From Vitrella brassicaformis CCMP3155 (lineage: Eukaryota > Protista > Chromerida), in the NCBI GenBank assembly GCA_001179505.1, contig CDMY01000293.1, positions 62,001-126,000 of the forward strand: a stretch of 64,000 bases of DNA. Reading direction: 5' to 3'. The notes below the pieces were generated by a model, which was given only the letters and a program-made list of their open reading frames with translations, ran no database searches and was not told the origin of the DNA. A program made the position numbers and the translations under genes. This document shows, one piece after another, positions 1-64,000 of this stretch (position 1 is the first letter of the stretch; every line of letters starts with the position of its first letter).

Positions 1-219
1 CGCACAAAACCTCATTCATGATCACTGTGTCCCTCTCTCTGTCTCTGTCATTGTGGTGCCGATATATGAAATGCGGGCGTGTGGACGCCCCCCGAGACAC
101 GACAGACACGGAACATGTGCACGAACGAACACAGACAGATAGCTACGTCGCCCGCTGCGGGCGAGAAAATGAGTGAGTCACCACACCCAGATGGTGGTGC
201 GACGACTGACCGCTCCGGT

Positions 220-3068
220 CTAGAGGGTGACGATATCGCCCGCCAGCCGTCTGTAGTGGTCCGCCTTCCAGTCCGCATACCTAACACACACACATCCATC
301 CATCCATGGTACAGAGGAGACATCATGTGAGTGTACAGCGTCCTGTGGATGGTCCGTCCGTCCACCCATACATACACACATACCCGGGGATGGTGTCGCA
401 TATTCTCTTCCAGTTGGGGTTGGCTGCCTTGTTCAGTCGTGGGTTGCTGGAGCCGTCCTTGTTGATCACACCGCCCACTGGCGTCCAGCCCGACCCATAG
501 GGCTCCTGGTGGTACACCTGACACAAACATTCACACATACAGAGAGAGAGAGAGAGGACGTCGACGTTTTCGTTCATTTCATGGTTGAGTGGTTGTTGTC
601 TGACCTCGGTGCCTCCGAGTACGACGGGGATGCATCCGCCCTTGACGATCATCTCCCACGCGAAGTGGATGTCGTCATAGCCCCACCAACCGTCGTACAC
701 CTCGTCGTAACCCCCTATCAACTCCCACACACGCTGTATCATACCCATGCACACACACAACAACGCAAGAGAAGACAAGACATGCAAACGACCCTCTCTC
801 TCTCCATATCTCTCCCTCCGCCCGTTGTGTACCTACCCTTGGGAAGGCCGTATGCATGCCGTAGAAGTAGGCCCACGGGTGGACCCCCTCGCGCACGTTG
901 TCGAGGACCTTGCCGTGGCTGAACCGGTTGTCGCGCGGCTTGAAGTAGTTGGCCTTGGAGAGTATCCGGGGGAACGTCCCGCACACACTGAAGTCCTTCA
1001 TCACGTGCTCGTCCGTCCAGTCCTCCGTCGCGACGAACCACCGCTCCGCCGTGACGAGATACGGCGTCGAGGGATCTCGGGAGCTGAAAGACACACACGA
1101 AACGATAAGCACAGCGATAGAGATGGATGTGTGAACGTGCGTGGGTGGGTGTGAGCGCGGGTACCTGAGGAACTGGTAGAGGTTTTCGAGGAAGTTTTCG
1201 TTGAGGATGACGTCGGAGTCCATGCCGACGATGAAGTCGTACTTGGCCTGCTTGATGCCCATGTTGCGCCCAGAGGGGACTGAAAAGGTGTTCTCCAACT
1301 TCCGACGCTGGGCGATGTGATAGATAGATGCCACACAACACACAGAGAGAACAGAGGAGAGGATCATCCATCTATCCATCCATCCATCTATCCATCCATG
1401 TCTGCCTGCCTGCAGTATCTATCATTTATTGCCGGACTGACCTGTATGAAGGTGAGGTCGAGTTTCTCTCTGTATTTCCTGTAGATGGCGTCGACGTCGT
1501 CGGTCGAGTTGTTGTCGAGGATAATGACCTCGAACTTGAAGTCGCTCTTGATCCGCTGCTTGCACAGACCCGCCAACGTCTTCTTGACGATCTCCTCCTA
1601 CCACACAAGACAACACAACACACGTCTCACTGGCTGGCTGTGCGTGCCTTGGGTGGTGGGTGGTGCTGTGGTGCGGCACTCACCTGGTTGAACATCGGGA
1701 AGACGCAGCTGAAGTTGATGCCAGTTGGGTACAGGTTGGTGGGCAGCTCCCTCGGGCGACCCGTGATCATCGCACACGCCTTGGACCACTCACCCCACCC
1801 ACTCAGACGGGGCTTGCCCTGGTCACACGACCCTCAAAACAAATGAATACATGTACGTACAAGTTCAGGGATGTCCTGCCTACCGTGACGTGTTGGTTGT
1901 AGGGTTTGTCGAAGAGCATGTGCTTCCACTCGGGAGTCATGGCGCCCTCGTCCGCCGTGGGCTTGTCGTCTATCAACACATCGCCTGCCACACATCACAG
2001 AACACACGTACAAGGTGTCGATTGACACAATTATGGATCCCTTCCTCCCTCCCACCCGGGCTCGTTGTCTCTTCTCTCTCTCCCCTCTCTCTCTCTGTCT
2101 AACCTCTGACGGTGGTCTTGTCCTTGGTGAGTATGAGTCTGTGCACCCACTCGCTGCCGAGGTGCTTCTCCACCCACTGTGTCTTCTCGGCCGAGCACGC
2201 GGCCACATTGGTGGGCAGCGGGGCGCTGACGATGAAGACGTCGAACCCCGCATCCTTCATCGCCTTGACGGCACTCACACCACCCGACATCGCAGGCATG
2301 TCGCGGAAGAACCCTGAGAGACAGACCGACAGGCAGACAGGCAGACACGTGACGTCACGTTACATTCGTTGTGGGTGGGTTGGGTTCGACGGTGTGCGTA
2401 CCGTACCGTCGGTCTTGCAGACGTCGGTGACGATTTGGCGGTGCTCTGGTGGGTAGTCGTCCTCACTGACACACACGCACACGACGCATTGATGGACGGA
2501 TTGACGACACTCAGGCAGGCAGCCATCCAGGCAGGCAGGCAAGCAGACACCATCAATCAAGACGCACGTACTCGTCTGACCTTCCTTTTATGTGCTGACG
2601 TGTATACTGACTGTTTCCAGTTTTTGCGTTGTTCAAAGGGCACAAGGGGCACGTCCGGGTGGTGTTTCTTCATCGCAGTGACGAAGCCGGCCTCCCAGTC
2701 GCACAGCGTGTTGTCCATGTCCACAAGAATCACTGCATGACACCACGCCACACCACGCTGGCTGGACACGGCAGCACAGGGTGGTATGATCTTTCCCCTA
2801 CTACCTCTGCTGTTGGCGGTGCCGGAGAACATGGGCTTGCCCTCAGCGAGCATCTCAAAGCCCTCAGGGCTGTGGCCATTGGGAGGGCCTGCACAACCCA
2901 CAACGGACATACGCACATGACACCATGATGTCTCGTGGGATCTGTCTTTCCCCCTGTTTAGGGAGCGGCCCGCCCACGTATGATATCTGGGTGCTGCCGC
3001 ATATCCGGCGCGTCGAAGTCGTGAGCGCCCTTGCCCTCAACATCATCCGAGTACGCTGGGAGAGGCAT
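220..3068 (-). CDS. Fusion protein: HAD-family 5'(3')-deoxyribonucleotidase (NT5C-like) domain + GT2/GT7C-type glycosyltransferase; ~13 exons, roughly 565 aa
   Basis: GT-AG splicing gives one frame: MPLPAYSDD...VILVDMDNTLCDWEAGF (HAD motif I DxDxT)...GFFRDMPAMSGG...EKTQWVEKHLG...GDVLIDDKP (motif IV)...FDKPYN...GKPRLSGWGEW, then FSCVFPMFNQEEIVKKTLAGLCKQ...FEVIILDNNSTD...RNMGIKQAKYDFIVGMDSDV (DxD)...IGGYDEVYDGWWGYDDIHF; stop TAG at 220-222. Confidence 0.85.
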
Positions 3069-3177
3069 TGGAAGCGAACACGACAGATCTATATGCGATG
3101 CTGGAGGGACGGCTGCCGGGCTGGTAATGGAGAGGACGGAGAGAGCTGTACAAAGAGGCGGGCAAACCGACTCAGAA

Positions 3178-3215
3178 GGTTCAGGGTAAGGGTTTCAGGT
3201 AAGGGTTTTGGGGTT
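3178..3215 (-). promoter_or_regulatory. Degenerate telomere-like (telo-box-like AAACCCT) array upstream of the nucleotidase-glycosyltransferase gene
   Basis: ggttcagggtaagggtttcaggtaagggttttggggtt lies 110-150 bp upstream of the ATG at 3068; similar arrays occur at 31121-31148 and 39161-39175. Confidence 0.35.
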
Positions 3216-3540
3216 GCCCCAACGGCTTCCGTTTTCCTCTCACACACATGCACGTATGCTGGTCATATCCTGGCCAATCCTGGTGGGATTCCATGTGGGA
3301 TTCGGTCAATGCTCATTTCCGGTTGAGCTTTTCTTCACAGGTTGGGCGGCCGGCGTCGGTTCGGCCGTCAATCTCACAGAGCGCCGGCTACAGGACGAGG
3401 GCATCGTAGAATGACGTCTCGGATCGAAGATCATCGGGAGATTCATTCATCCATCCATCCATCCATTCAGTCTGTCAATCAATGTACTGTATATACATTT
3501 TTGTTACAAGTCAAATGACTAATCGTCCTCTGACACGCTC

Positions 3541-3862
3541 TCACGAGAAACAGACTCCCTCTCATTCAAACAGACTCGAGAATGGCCAGGAAAGTATTGA
3601 ATGAGTCAATGAATGAGTGGGGGGACAAAACGATACGGATAATGACGCAGGCAGCAACTTGCAGTCACGGCAGTGTGGCTCACTGACCAATCAACCGTCC
3701 GACCGATGCAGACAAACCAAGCAACACATGCGTGCTGTGCTACCTCTCCATGAATCTCTGACAATGAATGCGATGCATGTGCTCCAACAGTGCAAGGCAC
3801 TCACACCACACGCAGAACAAATGAATGAACAGATGACATGAATCACCAAGTCTCAATCGCAC
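3541..3862 (+). repeat. Dispersed intergenic repeat family A, copy 1 (non-autonomous element-like)
   Basis: Reverse-complement match to 21513-21830 (e.g. cagtcacggcagtgtggctcactgaccaatcaaccg vs cggttgattggtcagtgagccacactgccgtgactg) and partial match to 61165-61291. Confidence 0.8.
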
Positions 3863-4830
3863 TGATCGCTGATACTCACTGATTTATGATCACCACTTGC
3901 AGCCATCCATCCATTCAATCACCCAGCCACCACCCATCGATATCACTCACTCGAGCTCACTCATGATCACTCACTCACTCATTCACTCACACAAAACGAG
4001 CAACAAGGGACAAGCAGTCATGTGTCTCACCTCTAGCTAACGGTCTTAAGTGAGGATTGTATCTGTCTACGCAGGTCCCGCGTGACGAAAATATACATGT
4101 ATGGGTTCTATATACATGAAGGTCGGAGTGGGGCGCGGGATGCAGGATTAATCAGAGCCATCATCTATGCCAACGGGACGGCACACAAGGACACCGCCAC
4201 CACGGCCAGCCCATCTTCACTATAGTACAAAGAGGCCGTCCGTGAGCTATCTGTGTGTACATGCATCAGGGCCTGACTGCACACCGCACCCCCAACCCCC
4301 CCTCTCTGTTTGTCTGTCTGCTGCCGGGGAGCCATTTGCCTGCCTGATGGATGGCCAACTGATGGCCAATGGATGGATGCTGTAGTGCGAATACCGCACA
4401 TACCGAACGAACGAGGCTGCCGCCACACGCACATCTAGAGAGAGGGTGGACTGGCTGGCTGTTGGACACCAAAAAAAACACTCGGTCTGTCTGCAGGCCG
4501 TCTGTCTGTCTGTCTTTCTGTCTGTCTGATTTTTGATTCGCCCCAATCTCGTCCCTCCCTCCCTCCCTCCCTCACTCACTCCCTCACTCACTCACTCGTG
4601 CCGTCATTCTCCCTCCCTCCCTAGTCACCCGGATCCACGTGTATGCACCATTCCCCAACCAGAGATTATATGGGCATGTATGCATACCGCTGCCACACAT
4701 CGTCACACACACACACAATTGGCCTTCTGGTCCTTAAGGACGTACTGCAAGGACGTAAGTCCAAAGGCTATGAGCAGACGACACAGGCAGCGAATCGACT
4801 GAGCAAGCCCCCAAGAAAGGCCGGGATACC

Positions 4831-7800
4831 CTATTTCTTCCAGAGGCCGAGATTGGCGCCTTTGTCGGCGATGTTCTTGATTCCGCCGGGGAGCTTTATG
4901 AGGTGCTCCCAGTTCATGAGGTCGAGGAGCCCGCCGTCACTCATGGAGCACGACCAGATATCCATCAGCTCGCCACCCTCAATCACCAAATACCTGGCCT
5001 GCACCCATTCACGCAGTAGGCAGAGAGAGAGAGAGAGGGCGGCGCGTGCGCGATCTGACACATTGATCGTTGTCGTCATGCCGCAAACCTTGTCGTAAAT
5101 TGCATACGTCACTGCCGTCGCAACTACCTCGTATTTCCCATACAGGTACCACAAGTTGTAGAGTTGGGAGCGTGCCGCCGCGTAGAAAACGAGCGTCTCA
5201 GGGATGTCATGCAGCTTGCCCACACCGTCGGCGTACAACTCGGGAGCGAGTGAAAAGGCATCTTTGAGGGTGCGGACGAACAGCCAGTCCTTGAAGTCGC
5301 GGACCTTGCAGGGATCGTTCTCGTGCGCCGAAATATACTGCACGCACCTCATCAGTCATGCATCCAGCAGCACTGTCGTCTTTGGTCACTTGACGTACCC
5401 GTTGTGCCCTGCAGCCGAGCAGCTCTATTGCGACGTTGTGGGCGAATGTATCGACCCACTCGGCGAGCTGCTTCTTGAGGCCATCCCACTTGTCAATGAG
5501 GTCCTCCAACTTCGTAGGGCCTGCCGTCTCCCCCAGGAGGAGCCGCTTGCCAGAAGAGGGCTGCAGTGCAGATGGACGACAAGGAAAAGACATGACAAAG
5601 GGATGTGGCTTTGGATGGATGCTACGTCATCCCCGTGGCTGAGTGCTGCACTGTCAGAGATAGACTGCATGCACCTGCAGATGAAACTGCACGATGGTCA
5701 AGACCTCTTCTGAGGTCAAAACGTCTTCTGTGGTCAACAGCTCGGCGCCCTCGTCGATGACGGGTGTGGTTGGGGGGCCTGTTAGCACGCGCTGTCGCTG
5801 CTGGGACTTGACGATGGCCTCGGCCTCGTGAAGGCGCTCGAGCGCCACCGCCGCGCCGCCCTGAGGTCTTGCTGGGGCGCCACGGCCGAGGGACGGGACG
5901 GCAGGTGGGCCCTGCTTCGCCTGCTCGGCCAGCATGGATACGAAGGCGCTGATGGTCCGCCGCACCAGGTCGTCGTCCTGAACGACATGAAGGCGAAATA
6001 ATATATCCTTCCTGCGTCAGCAGGCAGGCCAGCGATGGCTCGTCAACTGACCACGAGAGCTGCTGGCTTCATGACTCCACCGAGCCGCCGCCGCTGCCGG
6101 TCGGCTGCAGCGCCAAATAGGCCGTGCGCCTTGAGGATGACGTCGAAGTATGCCGTCAGCTCGCTGCGGAGGTCGGCTATCGCCTCCGCATCCAGGGTGG
6201 GGATCATGCTCATGCTCATGCGTGTGGGGTCGAGGATGGCCTTGATGACCTTGTCGACGTCGGTGTGCTGGACGGACCCCCTTTCAATCGCCTCCTTGAG
6301 CACCGTCTGTGTGTCATCGCTGCACACAGAAACACACCAAGAGAGAGCGTGAATGCATCGGCCGATGTGCTGGTCAGATAGAGATAGAGATATAGATATA
6401 GCCAGGCGTGTGTGTGGGGGTCGCTGTCGCCGTACTGACTACTGTGAACGGGTGAGCTGGTCGAATCTGTAGAGAAAGGCGCCGAGCAGCTCCCTGGTCA
6501 TCGACATGATGTAATTGGCCGGCTCCTCAGCTACACACACGCGCCCACGCACAGGGAGAGAGAAAGAGAGATGGTAGGTACCTCCAATAAGGCCCCGCGC
6601 CGCCGGCCTTTGGGTGTCGGTCTGTCTGTGTCACTCGTGTGTGTGACGATATTGTCGATGAAGGCGTCGGAGGCCTTGTCGATGTCCGTGAGATACGCAA
6701 CCAGCTGCACACCGCAGCAGACGCCTCACTGTCGGATCATCATTCTCCGTGTGTCTCCTCCGTGTGCTACCTTATTGAGGTTGCCGTAAGCGAATATGGC
6801 GACCATGTCGATATAAGCCTCGTACCGCTCCGCGTCAAACAGCTGCATCTGGCCCGTCACCTATAGAGGCAGGCACACACACGTACGAGAGAGGGATTCA
6901 TCCAAATTGGAGAGAGACTGGGGATGGGCATGGGCGAATACCTACCGTCTGTGCGACTCTCTGCAGGAAGGAGATCGCGGGTGTGAGGACATACGCCGGC
7001 AACGCCGCAAACTCCTCGAACTTCGCCAGCCATTTGGTGGTCAGCTCGGCGCTTTTGGCCACAAAGTGACCCAAAATGTCGGTGAATTCAACGAGGAAGG
7101 AGATATTGGGCGGCACAGTCGACCCGCCATAGGCCACCGCGTTGAGAAAGGGAATAGTAGGCATCGGAGTCTTCTCTGCGGTGCTGATGAGGGAGCCCGC
7201 GATCTTCTGAGGGACGGCTGGCAGCTCCTCCAATGGGTTGTAGATGGGCAGTCCCTTTGGCAAGCCTGAGGGCGGCGAGGGAATGAGCTCCACAATGCGC
7301 TTGAAGTAGACGTCCAAGTTCAGAAGGTGGGTCACGGGCAGCATTGGGGGCAGATAGGGCAGCTTGGTGAAGGCCTCAGCGAAGTGCTCGGCTATTGCAA
7401 GCCACTTCTTGGCCACTTTGGCGATGAGCTGCTCAATCTCGGTGCGCAGGGGGGGGCATGGTGACGGCCGCCGACAGCGTGACGGTGAAGGATTCGGTAA
7501 GCTCGCCCAGCAACACGTGGTAGCCATCGACCTGACAGACGTGGAGTGTCCGTTCGCAAAGCGAAACACACCAACCCATCGTCTGCCTGCATATTATCCA
7601 TATGACTTACGGCGAGAGAGGCAAGGTAGTCGTCGAAAACTTGTTGATTCTCGACCGAGCCACCCTCCTTGTGGTGTCTGTCGCCGCCCAGCCGCAGGCG
7701 CTCGAGGAAGGGCGCCAGGATGCGCTGCAGGAAGGTCATCCACTCGTCGGGCTTCAGCAGCAAAGTGCCCGGCTGCGGCAGGCCGGTCATCACGGATGGC

Positions 7801-10800
7801 GTGATCTCGTGGCCGCCTTTGAGCGCCTCCTGAAATAGCGTGAAGAGCCCCTTGTCGAAGCGATCGGCCAAGCGCTCGATGGCGGGGATACGCAGCTGGG
7901 CGTCCTTGATGATCGCCGCCGCCACTTGTCTCAGGTACTTGGCGCGAGACGCCTCGTCGACGGGGCCCGAATTGTCGAAGTAACGGCGGAACTCACGCAG
8001 CACTGCATACGCAACGCCATGCAACAGACACACAGACAGACAGACAGCAAGGGAAGATACATGTCTCTGCTGCTGCTGCTGCTTGTGCAGAGGTGTGTGG
8101 GGTTGCATTACTCTTGCCGCCCTCATGTGAGATGAAGTTGATGGATGCGATTTCGTAGAATCCGCCCTTGAAGAGCTTGCTGACGGGCTGGAAGGCATTG
8201 ACGAGCTCCTTGACGAACATGTCCAGGATCTCCATCGTCTTGCTCAAAGGACTCTTGAAGAAATCGGCCAAGGCATCCGCTGCGCCGCCACCAGTCGGCT
8301 TTGTCAGCTCACCCTGCATGCAATGCATAACACACGGAAAGGAACACACATGAACTCCGCCCCTCCCTCCCTCCCTCCCCCATCAGGCCACTCCACGACC
8401 ACCGGTACGGACCAGAAGATAGGATGCGATGCCGTCAAGGTCCATGAGTGCGTCAAGGGGCTGGAGGGGGGGCACCTTCACGGGCGGTGGTGGCAGGAAG
8501 GGAACCTTGGGGAACATCTCGGCGTACGTCCTGGCCTCGTAGAACAGCTGCACTCACACACAACAAACACGAAAGTGGACCTCCATTGCTTGCCTGAGGG
8601 AGTGCTGTGGCTGGCTGTGAGCTGTCTGTGCCACGTCACCTCCGTGGCCAAGCGGGTCATGAAGTCATACACATCGGTTGTCACTTCTGCATGCAAGAAT
8701 CAAGCAGGAAAAGATGGGTAGGGATTGGTTCGTGCGGCCACACACACACACACTCTCTCTCTCTCTCTCATTCACTCTTCGAGTATCCGGCCGCTGGCTG
8801 GAGCAGCCTGAAGCCCTCGACAACATTGACGCTCATCATGCTCTCGAAGACGTGCTTCTCCGCCCCGCAGTCGCCCTTTTCGCATGAGTAGCCGCCCGCC
8901 GCGAGAATCTTGTGAAACGTGGCGGCGCGCTGCTGCATCATGTGGACGAAAGGCGCCAGGACCTCCTTGAGGAAGGTGTCCAGCTCCAGGTCGGTGTACT
9001 CGACTATCTTCCCGGTTTGGTCGCTCATGAAGATGTCGGCCAGGGGGTCCAGCAGGTCGTATCCAATGGAGATCGGCTGGATGGCGGCGCCGATCAGCGT
9101 AGGTTCGGGCTCAATCCCCAGGTTCGTAATGTACACCTCACCGGCGGCTCGGTTTTTGCCTGGAGGCTTGCTGGGGTCGTACATGAGGCGACGTCTGGCC
9201 TTTGGCCCGAATGTCTGGCTGAAAAAGAGGTCGCAGAGGGACTTTTCGAAGAATTTGTCCAGGAAGCGGTCGCACGCGGGGATGCGGGCCGTGACGCCGG
9301 CGAAGAGCTTCGTGGCGAGCTTCTCGAAGTAGCTCAGCAGCTCACTCCGAGGAACCGTATCCACCCACTCCTTGCCCATCTTTAGAAACCTCTCGACATC
9401 TGAACAGAGATGCGGTGCGAACGGTATGTATGTATGTATGTATGTATGTCGATTTCTGCCTCTCTGCCTGTTCGATAGGGTTGCGTACACTTGGCAGCCA
9501 TGTGGGAGGTGAAGTCGCGAAAAGCGTCCGCATAGCCTTTGAATTGGCCGGCGATGGCGGTCCACACGCCGAGGGCCTGATTGTACATGGGCGTCACGAA
9601 GTCGTTGAGGAAGGTCTGAATCGGCTCGATCATGACGTCCAGCCCGACAGCGGGCAAAACCTTCCTCAGATCGTCTTTGCCAAGGGTTTTGCCTGAATAG
9701 AACATGCCCTGAATAAATACAGCCAAGGGAGAAACAAGGGACTCGAACCATTATGTGCTCGCAGGTCATCATGCTGCATATGCATGCCCTGGTGATACCG
9801 AGATAAGCTTGATGAGGTCGTCCAGCACGGGAAGCGGCAGCAAGTCGACGGCCGGCGGTGTGTACAGGTCCCAGCTTTTGGGCCCCAGCCCCTCTATGTC
9901 AACTTTGATCAGGCTCTGCAGATCGACAAGGTCGCCGGGAATGTTGCCTGTCGCCGGGAGTAAGTCCAACGCCTCCTGAGGCACACAAGAAGCCAGACGG
10001 GATGTATGAGACACCTTTACTCGGGGAAGAGCCAGCCAAGGGAGCAACTGTCGGCGCGCGTGTCTGTCTGCCTGCCTGTCTGTCTGTCTGTCTGTCTGTC
10101 ATCCTTTTGGCTACTCACCTTGACTATCTTGTCGCTGTCGAATTTGAGTACTTCCTCGATGCTGCCTGAATCTGCATGAGTGTGAGTGTGGTCGTGTGTA
10201 TTACCAGCAAGCCGACTGCCTACCTTCGAAGGAGGAGTAGGGCGGCAGGTGGCGGGCCAGCTCGGCAGCACGAGTCGTCACGTAGCCCAACAGAGACCAC
10301 ACGGTATCCGGTGGGTGGCTGCCCAGACGAATCGACGCACGTGTCTTGGCCACAACTGCACCAACCAACAAATGCAGTCACAATCAAGATGTTTGCTTGC
10401 GCACACATTCATGGATGGTGCATGTCTCGCGTGTGTATCGACCGAGCTGCAGAAACTCCAGGATTTTCGGGTAGACAGTGGGTTCGTACCCCTGGAGATC
10501 GGGAAGCTTCATGAGGCTTTCCAGCCTGAGTGGCGTCCCCATGACGATAGCCTTGCGCAGCAGGTCCTCCAGGCCCTCAGCCATAGTCTTGGGAACGTCC
10601 ATGCCGGCCTCAACTGCCGCGGAGAGCAGACTATCCAAGTCCCATCGCAGGGGGAAGTCATCACTCAGCAACTCTGTGCCATTCATGAACAGGCAGAGAA
10701 ACAAGCAAGTTGGTGCAACCCGCTGTTGCCCGTCCCCATGTGCACTTGGCGGCTCGTAGTTTCGAATAGCAACTGGGAATGCAGTCGCAGTGCTGGCAAC

Positions 10801-11089
10801 CAAACTGATCGCATGCTATGCATGACAGGCGCCCGCATAGCGTATATCTGCCTTCTTGATGCCCACCTTTGTATGAAGGCTGCCATGTCGGCAGCCGTCG
10901 CCCCCGTGTCGATGAGAGTCGGCTCCAGGAAGGAGGTGGCACCTGACCATTGCACAAGCACACACAGTCGAACGCAACTCGCCATGATGCTTGCTTGCAT
11001 GATGTTGCGTGTCACGTACCGGGGGTCTGGGCCAGGACGGGTGCCGCCATGAGGCAGCAGAGGGCGCTTAGGAGCACGACGATTTTCAT
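4831..11089 (-). CDS. Large multi-exon secreted protein of unknown function (signal peptide, helical, internal duplication)
   Basis: ATG 11089 gives MKIVVLLSALCCLMAAPVLAQ (signal-peptide-like). A chain of coding-like minus exons (10683-11162, 10384-10803, 9769-10047, 9382-9726, 8768-9772, 7392-8198, 6898-7569, 6043-6327, 5654-5965, 5207-5593, 4831-5352) is separated by GT-AG microsatellite introns and ends ...KGANLGLWKK*. Confidence 0.75.
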
Positions 11090-12566
11090 TGGGGGGAGGG
11101 AAAGAAAGGGGAGGGAACCGAAGACAGATGCCCACTCGGGGCCGGGGCGGGCCTCTGCACACTGAGCAATTCTAAAAGCTCCCAGTGCCGAAAAACATTC
11201 AGAAACCAGACACAAAACACAGAGAACATTGTATCATTCAAAACCCACAAAAGCCGGGAGAGAAAATTGAAAGAACCCAACCAAGAATCAAGAAGCCCAA
11301 CCAGCAAGTTACCAAACCAAGAAAACAGAAGGAGAAACCACCACCAGCCACAACACATAGAAACGCACATACATTGACACTGCATGTGTGTGTTGCGTTT
11401 CTGCCGGCAGAGACAATGTATGCAGAGACACAAACGTACAGACAGACAGACAGACAGATGTACAGACAGGGCAGGGACGTGCACCAAGAGTGAGGTGAAT
11501 TAATGCTTTCTGGCATGTACTCGCGCGTGCAAGGCCCCACTTTGTCTGTCTTCCCCTCCCCCCAGCACAACGAGTCTTCAGACGGCTTTCCAACTGCAAT
11601 TTGCGTCAGTGTGTAATTGCTATATTGTCTCCTACCTATGAACATTGCCCCATTGAAGCTTGCCTTCTGAAGCCCCCTCCCCCGTTCAAGGGGGAGGGGG
11701 CGACATTGCATGGTCCGCACAAACATCTGACTTCACTTGGACTTCACAGGATGTGCCTTCACTGCAATCACCCATTGATGTCGGCCCGGGGGTTGATTGG
11801 GGTTTAGAAGACGCTATAAAATAGCGCTTACTCGATGCTGATTGACCTTCGATGAGAGACAATCAAAATTGAATAACGACAAGCACACGAATATCGTCTG
11901 TCTGTTGCGTTGGCGCGTAGTGCGAGTATGTGTGTGCGTGGTGGGCGGCGCCGCTGGAAGATACGCCAGGCGGGCGCTGAGGATGGTGTTGGCATGTTTG
12001 TCGCATGATTGAGGGTTGGTCGACGTTGACGCAGTTCGTTTCATGAGAGACCGACAGACTCTGCCTGCCGTTGCGCTATGAGTTAACGTATGTCACACAA
12101 GCAGACGAATCACGTCGACCTGATGTCACGTGCACCGCAGGCACCTCTATGAGAGAACCACCGACGGGCAGGGTCTACGCTGGCAGCCGTCCACCTAAGC
12201 CCCCGTTAAGGGGCCAGTCTAATGTGGTTCACGCTAGAGAGACACCGCTTGCAACGCTCAACGAGTCAACGAAGGCAAGAAGTCGATAGTCAAAGGAGGC
12301 AACGAGTCACAATGGCACACTGCCACGCACCGTGTCACACACTTGTCGAATGTACAAGTGCACACGTCTCAAGACTAGTCAGTGTCCGTCCTATTATCAG
12401 TCCTATCCCTTTACCCGCTCTTCCCCGTGTTCTAGGCGCCAATCAGCAGAGGAGGCACGAGACACAAGAGGCTGGTGAGATAGAACCGTCGACCAACAAG
12501 CCGCCGAGCGATGTGTTGATGACCTCACGACCAAGAGACCTCGCCGGGGAGGGGGGGGGGGGGGGG

Positions 12567-12867
12567 NNNNNNNNNNNNNNNNNNNNNNNNNNNNNNNNNN
12601 NNNNNNNNNNNNNNNNNNNNNNNNNNNNNNNNNNNNNNNNNNNNNNNNNNNNNNNNNNNNNNNNNNNNNNNNNNNNNNNNNNNNNNNNNNNNNNNNNNNN
12701 NNNNNNNNNNNNNNNNNNNNNNNNNNNNNNNNNNNNNNNNNNNNNNNNNNNNNNNNNNNNNNNNNNNNNNNNNNNNNNNNNNNNNNNNNNNNNNNNNNNN
12801 NNNNNNNNNNNNNNNNNNNNNNNNNNNNNNNNNNNNNNNNNNNNNNNNNNNNNNNNNNNNNNNNNNG
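12567..12867. other. Scaffold gap (N run) flanked by poly-G tracts
   Basis: ~300 N with G homopolymers on both sides; other gaps at ~14385-14685, ~20568-20867, ~31760-32059 and ~39766-40065. Confidence 0.95.
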
Positions 12868-13018
12868 GGGGGGGGGGGGGGGGGGGGGAAGACTCGGTGA
12901 GGGATGCGGCAAAGACAGCCCGGGATGAGCCTCGAGGAGCAAAATTGATAAAGACTAATGAAGACAAACAACGCTGGAATGTTTGCTGAAGACAAGAAGG
13001 GAATCGAGAGCTCCCCGC

Positions 13019-13072
13019 GGGAATGCCATTCCGCACGGAATACCATTCCCCGTGGGAATACCATTCCCCGTG
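13019..13072. repeat. Three tandem 18-bp palindromic units (GGAATaccATTCCccgtg)
   Basis: gggaatgccattccgcac / ggaataccattccccgtg / ggaataccattccccgtg; each unit contains the inverted pair GGAAT-N3-ATTCC. Confidence 0.8.
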
Positions 13073-13534
13073 GGAGTACAACAGAAAAATAGCGGATAGA
13101 GGGATTTTTCCCATTTAAGCAGGGTCCCATTTATCACTCATTTATCCGAGGCCCATAGTACACAAGCAAAATGAGCCGCATAAACCAATCCCTCCACAAA
13201 CAGACTGAAATCAGCCATCCAAGAGAGTGAGTGAATTACATACATACATACACAGACAGACCCATCCATTCGAATGGATGGTTTTTCATCGTTCAGGGCC
13301 GTTTTGAGCGGGGAAAAGGATTCAATTTGATGGACGGTGGCTCTGCTTAGTCATTCACGGCGAGAAACCCCGCAGAAAACGGAGAAAACAAACCAATCAC
13401 TCGCTTGTGCGTATGAACCAATCAAACGTCTAAAGCAATCAGCCCTGTATTGATTGCTTTAGGCGATACTTACTGTGCAGGGTGATAGTCTCTGTGTATG
13501 TTTCGAGCATAATTGCGGATTCTCCTATTGCCTG

Positions 13535-13705
13535 TGTGTGCTGGCCGGGGTGGCTCAGGTGGCATGGTCGATGTGCTGGCTGTGTTTTGATTTCGGTTAC
13601 TTCCTCAAGGAGATCGCCGTTGACTTTGGCCTCTGTGCCGTCCTGAACGACAAAAAGACAGAGAGAAGATGGGTGTCTGTGGAGCTCCTACGTGACCATA
13701 AGTCT
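13535..13705 (+). repeat. Dispersed repeat family B, copy 1 (inverted relative to copies 2 and 3)
   Basis: ttcctcaaggagatcgccgttgactttggcctctgtg...gaacgacaaaaagaca...gagctcctacgtg is the reverse complement of 16383-16625 and 22001-22320. Confidence 0.8.
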
Positions 13706-13830
13706 GAATCGAATTTCGGGTTAGAGAGTTGAGAGTTTCGCGCAGAAAAGCCCCTGTTGACGTCGCCACTCCTCCAACGTTCCTCCGCCAACGTTCCCAG
13801 CGTCAGATCTGATAGCTGTACCTTTCAGCC

Positions 13831-15919
13831 ATGCTGTTCTTCTTGGGAATTAGTCTGCCCTTGGTGATTTCCGCTGCTGGCAAGATCTTTATCAACCGCA
13901 CGTCCGCTGAGCACATCATCGTGCCAGGCCGTGCAGCAACAGATAGCGACGCGAGGAGGGCTGTCGTGAGCACCGTCTACGCTCAGGAGCCCGATGACGG
14001 CAATAGCAAAAAGAAGAAATACAAACCGACCCGCAAGGTCAAGTTTGTTCCCGTCGGACCCAACGCAGGTAGGCGCATACACTGCAACGTCGCAGAGGTG
14101 CACATGCATGTATGGGTTCTCCGGCCTTAGGCACCTACTGCGACCCGTATACGCGTCACTACTACCCCAATCTGTGTCCAACCCCCGAGCAACAGCAGGG
14201 CGAGATCCCAAAAGCCGAGTGGGATCCGAAGAGCTTCCCCTCCTCAGCAGGTGAGCATGGGATATCTCGGACGACTGCGCGCCTTCCTGCCGGCGTTCTG
14301 CGACATGACCAGGTCCAACAGCGTACCCCGGTGGCCCGCAGATCACTGGTCTGGAGCACCTGCGACACGGCGACATGGAGGAACNNNNNNNNNNNNNNNN
14401 NNNNNNNNNNNNNNNNNNNNNNNNNNNNNNNNNNNNNNNNNNNNNNNNNNNNNNNNNNNNNNNNNNNNNNNNNNNNNNNNNNNNNNNNNNNNNNNNNNNN
14501 NNNNNNNNNNNNNNNNNNNNNNNNNNNNNNNNNNNNNNNNNNNNNNNNNNNNNNNNNNNNNNNNNNNNNNNNNNNNNNNNNNNNNNNNNNNNNNNNNNNN
14601 NNNNNNNNNNNNNNNNNNNNNNNNNNNNNNNNNNNNNNNNNNNNNNNNNNNNNNNNNNNNNNNNNNNNNNNNNNNNNNNNNNNNGGGGAAGGGGGGTAGC
14701 AAGAGCTTTCTCCAAACGGCGGTCGGGAGGACCGGGAGATACCTTCGTAGACGAGAACAAACATCAGCTACGGCAAGTGAGAAACAGAGCACAGGACCAG
14801 ATAGCAACACATGGATGCAATTGAGTGCGTCGTTTGTCTGTCAGGCGTATTGGCTCCTTCATTCATGCAGATGGACATGTATCACCATCAGTACCAGTAC
14901 CCTGGACAGGTGTGCTCATGAGTCGATAAGATACCCGATGGGCCGTAGGAGGCCTGCACGTTTGGCCTTGCTTGTTGCAGGTTGGGCCCAGCCAGCTGAC
15001 GAAGCAGAAGCCCACTCAGTTTCCCAACCAGTTGCCGGAGCCCAAGGGGGGAGGGGGTTTCCCCGCTGCGTACGGCTATTTCTGGCCGTCCGGATCGCCT
15101 TACGGCGCATACAGCCAATCTGGATATGACCCCAAGACTGGGATCCCATACGGTACGCACCGATGAATGTGTGCACGTCAGCCACTTGACCCATCCGGCG
15201 TCTGCATGCAGATTTGGGCTATGCGTATCAGTATGCCGTGCTCAAGCCCGGCGATCGTCCGGACTTGACTGGCATTCACCCAGGGGAGGAGGGTACCAAG
15301 ACCACCAAATCTAGAGCTGGTCGCTTCGCTGCTGCCGCGGCCAAGTGGACGGGGGGAGGAGACGGGGTGGGATGAAAGAAAGATGCACACAACCACTACC
15401 TATAGGATGATGAGAAGACAGATGCACACAACCACTACCTATGGGCATCAGCATACTTCCTTCTCTTGTTTCGTTCTGTTTTGCCTGCAGCTGATGGGCG
15501 GGCTGACCAAGGGTCTCGGAAAGATAGCAGGCGGGCGGATGCAGGGCGTGGTGCAGTCACTGGCCAGCGACTTCGCCGGCGACCTCCTCTCACAGGCAGG
15601 GGTCGACCAGTTCGGCAGCCTGCTCGGCGGCATGACCGACTCCTTCATGGGCCACTTAGAGGCGGTCGTCAGCCCCGATGGCCTCGCCGGCCACGCGAGC
15701 GAGCAGATCAAGAGCACCATGATCGGACTTGCGGAGGCGGACATGGCCAAAGACAATGCCTTCCCTGCCTTCCAGGACACGCTGTCGAGTGTCCTCGTGG
15801 GCTTCGGGAGGAGCTTGGCCCAGAATTATTTCGGTGAAGAGGGAGGGAACATGGCAACAATACTCACAGAGAAGGTTCCGCAACTGCTGCGGTCAGTCCT
15901 CAAAGACACAAAGGCCTAG
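13831..15919 (+). CDS. Secreted Gly-rich / Tyr-Pro-rich protein, paralog A (interrupted by a gap)
   Basis: MLFFLGISLPLVISAAGK signal peptide; spliced exons GTYCDPYTRHYYPNLCP..., GPTAYPGGPQITGLEHLRHGDMEE, GFPAAYGYFWPSGSPYGAYSQSGYDPKTGIPY and a last exon LMGGLTKGLGKIAGG...VLKDTKA*. Confidence 0.75.
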
Positions 15920-16382
15920 AGTAGACAGCCACTGTGTTGATAGTAGATGGTAGATGTGGAGAGGTTGGTTTGGTCTGCAAAAGGCAGTTGTGTAGGTGTC
16001 TGACTACGTAGTTCACTTCAGACAAATTCTCATTCACTTGAAATTCTACAGTGTGTGTGAATGGTGGACTCAAGGACCTATCAGGCGCTTCACATGCAGA
16101 AGGACGGCGGCGCTCGCTACAACTCGCCGCCTGGCCCTGATGCATCAGCTGAGGCCGGCATGGAGACGTTTGATCGGATTAATGCAATTTGATGCACACA
16201 AATGAATGACCCTCAACAGACCAGCCAGCAGATTGTTGAAAGGGAGGATGCGGGATTGCTTTCACTCGATTTTTTCCACTGAGTGTCCATCGATACGTAC
16301 GTGTCTCACCCCGCTATCATTTTGACGTCTTCCCTTCCTCCGTACACATGAAAGACTCGTGAGAAAAGACCCATCAGTCGAA

Positions 16383-16625
16383 AGACTTATGGCCACGTAG
16401 GAGCTCCACACACACCCATTGCATGAGGGTCATCGGTGGCCCTTTGTCTTTTTGTCGTTCAGGACGACACAGAGGCCAAAGTCAACGGCGATCTCCTTGA
16501 GGAAGTAACGGAAATCAGAACACGGCCAGCACACATCGGCCATGCCACGTGAGCCACCCCGGCCAGCACACACATGCCATAGGCAGGTAGCGAGAGTGAA
16601 TGTTTGGCGTGTCGTGTGTGCTAGT
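16383..16625 (-). repeat. Dispersed repeat family B, copy 2
   Basis: gtctttttgtcgttcaggacgacacagaggccaaagtcaacggcgatctccttgaggaagtaac is the reverse complement of the 13535-13705 copy and has the same orientation as 22001-22320. Confidence 0.8.
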
Positions 16626-17366
16626 GTGTCTCTCCACAGTGTCTCTCCACACACACACGCGTACAGTATTTGTGTGCGTAGCAGTAGAAAGCGGGTGCTG
16701 CATGTCATGGCTCCTTCTGTAGGTGAACACCGGCTTTTCTGTGTAATGATGGGCGGACGCATTGGAAGAAGAACACACGCTCGGTATTATAATGCAATTC
16801 ATTGCACACACAATGCATAATTGGGCAACGTCACGAGCCTTGTTTTCAAGCCTTTCGAGCTCTTCAAGCAGTTGGTTGATTTGAGTGAGCGAGTAACAGG
16901 CTCCCAGGCATCCATCACCTGGTGTGGTGTCCATCGGTGAATACAAAGAGATCAAAAGCCATGCCATCTCTCTCTCTCTCTGTGAAAGTGACACGCGCAC
17001 ACTGCAAACAGCGACCGAAAACCTGTACATGTCAGACTGCGTGAAACCCCGTGTGTGTGTGTGTGTGTGAAGCTCTGTGTGTGTGTGCGTGTATGTATGT
17101 GGCCGTGCGTGCCTCCCGCCCAGAAGAAAAAAGTTGGTGGAGCTACCTAGTCATCAGCTAGCTATCCCCGGTGTGCGGTGTAATGTGCTGGCTGCAGGAA
17201 AGCACACAAACATCAATCACATGATTGTCATTTCATGGCCGGCGTTGCAACCAACATGCCCTGCTCGCCCACCATCTCATGAGCTAGGTCTGGGAACCTA
17301 GCTTTATGGTGCCGAGTAGCACGGGTACTGCACTCGATCCCAAGATTTCTCGATCTTGCGCTCAAT

Positions 17367-18317
17367 CTACAGCCAGACATGCGTACCACGTGTCTTCTTG
17401 TGCGTGCCTCCCTCTCTTACGATCACTGCGACAGTGACGGGGTGCACTGCGCCAAACTTGGCCCCCGCGTCCGTGATAAACTCCAGCGCTTTGTAGATGC
17501 AGAAGCCATCCGCATCGTACACTGTGCAGAGGACCTTGACGATCTGGCCGTTCTCCAGCATGGCGTCGGCAGCATGGCCGCTCTTCAAGTAACACTGGGT
17601 GATTTTATCATACTCCGAGGGGATATAATCTCTGAGTCCAATTTCCCTGCATTCAAGCGCACTCGAGGCTGGGGACCTTCCATGCAGCCCGCGGGCTCCG
17701 CGCAACTTACTTGACGCCGGGCTCGGCCATCTCCTCCGGCTTCACTGCACACACACGGACAGGCCTCTTTCTCTCACGCTGACCTCTCTCTCTCTGACAC
17801 TGACCGTTGTGGTGGCAGGTGCATCCCTTTTCACCTCCCCTGCACCGGCATCCTTGCTCCTCGCCGGGCTCGGTCACCTCCTCCGGCTTCACTGCACGAA
17901 CACGGACAGGCCTCTCTCTCTCTCTCACACTGACCTCTCTCTCTCACACTGACCGTTGTGGTGGCAGCTGCATCCTTTTTCGGTGCACTTGCATGGCAGT
18001 TCGGGGTGTGATACACCCTGAGATGGATTTTCCCTGCATTCAACCGCACATGAGGCTGGGAATTTTTCAGATCTGTGAATATCACTCCGCTTTGCATGGC
18101 TTACTTGACGCCGAACTCTTCTCCTCCTCCGACGGCACAGTTCCCTCCCTCGCAGGCATCTGCATCACCAAACCCAAATCCACCCAGGAATGCATCAGTG
18201 GTGATGCGACGGGGGGAGGTGGGATGTCATTCTCTTACCTATGCTCTTGCCCGTGGATGGTTTGCCCGCCGTCAATGCGCAGAGGGCAATGAAAGGGAAC
18301 GCAGAGGCGAACTTCAT
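17367..18317 (-). CDS. Small secreted Cys/His-rich repeat protein (6 exons, under 200 aa)
   Basis: Spliced model: MKFASAFPFIALCALTAG-KPSTGKSIGNCAVGGGEEFGVK-ENPSQGVSHPELPCKCTEKGCSCHHN-VKPEEVTEPGEEQGCRCRGGEKGCTCHHN-VKPEEMAEPGVK-EIGLRDYIPSEYDKITQCYLKSG...THVWL*; intron phases are consistent at every GT-AG junction. Confidence 0.7.
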
Positions 18318-19264
18318 CGGTGGCCGTCGGAAGGGCAGGATCAGCGGTATCGGGAACGTGTTGACGTGAAACCGTGCATCCTAGCCGCCGTAAACACTTT
18401 CGCCTTTCCTCACAATCAATCAAGAGTGCGACAAGATCTCTTGATCTCATCTGCACATCCATATGTCGCTCAATAGGCGTCAATAGCTCCAGTGCAGCCG
18501 ATGTCTCAAGACGTGGGTGCTGTTACATTAGGCTGCTGCACGGGTGCCTGTGTGTCACAATGAACGTTACTTCCGCATCCCCTCGGCCACAGAGGGGGCT
18601 GTCAAGGAGGCCATTCGAGAGGCCACTATCTGGAGGGACCAAATACGGAGCGTATCGGTTGGGAAGAGACGGACATGTCAGACTACAAGTTCGCCAGCTA
18701 GGAGCAGGCCGGAGAGGTGAAGGCGGCGGTGCACAAGCGTCTGGACTTTTTGCCCCCTAAAGACGAGAAAGGCTGTCCAAATCACGAGAGACACCCCTGA
18801 CGCACAAGTCAGCAGGGCCTACGTTAGTGTGGGCACAGGCACGGTGACCATAGATTCGTCAAAAAATTCTCAGTGTTGTCTGCTGGCAGAGAGGATGTGG
18901 ATGGGGCTATTGAGATGGCTGTTGCGTCTAGGGAGTGGACACGGTTGGTTGGTTGGTTGGTTGGTTATTGTGTTTAACGAGACTTGTGTCTGAAACCCCG
19001 GAACGGGAGGAGGTGCGCTTTGATAAAGCTCGCCGCTCAGAAAGCGCGAGCCCAGGCGATGCTGATGAGTGTGTGGCTATGCGTAGGAGGGCAGGACAGA
19101 GGAGGGCGGGACAGAAGAGGAAGAGGACGTGTCGAAAGTCTGAGTCGAATTTCGGGTTAGAGAGTTGAGAGTTTCGCGCAGAAAAGCCCCTGTTGACGTG
19201 GCTTCCCCAACGTTCCTACGCCAACGTTCCCAGCGTCAGATCTGATAGCTATACCCTTTCAGCC

Positions 19265-21113
19265 ATGCTGTTCTTCTTGGGAATTAGTCTGCCCTTGGTG
19301 ATTTCCGCTGCTGGCAAGATCTTTATCAACCGCACGTCCGCTGAGCACATCATCGTGCCAGGCCGTGCAGCAACAGATAGCGACGCGAGGAGGGCTGTCG
19401 TGAGCACCGTCTACGCTCAGGAGCCCGATGACGGCAATAGCAAAAAGAAGAAATACAAACCGACCCGCAAGGTCAAGTTCGTTCCCGTCGGACCCAACGC
19501 AGGTAGGCACATACACTGCAACGTCGCAGAGGTGCACATGCATGTATGGGTTCTCCGGCCTTAGGCACCTACTGCGACCCGTATACGCGTCACTACTACC
19601 CCAATCTGTGTCCAACCCCCGAGCAACAGCAGGGCGAGATCCCAAAAGCCGAGTGGGATCCGAAGAGCTTCCCCTCCTCAGCAGGTGAGCATGGGATATC
19701 TCGGACGACTGCGCGCCTTCCTGCCGGCGTTCTGCGACATGACCAGGTCCAACAGCGTACCCCGGTGGCCCGCAGATCACTGGTCTGGAGCACCTGCGAC
19801 ACGGCGACATGGAGGAACACATGAGATCCATCAAAACGAAGTGGCTGGGGCCCGGCCTGGGGCAAATCTTCATGAGCAATCTGGTCGAGTCCTCGATGGA
19901 CCTGCTGAACCCCAAAGGCGCCGGCGGCCTGCTTTCCTCGGTAACAAGCGGTCTGGTGGGTGCCGTTGCTAAGGGTGTGGGGCTGGAAAGCGGCAAGATG
20001 GTTGATGCATTCGTGGACAACGCGGGTTCGTTCGGTGGTTTCGTGTTCAATCAGCTGCTGTCGTCTCTGGACCCTGACAACTTGCTCCCAGCCATCGGAG
20101 GCGGCAACATCCGTGACCGACTCGGCTCCCTCTTCGACAGCTTTTTCGGGCCACTGGACAGCGAGGGCAACTATGACTCGCTGAGAGAGAGGGGCGTGCA
20201 GGTCATGATGGCACTCATGCAAAAGGGCGCCCAGGCGGGCGTTAAAGCGCTCAATGACCGCGAGGGCCTCACCAAGAGCATCAAGGGCGTGGCCGGACCG
20301 ATGCTCCTCAAGCTGGCCAAGTCCGCTCTCAGCGGCAAGGGGAAGGGGGGTAGCAAGAGCTTTCTCCAAACGGCGGTCGGGAGGACCGGGAGATACCTTC
20401 GTAGACGAGAACAAACATCAGCTACGGCAAGTGAGAAACAGAGCACAGGACCAGATAGCAACACATGGATGCAATTGAGTGCGTCGTTTGTCTGTCAGGC
20501 GTATTGGCTCCTTCATTCATGCAGATGGACATGTATCACCATCAGTACCAGTACCCTGGACAGGTGTNNNNNNNNNNNNNNNNNNNNNNNNNNNNNNNNN
20601 NNNNNNNNNNNNNNNNNNNNNNNNNNNNNNNNNNNNNNNNNNNNNNNNNNNNNNNNNNNNNNNNNNNNNNNNNNNNNNNNNNNNNNNNNNNNNNNNNNNN
20701 NNNNNNNNNNNNNNNNNNNNNNNNNNNNNNNNNNNNNNNNNNNNNNNNNNNNNNNNNNNNNNNNNNNNNNNNNNNNNNNNNNNNNNNNNNNNNNNNNNNN
20801 NNNNNNNNNNNNNNNNNNNNNNNNNNNNNNNNNNNNNNNNNNNNNNNNNNNNNNNNNNNNNNNNNNNCCCGATGGCCTCGCCGGCCACGCGAGCGAGCAG
20901 ATCAAGAGCACCATGATCGGACTTGCGGAGGCGGACATGGCCAAAGACAATGCCTTCCCTGCCTTCCAGGACACGCTGTCGAGTGTCCTCGTGGGCTTCG
21001 GGAGGAGCTTGGCCCAGAATCATTTCGGTGAAGAGGGAGGGAACATGGCAACAATACTCACAGAGAAGGTTCCGCAACTGCTGCGGTCAGTCCTCAAAGA
21101 CACAAAGGCCTAG
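19265..21113 (+). CDS. Secreted Gly-rich protein, paralog B (near-identical tandem copy of 13831-15919; interrupted by a gap)
   Basis: 19136-21343 matches 13700-16143 apart from a few substitutions (gtcaagttc/gtcaagttt, aggcacatac/aggcgcatac, aatcatttc/aattatttc). It supplies the exon MEEHMRSIKTKWLGPGLGQIFMSNLVESSMDLL... that lies in the gap of copy A. Confidence 0.75.
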
Positions 21114-21512
21114 ATGTAGACAGCCACTGTGTAGATAGTAGATGGTAGATGTGGAGAGGTTGGTTTGGTCTGCAAAAGGCAGTTGTGTAGGTGTCTGACT
21201 ACGTAGTTCAGTAGTTCAGACAAATTCTCATTCACTTGAAATTCTACAGTGTGTGTGAATGGTGGACTCAAGGACCTATCAGGCGCTTCACATGCAGAAG
21301 GACGGCGGCGCTCGCTACAGCTCGCCGCCTGGCCCTGATGCATGCGGATGCCTCACTGCCCTCGTCGACACCGGCAGCCTGGAATCGCAGAAACATGCAG
21401 GCAGAAACATGGACAACGTTCGTTGACTGCTAAAACACTGCAAACAAGCGTGAGACATGAAACTCGACACACACATTCAGGACCCACCTTACGCCACCAA
21501 GTCTCACATCAC

Positions 21513-21830
21513 TGTGCGATTGAGACTTGGTGATGCATGTCATCCATTCATTCATTCTGCATGTGGGTGTGAGTGCCATGGACTGTTGGAGCACATGCAT
21601 CCCATTCCTTGTAATGATTCATGGAGAGGTAACACAGCACGCATGTTTGCTTTGTTTGTCTGCATCGGTCGGGCGGTTGATTGGTCAGTGAGCCACACTG
21701 CCGTGACTGCAAGCTGCTGCCCTCATGCGTCAATATTCATATCATTCTTCCCTCATTCATTCATTCATTCACTCATCCAATCACTTCCTGGCCATTCTCG
21801 ACTCGGTTTTTCGTGAGAAGGTGTTGTTGT
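21513..21830 (-). repeat. Dispersed intergenic repeat family A, copy 2
   Basis: Reverse-complement match to 3541-3862 over ~320 bp. Confidence 0.8.
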
Positions 21831-22000
21831 GCTTCATAAGCTCGACGGACAGATGCTGGCTCCAATGGTTGACGATGCTCTTTGGGAAAGCTATGTTCTC
21901 CTCCATGGGGATGGATGTGTGCTCCGTCTATTTGTCAGGTGAGTGGACCAAGCTTCAGTATTTCGTGCAAGCCGGTGGCACACACGGAGAAGTAAGCTAG

Positions 22001-22320
22001 CCACGTAGGAGCTCTACACACACCCATCGCATGAGGGCTGCATGAGGGTCATCGGTGGTCCTATGTCTTTTTGTCGTTCAGGACGACACAGAGGCCACAG
22101 TCAACGGCCTCCTTCGTGATGCATTTGCCCCAGCGCCTGGCGCCATTCTCCAAATCCTTTCCCGCTGTGATCAGGCAGTTTTCCTGCTTCGGCTGTGCCG
22201 TCAAAACCGAAATCAAAACACAGCCAGCACATCGGCCATGCCACCTGAGCCGCTAATCATGGATGCATTATTGCCAGCACACACAGCAATAGCGAGAGTG
22301 AATGTTTGGTGTGTTGTGTG
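22001..22320 (-). repeat. Dispersed repeat family B, copy 3 (with internal insertions)
   Basis: ccacgtaggagctc...gtctttttgtcgttcaggacgacacagaggcc...agcgagagtgaatgtttgg matches 16395-16620. Confidence 0.75.
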
Positions 22321-22644
22321 AAAACAATTTAAAAAAACATCTTCACGGTCCCGCCGAACCAAGTACCTGCGCTGGCTGGTGTTGTCGCGTCCGATTAGTT
22401 CTCTGTACACACATACAAGCATGGCAACTTAAGGAAGCGTGACAGTTGCTCATGAAACGATCAGCATCAATTGCTTCGACCGTCCGAACAGAACTGGTCC
22501 ACACCCAGCTAGCTACTAAAGGAAGGAAGAGTCACAATATACTACACTACACACACCTGTTGTAAGTCTATCAAAAAGAGGAGCGCTGTTTATCTATCGT
22601 GTGCTGCACGGACGGGCTAAACGGCGGCCGTGTAGTTAGTTGCT

Positions 22645-23241
22645 TCACTTGACGAGTGGCGGGTGTGGCTGAATCAGCCGCATGGCTGTCGAGGCATACA
22701 CGCATAGTCACAAACAGGTGTCGTCGAACAGGCAAACAACAAGTGATTGGCGTGTCGACTCACCCGTTTCGAGGCACCTGTTTTCCTGGTCTTTGAGGTG
22801 ATAGACCCACTTCATCAATCGACGACACTCGGAACGCTTCATCCTGCACACTCAGGCATGCACACATGCATCCTGTCTTTTCTGTCTGTCTGTCTGTCTG
22901 TCTGTCTGTCATTATTCATCTGTCCCCGCTCTATCTACTTGGTTGATTACCGTTCTGACATATCGTCGTCAGCCCAGATTTCCTCCATCCGTTGGACGCA
23001 CTCACTCGCCTCAACAAACCCGTCACCTGCGTCTGCACCACAGGCGCCTGGCCCTCTAGAAGATCACGCTCCTTCTCGCGCAAAATCAATTGCCAGCGGC
23101 GCTTCTGATCGATCGTTCGTTGCAGCCAGCGTGCACTTTGTTCCGTGGTGTGGTGTGGTGTACCTCGGTGACCATGTCTTCGCCATGTTGTGCAGCCAAC
23201 TTGTCGACGTCAGCAACCTGACTCACTCACAGACAGGCGCA

Positions 23242-23274
<33 letters not shown>

Positions 23275-23567
23275 GAAAGAAGGATGCACACTGAACACAC
23301 GTACGAACACATCGTGCACGCGTACTGTCTGACAGGCGAGAAGCCGTGCAAGTCGGCTGGCTTTGTAGCTGTCCGTGACTGCACCCACCTGCCACGCACG
23401 TGCACAGCCGCGTACAAAGGGACATCCATACGCTCAGGTGTCTGTCTGTCTCACCTGGGTCGGAATGTCTGTGCTGTGGAGAAGCGGCGCAGACGGGCGG
23501 GCGCGCCGGTGCTGTAGAAGCACACGTGACATGGTGCTCACGCCAGGCGTCTGCTCAATGAAGCCAT
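22645..23567 (-). CDS. Small multi-exon hypothetical protein with a mitochondrial-presequence-like N-terminus
   Basis: Spliced model MASLSRRLATGAPARLRRFSTAQTFRPRWVQSRTATKPADLHGFSPVADVDKLAAQHGEDMVTEKRRWQLILREKERDLLEGQAPVVQTQEIWADDDMMKRSECRRLMKWVYHLKDQENRCLETAMRLIQPHPPLVK*; Arg/Ser/Ala-rich leader with no acidic residues. Confidence 0.55.
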
Positions 23568-24079
23568 ACGAGTCTTGCGGCGTCATCGCTTCACGCCTCT
23601 GTAACCCAGTACTGGGCTGGTCGCTTTGACACCAGGTGTTACTTTCACATAAGGTGAAGCAGAGCCGATGAAGTGAAAAGTGTATCAGAAGCTGGAGGCA
23701 GGACACGAGCCATCACATGTGTCTCCCCTCACTTCTTTTAAAAGGGCCTCTTTCTCCTTGAATGCCGTGGGGTTCACCGGGATTCACGGACACACACGTT
23801 GCGTGTGTCGGCATTTCACAATGCTGCATGTACTCAAGGCCGTACCCAGGACCCAGGACGTATCGTCGGGTCGTCGATTCATTTATGTCGCAAGCAGGAC
23901 GACAGGCACATGTAGAATCACATCCACATAAACATACATACATACACACATACACACATACACAGACAGGCAGACAGACTCACTCCCGCTGTACAAGATT
24001 CACACCCACACTCCCGCTCCCATATATCAAATTATCACGGAGCAGCCACGTTCGCTCGCCAGCCCCCGTCGCCACCATT

Positions 24080-26944
24080 TTAGGAGGCAGGGGGGGCGAG
24101 CATGCTGTCTCTTCTGCCGCCATCCACCCATCCATCAACGGCCCAACTCAGCTGCTCATCCCACAAGCTGGGCTGACTCACTTGTGGTTTCCCCGTTGAA
24201 GCGTCCAGTCCGGCATGGGGACGGTCCTGTATTGGCTGCCGGTGCTCGATCCTGCCCGACTTGTGCTGGGACTGGATGGACGATTCAGCTTGTTGGTACT
24301 AGAGGCTGCATTGCACGGCACCCATCCAACACAGCACAACCACACGCAGACAGACAGATACTCAGATGCACGCTTGCGGGCAAGTAGGTGGGTGGGTGCT
24401 TACACGAGCTGCTGCCGGGCTTTTTTATGTCATCATTGGAGACGCCGAGTGCCTTGGCGATCTCGTCGTGACTGTCGCGCTGCATGGTGCTCTCATGGCC
24501 GCCAGGACCTGAATGTGGGCACCACGGAGAAACAGTGAGCATGACAAGCCCACACTTTCATGCACGTGTGCTTGATATGGTCACCCACCGAGCTTGAGGT
24601 TGGCGGGCAGGATGGACTCTGATGGGGGTGGCGTCGCATCCTCGGGGATCTGTGCTTCGCCACCGATGGACACCGCACTCCCAGCTGGCGGCCTTCATTC
24701 AAAATGACACCACACACACACACACACATGTGTATATCCATGTATGCTGCCATGCCATTGACGGTGTCAACGATTGCCATCTTCCCCAGTCCTCACATTT
24801 GCTCATCGGCCGTCTCGTCGTCGGTCAAGTCAATTTCTTCCTCTGTATCCTCCGCAGCAGATTGCTTTTCCTGCCCCTTCTGGGCGTCCTCGTCCGACTT
24901 GGGTGCGATTGGTGCCGGGGGTGGCGGGCGGCCGCCGTCCGCTGCCTCGTCGCCCTGTGCGTCCGCAACCGGCTCCTCCATGGTCTGGTCGTCACTTGCC
25001 TGTGGAAACGCGGGCAGACGGAGTGCGAGGCGTGTGGGATGATGGGTGGGTCATTCCCATGCACCTACATACCTGCAGCATCTCAGCCTGCTTGCCTTCG
25101 TCGTCGTCGTTGTTCGCCTCCTCCCTCTGCCGTTTCTTCCTCTGCTGGCGCCTCTCTTTCGGGCTCATGGTTTCCTCTTCGTCTGCCCGGGACACGCACC
25201 ACACAACACACACAAGACATCAGACATGCATAGATACATCTGTCACTGTCGTGCGCACCGTCGTCGGCTGCCACGTGTGCTTGCAAGTCTGGGTCAACGT
25301 CCCTGGTCCGCTCGCTCTTGTCCTTTTTTTCCTTCTGTGCCTTCTTCCTCTTCTCTCGTGGCGGCGGCCCCCTCTTCTCCCTCTCGCCGTCTTCCCCGCC
25401 TTCTGCGTCACCGTCGTCGGCGCCCATACTCATCGCCACGTCGTCAAGCTCTTCGTCACTCAGCAAAATCTGCCAACCGATCGACAACGATGCAGACATA
25501 CGTGTATATGGGTGCAGGGGGAAGGAGGGGAATGTACCGATCCGTCCGGCCCGATCTGGTCCGCAGTGATGAACGTGGCGTCGCGGAGCTCTTCGTCGGA
25601 GATGGTAGGCGCGGTCCCTGTACGGCGACTGCTGAACGGACCTCCGCCCCTGAGTGACACCAACACATGCACCAACAGACGTACAGCATACAGAAAGGAA
25701 GGATGTGTGCGCATGTCCTCACCCTTGTGCCACGGGGCCCTCTCTGCCTCTAGCGCGAGCCAAGTCGCCGAACACGGTTTCGCTGAGTGGTCTGTAGTCC
25801 GAGTTCATGTGGGGGTTGCCCTGCCGGCAACGCACCTCAAGAGGGTCATTACACCTACACACGGACAGCAGTGCCAGTCAGCCAACAAATAGCCATACAC
25901 CGACATGACAAGAAGGTACCATGTATTTTGCTGCGATCGTGGTGCGTTGCCAGTGCCGGGGCGGTTCTGAAGGGCTTCAGCAAAGCCGCCAGAGGGCGGC
26001 CCCAGGCCGCCGAAAGGACCCCCCCTACTCCCGCTGCCACCCCCTATGTCGGCTGAGCCCATCGGCAGGTCAGACGCGCCACCGCGCGCCTGCATGACAC
26101 GTATGACCCAGTAACACTCACATCGAAATTGTGTCAAAAATCATGGCTATCTGTCGCACTGCACCGCACCTACCTGCATAGCTTCTACATTGGGCCGTCT
26201 TCGTGACGATGACGGCGTCCTTCCTGCGCTGGTGGGCTCGAAGCCCTCGATGGACGGCTCGGTAGGCTGGCGCGGTTGATTGATGTTTGGATTCACACGT
26301 GCAGGAACACAGGCAGACAGAGATAGAGTTGCCTCCAATCTCCAAGTGAGTGGATGGATGCGTGCATTGTGGTCGGTTGGTGTGCTGCGCCTGCCTGTCT
26401 GTTGCCGAAGAGTCCTCCCCCTCCACCTCCACCTGCGCCCAAGCCGCCCATCGAAGGGCCACTGGGATTGGGATTGCGCGACTTGGCGAACTGATTCACA
26501 GCACCTGATCATACGTGACACGCCGGATCTGTGGTTGGTGCTCTCGCAGTCGGCTTCCTTGTCAGATGCATTTCTCACCCAGGATTGGCGCCACGACGCT
26601 CTGTGACGGCCCAGGGATGGCGCCGGCAACCATCTGACCAACGCCCTGCAGGCAGCAACACACAGCCGCAAACAACCAAACTCATTTGATCAGGCCATTG
26701 ATGCAGGATCATCCCGTGGCTTCTCACTTACCGATGCAGCCTGAAGGACTCCCAAGGCGCTGCCGTCGCCCTTGCCGATGCCCTGGAGCTCCCTCCCATG
26801 CTCCAGAAAACCGCCGTCCACACTGCTTGCTGCTCCGTCGCTCATCGGCGGCTCCTCGGGCATCTTGACGGCCTCGTACCATGCTGATACCGGGTCCAGC
26901 AGGCCGAGCAGGGCCAGCAGACCAAGCACGACCATGACAAACAT
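24080..26944 (-). CDS. Multi-exon low-complexity protein with an N-terminal signal peptide (Gly-rich, then Glu/Asp/Lys-rich)
   Basis: MFVMVVLGLLALLGLLDPVSA-WYE... followed by phase-compatible exons GVGQMVAGAIPG, GAVNQFAKSRNPNPSGPSMGGLGAGGGG, GNPHMNSDYRPLSETVFG, LLSDEELDDVAMSMGADDGDAEGG, EEPVADAQGDE...; the 3' end is approximate. Confidence 0.55.
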
Positions 26945-27498
26945 GTCACACACACTGAAAACTCCAACAGTCAGCTCGCACCACGTACAAACGTAAATTC
27001 GATCTATGGAACGGCGCTAGCCCATGCTGCGCGTGGCGTCTTGTCACCTGGACCAGGTGGAATGTGCTTCATCCTGAGTCCCCGCCCATGACGTTCAGCG
27101 CCGCCACGGAACTGACCGGCGTCATTTCACAGCTGAAGACTTCTCTCAGCGATGGGGCCTTGGAGATATCACGCACGGTTTGCGAGAGCTGATGGCAGGC
27201 GGAGAAGACAGGACGTCTTTTGGTAGACAGGCGTCCCCCAACTGTTGGCCCTAATGATATATAAGGATGATCGGACGTACGCGCATCCTGGACAGAATCA
27301 TGAAGCATAGACGCACGCATCCGTCTGTCCCGTCTGTCTGCTCGGCGACACAGATCGGCCCATGCGCGTCCACACACGGTCCATCCTCGGCCGCAGCGGC
27401 TCGCTCTCTCTGTACATACATGCAGCGAAGGTGTTAACCATTCAATAAATCAGTCACGATGCCGCCTCAATCCCGTACAGAGCTACATGCGCATTCAG

Positions 27499-30400
27499 TC
27501 AGTCGTCTTCCTCCCTCATTTCCTCGTCCTGGTCCTGGGACTCGCGCGTCTTCTTTTTGTCCTTCTTCTCCTGATCGTGAGCGAATGGATAACACACACC
27601 GACACCGACACAGGTAGGATGAACCAGGCTAACACGCGTGTGCCGGGGGAAGGAGTGACCAACGGACTGACTGACTGGCGGAGCTACCTACCTTGTCTTT
27701 GTGCTTGTCTTTGTGTTTTTTCTTCTTCTCCTTTTTGTCCTTTTTCTTTTTCTCCTTCTTGTCGTCACCGCCAGACGACTGATCGACATTCCGGCCAGAA
27801 GATGGACACACAGGAGGACCACACGTGAGTGAGGTGTTTGCCCGTCTTTCATACGAAGGGCACCTGACTGCATTCCATTCCTACCTTGTGTTTCTTCTTG
27901 GGTCGCTCCTCGTCATCGTCGTCATCATCGTCCTCGTCGGCGTACTCTTCGTCCTCAGAGTCCTCTGCAGACAGAAGTAATGTCACACCATAGATGTGGG
28001 TGTTGTCATGCCCCGTGTTGTGGCGTGTTTTGACGTATGGGCCTATGTGGGGAGGCAAGCGGCGTGCCTCCCTCAGTCCATCGACTGACTGACCGTCATC
28101 CATGTCTTCATAGTCCTCGTCATCGTCCTCATCGGACGGCAGATCTGATTGACAATATGGAGAGCCAGACGGGCAGACGGGCAGACGTATGTGTGTTGGT
28201 TTGCGGAGGGAGGGGGTGTTGGTTTGCGGAGGGAGGGGGAGGGGTACGGTACCTCCAGCAAATACGTCGGCATTGTCCTTGGCCTTGGACTCCTTCGTCT
28301 GCACACAACATCCGCACATAATGGAATGCATGCTTGCGTGATGGCTCCATGGTCCAAAGGCAGGCACCTGCTGCAGGTTCTTGATGTTGAGTTTGGCCTC
28401 GTTCTGGATGAAAGCAACCAGCGCCTGAACTCACACAAACACCGCACCGCATAGCGTCTGTGAGCGTGGCTGCGTACGTAAATGGTTCGTACGATCCATG
28501 TATGTGCGTACGTACGGTGTATTCGTGTCGGTCGACGGACGAGAAGAGATGCTCATCACCGCCCTTGACGTACACCTGACATATATATGCGACACATGCC
28601 AGAGCCACGCACACATACGTTGGTACACATCGACGCAGCTCCTCGATTGGATTTGTGTGTATGTACTTTGAACTCAAAGTATTTGGTCTGCGATCCGACG
28701 GTGCGGGAAAACTCCACTGACAAGACGTCCTCATACCTGACGGGCACATGACGGGTGAGAGGCAGACAGAAAAGAAGAACAAAGAAAGTGGCAGAGAGGA
28801 CGAATGGACACGTATCCATCTGTGCGGGTGCCCCAATCGGCCGACCATACCGAATGTATATGACGGGTTTTGGGATGAAGATGAAGCCGCGCTGCAAAGG
28901 GTACAGATGGCCCGCCGCAGCCTTGTTGCTGCACGCGATGCACTGCATGCATGTGAGAACACAGAGAGAGGGAGAGAGAAGGGAGTGTCGTGTGTCATGT
29001 GACCCACCCCCCCATCCACCGACCGATGTGTCAGATATGGCGCTCTTGAACTTCTGCGAGGGCATGATGGCCGGCTTCTCAGTCAATCCCTTTACCAAAC
29101 GCGTCAACACGTCATACATGCGACCTGCGCCCCCACAAACAAACAAACAAACAAACAAACAGCACCCCTGCCCTCTATCTGCCCATCCATCCATCTGGCC
29201 CTCTGCCTTCGTGTGCGCCTACCGGTCATGTTGGCCTCTAGTTTCTGCTTTGCAAATCTGTCGGAGTTGAGTTCCTCGTCGGTCAGGTTGACGTCCAGGG
29301 TGATGGTGTGGTCGGAGGGGAAGTTCATGACGACAAAGGGGTACCTCGTCTGGCCCTGGCGCATCGGCACGTCTAGCGCTATGATGACCGCCACGTGAAT
29401 GCCGTCCGCACGCGGCAACAGAAAGAACCTGAACGTATTACAGGACACCCAGCACACAGGACAACACATGCGTGAGTGCTTGTGAGGATGGGCGTGTGTG
29501 CGTGCCGGCAGGTAGACAGACAGACCTGTTGATGGTTTTGTATCTGACGGTGTAGTCGAATGACTTGCCGTGCAGCTTCATGGACGTCTTGAACAGGTCG
29601 ATGTCGTACTTGCCGCGCGGCACCAGGAAGGGCACGTCGGCGAGCGACGCCACCGGCTGCAAGCCCGTCGTCGACACACCAGCTTTCTCAACCAGCACCT
29701 ACACAACGACATACAGCCATCCAGCCATCCAGAGAGAGGTCAATGAGTGCACGTGTGGGAGGGTGGGTGTGGGTTTCATGAGTGTGTACGTTTCTGAGCT
29801 CCGTGGCGATGTCCCGCGCCTCTCCCGCGGCCTCGATGGCCCTCGGCGGGATGTAGAAGCGCACCTCCAGCAACTGATCGTCGAGCTGATCCCTGAGACA
29901 GACAGACAGACAGGGGTTCATGTACAGCGCGCGATGCAGGTGAGCTATATTGTGGGCGCGCATGTGTGTATAAGTATATTGATTGATATACCCACCCACC
30001 TGCTGTCGTCCTGGTGGAACTCGATTGCGATGTCGTTTTTGGATGGGTTGGTCACCTGCGCCATGTCGGCGGCGTGCAGGTCGAAGGCAGGCTTGCCGTC
30101 GACGTCGAAGATGAAATTCTTGCCTGCGATCACGCACAGACAAATCCATATATCGTGGTGGCTGATTGATGTGTGTTGCATTGCGTGTATGGCGTGTGCG
30201 CTATCTCTCTCCTCTGTGTGTGCTCTGTGTTGGCATGACGTGCCTTCGAAGGTGTAGTTGCCCCAGTGCCATCCGCGTGTGCCAATGCGGACGATTTTGG
30301 GGTCAATCTTGAAATACTCACGGAAGTGATTCGCCAGCTTCTCAGCATCCTGACACACCACATGTACACCACACGTCATGAGCTGCCCCCTCACGCACCA

Positions 30401-30958
30401 ACCCACCAGCCCATCCTGTTCCTCCCTCACCGATTCTTTGAATCCGTCGAATCGGTTGACGTCGCCGGTCGTCATGCTGAGTTTGAGCTGCCATGAGTCT
30501 CTGCTCGTGCGCATGATCTCGACCTTCTCCACCTCGTTCGGCTTGTACGTGTGGACGTGCTTCTCGGCGCCAGCACGACGCCACCCAAAGATGGTCTCAG
30601 TCATCTTGAACTGACCCTGACACAGCACAAGCAAGGTTGACACACAACACACAATTCGCAACGGGCACGGCTCACGCGCGCACAAAACACCACCGATGGA
30701 CGGATTCAGGAGGCGAGATGCCTCCCTCCCTCCCTCCCCTCCCCTCCCCTCCCGTTTGCTGCTCTCGCCGCCCTTCTTCCTTGACTGCATCCCGTCCGTG
30801 CGCACCGCGCCTATCTTTCTCTCTGTCTGTCTGCGTGCGCTGCGTACCGGTTCGTTGCGTCCGAACGCCCGAATGTTCTTGAAGGCTGCCGACGCGCCTG
30901 GCTGGCCGCCACCACCAGAAGCAGCGGCAGCGGCTGCGGCAGCCGGTGGCTCCGTCAT
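27499..30958 (-). CDS. SSRP1: FACT complex subunit SSRP1/POB3
   Basis: GQFKMTETIFGWRR..., GTRGWHWGNYTFEGKNFIFDVDGKPAFDL, VTNPSKNDIAIEFHQDD, DQLLEVRFYIP, VPFLVPRGKYDIDLF..LHGKSFDYTVRY, LDVPMRQGQTRYPFVVMNF, GHLYPLQRGFIFIPKPVIYIRY, acidic/Lys-rich tail ending EEMREEDD*. Confidence 0.95.
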
Positions 30959-31001
30959 CTATGGCTTGGTTCTCTCTGTCTCGTGATCTGTGCTCCAAAA
31001 T

Positions 31002-31019
31002 CGGGGGTTGATTGGGGTT
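31002..31019 (-). promoter_or_regulatory. 18-bp CCAAT-containing motif, identical to 11787-11804
   Basis: cgggggttgattggggtt occurs exactly at 11787-11804 and 31002-31019, each upstream of a minus-strand gene (sense strand AACCCCAATCAACCCCCG). Confidence 0.4.
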
Positions 31020-31248
31020 GGAGGAAAGGTTGGCGAGTCAACAGACGCACGTTGTGTGTGTGCGATGAGGGACAGAACGACTTGACGAGCAGAACGAAAG
31101 AACTACACCAAACTCTGTATGGTTTAGGGTTTCGGGGGTTTGGGGTTTCCTCCGAAGCAGAAGGCTGGTCGACTCCTATCGCATCCGGCGCCTCTGAACC
31201 CTAACCCTAACGACACAGGGAGGAGGGGTACTCACTTCGTATACATGG

Positions 31249-31279
<31 letters not shown>

Positions 31280-31320
31280 TGTGCAGGTCGTTGGGCGTCT
31301 GCGCACTCGCCGCCATCGGC

Positions 31321-32560
31321 ATGCCTGACGCGGTGAGTGGTCACACACGGGGCCAGTGAACACGTATACACGATGCACACGGACAGCGTTCCATCTTCCT
31401 GTGCTGGATTGCCTTGCCCTTGGTTTTCCGTCGATGCAGGTATGTGCCGCAAGTCTGTGGTGCCGTCGTAGAGCTCACTCGCTGGAAAATCAACTGAGGT
31501 AAGAAGCAGCCACCTCACGACACACGCACATATCCAATACCCCCCATGTGTGTCACCTGTATACCTCTGACAGAGTGTTTCTCGCCGACGAAGACGAGTG
31601 CGTCCACCGCGGCCACACGGCGTTAGCACCATCGAACACTCCATTGACCCAGGTAGACGACGAGGCAGACCGGGGCAAACACACCTACATATCAGAGGTT
31701 GATTGGGTGGATGGAGTGGATGGAGTGGATGGAGTGGATGGATGGATGGATGGTTGGGTNNNNNNNNNNNNNNNNNNNNNNNNNNNNNNNNNNNNNNNNN
31801 NNNNNNNNNNNNNNNNNNNNNNNNNNNNNNNNNNNNNNNNNNNNNNNNNNNNNNNNNNNNNNNNNNNNNNNNNNNNNNNNNNNNNNNNNNNNNNNNNNNN
31901 NNNNNNNNNNNNNNNNNNNNNNNNNNNNNNNNNNNNNNNNNNNNNNNNNNNNNNNNNNNNNNNNNNNNNNNNNNNNNNNNNNNNNNNNNNNNNNNNNNNN
32001 NNNNNNNNNNNNNNNNNNNNNNNNNNNNNNNNNNNNNNNNNNNNNNNNNNNNNNNNNNNGGCGGGTGGGTGGGTGGGCGGGCGTGAGGGGAGGAGAGCGG
32101 AAGGCAGGGGAGGCATGACTTATGTGATTTGCCCAGGAACTCAGACTCACTGCGAACAGGTAGTGAGTCGCTCTTTTTTCAGCCAACCCCCACCTCTCAC
32201 TGTCTGTTTCTTGAACGGGCGGTAGCGCGAGCAGCCCCTCTCTTGTCCCCTCTTGTTCGCCGCTACCGTGCTACGCCATTGTTTGTACTCGACAGTCACA
32301 GAGCCACTCAGACAGGACAGAGAGGAGCCTTTCGTACATGTGTGTGTGTATGTCAGGTCAACGGCTGGTTCCGCTCTGGCAGCGACCTCTGGATGGACGG
32401 ATACCGGCAGCGCGCCAGTCAGCCGTACCAGATACAGCTACTGCCCACCATTGTCCGCTGTCGAGCCGTCTACTACATCCCGGGGCCGTACACGATGCTC
32501 CAATATTGCGACGCTCAGTGGCATCCATTTAACCGATTCATTGCCTGTCGTCTCGTCTGA
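31321..32560 (+). CDS. Hypothetical multi-exon protein (gap-interrupted); last exon weakly BAH-like
   Basis: Spliced MPDAVCAASLWCRRRAHSLENQLRVFLADEDECVHRGHTALAPSNTPLTQ, then the gap, then VNGWFRSGSDLWMDGYRQ...QIQLLPTIVRCRAVYY...RFIACRLV*. Confidence 0.4.
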
Positions 32561-33012
32561 ATGCTTCAGCACATACGTATCGATCCTGCATCTTAAGAGT
32601 CCTTCGGATCGAGACGTTCAGTGTTCCGTTCGCATGTTCCCCTCCCCGTCTCTCTTCCCTTTTCCCTTTGCCCATCTCTCCTCTCCTGCAAAAATGAAAA
32701 AAAAAAACACACACACACACAGAACAACACAAAAGAAAAGAAAAGAGACCGATGTCGTGACGCATCCATCCATCCGTTGGAGGACAATTCACTGAGTGAG
32801 ACGCAGCCAGCCAGGAAAACCTCTCTCTCTCTCTCTCTCTGTGTCTCTGTCTCTTTTACAGTCTGTCTGTGTATATATATATATGTGTGTGTGTATCTGT
32901 GGACATACACCCTTGCTGAAGCATACACCTCACAAGGAGCTAGCCTACGAATTGAATATCTTGACTTGCTTCTTGATGTTCGCCATGATCTCTGGTCTCC
33001 GCCCACATAAAG

Positions 33013-34518
33013 TTATTTCTTGTACTCCGCCATGATCCCTCTGATTCTCTGCATGTCCCACGGCGTCTTTCCCTGTTGTCATGAGATGAGATGAGCACAT
33101 CACTCAACCATCGATGGTGTGAATGTCTGTGTGTACTCACGTCGTTGTCTGGGATGTCGAGCAGATCACCTTTGCCCCACTCGAGCCTTTGAGAATGACA
33201 CAGAGACAGAGACAGAATGGAAGAGACACTCGCGTCAGTCAGTCATCTGTGTCGCTCACAGCTGAGACACAGTTGCAGAGTGTCCATTGGATGCAGCCCA
33301 ATGGAGTGCCGTCCAGTTGTCCTGTGTGTGTCATGCAAACAGGCAAAGGCAATCAATCAGATGAGAGGCATTCTGTGTTTCGCGCGTGAGGTCTCACCTT
33401 GTTTGTCTGAGTGAGCAGCCTTTTCCCTCCCTTGGCATACAGAGCCTTCAGCACATGGACACGACCATTGAAGGCAGCAATGATGAATGGCGTTTCGCCA
33501 TCCTGCAATCAACACACACACACACACTCGGCACACTGAGGTGTCAGAGACATGTGTGTGCTCTGTTACCTCGTTGCGAGTATCGATCAGTTCGGCATCC
33601 CACTCCAGCAGCTGATTGACCGCCGCAGGACGGCCCCCCCCCGGCAGCCCAGTGCAGAGCATTCTCACCAAACTGCATTCCATCACAGCCAACACACATC
33701 TTCCCTGGTGACTACCAGCACACAGGATGGTTTGTCTGTGTCGGTACCGCGTCTGTTGTTTGCTGCAGTACGTCAGGTTTGCTCTCATGGATGACTTTCA
33801 TGACGTCGACGTGACCGTAAAGCGCAGCCAGGAGGAAGGGTGTGAGCTGCGCGCATTGATGAGAACACACAGCCAGACCACTGAGTGCATTTCTGTCGTC
33901 TTTCGCGATTGCACACCTCGTACTCGTCTCGTTTATCGAGTATGTCTTCTCCCTCCTCAGCGATGAGCGAACCAACGAGGAGCGAATCTCCGGTCCTGAC
34001 AGCTTTGAAGATGTCATTCTGACACACAAGCAGCACAAGAACAGCGAACCATTGACGTGTGGGGTTCAGCTGCTGTCGCCCTTACGTGTTTGATCAGAGG
34101 TTGCGGGAGTATTTGCTGAGCCTGGTGGAGGACGTTGTGGGCCAGGAGGGCGAGGTTGTTGGCGGCCGACGTGGTGCGGTCAAGCTGCTCCTGCAGCTGC
34201 ACGAGGGACAGTTCGGCAGACGTCCCTGCATTGCAACAGTGCACCCCCCCACAGACACACGCACATATGATCGCATGGCGCACGTATTCCTCGTTGATGG
34301 ACACACATGGACGCACCGGCAGACCAGAATGAATGCGCATGCAGGACGGACTTACTCTGCTCACGGGTGCCATTGGCGGTGACGAGGAGTTCTACGAGGA
34401 TGGTCAGTGCGACCAGAAAAAACGTCTTGTGCCGATGGCACGCCCATGCACGCATGGACGGACTTGCGGGCGCGATTGACGAGGTGGATGCGTTGGGGTT
34501 CAGAGTGAAACACATCAT
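33013..34518 (-). CDS. Ankyrin-repeat protein with a hydrophobic signal-like N-terminus
   Basis: ANK-like exons NDIFKAVRTGDSLLVGSLI, LTPFLLAALYGHVDVMKVI, DGETPFIIAAFNGRVHVLKAL, HWAASNGHSATVSQL; N-terminal TFFLVALTILVELLVTANG. Confidence 0.8.
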
Positions 34519-34655
34519 TCTGATGAGTGAAGGGACCACACGAGTCTCGTTAAACACACTAACCAACCAGACGCCTATCTACGAGCATCATTCTCGTTCC
34601 TGACCAACTGCCTGACCCACCACAGGCAAGCTGTCCATCCTTCCCACACACATGC

Positions 34656-34715
34656 ACACGTGTACACACTCACTCTCTGCTATACGTATCTCAGGTTGCC
34701 CCTATGCTCTTAGCG
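34656..34715 (+). repeat. 60-bp direct repeat, copy 1 (copy 2 at 37000-37059)
   Basis: acacgtgtacacactcactctctgctatacgtatctcag(g/a)ttgcccctatgctcttagcg; one mismatch between the copies. Confidence 0.9.
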
Positions 34716-34827
34716 CGACGTCGCGCAGAGAGGATCTTCCCTCCTATCCATCAGACTCGGCTTGCAGCCCATCGTCATCGCACCGCTGCCAATCAAACTA
34801 TCAACAACTCCTGTCACACGGCGTCCA

Positions 34828-36368
34828 ATGGCGTTGTTGGCGCCTCTTCTTCTCTTCTCTCTGACAAAATTGAGAGCCGCCGTTGTGCATCCCGCACGCA
34901 TGGATCTGGCTTTATTCGGCACACCTGTTGGCAACATCAGACCGACGTCAAGACGCACACTGCGGAGAGCCGCAAAAAAGGTGTGGACACGAGGACACGC
35001 AATAAGGAAAGGTTGGATGACACACGCGACTGTCTGTCTGCTTTCGCCTCAGCGTGACAGTTTGGTGGCGATGCAGAAGGAATCCGACACTCGAACGAAG
35101 GGCAAAAGTGAGCACAAAACACGGACGTCGCCCCGCATCTGTATTGGGTGCTCATTGGGGTGCCTTTCCATAGAACTCCTACAAGTAGCACGTACCCCAG
35201 AGAAAGCCTTCAGCCTACCTGTTGCTATCGTGCACATATGTACTGATATCAAGAACTTCATTCTGAATGGCATCAGAGGGGCAACGAGGTGGGGATGGTT
35301 AAGAGCAGCGGGTGGGTGCCATGGATTGCACCTCACTCGTCAATATGTTTGCCATCCAGGTGGACACCGCATAGCGTGGGCTCTTTCATGAGGATGCAGC
35401 AGAAAGCGACGGCGGAGCCTCCGGCCGTTCCTGTGCCGCCGCCACGGTCGATGGAGGAGCGTTCACTGAGCAGCCCTGCTAGCGTGCGACCAGGTACAAT
35501 GGAAGCCTGATACAGATAAGTGCCAGTAGAAATGCGTGTGCGTGTCTGTCGTTGGCTTGGTTCAGGCACGCCGATTGGCAATGTGTATGCGCCAGGTGAG
35601 GCTGAAGAGCGATTGGGCATCGCCCCGCTGCCACGAATCACACTTACACCTGAGCTGGTTGCCGGGCGCGAGGCACTCTGGAGAAACCTTGGCAGAGAGT
35701 ACGTCACGTCAGATCACTCACCAGCCCACACATATGCAGACCCACACCACACCTTGCGTACGTACGCTATGCCGCGTCGTCAGGTATACTTTGGCCGACA
35801 TAAAGCAAAGCAACATCCTCACGTTAGGGTACTATGTTTGGCCGTTGCTCTACGAGATGGTCACGCGGACTGACTGGCGCATCTGCGTTATTCCCTATGA
35901 CCAAAACAACAAGGCTCTCTCGATGTCATTCATCGTGTCCAAGGACGCCGGGCTCCCGCTGGGAGATCAATATGGAAGGGCCCTGTGGGTGCTGGTCGGC
36001 GATGATCTCAAGGAGGCCAAGCATGATGACGCGCTCAAGATGCGACTCGAGAAGCAGGCACTCAGATACGGCTGCACCGTGGACAATTTTGGAGACTGGG
36101 ATTTCTACAAGTACAACTTCGAAGAGAGCGACTCACTGGAGCACATCACGAAGATCCGCGGGGACGACAGCCACCTCCAAGAGATAGTCGACTTCATTGT
36201 TGAGCTGCTGCACAGAGATGACATGGGAATTCCGGTTCCACGTTGGGACTATCTCGATGGCATCAAACGAATCATGGCCATGAATGCAGGTAACAGACAG
36301 ACAGATAGACATGTTCACCCACACGAGTGCATCTTTATACATCTACAGGTGAAGGTGTGGAGGAATGA
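34828..36368 (+). CDS. Hypothetical protein with a bipartite (signal + basic transit-like) leader, possibly plastid-targeted
   Basis: MALLAPLLLFSLTKLRA-AVVHPARMDLALFGTPVGNIRPTSRRTLRRAAKK; phase-consistent exons through GTPIGNVYAPGEAEERLGIAPLP and YTLADIKQSNILTLGYYVWPLLYEM...WDYLDGIKRIMAMNA-GEGVEE*. Confidence 0.6.
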
Positions 36369-36632
36369 GTGCATCGGAAGTGTGGCTGGCACGTTCGATG
36401 ACTGCAGTGCAGGAAGCGAACTTCAGTGCAGGAAGCCAATGCAAGGCTATGGGTCTTCCTGCCATGGCTGGGAAGACAGTCAGGCGTATAAGTCAGGCAT
36501 ATACATGATTGTCTGTTTTTGGTCGCCATTCTTTAACCTGATGACTCAATTCGGCTTGAAAATCATGCAGCAAACGCAGTGCGAGAATGTCATCCCAGCC
36601 ATATCTCACAAGAAGACGATGGAGCAAAGAAG

Positions 36633-36999
36633 TCAGCCACTGGAAGACTCGTCATGAGAAAACGCCAGTAAAGTTGAGTCTTCCAGCTCAGCGAGAACGC
36701 GTTGCATATCTGACACATTCTGAATCTTCAACGATTCGCCATCTTGCACAAAACGGTACAGTGGCAGTATCTCATCGCCTGGCTCGTACACCTGCTTCAT
36801 GTCTTGTGTTTGTTCCAAGCGCTCTAGCGAGTACGAGTACCTTGCCCATTTCCAACCGTTTGAAAGCGCCCGTTGTGGGATGTTCTCGTCTTCAAGGGTC
36901 AGCAAGTATGAGCAGAGCTGCATTCGCCGGGACGACGAGCACCTTTTTCTTGCCCTTGTCGGTCGTGAACTCGACAGTGTCGCCCGTCTCCTCGTCGGG
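36633..36999 (-). CDS. Short coding-like fragment downstream of the second 60-bp repeat
   Basis: YTCPDEETGDTVEFTTDKGKKK can splice to LCSYLLTLEDENIPQRALSNGWKWARYSYSLERLEQTQDMKQVYEPGDEILPLYRFVQDG...; no clear start codon. Confidence 0.3.
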
Positions 37000-37059
37000 A
37001 CACGTGTACACACTCACTCTCTGCTATACGTATCTCAGATTGCCCCTATGCTCTTAGCG

Positions 37060-39083
37060 TGGTGTCTTCGTGCCATATCTGATCGGTGACCAGAACCATT
37101 AGATTGGTAAAGACCAAGGTCATCATTTCCGTCATCGACCACCTGCGTGGACCCACAAAGGCACACAAGGAGAAAAGATCAAAGATGACAAAAATGACGC
37201 TATGTGTGTCTCTCATAGCCGGATTTGGTTCGAGAGGGCGCGCACATACCAGGGGCTGATTTCCATTGAGGCGAATGCTGACTGCATGCTGGCAGCTTGA
37301 GCAAGGGAAGAGGCCGACCTGCTGAAGGTCTCGCGCATGGAGAGCACTGTCGTGGTGATTCTTCTGCTTCGACATGTCAAAGAACCATCTCCACTTCCCT
37401 TGCTGGAGGCCGCTTTCCCATGCTCATGATTGGTCTTCGCCGTGTCTTTCCATGTCTCCTCTAACACTGCCTCTCTCGTACATCGACCAGATTTGAGAAG
37501 TCGATAAAATGTATGCAGAGTCCCTGCATCGCAAATCGCAGCACAGGTAGAGAGATAAGTGGATAGATTCCCATATATGCTGTAGGAAGACATACCGTGA
37601 GGAAGAAGTATGTCGGTAATGAGATCAAAGCTAAGGCAGAGAAACCACATGTAAAGACACATTTGTGCTGGTTTTGTGGCTTCCAAGAAACGCAGCTTAC
37701 AATGCGATGGCCACCGAGTAGAGAAGTTCACTGCTTAGGCTCACCATCTCTGCTTGTATGAGTCTAGGTGAGAGTAGGTAGGGCACCGCAGTCCACACAA
37801 CCACAAGCGAGCTCCAAACCGGTGGACCCTCCTAGAAAATGGACACACCTAGAAATAGATCAATCTACAAGCACATTCGTACTCGTAGGGATCTTATGAT
37901 CTTGTTAAGCACACATACAACTGGCCAACCAGCGACGACAGTCTGCAGAGCAATTTGAGCCTGGCAGGGGAAACACAAACATAAATGTCCATGTGTAAGG
38001 CATGTCTAGGTGCAGTGGTGGAACGAATGTGTCATATATCTTTCCTTACTCGCGTACCCTGGCATAGTCGTCTCTAGCTTTGCTGCCTCGAGGCATGAAG
38101 TGTCTCATCGACAAAAACCTTAACGCCATTTGGCCGATTGAAACTACTGTTCCCAACTTCATCGCATAAGCGCGTTTCTTCGCAACATTTAATAACTTTC
38201 ATAAGCAGGTAAAAATGTATGCTCCCAAAGCAGGGAGCCACCGCAGGTGGTAAATCACAGCCTCTATTATATACAGCACCAACGTCATGGCAACCAACAG
38301 CCAGCACTTGCGCAGCAGAGACATGTTGCGCCGAAAGCTAGCTCCTTCGACTGCAGCAAGCGTCGCTGCAAGAAACCAACAACACCAAAGCACACCCAAT
38401 AGAAAGCACCAGCCGACGAATCACGTCAACTGCTGCAGCGCCCATTATCCTCGACTCACAGCTGAACCAATACATAAGTAGTGTGCTGATTGCTAGAGCT
38501 GACACACATAAAGCGGCCGCCAGCTGCCGTAGCATCATCTTGCCAATCCGCTGCATGGTCGACCACAGAGGCTCGGGATTGAAGTGGGTACCAACGACCA
38601 CCTCTCTTGTGCTGCCGTCGGGGCCACGAACGATCTTATACTCTAACGTGGTCGGAAACTCCTCGAAGTTAGCTTCGTATCCGGCAGCATTTCTGAACCT
38701 GCAGTGAGACAATCACATGCACTCGTAGAGTTGGCCGTCTTGTGATATGTCCCCTCACGTACTCAACCACTGAGGCAGCTATCGCCTTCTCCTCGCGACC
38801 ATGCGTGACGTCAGGGGCGCCCTCTCCACCGCCCTCTGAAGCGAAACATCCCTTGCTGTAGTCGTCAATGGCAATCGCCGTTGTCGTGTGTGCTGTGGAA
38901 GTGGAGAGCATGGACCGATAGGGCGGAATGCGCTCATGGGCCTGCTCTGCTGCCGTCGGGACGCACTCCTCAGCTGCCCCCTTATCTATGCTCCGAATCG
39001 GTGTCATTCTCCTCCCCCAAAGCTTCCATTGTTTCCTGCTGTGGGAATCTGATGTCGCTGCCCTCTTCTCCAGATGGATCCAT
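37060..39083 (-). pseudogene. Disrupted paralog of the 40200-42731 multipass membrane protein gene
   Basis: Colinear with 40673-42731. It carries a +1 frameshift near 38990, a 16-nt insertion frameshift near 38400, a deletion plus in-frame TGA near 38200, and a 3' truncation at the 60-bp repeat (37059). Confidence 0.75.
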
Positions 39084-39269
39084 GGCATCGCCAGCCGATG
39101 GTGAGAGTGTCGCAGTTCCACGACGGGCGATTTCCCTTCTTGCGAGCTTACCCCCTTCCTTTTAGGGTTTGGGTTGTGGGTTGCCTGAGCGCAGGCTGTC
39201 CAGATCTCTCCACTCCCAGCAGTATCGCATCCCGCGGGATGATCCCACTGCCTTGACCAACCAAGGAAG

Positions 39270-39674
39270 ATGTGCCACGTGTGCGAGCGCCTGCGTGCCT
39301 TCGACGAGGCCGAGGCGAACCGCCGGACGACGCGCTTCGGCTCCCTGAATCTGTGGAATCTGTGGAAGCACCTCCTGCCCTCCCTGAAGCTCCTTCTCCC
39401 TGTGTTGGCGCTGGGGTGTGCTGCGGGCGGCCTTGTGGCGGCCCTGTTCATCCCTGGCTCGACCCTCATGCTTGTCGGCGTCTATTTGGCGCTCGATGTG
39501 CGGGCGTACCTGCGATTCCGCCAGCGGCGGAGAGATCTGCAGGAGATGGAGCACTACCGCTCCCCCCACCTGGACGAACACTTCAGGCCGTACCTGGAGA
39601 AGCAACTGCTCGACCAGCCGCCTGAGGACCTCTACAGGTGCGCCGACTCGACTCACGGTGCCGTCTTGTGCTAG
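39270..39674 (+). CDS. Intronless 134-aa predicted membrane protein
   Basis: MCHVCERLRAFDEAEANRR...LLLPVLALGCAAGGLVAALFIPGSTLMLVGVYLALDVRAYLRFRQRRR...; GC3-rich codons and a long hydrophobic hairpin followed by a basic patch. Confidence 0.55.
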   Translation: MCHVCERLRAFDEAEANRRTTRFGSLNLWNLWKHLLPSLKLLLPVLALGCAAGGLVAALFIPGSTLMLVGVYLALDVRAYLRFRQRRRDLQEMEHYRSPHLDEHFRPYLEKQLLDQPPEDLYRCADSTHGAVLC

Positions 39675-40199
39675 GTCTTCCTTCATGCCTTCTCTCGCTC
39701 TGGGTGTGTGTGCAGTTTTCTCTTCTACGCGTTTTTTGGCCAAGCGCCGGAGACCATATCGGTGCNNNNNNNNNNNNNNNNNNNNNNNNNNNNNNNNNNN
39801 NNNNNNNNNNNNNNNNNNNNNNNNNNNNNNNNNNNNNNNNNNNNNNNNNNNNNNNNNNNNNNNNNNNNNNNNNNNNNNNNNNNNNNNNNNNNNNNNNNNN
39901 NNNNNNNNNNNNNNNNNNNNNNNNNNNNNNNNNNNNNNNNNNNNNNNNNNNNNNNNNNNNNNNNNNNNNNNNNNNNNNNNNNNNNNNNNNNNNNNNNNNN
40001 NNNNNNNNNNNNNNNNNNNNNNNNNNNNNNNNNNNNNNNNNNNNNNNNNNNNNNNNNNNNNNNNNGGGGGGGGGGGGGGGGGAGGGTGGATGCTGTGTAC
40101 AGAGAGGTTGACTTTTCTAGTCACTACAACTGATTCCGTTAAGACTGCCTAACGACACGCATCGCCATTCGTCACCTCCGCTAGATGGCACCTTCCATC

Positions 40200-42731
40200 A
40201 CTTCACCGCACACATCGCTACCCACGGCTTAATGCGCCCATGCCATGCATAATCTTTTCCATCTATGTCAATTGATCTATATGAATGTCCTCGAGAAGGG
40301 GAACGAGAAGTAGGGGCACATGTCTTCTGCTGAGTCCGCGTCGTACCTGTCTGGATCGACCGCATGCAGCATGAAGACTCGAATGAAAACCACAAATGCG
40401 CTGGTACTGCACACATCACAGACAGGCAAATGTGAAACGAAGGTATCACGTGAACAGGAGTCTGTTCGTTAATCGTTTCTAACATTCCGATAAACCCCAG
40501 GAGGCAGGTAAGTATTGAGGCCTTCACGACACCTGGCCTCTGAGCACAGCAGCGGCAGGTTACTGATCCGGACCATCCAGAGGACATGGACGGTCTCCAA
40601 AGCGCCCTCAACCACGAGCAGCACGACCAGTCCGGCGATGCCCATGAAGAAGCTGGCAAGAGACGCGTCTTTGTGCCATATCTGATCGGTGACCAGAACC
40701 ATTAGATTGGTAAAGACCAAGGTCATCATTTCCGTCATCGACCATCTACGCAACACCACAAAAGCACACAAGGAGATTTCAGAAGCGGAGCGATTCGATG
40801 TTTGTCTCTTACAGTCTTATCTGGTCCGACAGCGCACGTTTATATCGGGGGCTGATTTCCAGCGAAGCAAATGCTGACTGCATGCTGGCAGCTTGGGCAA
40901 GAGAAGAGGTTGACCTGCTGAAGGTCTCACGCATGGAGAGCACTGTCGTGGTGATTGCTGTGCTTTGACATGTCGAAGAAGCATTTCCACTTCTCTTGCC
41001 AGAGGCCGCCTTGCCATGCTAACGGTTGCTCGTCACCGTGTCCTGCCGTGTCTCCATGAAGACGGCTGCGTCTCTAGTGCATCGACCAGACTTGAGAAAT
41101 CTCCGCACGCCGAGATAGAGCACGATTCCTGGGGGAATTACGCAATCGTAGTACCACGTGAGAAAACATGAGTGGATCGATTTCTCTCTTTGCTCGAGAG
41201 GACCTACCGTAAGGAAGAAGTATGTCGGTGATGAGATCAAAGCTGATCGAGGAAGAGGCCACGGACGACAAGAGATATACGCGTTAGTTGTGGCTTCCAA
41301 ACAGGCAGCTTACAATGCGATGGCCACCGAGTAGAGGAGTTTACTGCTTAGGCTCACCATCTTCCCCTGAATGAGCCTAGGTGTCAGCAGGTACGGCACC
41401 GCAGTCAACACAACCAAGAGTGAGCTCCAAATTGGCGGACCCTCCTGGAAAAGTGAATACAGACGCATAGCATCAGTAGCCATGGTCGAGAATCAAACCC
41501 ATACACGCAGGGATCTGAGGATCTTGTTCGCAACGGAGACGACTGGCCACCCAAATACGACACTCTGCAAAGCAATTTGAGCCTAGCAGAGAGGACATAC
41601 ACGTGCACATGGAAAGATGCACATGGAAAGGTGCGTATAGCGTTCAAACCAATCCATCTCTTTACCCACTTACCCTGGCATAATCGTCTTCAGCTCTACT
41701 GCCTCGAGGCAGAAAGTATCTCATAGACAGCTTTCTCAACGCCATTAGACCGATGCAGGGTACCGCTCCCATCTTCAGCGCATAAGCGCGTTTCTTCGCA
41801 AAACCCAGTAATTTGGCGGCTTCGTAGAAAAGAGCCAAGGGAAAAAGAAAGTGAACCACCGTATATATACCGCCAAAAATGTATGCCTTCAAAGTAGGGC
41901 GCCACTGAAGGTGGTGGAGCATAGCATCCAGCAGATTAAGCGCCGTTAGAAATGCCACTAACAGCCAGAACTTGCGCAGCAGAGACATGTTACGGTGAAA
42001 GCTAGGTCCTTCGAGTGTTATTGCCAGTGCAAGAAACCAACAATAACAATGCACCAGCCGACGAATCACGTCAACTGCCGCACCCATTATCCTCGACTCG
42101 CAGCTGAACCAATACATAAGTAGCGTGCTGATTACTACGGCTGACACACACAAAGCGGCCGCCAGCTGCCGAAGCATCATCTTGCCAATCCGCTGCATGG
42201 TCGACCACAGAGGCTCGGGATTGAAGTGGGTACCAACGACCACCTCTCTTGTGCTGCCGTCGGGGCCACGAACGGTCTTATACTCTAACACAGTCGGAAA
42301 CTCCTCGAAGTTAGCTTCGTATCCGGCAGACTCTCTGAACCTGCAGTGAGACAATCACATGGACAGCCAGTGTTGTTCGTTGTGTTGTGTCCCCCCACGT
42401 ACTCAGCCACCGAGGCAGCTATCGCCTTCTCCTCCCGATGATGGATGCCGTCAGGGGCGCCCTCTCTGTCGGCCTCTGAAGCGTAACATTCCTTGCTGTA
42501 GTCGTCAATGGCAATCGCCGTTGTCGTGTGTGCCGTGGAAGTGGAGAGCATGGACCGATAGGGCGGGATGCGCCCATGGGCCGGCTCTGCTGTCGTCTGG
42601 ACGCACTCACCAGCTGCCCCCTTATCTTGCTCCGAGTCGGTGTCATTCTCCCGATGGTCGCCCAGAGCATCCATCGTTTGCTGCTGTGGGAATCTGGTGT
42701 CGTCGCTCTCTTCTCCACACGAGGGCTCCAT
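40200..42731 (-). CDS. Multi-exon multipass membrane protein of unknown family (apparently intact paralog)
   Basis: MEPSCGEESDDTRFPQQQTMDALG... splices to FRESAGYEANFEEFPTVLEY... with several hydrophobic segments (LAAALCVSAVVISTLLMYWF; FWLLVAFLTALNLL; YIFGGIYTVVHFLFPLALFY; FFMGIAGLVVLLVV); the 3' end is uncertain. Confidence 0.65.
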
Positions 42732-42921
42732 GATATCGCCACCCGATGGTGAAAGTCTCGTGATTCCACATTCTGGCGACAGAGGACAAGGAAGACAGGT
42801 CGAAGGCTGCATCTTGGCGCGGAGAATCAGATCGTGCCAATGAAAGAAGACGCTTGGCCCCCCCGGGCCCCCGGGGGGCCCGCGATTTGGGGGCTCGCCC
42901 TTAGCTCGCCCTGGAAGACCG

Positions 42922-44399
42922 ATGTTTCTTTTCGGCTCCACTGTGCGGCGGTCCTCTCCAGCCGCTGATTCCATCGGCCGCCCCTCTGCATTGGCGCCAA
43001 CTCGCCACTCTTCAGCGGCAGCCATTCGAGGCGCTGTCCGGGTGGACGAGGGTCTCTGGCTGGGCGATGGGGCGTGCCACAATGAGGACTGGCTGTCAGA
43101 CAAGAGGGTGACGCGCGTCGTCAACTGCGGGTCGTGGTCTGCACAGCTCAAGGAGCGATTCGAGACTGTTGAGTACTTCCCCATGGCCAGTTTCGCTGAC
43201 CATGCTTCAGGGGTAAGCGAAGGGAAGAGATGAATGCAGCCGGCCGCTGCATTCATGTCCTTGTGCCTTTATTGACTGCTGCATACAGGCCGGTCATTTT
43301 GAGGAGGAAGACGGCCGGCTGATGGAGATGGCTGAATGGGTGATGGAGGGGCTGCGTCAGGGGGAGGGAGTTTTGGTGGGCTCACAGCTCGGCCGCAGTG
43401 AGGCTGTCGCGGCCATGGTCGCAGTGATCATGATCAAGTGGGCAGCCCCCGTAGCAAGAACCAAAGGAGACACTGGAAGAGACACCTTTCTGTTCTCCCG
43501 TCTCCGATTCTTGCAGGAATAAGAAGCCTTTGTCGAGCGCGATAGCCCATGTGCGTCGGGCTGTCGAGGCCAAGGACGGGGCCATTTTCTTTCTGTCTGA
43601 GGGCTGCGAGCAGCGCCTGCGTGGCTTCATCTCGCGGCAGGGTGAGCAGAACCGGAAAAGGGCAACACAGAGATGCCTTTCTCGGTCTCTTTGGGTTTCA
43701 GTGAAGAAGGGCCTGAGTGGCGCCTTCAATCTCACGCCATCGGAGAAGTCAAACACATCGGAAACCCAACAGGTCAGTGATGACACTATATCATTCCATT
43801 TGTCCCCTGTCTGCATTTCCTTTCTGCACACGCAGGCGGCGGAGTCGGCCCACCTGGCTCCTCTCCGCAGCCACCGAGTGATGTTTGGAGTCCACAACAG
43901 CATCTCCGACGACCTGCAGGACGGGTACACGATGATGCCCTCCTCTGCCTCCCCATTCGCCACCGAGAGTGAGGGCGTGGGCGGAGGGCTGTCGAACCCT
44001 CCAACTCAACGAGGAGACATCGTCCGGCAGCAAGGGCCGTCAGCATATGACAGCCGCTGCCGGCAGTCCACACAAGACGACACGACCGTCGCCGAACCCC
44101 TGCCCATGCCCGAGTATCGTCCCGAGCCGTGGACACTGGCGCGATTCTTCTGCGAGTTTTGCACAGCGTCGGTGCTGTTCTGTGGCGCACTCGAGGAGCC
44201 CACCACCCTCGACTCCCACGACCTGGTCTTCGACCGACGGCCGTCCATCGATCCTGTGGGGGTGGGTGACTCAGATCGGCCGGTGGGGCACGACCAGGAG
44301 GACGAGGAGGGCAGCGGGCTGGTGGACGAGGCGAAGCCCCTGCTTACGCCCACGCGGGAGGGGACTCGGGGGGGACTTTTTGCCGATGACGACATCTGA
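42922..44399 (+). CDS. Dual-specificity phosphatase-fold protein with a degenerate active site (pseudophosphatase-like)
   Basis: VRVDEGLWLGDGACHNEDWLSDKRVTRVVNCG (DSPc N-terminal signature) and GEGVLVGSQLGRSEAVAAMVAVIM where VLVHCxxGxSRS is expected. Confidence 0.7.
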
Positions 44400-44702
44400 G
44401 TGAGATATGTGAGTGAGTGCGTGAATGAGTGTGTGAGAGACATCTGCGGAGCTTGTATAGGCGGACGGACAGACGGAGGAAGGACTGATAGACGCCTCCA
44501 TGCGTGTCTTTTGCAAAGCCTTGAATACGGTCTGTCTGTGTGTCTCTTTGGATGCACTCACCCCCTCACTCACTGCATGCTCTTGCACGCCAACCTCCTA
44601 TGTTATGTCTACATCATGATCGCAGGCACACACGCACCCCACTCACATCTTAGCTACTATGCACTCACACACGCACACGCAGACACTCATCCATCCATCC
44701 AT

Positions 44703-46778
44703 TCACCGGCGAGGATTGCAACACGCCAACCTCTGGCAGCACGATGACGACGCTGGCTGGTCGCCACAGTAGGAAGAGGACGACCCGCCATCTCTCACAC
44801 TCTCCATCGGGTCAGTGGCAAACAGCCCACACAGACTGCCCAGAGTCCGCACGCACGAGCTGCGGCCGTCACTTCCACTGGCACAAGACTCCTTGGTGCG
44901 CCTCCTCCTCTCATAAAGATGCTCCTCTGCCCCCTCTCGGGTATGCAAGTACGGCGGGGGTGTCAAGGACCTCATCATTCCCACGCCCGCTCCCATCTGG
45001 CCGATGGGCAGCGTCACTCGTGTCATGGGCGGCGCTGCGGACGTCTCTCTCCTCTCGGGGGCCGGTCGCACGCGGACATCTGTTCGTGTGGGCAGTGTAT
45101 GTGACGGCGGGGGCGGCGGGGTGAGGCCGACAGCCTCAGGGAGGGGAGTGGTCATCACGCCTTGGCTGGGAAGACGGGGCACAGAACGAGAAGGCGCTGC
45201 AGACACACAATGAGACAGAGACATACGAGCTATTCGTGCCATTGTGTCGTCTCTCTCTTCCATCCAGCTCACCCATCGACGCACCGCCGAGCGTCACACG
45301 TGCAGGAGCACCACAAGCAGCTCTCACATGGGCAATCGGCGGCGTGAGGGTGATGGGCGGCGGACTCATTGGGTCATACACCATGCGGGCGACCCTCGGT
45401 TTCTCGGGAGACGATGGCGGCGCCTTCGGCCTGTGCTTGCGGCCTGGCTTCTCCAACACTCGCTTCGGGGGCGTTCTGTCCACCTGCAGGAGGACTGATG
45501 GGTAGGGATGAGAGGATGTGACGCATGTCTCGCGGAGTGCCGTGGAGCTGATGAGGGTGTGCCGGTGAATCAATGCGGGGTCAGGGAGGCCGTGCTCGAG
45601 GGACAAGTCGGGAAGAGCGATCTGTGAGAGAGAGGAGAGAACGGAACGGAGAAAGTGGTCGCGGCGATCGGGCGAGTGGAGAATAATCATTTCTTCCCAC
45701 CACATTCGTCGCTCTGGGCACATGGTAGTGTCTCGTCCCACCGACGACAGACGGCATCGTGCCCACACCTGGGGGTGTGGCGACATAGGGTTGACTGCGC
45801 ATTGGGCCGTGGGGCACAGTAAAATGGGGGTGGGGGTACTGGCCTTCCAGCCATGGCTTGGTGTGCGTGAACGGGTAAGGCGGAATGCTCTGCGCCCGAT
45901 CCGGAACGCTGTAGTAAGGCACTGACCTGGCGCCTTCAGCACCCTGATCAAAGAGCAAAGACGTCTTCCATCTTCACTAGCGTGTCTGTCTCAGCACATT
46001 GTGGCTGATTTACCTGTTCTTTCCAGTCGTATGACGGCCAGGCTCCCGGGGGCGTGTGCATCCCACCTGCGGCAGCAGTAGGGGGCGGCCCACCTCTGGG
46101 GTATGGCCACCTCCAGCCCTCACTCTCCCCCTCTTCCTCTTCGTCACGGGGCAGCGCAGGCACACCGCCCATGCCGTGTGTCACATCATGGGTCCGACGC
46201 AGCATCTCAGTCAAATTTGGGACATGAACACCAATGGTCGTCCATACATCGCCGAGACGCCCTGCAGCGCTCTTCGGCCGACCAGCCGCAGCCGCCAACC
46301 TTTTCGCAATCGCCGCCCTCTTGGCTGCTCCCGTTGCTCCCCTGCCTACTCCTGAGACCCCAGGGGCGCGTGACCTGCCCCTAGCCCGCTCCCGCTCCTC
46401 ATCTCTGGCCTGCTTGAGCAGCCGTCTCATTTTGCGCTTCTCCTTCACCTCTTGTGGTGTGACCGCTTTGGGCGGATACTGGGGATGTCTGGACGTCGGC
46501 TTGAAGGGCTGCTTCTCCTTCTCCTCCTCTGGTTTTGAGACGGTCTCGGAAGACTTCTGTGTGCTCTCTCGGCTGCCGAGCCGCATTGGTGGGGAGGTGA
46601 CGCCCGACGGCTCGATGAGCTCGAAGCTCCGGCGCAGGAAGGAGTCGGACGGCCGCCGCTTGTATGCGTACTGGTTGTAGGCGCTGACGGTGTTGAGACG
46701 CTCGGGCATGCCCTCCCATGACGCCTGAACAAACCGGAATCACACCCATTGATGGATGGAGGGATAGCACGGCGCTTC

Positions 46779-46813
<35 letters not shown>

Positions 46814-49800
46814 TGTGTCTATCTCTGACCTACCTGTGCCTCGGCAGTTGCGCGTGCGAATGCTCCGGCGAGCCCATCGGCTCTGGTTGGCAAGGTCCGC
46901 ACTGGTTGCCTTTTCGGCTTCGGCCTCACCATCACGCGGCCCCTGACATCCACTGGCTGCTTCTTGACGCCGTCGACAGACACATCCCTATCCCTGGGGA
47001 ACCGACTGACCACTCTGCCCTTGGCCGCTGCGCGGGGTGTCGTGTCTCTAGCTGACCTTGTCGACCGTGCTGACCTGGCTGACCTGGCTGACCGAGCTGA
47101 TCTGGCTGATCTGGCCGATGGCGTCCTTGAGGGTGGTCGCTCGCCTTCCTCTGCTGTCCTTGCAGCCGCTCTGCCCCTTCTTGCGGCCTCCTCCTTGTCT
47201 CTCTCCACGAGCAGCCCCCTAAGCCGTTCCTGGGCACTCGCGCCTCGCTGCAGCGCTGGACCCCCTGAGACACCCTTCTCTCTCTTTGCCTTGACAGTGC
47301 CACCGGGGGAGGTAACTGTCAAGCGCTCGACGGGCTTCGTGGGCGGCGTTGGGATGGCCTTGGGGCCGACTGAGGGAGAGTAGCGCGATGCGATGGCGCG
47401 CTTAGTCTCCTTTGCTTGTCCTCTCTCCTTTCTGGCTCTTTCGCGTTCCCCACCAGCAGCAGCACCAGCAGCAGTAGCAGCAGCATGCATCGGCGGCACT
47501 GAGACGGCATCTTTTTTCTTCCCTTTTACCCGTTCAGCATCAGCCGGCGGCAGCGAGACAGCGCCCTCCTTGTTGACTGCCGCTCGAACAGCGACCGCGG
47601 CGGCCTCCCGCGTCCCTGGGATGCGCTGGTCACGTGTTGCACGAGAGGGGGCAGCTTTGCGATCCTCTGCTGGCGGTCTTCTCTCCTTTCTTCCCTGAGC
47701 AGTAGTTGCAGCAGCAGCAGCTGTGGGTGGCGGGGTGATCGGTCGGGCCAGTGTTTCTCCTTGAGCAAAGGAGGGTGTCTTGACAAGTGGAACATGTCCA
47801 GCGGTCTTCGTGGGAACGGGCCGGCCTGGGCCGGGGGGAGTGGGTCTCTGAAGAATCGATGCATAACAGGCGGATAGATAACATGACGGATGTTGTGTCG
47901 CTTCTTTCGTTTCGCGCCATCACCTGCGGTGGGGCAGCTGCAGGTCTTGTTGGGGGCTGCTCGCGGTCAACTTTGGCCGCTTCCTTGACAGCCACCTTCA
48001 CTTTCGTTGGCGGTGTCTTTGTGAGTGGCTCGCGATCTGCCTCGCCCGGCCCCTGTGCTGGTGACGCCTTCATCCCACCAGTCGGCTTTGGTATCCTAGT
48101 GGGGATGGCAGAAGCGGGCAGAGCGGGGGCCTGCACGTTACACATACAATCGAGCGTACTCTTAGCTGCAACTCACATCTATCTGACCGCCTCATTCCAT
48201 TCGTGATCTGACCTGATCTTTGACCTCTCTTTTGGCCGCTGCTTTCTCTCTCCTCTCCTTGTCTTCGCGGCTGGGCGGAGTGACGTCTTTTCTCTCTTCC
48301 GGTGCCTCTTCCGTCTCCAGCTGTATGCCTCCCTCCAAAAAGTGTGGCGTCGATGGAGCCTGAGGCTCCTCCTCCATACCTTCGGCAGCTGCAGCTGCAG
48401 CCTCGCCACGGCCAGGGCCGCCCTCAGCCTCCCCGCCGGCAGCCCAGACTTCCTGTTCCTCGCCGTCATAGATGCCGAGATCTTGCATTTCCTCAGGAGT
48501 CAGCTGCGTGCGGAGAGAAGGCTTCACCGTGGTCTCGCCTGCCTGTTCTCCAGCGAAGGACTCAGCGCCCGCCGCCTCAAAATCAGCAGGAAGGCCTGTT
48601 TCTCCCTCCTGCTGGTACCCGTCAGCAGAAGCGGAAGGCCCAGTGACCTCCCTTTCCCCTTCCTGTCCGACCAGAACGCCGGCGACCTTGCCGGCCTCCT
48701 GTCTCCCTGCAAGGGCGGCGCCCTCCGTCTCATGATCTCTTTCGACACCAGCAATTATGTCCTCTTGCTCTTCTTCTGCGCCGGCAGCTTCCTCAAGTGG
48801 TTCCTGTCCTCGTGGGACGATGATGTCTTGATCCTCAGGTGGGGCCTGCTGCTCGTGACGCTCCGGTGCGAACTCGGGCACATCCTCTGCCCCCTCCACC
48901 TCTGCGGCAGGACGTCCTACTTCCTCCCATCCACCTGTCTCGGGCGGAACGGGATACGAAAACGACACAACGTCTTGAGGCCGTTCCTCCTCCTGCACGC
49001 CCTGCTCTTCCAAAGAGTCCCCGGCAGTAGGCCCCCCTTCGTAGCCGGCAGCTGCCTCCTGGGGTCCATAGGTGTCTTCTGAAGGCACAAGAGGCGGCAC
49101 GTACAGTGCCTGCTCGGACGGCGGTCGGCGTATGCGACCGAGGTCCCGCTCCAGCCGATTCAGCTCATCTTCAACGTCTCGGAGATCCTCAGCCGCCTGC
49201 TGCTTGGCCGTCCTAGGGGCTGTGGGTGCTGCTGGGGCTGTTTGGATTGACACACCAGGAGGAAGGCCCGCAGATGACGGCAACTGAGCCTCCCTGGCCT
49301 CCTGTGATGGCTGCGACGATTCCTCCCCAGTTGGTTTGCCTTCGCCAATGCGGTGTTGGGTGCGGTTCTCAGTCGTGTCGTCTGCAGATGGCTGTTTGGC
49401 TATCTCTTGCTCTCTGTCTCCAGCTGCTTGAATGGTTGCGGTCTCTCCTTCTCCTACTTCCATCTCGATGCTTGCCCGTTGCACCAGTTGGGGCGCTGCG
49501 CCGAATGACGCAGTGCGGCCCGTCTTGATGGCCGCGTCGTCGTGCGGCCAGCCGCCAGCCATGGTGCTCTCCAGCCCTTCAGCCATGCCTTCACCTTGCT
49601 CCGATCTCACACCTTGACCACCCTCACCCTCCTCTTCTTGTGATGTCTCTGCTGCCCAAACTTGCTCTTGTGTTTCCATTTCCCTCCCAGCTGCAGCTGA
49701 CTCCTCGCGCTGTGCTCTTTCCTCTGCAGACACCGACAGATTGCCTTCGGCTGCAGTTGCTGTGCCGGTAGCCCCTTTCGAGAACTGATGTCCTTCGGCA

Positions 49801-50369
49801 GATGCCGCCAACTCTTCCGGTGCTCCTGCACCCTCAGCCGTCTTTCCTCTGTGCTCTCCTTCTGCGTCCGCCCCAGTAAGCGCCGCCGACCGCCCACCCA
49901 TTGAGGCTACGTCTTGTGTCAGCTTAGCCATCTGCTCCTCACCAGTCGACGCCTGCGGGCTTGGAGGTGTGGATGACAGACCCACACCAGCTGCAGCTCC
50001 AGCCCCAGCTGTCTCGTCCATGCCGCCCTCAATGCTGCCAAGCTGACTAGCCGAAGGTCCTTCTGCCGTCAGGCCGGCTTCCGTCAGGCCGGCTTGAGCA
50101 ATAGCCGCTCCTTCTCCTTCTTGCGAGGGTCTCATCTGTATGTCAACTGATTCGCGTGACGTCCTCCTTTTGGCGTAGTGGTTGGCGATGCCCCGATCCT
50201 CGCGCACCTTAGCCTTCCGCTCCTCGATCTTCCGCTGTATGCGGGACTGCATGTCCTCCTCCGGCTCAGGCACCTCTCCCGCCTTTTGCTCTCGCGTCCC
50301 GTCGTCAAGTGCCGCAGCATAAGGCTCCCATGCCTCCAGCCGGTGACGCGGCCTCTCCTCTGTGGCTGT

Positions 50370-50402
<33 letters not shown>

Positions 50403-51752
50403 GGGACCCTCAGCAGTGGTGGTCTCCTCCTCTTTCTCCTCCCTCTCTGTGACCCTGGTGACCAGTGATGACGCCTGCGATGTCTCCAAGCTGACGGCCT
50501 CTCCCCCTTCGGCTGCCCTCAGCCGCGTCAGGTCGGATGAGATCTCCGATGGCCGAGATGCATCATCGGAAGCAGGGGGTACCGATGCGAGCGATCGCGA
50601 GAAGTGGCCAATCGGCACGGTGTCAAACTCGGGACGGGACGCCCCAAATCGTGTGAGGCCGGGCAGTATGGTGCCTTCAGGGAAGGTGAACTGCGCGGCG
50701 AGTGGGGCGGAGACCATGGATGACTCGCTGGTGGCGGTGCGGGAGTCGGAGGATGTAAGCTCGTGAGACACGGTGTCCGATGGGCGCTGCGCCGCCTCAT
50801 CAGACGGCCGCGGGGCAGCCGATGGCTCGGCAGGAGGCTGCTTGTCTTCTCTTGTCTCAGACACCCCTGAGGCAGATTCAGCAAAAACGGCAGCCTCTCC
50901 AGCCTCCTCACGTGTGTGCTTGGTGGTGGCCGCAAATTCTCCCGATCCCTTCTTGTGGACGTAGAGCACCCCGGAGTCGCTGAGATTCCCCGATCTGCTG
51001 GCCGTCTTGCTGCCCATGAACCTGACTGTCTCCGTGGAGCTCTCCCCCTCTGTGCTGCCCATGCTGGCCATCGGGGGTATCTGGAGCGACATGACGATGG
51101 GTGACTCGTCGCGGGCGGTGGCTGGGGCAGTGCGGGGGACGCCGTAGGTCGGGGAGACATCTGCTGTCTCGTGTGCTGCTGCTGCTGCTGGTGTCCTCTC
51201 CTCGGCTATCGTGGATGAGGCGATGGCTGAGGTCCTCCCGATGCCCACCATGCTGCCACCGCGACTTGGGGTGCGCTCCGTCATAGAACCCTGCACACAC
51301 GCACATCAAGGCGACTGCGGATGGATGGGTGCTCCTGCCGTTCCTCATGACTGTACCCACCATGTATCCGAGTGCCTTGCGTCTCTCCCTCTCCAGCTCG
51401 ATAGCCCTTGCAATCTTGTCGTCGATGGTCTTGGCCTCCACCTCTCTCTCAATGGTGTCGCGGGTGATGGTTTGCCGAATACGCGACTGAGGACTGGGAC
51501 CCCCTGCAGCAGGCGAACCGCTCGGCTCGGAGGGTGCAAGACCTCCCGAGGTCTGCGAGAGAGGAAAATGCCACTTGGAATCGGTTCGCTTGGAAACGAT
51601 GAGTGAGTAGACGCATGCACCTGAATGAGCAGTTGGCGGCCTCCGCTGGCCTCGAGGGATGAAGGACCAGCAGATTCCCTCCCTTCGGCCTGCACACAAA
51701 GAAAGGGACGGCAGACATTTGCTGGTCAATCAGTCACACTGCCGGCTGGCTG

Positions 51753-51785
<33 letters not shown>

Positions 51786-52197
51786 CACGTCGGTGTCGCT
51801 GATGGAAGAGGCCGAGCCGATGGATTGGATGTGCCTTCTCCTCTCCTGCTCTATCTCGAGTGCCCTCTGCAGCCGCCCCTCCACTCCCCCCAGCTCACCC
51901 ATACGCCTGTCCTGGTCGTCGCGGATCTGCTGCCGAAGCTGCTTACGCTGCACATCAGACATGCCAAACACGGTCCCCGTCTGCAGGCAGAAAGATCAAG
52001 GAAAGAGAGAAACAAAGAGGCAATCAATGTGTGACTGTCTCACACACCCGTCCGCTCGTCCGGCTGTCCCGTCTCGGCGGGTTCTCCTCTTCCGTGGGCT
52101 CCTCCGCGACGCTGAGAGTCACATTTCTCTGCTCTCTCCTGCGGACCTCGCTCTCGGTTGGGGAGGACTCGCTCGAGCTCGACGTCGACTGCTTCAT
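44703..52197 (-). CDS. Very large, low-complexity, probably disordered protein (multi-exon; one ~3.1-kb exon); boundaries approximate
   Basis: Start MKQSTSSSSESSPTESEVRRREQR at 52197; coding-like minus ORFs 51726-51971, 48192-51296 (Glu/Ala-rich), 47630-48145, 46819-47499, 45948-46709, 45581-45958, 45136-45951 and 44703-45284. It could be more than one gene. Confidence 0.55.
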
Positions 52198-52628
52198 CGT
52201 GAAGAGAAAGTCAGCTGATGATCACCGAGGCCGATTTCTCCAAGCTGTACGATCTCGGCGCGGCCTCAGGGGTGACTGCTTGCGAGACCGGTCAGTGCGG
52301 CGCGGAGGAAGCCTTTTGGCTCACAGCTCTAATGGGGGTCTCGACAAACGCCTTCCGCCGCGCGTTGCGGGTCTGCCGGTGATACGATTGGCAACGTCAA
52401 ATTGCTCACACGGGTGAAAATGTACACTCCCTGGACGTTCTCTGTTCAATGGTGCATGCAGTCTCGCCCCCAGAGGAGCCCCCCGAGATCGCACGAACGC
52501 CAGGGAGCAAAGGGTGTGTCGTAAGGCACACGTGACGGCGAAAAATCGCAAATCTGTAGCGTTTCGGACCAGTACAGACAGATATCAGATCTCGGGATAG
52601 ATACGCATCATACATCTGAAGGATCGCA

Positions 52629-54616
52629 TCATTCCGACTTGGCCTTCTTGATGGGCCGGTAGTAGCCGATCACCTGCCCATGCATGACACACACGCACCA
52701 CACCGAGACGGGCATGATGGTGTGTCTTGCTGTGCACGCGTGTGTGTCTGATACCTACCACAGCGTGGTCCCGATGGTATGGCTCGAGTGTGATCTGTTC
52801 TCTTGGCTTGCACTGGGCCTTCTTGAGTTTGTCCACCTCAGCTACATACATACACACAGGCACAGGCAGGGAGGGAGGGAACCGATAGGTGTGCTCTTTC
52901 TCCCTTGTGCAGTGCAGTGCAGTGCAGTGTGTATGTGTGTGCGTACCAGCAAACACGACCTCTGGCTTGGCAGTGGAGTCCACGCAGTTGGCCTGCAGGA
53001 ATCCATAACATGACACACACACACACACACACATATCCATGGGCAGGATGGCTCCCTCAGCCCCTCCCCTCCACTACCCTGCCCTGCCCTGCCCACGTAT
53101 TTCTGTCGTGTGTGTGTTGTGTGGGCGAGGTACCTTTATGGAGATGACGTAGCCTCCGCCCTCCTTCAGGAACATCTCGGCGTTCAGCGCCACAATGCGG
53201 GCCTGATCGTCCGTCCATCCACCGATGCACCAGACAAACAGACAGACAGACAGACAGACCGACAGACAGACAGACAGACAGAATCCATCAGAACATTTGC
53301 ATTAGTGTGCCTGACTTCACCTGTTTCACCTACCGACCTGGTCGGGCTGTGCCACGTCGGCAAAGATGGCGTCGACCATTCCCACCAACATGCGGTACCT
53401 CAGTGGGAATCTCGCGTCCTCGACGATTGGAATGATGTTGGGCCGCTTCTTGGCCTGAGAGAGGGAGCACAAAGGCTAAACAGCGCTAGGCAGGTGTGTG
53501 TTGCTGTGTGCAGTGTTAGTGACGCCACTGACCATGTTGGTGAGGTCCCTCCCTGATCGGTGAGAGAACTCCACAGCGTACACCACACCGCTCTGACCGA
53601 AGGAAAGAAACAAAGTGAAGTGCGTCCAAGTGTCATGCGTGTCACGTGTGTGTTGGATGGGATGGCTGCAGGCAATTGGCTGACTGACCTCTCCAACCAT
53701 ATCCGACACATGCGAGACAGTCGTCCCCGACGCAGCACCTGCACGACGCACATACACGCCGAGGTAAGGTAACCAACCCGGGATCGATAGAAGACACACA
53801 TCACATCGATAGGCTTGTTTCCTCCGTATGTACCCAGGTAGAGCACTTTGGAGCCGGGCTTGATGGGCATGTGCTCAACACCACCTGCACACACGGACAC
53901 AGCACACACGCCACGCCATATGGCTACACTCAGTGTTTGTGAGCATGTGAAAGAATCTTCGTAGCTCACCGAGGATGGTCGCCCCAAGCTTGGACCGGAA
54001 TGGATTCCACACACGGTACTCGATCTTCTCGCCTTCTTGCTGGCCACCCACAGCACAGACAGACACACAAGTCCACTTTGATCCAGGGAGGGAGGGAGCC
54101 ATTTGTGCAGTGAGGGCGTCACCTCGACAGCCATTCTCTTCTCGCCGTAGACGGACTCGCCGGGCACGAGATTGCGCGTCACGAGGGCATCGGCCTTGCC
54201 CTTGGCCATGAACACGCCCGCATGTCTGTGCGGCTCTATGATGACGCTCCCCCCTCCCCCTCCCCTGCCGCCTGGTCCTCCCCTGCCGCCTCGCCCGCCA
54301 CCACGACCGCCTCTCCCACGACCTGACACACACAAACACACAAACACAAGCACACATCGAGTGACATTCATGACGCAACACGCGGGAGCTTTTTGTGCCT
54401 CATTCTTTTCACCACCGGGTGATCCTCTCCCTCTGCCGCCGAAGCTCCCTCCTCTGCCTCCCCTGCCGCCTGGTCCTCCCCTGCCTCGCCCACCACGATC
54501 ACCACCACCACGGCCGCGGCCGCCTCCACGCCCACCGCCTGACCTCACACATCAATCACACAATGGATGAATTGGTGGAGCAGATGGGCCTCAGCATGTT
54601 GTTGCTTACGCATCAT
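52629..54616 (-). CDS. FBL: Fibrillarin (box C/D snoRNP rRNA 2'-O-methyltransferase, NOP1)
   Basis: N-terminal RGG/GAR domain; [110 protein letters not shown]. Confidence 0.97.
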
Positions 54617-54814
54617 CGTGAATCCCGCAGCGATGGACTCTCTACCGTTCCTGTGCAGTCGTGTGCTTCTGTTGCAGTCCAGATCACAGCCCTGTGTTTT
54701 TTTCTCCGTTCCTGCGAGCTTTGCCTATTTGCGAGCTTGAAAGCGGCGAAGGGGAAAAGGTGAAGACGCGGGTACCGTGCGACAATGGGGCGAGGCTCAG
54801 TGAGACTGCGGGTG

Positions 54815-56412
54815 ATGCTTCTCAAGTTGACGCTTCTCGGGCTGTGGCCATCTCCCGCGTTGCACAAGGGATGGGCAGCAGCAGCCGTCCGTCAACCATC
54901 GCCGCACTCTGCTTATCTCCCCTCATCGCCTCGCCCACGACCGTCCTTGATCTCTCGCGTCCAGCAGCACGGCCTCCGAAGACGGCCACCATCCCGCCTT
55001 GCCATGATGAGCAAGAACGACATCACCGACAGGTTCATGTGGCAGGGAGAGAACATCCAGTTCGGCGTCGTGCGCACACTCGAGATCCCGGTCCCACTTG
55101 CCCTCCCTCCCACCTTCCCCGACTCAGCAGACGTGCAGGCCCTGGTCAGCCGGTACTTCGATGACCCAGGCCGCTTCCTCCGCGTGTTGTGGAACAAACG
55201 CTACTTGGAACACTTGGGTGGCGAACGGTGGCTCGTCGGCTTACCCAGGTGGGTGGGTGAGGTGACGACACACACGGCCGTACGGGGCCAGCCCGCCCAC
55301 CCACCCGCAAGTCACTCTCTCTCTCTTTCTCTCTGTGTGCAGGCTGAAGTTCCTGAACGTGGCATTACCGTCCCCCGACATAGAGGTGTCTGTGTGGAAG
55401 GAGGGCGACTTTCTGCGTGTGACGAGTCACGGTGTGTCGTTCTCGAGGGAGGGTGGGGCGGCCAGCGGGCGGATGGAAAGCTTCAATGTGGAGGTTGATG
55501 GCTATTTGGATGCGGACGTGCAGTCCCCTGAAATGGCGGTCTTCAACGCTCAGATCGGTGAGGCAGCGCAGTGAGGGAGGAGCACACCACACCCATCGTC
55601 TGTCTGTCACTTGTGCTTGTTGGTTGGTGCATTGGTGCCAACAGGGTTCACGTGTTCCTCTCGGCTGCCGTCCTTCCTGCGCTTCACGCCTGAGGACATT
55701 ATGCGGACGGGCGCCTCGGCCGTCAACCGGCAGATTCTCAACTTTGCCACACGGAAGCTTGAGAAATCGCTGCAGAAGGACTTCCTCATGTGGCTCGATC
55801 AAGAGACGCAAGAGCCGCAGGAGGCCGTTGCTGATGGCGACGTGACCCATGGGGAGGAGAAACAGGCAGCCCCATCTCTACCTCTCGCCCCTGCGTCTCT
55901 TGCTTCCACCACGTACGACGACCTGCCGCCTCGGCGTGCAGATGATGTTCTTGTGGCTGAGGAGGGCGTGGCAATCCCAACTTTTGACAGAGATGGAAGC
56001 AGCGACGCTGTTCCCGTCATGCCGATGTCAGACACTGTTCTTGCGTATGAGAGGCCACTGAGCGGCGAGCAGTGGGCCGACCTCAGTGTGCCCATTTCCT
56101 CCAGTGTGCGGCGCGTTCGGTCGAGAAGCCGGGTCAACATTGCCAACAGGGTGAGTGAGCTTGAGTCCCACCAAGACGCATTCACGCGCTCACACGTCTA
56201 TCTATCGGAGCACTTCGGCTGTTTGGTTTGGTTGTTGTTTCTTTCAGGCGTTCCAATGGTCAGATTCATCGCCACGGTCGGATGCTGCGCGACGACCTGA
56301 CACCTTGCTGGGCGGCGACTACGGAGATGATGACAGTGACGCCGATGGCATTAGTGTGGTGGATGTGACCATTGAGGAGGAGGAGACCCTCGCCGTCTAC
56401 CTCAGGCGATGA
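54815..56412 (+). CDS. DUF1997-like (START/SRPBCC-fold) protein with a bipartite plastid-type leader
   Basis: MLLKLTLLGLWPSPALHKGWAAA + Ser/Pro/Arg-rich transit; VSRYFDDPGRFLRVLWNKRYLEHLGGERWLVGLPRLKFLNV, LPSFLRFTPEDIMRTGASAVNRQILNFATRKLEKSLQKDFLMW resembles the cyanobacterial/plant DUF1997 pattern. An upstream in-frame ATG exists at 54785. Confidence 0.6.
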
Positions 56413-57248
56413 CCGATGATGTGCGGGGCGTGTATGCGGCTGCTCGTGTAAATGGGGTGGCTGCATAGTCAGCGAGATACAAGGTCTTCCCTTCTGCATG
56501 AGCTGGTCTTCCACACACACCGTCCATCCATCCATCCATCCCGCCTGCCTAGTCATTGCGCACATGTGTGGATACCATGAGTATGTATGTGTTTTCTGTG
56601 GTATATTGGTCAGGTGCCGCCATTTTTCCACGGCACGGCACCAGTCAGTGGCTGGCTGGACAACAGACAGACTAAAGATGAAGAGAGAGTAGCGACGGAC
56701 GGAGAGGCGTGTCGTTTGACACGATTGACACCGTAGATAGGGGAATGTAGATGGATGGATGGATGCTGCTAGCATCCGTCCGTCTTGTGTGTACAGATTT
56801 TTGTCACCCTCATTGAATGGAATGGACGGCTGGCCTGTACAGGTTTTGCTAGCGGGACACTGACAACTAACTGGACGGGCAATGATCATGGGGGCGGGGC
56901 GGGAAGACGATGTGTATGTGTAAGTGTCCTGCCAAGGATCGAATTGTTCACACGTCATTCACCATCAGCTGGTGGATGTGCAGCCAGCCAGACAGACGTT
57001 TTTGTGTGTAGTCTCGTGTGCTGTTAGTGCGTGGTGTCTCAGCGATTTCAGCGATTTCGCTGCGTGTGCAGGATTGCGTGGGATAGATGGATGACTGGGT
57101 GGACACGACACCATCATGTGCTGCGTGTATGCCCAAAGGGCAAGACAGCTCCTCATAAAGTCAACAGACAGACACTGACATGAATGAATGGTATGCTCAC
57201 GTGGTACACCCCTCCCAACACTCACTCACCACATCACCCAGCCATCCG

Positions 57249-58000
57249 TCAATCGGCAGCCTGCGCCTGCTTCTGTATTGCGAATATCCGCTCCTGCAGC
57301 CACGCCAGCGCCTTAGGCCACTCCTCGTCCCCATCCCCCTTCTTGACGTCCATGGCAAAACACTTGAGCCGCATCTGCACACTTCGCGGCAGGTTGTGCA
57401 GCCCCAGCTTGGCCGCCATCTCCTCAATCGTCGGCACCGGCTGCCCCACGGCCAAGCTGGCCGGGGCCTGCGACAGTGACAAAGTGCTCTGGAAAGCGAC
57501 GGTTGAGTGCTGCCCGGCCCCCGGCATCATCGGGCGGCCGAAGGTGTTCATCAGCACGCAGAAGGCCGCCTCTCTGAGCTCGTCCTCATGCACGAGGATG
57601 CGGATGTGCTCGCCGGCCTGGCGGATCTTCTTGGGGTTCATTTCGACCATCGATACGACGAATATGACGGCGGAGACCTTGATGTAGCGGTAGAAGGCCG
57701 GCCAGAGGGCCTGCATGGCGTCTGCCCCCGGGACGTCCCACATGCCGAAGCGCATGCCCCGCTTGTTGAACTCCTCATAGTGGTAGCCCTTGGTCGGCGT
57801 GGGGATCTTCTGTGCTATGTCCTGCTCGGCCCACCCTGCAGACACGTGCACAAACAGGCATTGCCGGAGGCAGACACCCTTTCTTCCTCACACACACCTG
57901 GTATCTTGAGCTTGTAGAGGAGGGTGGTTTTGCCACTGCCGCTCAGCCCCAGGATGAGAATCTGGTGCAAATGATCACCGCCCGGCACGCAGTTCCCCAT
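57249..58000 (-). CDS. ARF-like small GTPase (atypical G3/G4 motifs)
   Basis: MGNC myristoylation-type start; ILILGLSGSGKTTLLYKLK (G1), PTKGYHYEE (G2), MWDVPG (G3), WPAFYRYIKVSAVIFVV, LVHEDELREAAFCVLMNTFG. Confidence 0.88.
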
Positions 58001-58055
58001 TGCCGTCTCCTCAACCCCCAGTCTCCCCCGCTTCGAGCTCGCACTGTGGTCTGGG

Positions 58056-59656
58056 ATGGAGCTCCCGGCAGCGCTTATTGGCGTCTCCCTCTTGCAGCTC
58101 TTGCTGCCATCTGACGCATTTGTTAGTTACTCTCCGCATTCACTCAGAAGGTCACCGTACACAGACACCAAGATGCGTAGATCTGCCACTCCCTATGCGT
58201 GATCCATGCATCAATCATTCAGGCGGAATGCAGACACAAAGCGTCGGACTCCCCATCGAAGCGCCCTTCACGCATCTGCTGACACACACCCGGTGATCAA
58301 TGGCTCTGAAAAAGGACACATCAAAGCGATGAATGACGGACGGGTGGCCATGTCTGCAGCCTCCACACGACCCCTATTGCGAGAGCGGTCCCCTTCTGAG
58401 AAACAACAAGGGCGAGCCATGGGTCGCTCAGCGCAACCGGCCTCGGCGCAACCGCAAGTCGGCTGTGATCCGGCGGATGGTGCAGGAGGCCATCGTGCGA
58501 CCATCCAACTTCATCTACCCCCTCTTCATCCACGAAGGGGTAAGCACGACAACACAGACAGACAGACAGACAGACAGGCAGCCAAGACAGGCAGGCAGGC
58601 AGGAGGGAGGGAGCCAGGCACGTGTGTGTGTGTGGCTCGGTGGTGGTAGGAGTCTGATGAGGCGATAGCGTCGATGCCTGGGTGCAGTCGGCTGAGTGCT
58701 GGGTCGGTGCTCAAGGAGGTGGAGGACGCCATGCAGTATGGCGTCAAGACATTCATCCTCTTCCCGAAGATCCCCGACCAACTCAAGTCCAACTATGGTG
58801 AGTTTAGCGAGCCCACACGCCCCACAGTGTCATCCACAGACGCGGACATCTGTGTTTCGTCCCGTCAGCTGATGAGTGCTACAATCCAGAGGGTCTGGTG
58901 CCACGCACCGTGCGCGCAATCAAGGACAAGTTCCCCGAAGCCATGGTGTGCACTGACATCGCCCTGGACCCCTACTCGGACCAGGGGCACGACGGAGTGG
59001 TCGAGAACGGCCAAATACTCAACGACCACACCATTGCACAGCTCTGCAAACAGGTTGGCGAGGCGCACATTTTGTCAAACAACAAGTTGCCCTCACTTCC
59101 CGTCGTCCTTCAGGCAGCGTGCCAGGCCCGCGCCGGCAGTGACGTGGTCGCGCCCAGCGACATGATGGACGGCCGTGTGGGCGCCATCCGGGACGCACTC
59201 GACAGCGAGGGTCACATCACCACCTCCATCATGGCCTACACGGCCAAGTACGCGTCGGCCTTCTACGGCCCCTTTCGCGACGCTCTCGACTCGCACCCCG
59301 GCTTCGGCGACAAGAAGACCTACCAGCAGGACCCAGCCAACGGGCGGGAGGCACTCATCGAAACCGCGCTAGACGTGTCTGAGGGCGCGGACATCCTGAT
59401 GGTCAAGCCAGGCATGCCCTACCTGGATGTGGTGCTGCGTCTGCGTGCGGCGACCGACCTGCCCGTGGCCGTGTACCACGTGTCTGGCGAGTACGCCATG
59501 CTCAGGGCGGCGAGCGAGCGGGGATGGCTGGACGAGAAGAAGAGCGTCATGGAGGCCATGACGTGCTTCAAGCGGGCGGGGGCCGACATCATCCTCACCT
59601 ACTTTGCCAAGAATTGCGCGAAGTGGATTGCGCAGGATGGGGAGCCATGCTACTGA
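58056..59656 (+). CDS. hemB: Delta-aminolevulinic acid dehydratase / porphobilinogen synthase, plant/plastid type
   Basis: Signal peptide MELPAALIGVSLLQLLLPSDA-FV; RPRRNRKS...IYPLFIHEG, TDIALDPYSDQGHDG (Asp-type, not the Cys/Zn site), APSDMMDGRVGAIR, KYASAFYGPFRDAL, KKTYQQDPAN, DILMVKPGMPYLD, YHVSGEYAML. Confidence 0.97.
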
Positions 59657-60178
59657 CTGATGAGGGAACGATGAGGGGAGGCCGGCGACATAGGCAAGAC
59701 AAACAGACGCGAGTGATTTTTCAATGAGCGAGGGGAGGGAGAGAGGAGAATGAATGGCATTCGCAATGCCAACCGATAGGTCGGTGTGATGAGGCGTTTT
59801 TGGTGGTTGGTCGGTTGATCTGTCGATTTGTCTGTGACGCGACTGTGGGGTCTTTTAAGAGTAGGCCGTTCACTTGTTCGGTGCTGGTGGGGAGGCCTGT
59901 GGATGGATGACTAGGTTGTCTCTTGCATGATGGCATGCATTCAGCGTGACTCGAGGACAGGCAGGTGGAGGTGGGGGGGATGATGAATGAATGACATCAC
60001 GTACGAAGCGATGAACGTTAAGTCCATCAAGCAAGTCATCTCCAGTTAGATCATTGTACAACCAGGACGAGAGAGAAGCAGCACACAGCGTCACAAACGT
60101 TGACAACACGCAGATAGTATTGTCATCGACAGGTCTCATCAACAGCCGCACACAGAATGGCCTCGATAGGTCTGTCAT

Positions 60179-60540
60179 TCATTGTGAGGGCGGCGTCGCC
60201 TGCTGCATGTTCTTCTCCTGGAACCTGGTCCCTATCCGTTGCGAGAAGGCCATGAACTTGGTCACGCACCGCTCGATGCACCCCGTTTCGGCCTTCTCGA
60301 GGTCCTTCGCGCGGAAGTGTGTGATGCACTCGTTGAAGCACCGCTCGACGAGGCCGTTGTATGTGTTGAGGGAGTCCTGCATCTGCATGTCGTTGAGCTT
60401 GCCCAGCACCTGCTGCTTCTGCCCTTCATTGAGGTGCTCCACATCCAACATGCTGAACAATGAAGAGAAGAAGCAACCAAAGAAAGGGTTGTGAGAAGGT
60501 CCACTTGGACCATTCCTCCGAAGCTTGCTTACTTCTGCAT
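60179..60540 (-). CDS. TIM9: Mitochondrial intermembrane-space chaperone Tim9 (twin CX3C)
   Basis: MQN/MLDVEHL...MQMQDSLNTYNGLVERCFNECITHFRAKDLEKAETGCIERCVTKFMAFSQRIGTRFQE; mini first exon ATGCAGAA followed by gtaag. Confidence 0.92.
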
Positions 60541-60685
60541 CTTGATCTCTAAGTCAGCTGACAGATCTCGGCTTGTCAAGGCAGATCTGGCCTGTAGAAG
60601 TCGATTGACGCACTCGGGATGATAGACTTACCCGTGCGAGCTTGGGGCACGCTGCAGTGGGGCCAGTTGCATCCCTTTGGTCGCA

Positions 60686-60947
60686 ATGCTGGAGATGCTT
60701 ATTTTAGGAGGACTGTCAGACGCCTCACTGGTGAGCCAACGCCGTGAAGAAACGCTTGAATCGACGAATCGGCGGGGTTCTTTGTGTGTGTGTGTGTGCG
60801 TGTGTGTGACCGTCTGTGTGTCTGTCGGCACGTGTGCAGAACTTTGGGATCACGGTGCTCTTCTGGATGAGTGTTGGCAACGTAATCGTCGTCCTGCCCC
60901 ATCTGGAGGAGTGGATGAGGTCAAGGCCGCAGCCTGACGAGTGGTGA
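60686..60947 (+). CDS. Candidate 50-aa single-TM microprotein (two exons)
   Basis: ATG...tcactg/gtgagc...(tg)n...gtgcag/aacttt gives MLEMLILGGLSDASLNFGITVLFWMSVGNVIVVLPHLEEWMRSRPQPDEW*. Confidence 0.45.
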
Positions 60948-61164
60948 GCTAGCTGCCCATGAGCCACAAGAAGGTGATTCAGACGGGGCGTCCCTTTGCT
61001 TGGTCCATCGATATTTGCTGTCGATCCGCTTTGTCGATGAATGTCTGCCTTTCGCTTTGTGCCTTATCCGGGTCCGATCCAGAGAGCACCCGTGCATCCA
61101 TCCATTCATTGTGATGATTCACGGAGAGGCTGCGGAGAGGCTCAAGAGAGCTAGCCCAGCACGC

Positions 61165-61291
61165 AGGGCGGTTGATTGCCCTCATCAATATTGATATCGT
61201 TTTGTCCCCCCACTGATTCGTTGACTCATTCATCGACTCATTCATTCACTTCCTGGCTATTCTCGAGTCTGTTTCAATGAGAAGGAGTCAG
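61165..61291 (-). repeat. Dispersed intergenic repeat family A, copy 3 (internally deleted)
   Basis: ttcacttcctggctattctcgagtctgtttcaatgagaaggagtc is the reverse complement of 3553-3600; ttttgtccccccac matches 3617-3630. Confidence 0.7.
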
Positions 61292-61529
61292 AACGTGTTA
61301 CTGAGCAGACCCCTCCAGCACATGCGCTGATGAACAAGTGCTCTATAGTAGATGAGACATGAAGTGGTCAAGACACAATCCGAGCGAGACGTTCACACGA
61401 GCATTAGACGTTCAGGGCCAATGTCCAATCGCACACAGACAGACACCAACACATATACACGACGCATGCGTCCGTCCGTCCGTCCGTCCGTGAGGCCCTA
61501 GCTACCCAGCTGCCAGTTACGTCGATCTC

Positions 61530-63345
61530 TTATTGCGGTACGGGTGTCCTCTCCGACGCTTCCACGCGCTTGATCATGGCCTGAGCCAACTCGGCAACCT
61601 CCTTGTCCTCACACTGCACACACCAGTGTCAATGTCTCCATTGAAAGAGGGCGTGTGACAGTTTGTGTCTGTATGCTCGTCTCTCTTACGTCGCAAAGCG
61701 CCCGAACCCTCGCCTCAGCCCCTGCAGACCGATAGACCGACGGATGGAGAGACATCCACATGAAGCAGGTGGCCGCGGAGAATACCTGCCCTCTTTACGG
61801 CTTCAAGCAGCTCGGGGACGGCCTCACCATCAACCTACACACACACAAAGACAAGGACCGGCTTGCCGTCGCATGTGTTTGTCGTCTGTGTGGATGCGGG
61901 GTCTTGTGCGTTGCCCACGTACAACGACAAGGTCTTCCAGGTTGGGGAGGGTCTCAAACTGTGTGTCCCAATTCGACTCCCCATCCGCACCCACAGAATG
62001 ACTGCACATACACCACACCACACCACACCACACGCACCACCACGCCACATACATACATCACATGACATCACCTTACAGCCCGTGTGTCTCTCCTCTCCTG
62101 CAGCATACGGTATGCATAACATACCAGTCCAGCAGCTCCACCAGCGGCTGCACACCCCCCATACGAACAAAGGCGTTCCGGCACTCACAACCTGTGTTTA
62201 TTGTGCACCCGTCAAGGGAGACAAGAAGAGACATGACATGTACTCTGCCAAATCAATCCGGTCGATGGGCTCGGCTCACTCTGCGAGTAGACATTTCTCA
62301 ATGTGGAGGCCGTGGCGGCCCTCATGCCCTCTATCGGCGACCTGAGGTGGGGGACCAGCGGGGCGAACCCACCCGCCTTGTATATCGCCATGCAATTCGC
62401 TGAGTCTGTCACACACACACACAGGCACAGAAGAGAGAAGGACAGACACACGGACTTTGGTGTGTCATGTGTAGCGTGTAGTTTGGTTACTCTCGACAGT
62501 GAGGAAAGACAAGGCCACGACGGCCGCCTGCACACGATCGTCTTCCTGATCATCGATGGGACGGGAGACACGATGAATGTCGGCACAGCACACATCTCTC
62601 TCTGCCTTCTCTTTTCCCCCTGCCGTCATCTCATCTTGCCCACCCTCGACGAAAGAAACGCCACGAGCGGCGGGATGGCTCCCGCCTCGCGTATTGTGTC
62701 CTTCACGCCCGCTTCTGACAACGACACACTGGATGACCATCCATCCGTCCATCCGTGTGTGTCGCCCTCCCTCCCTCACACTGACTTTCTGTCGACGACG
62801 CGAGAATGGCCAGCTGCGTGGCGGCCAGCGCACCGACAGTGGTTGGATCCTGGGCCCACGGATGCATCCTCTCCTCCAACTTGGTTATCTGGATGGACGC
62901 CACACACACAGAGAGGCCTGGCGTTATGAATTCGCCTCCCTCTGCCTACCTACCTACCTTTTGGTCAGACTTGAGGAGGCTGACAAACTCGGCATAGTCG
63001 TCCGTCTCAAACGCCAAATCAAACCGCTCGCAGTCATCCCCCGGCCTGAACAAGAAAGACACGCCACTAACTCATTCAACGCAACCAACAAATGGCACTT
63101 GCATTGCGTGACGCAATCAAGAACAGAAATCGCGACCTTTGTCGGCCTTACTTTGAGTGTTTCTCGCCCCGATGCTTGTCGCCCAGCGGCGGGAGAGCAT
63201 CGGGGCGCTCACGGGCAGCACGCGCCTTCACTTCCGCATCCTGCACACAACCAACCCACACATACAAGAGAACCAAGCGGAATTCACATGAAAAAACACT
63301 AGGGCAGCTCACCGTCCTCTCAGCGCAGCAGCATGCCTGACCCAT
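61530..63345 (-). CDS. ARO: Armadillo-repeats-only (ARO) protein orthologue, N-terminally acylated
   Basis: MGQACCC start; ERFDLAFETDDYAEFVSLL...ITKLEERMHPWAQDPTTVGALAATQLAILAS, KDTIREAGAIPPLV, DRVQAAVVALSFL, PIEGMRAATASTLRNVY, GGVQPLVELL, DGEAVPELLEAVK closely follow apicomplexan ARO as I recall it (MHPWAADPKTIGALSATQLAILAS; DRVHAAVVALSFLS). Confidence 0.92.
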
Positions 63346-63590
63346 GGCTGAGGTCACGGGCAGAGGTCGGTTGGTGTATGGGTTTGACGGGCCACCCATT
63401 TGCGAGCTAAGCTCGCAGACGATCCCAAGCTTCACAAGGAAAGAGAGGAGTACATCGTCAGCGAGTGTGTCAGCGCGCATCGCGCTCAGCAGATCAGCGC
63501 CAGCATCGAATCGCGCAGTCGTGTTGATCTGAGATCCCTTCGGTCGGCGAAGGAAGGGCATTGGAGGGAGCCGAGGCGAGAGGCGGCAAG

Positions 63591-64000
63591 ATGGCGGCCA
63601 ACCTGGACCAGTTTCATGGAGGTGAGCTGAGGGGAGGGCGGCAGAGTGGCAGATCTGGGCAGTGGAGAGGGTGGGGGAGGGACCTGACGCGCGCAGGGTG
63701 TTTGGCCGCTGCTGGGATGGCTGACGTGGCTGTGGATGCACTGGCGGACCTTGGATGATGTGATGTGTCGTTCTGTGTGTGTGGTTGTGTTGTGTGTGGT
63801 CAGCTGAGGTTCGTGTGAAGACGACGGATGGCGCTGAGCATCAGGGGCGCATCTTCTGTTACGACGTCACCAACTGCTGTGCGCCCTTCCAGTCTGTCAT
63901 CCTCCGTGAGCCGACCACTCACGCACACGGACCCGCAGCCAGCCAGACACACAAGGGCCGTCCGTTTGGTGAATGAGTCATTGGGAATGCTGTCTAACTG
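63591..64000 (+). CDS. 5' part of an Lsm-domain protein (Lsm12-like), runs off the window
   Basis: MAANLDQFHG/AEVRVKTTDGAEHQGRIFCYDVTNCCAPFQSVIL fits the Sm1 motif pattern; GT-AG introns. Confidence 0.5.

Follow-up and report, generated by a model that had tools for sequence, protein, structure and literature searches.

The gene at positions 220–3068 of the window (the whole 64-kb stretch of DNA analysed here) encodes an NT5C-type nucleotidase of the HAD superfamily joined in frame to a GT-A/GT2 glycosyltransferase (GT), and the fusion is expressed as one mRNA. Judged from sequence comparison, it is not unique but belongs to a conserved family that recurs in other marine protists. We propose, with a probability of roughly 0.55, that the protein is a soluble bifunctional enzyme in which both activities belong to a single pathway that uses a UDP-sugar to produce a small-molecule beta-glycoside in two steps.

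Gene structure and transcription

By our own splicing, a minus-strand gene of 13 exons was obtained, which runs from the ATG at 3068 to the stop codon at 222–220 and encodes 556 aa. All 12 introns (65–146 nt) were bounded by canonical GT-AG sites, and the ORF of 1671 nt corresponded to 556 codons plus the stop (Table 1). The exon joints were found as modelled in spliced contigs from four public runs of three studies. Eleven of the 12 predicted joints were explicit in the contigs, each reading CT..AC on the plus strand, and the remaining one (1984/2104, exon 5–exon 6) was implied by the adjacent contig-record coordinates 683/684. A single contig began at 3185, contained all 13 exons and reached past window position 1, and the contigs extend for at least 2.3 kb beyond the stop codon. 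With 13 exons in one frame, canonical sites and agreeing cDNA-like contigs, a chance origin of the exon model is untenable. Two other joints, 383->2327 and 2550->287, were rejected as assembly chimeras; their sides were short, with foreign letters where CCATCC-type repeats occur.

The in-frame NT5C-HAD and GT fusion described in the initial annotation is real, as demonstrated by the 13-exon frame and the spliced contigs joining the exons. Transcripts across the exon junctions had been named there as the check, and the contigs indeed carry the HAD and GT exons in one mRNA. All the motifs quoted for the two domains were recovered on the minus strand, at residues 63 (DMDNTL), 192 (LIDDK), 261 (VFPMFNQ), 293 (ILDNNSTDD), 347 (GMDSDV), 456 (GGYDE) and 464 (GWWGYDD). 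The linker exon (exon 7) encodes the last NT5C helix (RLSGWGEW), the interdomain linker and the first GT strand with the FNQ motif, an assignment that also draws on the secondary structure of a relative's model; its dual coding, claimed previously, was thus borne out, while its coordinates were corrected from 1821–1684 to 1818–1684.

Table 1. Features of the NT5C–GT2 fusion gene in window coordinates
Feature	Position	Strand	Content
5' UTR	3069..3185	-	117 nt without upstream ATG; contig records begin at 3185/3183
Exon 1	2978..3068	-	ATG and acidic N-terminal extension, residues 1–31; joint 2888/2978
Exon 2	2805..2888	-	N-terminal extension with conserved motif EMLAEGK, residues 31–59
Exon 3	2612..2732	-	HAD motif I (D63-M-D65-N-T), then first part of the NT5C cap; residues 59–99
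Exon 4	2407..2465	-	Helices of the NT5C cap, residues 99–119
Exon 5	2104..2313	-	NT5C core: motif II (VSAP, S148) and motif III (LTKDK, K184)
Exon 6	1884..1984	-	HAD motif IV (LIDDK, D194/D195)
Exon 7 (linker exon)	1684..1818	-	Residues 223–267; joints 1597/1684 and 1818/1884
Exon 8	1442..1597	-	GT nucleotide-binding region, DNNSTDD (D295)
Exon 9	1165..1307	-	GT DxD motif (D349-S-D351)
Exon 10	837..1083	-	GT middle region, family-specific (ANYFKPRDNRFSHG)
Exon 11	605..733	-	GGYDE...GWWGYDD, Glyco_transf_7C-like motif; putative catalytic base D469/D470
Exon 12	384..517	-	YHQEP (H495, common to K4CP) and family signature NPNW..IC..IPG
Exon 13	220..280	-	C-terminal helix (WK..HY..LAGDIVTL); stop codon 222–220
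3' UTR	1..219	-	Contigs extend past the left window end

The nucleotidase half

The window protein was searched exon by exon, and ∼65%-identical relatives (P0002 and P0041) served as proxies for structure and for several searches. The NT5C-type HAD domain comprises approximately residues 59–238 of the 556-aa protein. Exon 5 alone matched Pfam NT5C (PF06941) with 27.5 bits (E 3e-6), which passed the gathering cut-off of 24.8, and full-length relatives scored 58–76 bits. The same exon matched human cdN with an E value of 4e-11, and P0002 matched human cdN/mdN with 6e-33. HAD motifs I–IV (D63-M-D65-N-T, S148, K184 and D194-D195) were conserved both in the fused clade and in stand-alone NT5Cs. On these motifs, the NT5C half is predicted to be catalytically intact, with the fold of 5'(3')-deoxyribonucleotidases.

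The AlphaFold model of P0041 (65% identity, pLDDT 89.5) matched 4yih and 4mwo with Z scores of 26.7 and 26.6, respectively, and an rmsd of 1.4 Å over 182 residues, indicating that this relative would adopt the cdN/mdN fold with its Rossmann-like core and helical cap. Human and mouse cdN/mdN (NT5C, NT5M; PDB 2i7d, 4yih, 1mh9, 1z4i) share PF06941, the HAD core and the four-helix cap with the fusion; motifs I–IV are the same in kind, with an identity of ∼36–38% and, for the relative's model, Z of 26–27 at 1.4 Å. Two aromatic residues, W71 and W97, were kept at the positions matched to F18 and F44 of cdN, which we take, from the cdN/mdN structure papers, to be the base-stacking residues. Several differences were also observed. 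Unlike cdN/mdN, the protein has a fused GT and an N-terminal extension of ∼55 residues; members of the fused clade have a small residue (C/N/S/A) where cdN has Y65 and mdN has W96, a one-residue insertion follows motif II, and the fused NT5C domains form a clade apart from stand-alone NT5Cs.

The glycosyltransferase half

The GT2/GT-A domain covers approximately residues 256–556. Pfam Glycos_transf_2 (PF00535, cut-off 23.3) was matched by exon 8 (28.6 bits, E 1.6e-6) and by exon 9 (28.1 bits, E 2.3e-6), and relatives scored 74 bits. PF02709 (Glyco_transf_7C) passed its cut-off in stand-alone relatives, but was weak or fell short of that score in the fusions. Residues D295 (in DNNSTDD), D349-S-D351, GYD469D470 and H495 (in YHQEP) were invariant in the family, consistent with a catalytically intact, metal-dependent, inverting GT-A/GT2 enzyme of a rare subfamily.

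The specific solved relative of the GT half was domain A1 of the E. coli K4 chondroitin polymerase (K4CP; a GT2 beta1,4-GalNAc-transferase, PDB 2z86/2z87). The GT profile matched it with an E value of 8.5e-53 over 248 of 291 positions, the next match being at 1e-16. The two are 26–28% identical; they have the DxD motif and the WG.(E/D)D segment in common, and YHQEP is the same in both. The GT domain in the relative's model gave a Z score of 30.3 with K4CP and of 18–21 with AvpGT, TarS, SpsA and ppGalNAcTs, suggesting a GT-A fold. However, K4CP is a polymerase that builds polysaccharide with two GTs, whereas the fusion has one GT domain and no second GT; it also carries a family-specific C-terminal signature (NPNW..IC..IPG..WK..Y..L..DI), unlike K4CP.

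AvpGT was the second-best structural match to the relative's GT domain (Z 20.8 over 253 residues, the whole domain). AvpGT, NucGT and ScaGT (PDB 9jma, 9jn3) are soluble inverting GT2 enzymes of ∼300 aa that glycosylate nucleosides by 3'-O-beta-glycosylation with UDP-Glc or UDP-Gal, and NucGT and AvpGT 3'-O-glucosylate tubercidin and nucleocidin (PMC11959488). A fused or neighbouring nucleotidase is not mentioned for them in that paper. The identity with AvpGT was 17–18%, and the profile match (E 1.9e-9) was confined to positions 2–140, which does not point to close kinship; membership of the GT half in the NucGT/AvpGT/ScaGT group is not supported by these comparisons.

Family distribution and further fusions

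Full-length NT5C–GT2 relatives with 61–66% identity were found in Chloropicon primus, C. roscoffensis, C. mariensis and C. laureae, and in many metagenome clusters. The fusion is not a one-off: the family is conserved in Chloropicon and marine metagenomes, and its members are deposited in GenBank/UniProt under automatic names, the Chloropicon fusions as "putative 5'(3')-deoxyribonucleotidase" in GenBank. The initial annotation knew of no characterised protein with this architecture, and we found neither such a protein nor any paper on one. A literature search for an NT5C–GT fusion or a galactofuranosyl solute returned nothing relevant, and the ESM Atlas contained no large cluster with the fusion architecture and gave generic GT2 leads only, with scores <0.9.

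In a sister clade, a triple fusion of UDP-galactopyranose mutase (UGM), NT5C and GT2 was observed (P0163, P0168 and P0039). Its N-terminal part matched Trypanosoma cruzi UGM with an E value of 1e-157, and the triple fusion was located on a eukaryotic genomic contig (L091). A full domain of the eukaryotic UGM type (PDB 4dsg, 3ute) lies upstream of NT5C–GT2 in the sister clade, whereas the window gene is without it, its transcript contigs beginning 117 nt before the ATG, and no UGM was matched by tblastn within the 64-kb window. NT5C was also found fused to GT4 enzymes in the dinoflagellate Polarella glacialis and in picoeukaryotes. In the trees, the fused GTs formed one clade (99) that was sister to NT5C-linked bacterial GTs (99), and the fused NT5C domains formed one clade (100).

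Bacterial gene neighbourhoods

In both of the two nearest stand-alone bacterial GTs, an NT5C gene was located just downstream, and a MatE efflux gene lay directly upstream of a bacterial GT–NT5C pair. A more distant bacterial GT had an overlapping NT5C-like gene, and another had a HAD-IIA phosphatase just upstream. Together with the further fusions, these neighbourhoods lend independent support to the two-step GT and HAD logic put forward in the initial annotation. Distant bacterial GT relatives (31–35% identity) were found in mixed contexts with no phosphatase nearby, implying that phosphatase pairing is a feature of a subclade and not of the whole GT family; the heterogeneous contexts (L002, L003, L005, L007 and L011) were left out of the functional inference. 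Reference prokaryote genomes contained only two relatives (L010 and L011, 36–37%), and the closer GT–NT5C operon type was present in metagenome contigs only. The NT5C of a bacterial neighbour (L008) had a long branch and fell outside the fused NT5C clade, so the tree does not show transfer of the whole operon as the origin of the fused NT5C.

Proposed function

Gene fusion and gene adjacency are among the strongest signs of a shared pathway that sequence alone can give. From the recurrence of the NT5C–GT pairing in marine protists and bacterial gene neighbours, we infer two coupled steps that probably yield a sugar-carrying small molecule. No signal peptide or membrane segment was found in the protein (maximum Kyte-Doolittle 19-residue score of 1.29), and its location is probably cytosolic. 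Both activities would serve one pathway in which a small-molecule beta-glycoside is made from a UDP-sugar, and two routes may be envisaged. In route (a), the nucleotidase would free a nucleoside from its monophosphate and the GT would then glycosylate this nucleoside, for which the soluble GT2 enzymes AvpGT, NucGT and ScaGT offer a precedent (PMC11959488). In route (b), the GT would glycosylate a phosphorylated acceptor, from which the phosphatase would strip the phosphate, in parallel with the trehalose-, sucrose- or glucosylglycerol-phosphate routes. The acceptor may accordingly be a nucleoside or another phosphorylated small molecule. The donor may be galacto-configured: the NT5C–GT2 protein of the sister clade carries UGM, which would supply UDP-galactofuranose, and the GalNAc-transferase activity of the K4CP relative and the 7C motif are further indirect hints in this direction. 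For the window gene itself galactofuranose may not apply, as no UGM lies in the 64-kb window.

In synthase/phosphatase systems (TPS-TPP, SPS-SPP, GgpS-GgpP and MpgS-MpgP), the two-step synthesis of a soluble glycoside is carried out by a UDP- or GDP-sugar-dependent GT together with a HAD phosphatase. These pairs likewise place GT and HAD in one polypeptide or operon, as is the case here by fusion in eukaryotes and by adjacency in bacteria. However, they use GT20, GT4 or GT55 enzymes with TPP- or S6PP-type HADs, whereas Pfam searches of the window exons and relatives found no such combination but only PF00535 and PF06941. The fusion instead combines a K4CP-like GT2 with an NT5C-type HAD, the phosphatase preceding the GT.

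It could be argued that the fusion is one of convenience, with NT5C performing dNMP/NMP housekeeping and the GT serving an acceptor of its own (polysaccharide, glycolipid or protein), the two being joined for co-expression. The close structural match of the NT5C half to housekeeping cdN/mdN would fit such an arrangement, as would the nearest solved GT relative, a domain of a polysaccharide polymerase, and the matches in NCBIfam, where no curated bacterial model came near its cut-off and the weak matches were exopolysaccharide GTs. But bacterial operons provide an independent case of NT5C/HAD genes next to this GT clade, NT5C is fused also to a second, unrelated GT fold (GT4), and it is difficult to account for the monophyly of the two fused domains unless they are functionally coupled. 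The protein also lacks a membrane anchor or secretory signal suited to polymer export. Joining for co-expression alone is an unlikely explanation.

As a special case of route (a), the enzyme might detoxify nucleoside analogues, with the nucleotidase removing the activating 5'-phosphate of a nucleotide that is toxic or acts as a signal, and the GT capping a sugar hydroxyl of the nucleoside. It is established that human cdN and mdN dephosphorylate nucleoside-analogue monophosphates. NucGT and AvpGT, the latter being the second-best fold match, glucosylate nucleosides (PMC11959488), and the MatE efflux gene adjoining the bacterial GT–NT5C pair would agree with such a role. This is an argument by analogy throughout, AvpGT being a distant relative, and the UGM fusion better suits biosynthesis of a defined product. 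To our knowledge, there is also no toxin-producing context in the algae. We consider detoxification rather improbable.

The NT5C half could otherwise clear a by-product, hydrolysing UMP derived from UDP breakdown and so freeing the GT, and UGM in proteins that carry it, from product inhibition. Enzymes of the cdN type are established to accept UMP and dUMP, UDP inhibits many GTs, and NT5C is fused to three kinds of UDP-sugar enzyme (GT2, GT4 and UGM). Nevertheless, GT-A enzymes release UDP rather than UMP and a diphosphatase is absent; UMP is readily recycled in the cytosol, where its dedicated hydrolysis would waste nucleotide, and the non-orthologous HAD-IIA phosphatase adjoining a bacterial relative suggests a role on the acceptor side. 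By-product clearance appears very unlikely.

Modification of DNA bases or nucleotide precursors, like base J or phage hmC/hmU glycosylation, had been suggested by the pairing of a GT-A enzyme with a nucleotidase whose animal counterparts favour dUMP/dTMP, and phage GT2 clusters were among the nearest in the Atlas feature search (scores <0.9, leads only); but this reading is extremely improbable, since tblastn with the GT domain as query gave no match among 50,697 phage records, a scan of viral contigs gave a single weak match (25%), Pfam found no DNA-binding, JBP or hydroxylase domains, PADLOC gave no match, and the family is also present in Chloropicon green algae. The base-J/5-hmU interpretation of the initial annotation finds no support in these results. 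A phage or virus origin of the gene was likewise rejected, with no phage match and one weak viral contig, and so was a defence system, for which PADLOC had no meaningful match.

The two-step glycoside enzyme thus preferred may, tentatively, be part of a wider pattern. The NT5C–GT2 family, with UGM added in the sister clade, and the parallel GT4–NT5C family could possibly make an undescribed class of cytosolic metabolites in marine protists, either a nucleoside bearing a beta-galactosyl or beta-galactofuranosyl group or a glycoside of another phospho-acceptor. The product might act as a solute, as a storage compound or as a nucleoside in inactivated form, and the pathway would have moved among bacteria, green algae and alveolates. 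This extension is speculative.

Three independent lines, namely the bacterial operon, the fusions with two unrelated GT folds and the UGM fusion, connect phosphatases of the NT5C type with sugar transfer. Transcripts of the family were found in a chromerid, and it is represented in Chloropicon as well as by numerous contigs from marine metagenomes and metatranscriptomes. Its members are currently annotated only as "deoxyribonucleotidase" or "cell wall glycosyltransferase". Identification of the product would correct these annotations and would yield a soluble single-polypeptide biocatalyst for glycoside synthesis or nucleoside glycosylation; it could also bring to light a new metabolite of algae, in which galactofuranose may be present.

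Gene structure and transcripts

Independent re-splicing of the gene at 220-3068 on the minus strand gave 13 exons separated by 12 introns, all GT-AG and 65-146 nt long. The joined exons gave an open reading frame of 1671 nt, with 556 codons and a stop at 222-220. Every peptide motif quoted in the initial annotation was found in the spliced protein. The linker exon, which encodes residues 223-267, spans the domain junction: it carries the final helix of the nucleotidase, a short linker and the first glycosyltransferase (GT) strand. Its two-domain content was confirmed, and only its start, previously placed at 1821, needed correction. Assembly gaps, each of exactly 300 N, lay at five places in the window (12567-12866, 14385-14684, 20568-20867, 31760-32059 and 39766-40065).

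Exons of the fusion gene (window coordinates) and HAD motifs of the encoded protein (residues)
Feature	Position	Strand	Basis
Exon 1	3068-2978	-	re-splicing
Exon 2	2888-2805	-	re-splicing
Exon 3	2732-2612	-	re-splicing
Exon 4	2465-2407	-	re-splicing
Exon 5	2313-2104	-	re-splicing
Exon 6	1984-1884	-	re-splicing
Exon 7, linker exon	1818-1684	-	re-splicing
Exon 8	1597-1442	-	re-splicing
Exon 9	1307-1165	-	re-splicing
Exon 10	1083-837	-	re-splicing
Exon 11	733-605	-	re-splicing
Exon 12	517-384	-	re-splicing
Exon 13	280-220	-	re-splicing
HAD motif I	D63-M-D65-N-T		alignment with stand-alone NT5Cs
HAD motif II	S148		alignment with stand-alone NT5Cs
HAD motif III	K184		alignment with stand-alone NT5Cs
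HAD motif IV	D194-D195		alignment with stand-alone NT5Cs

The stretch was present in eight public sequencing runs. Four of them, from three studies, were compared with window 1-5000 and contained ∼0.43 of the sampled words, the amount expected from exons alone, their RNA nature being a guess; other runs contained 0.99 of the words, corresponding to the unspliced DNA form. In each of the four runs, one contig displayed 11 of the 12 predicted joints, all of them bounded by CT..AC on the plus strand, and the twelfth (1984/2104) was deduced from adjacent record coordinates in the contigs. Because 12 canonical introns were removed exactly, these runs carry cDNA-like sequence. The spliced contig began at 3185/3183, and its 117 nt upstream of the ATG contained no further ATG. 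Separate transcripts for the two halves, named in the initial annotation as the finding that would speak against a fusion, were not what was observed: the spliced contigs spanned both halves, and the fusion therefore stands.

Past the stop codon, the contigs ran on to window position 1 and for another 554-2352 nt outside the window (record lengths 2398-4359); this extra sequence belongs to a very long 3' UTR or to a neighbouring transcript that overlaps this one. Simple repeats of the CCATCC/CACACA type in the introns collected many loose contig ends (287-307, 383, 527-568, 1361-1415, 2065-2102, 2319-2346 and 2541-2550). Two odd joints at these repeats in all four runs, 383 to 2327 (with 37 foreign letters) and 2550 to 287, were most likely assembly chimeras. 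Low-depth contigs upstream of the gene in two runs, X7 and X8 (3563-3915, 4170-4484 and 4630-5000), were unjoined to the fusion transcript and are other transcribed or DNA-derived fragments.

Nucleotidase and glycosyltransferase domains

NT5C (PF06941) was recognised on exon 5 alone, above the curated Pfam cut-off although the piece was short. Exon 5 matched human cytosolic deoxyribonucleotidase (cdN) with an E value of 4e-11, and the whole NT5C domain of the relative P0002 matched cdN and its mitochondrial counterpart mdN at 6e-33. All four HAD motifs were intact. W71 and W97 of the fusion protein are aromatic like their cdN counterparts F18 and F44, which are taken to be base-stacking residues; the fused clade has a small residue in place of cdN Y65 or mdN W96. 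The 65%-identical relative P0041 was modelled with AlphaFold (pLDDT 89.5, pTM 0.78), and the model matched the cdN/mdN fold at Z 26-27.

Glycos_transf_2 (PF00535) was recognised on exons 8 and 9, each above the curated cut-off although the pieces were short. The GT half contained DNNSTDD, D349-S-D351, GWWGYDD and YHQEP, which are invariant in the family to which it belongs. The family profile matched the A1 beta-GalNAc-transferase domain of E. coli K4 chondroitin polymerase (K4CP) at E 8.5e-53, and every other solved GT2 at 1e-16 or worse. The P0041 model gave Z 30.3 with K4CP, 20.8 with AvpGT, a nucleoside 3'-O-glycosyltransferase, and 18-19 with generic GT2 enzymes. AvpGT, NucGT and ScaGT are soluble GT2 enzymes that glycosylate nucleosides (PMC11959488), and the GT half is only distantly related to them. 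The fusion protein had no hydrophobic segment and its N-terminus was acidic; judged from its sequence, it was taken to be cytosolic.

Distribution of the fusion

A search with the GT piece across 1.84 billion cluster representatives matched no more than 33 proteins, so the subfamily is rare. Full-length fusions were among the best matches, and a follow-up search with the fusion P0002 gave many more. Cluster look-ups revealed fusions in Chloropicon primus (QDZ20028.1), C. roscoffensis (WZN58809.1), C. mariensis and C. laureae, labelled "putative 5'(3')-deoxyribonucleotidase" or "Glycosyltransferase 2-like domain-containing protein", and on numerous marine metagenome and metatranscriptome contigs. 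The window protein was 61-66% identical to them over its full length, with no identical entry in the database comparison. The C. primus gene is a single uninterrupted reading frame, in contrast to the window gene with its twelve introns, which argues against contamination. The NT5C-GT2 fusion is thus a family and not a singleton.

In a sister clade (P0039, P0163 and P0168, 880-1029 aa), an extra N-terminal domain matched Trypanosoma cruzi UDP-galactopyranose mutase (UGM) at E 1e-157. This UGM-NT5C-GT2 triple fusion lies at 9531-12715 of L091, a eukaryotic genomic contig from a metagenome. There, the first 157 aa of UGM were assigned to an ORF of their own that shares 4 nt with the 904-aa ORF, a pattern suggestive of a small intron or a frameshift; a divergent MFS sugar-transporter gene lies ∼1.2 kb upstream. 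A second fusion family, with NT5C at the C-terminus of a GT4 (GT-B) domain, was found in dinoflagellates and picoeukaryotes: in Polarella glacialis (P0218, CAE8700476.1), MMETSP transcripts and picoeukaryote contigs (for example L092, 8595-10451).

Bacterial relatives and phylogeny

Stand-alone GT relatives (280-320 aa) covered the GT domain in full, and its C-terminal signature NPNW..IC..IPG..WK..Y..L..DI was present in them. Both of the closest relatives with context were followed by an NT5C gene, overlapping the GT by 8 nt for P0083 and lying beyond an inserted IS transposase for P0003. On contig L008 (1183-2352), the IS (DDE_Tnp_1) transposase sits between GT and NT5C, and the NT5C ORF (132 aa) is without the N-terminal motif I region. 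For the more distant P0087, the gene downstream overlapped the GT and matched NT5C weakly, and a Nostocaceae relative (L010) had a HAD-IIA phosphatase 10 nt upstream. Other relatives at 31-35% identity had mixed contexts and no phosphatase neighbour.

A wider gene context was noted on three contigs. L009 (3831-7028) has an operon-like run in which genes for a fatty-acid desaturase and a weak TLC-domain protein accompany the GT relative, whose gene is overlapped by an NT5C-like one; this is a hint that the acceptor in that lineage may be lipid-linked. On L010 (3421-6846, a Nostocaceae MAG), codirectional shikimate-dehydrogenase-like, O-methyltransferase, HAD-IIA phosphatase and GT genes look like a small-molecule pathway. 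L002 (1957-13621), near another GT relative, carries ATP-grasp, condensation-domain, second GT-like, two dCTP-deaminase-like, phosphodiesterase and AAA ATPase genes and a DCD+PPDK_N+PEP-utilizer protein, and may represent an island of nucleotide-related natural-product or conflict genes.

The fused domains grouped in a single clade of the GT tree (support 99), sister to P0006 plus the NT5C-linked pair P0003/P0083 (support 99). The NT5C tree also placed the GT2-fused domains in one clade (support 100), apart from the GT4-fused clades and the stand-alone archaeal, CPR and animal enzymes. The bacterial neighbour NT5C fell on a long branch outside the fused clade, so that the tree gave no support to a transfer of the whole pair.

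Possible function

The phosphatase-GT linkage recurred independently in three forms, namely as operon neighbours, as fusions that involve two unrelated GT folds, and with substitution by a non-orthologous HAD, which argues for a shared pathway of the two activities, acting on a soluble substrate. This recurrence speaks against two halves functioning independently, and that reading is disfavoured. Clearance of a UMP by-product by the nucleotidase is chemically awkward, since GT-A enzymes release UDP. The base-J-like or DNA modification proposed initially found no support, as the analysis detected neither phage relatives nor a defence-system match nor a DNA-binding domain, and green algae also carry the family.

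In a shared pathway, the nucleotidase could yield a nucleoside for glycosylation by the GT, or the GT could glycosylate a phospho-acceptor that the HAD domain would then dephosphorylate, as in classical glycoside-phosphate routes. Three observations point to a galacto-configured donor: the kinship to the K4CP GalNAc-transferase, a motif of the 7C type and the fusion to UGM. With UDP-alpha-D-galactofuranose, an inverting enzyme would give beta-galactofuranosides, the usual form in nature.

Literature searches found no paper on the NT5C-GT2 architecture, and none of the curated family models covers the GT subfamily. The initial annotation knew of no characterised protein with this architecture, and this held, but uncharacterised fusions had already been deposited from Chloropicon and marine metagenomes. 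The window gene is a new member of this uncharacterised fusion family, which is best described as a variation on the known two-step theme of GT and HAD phosphatase.
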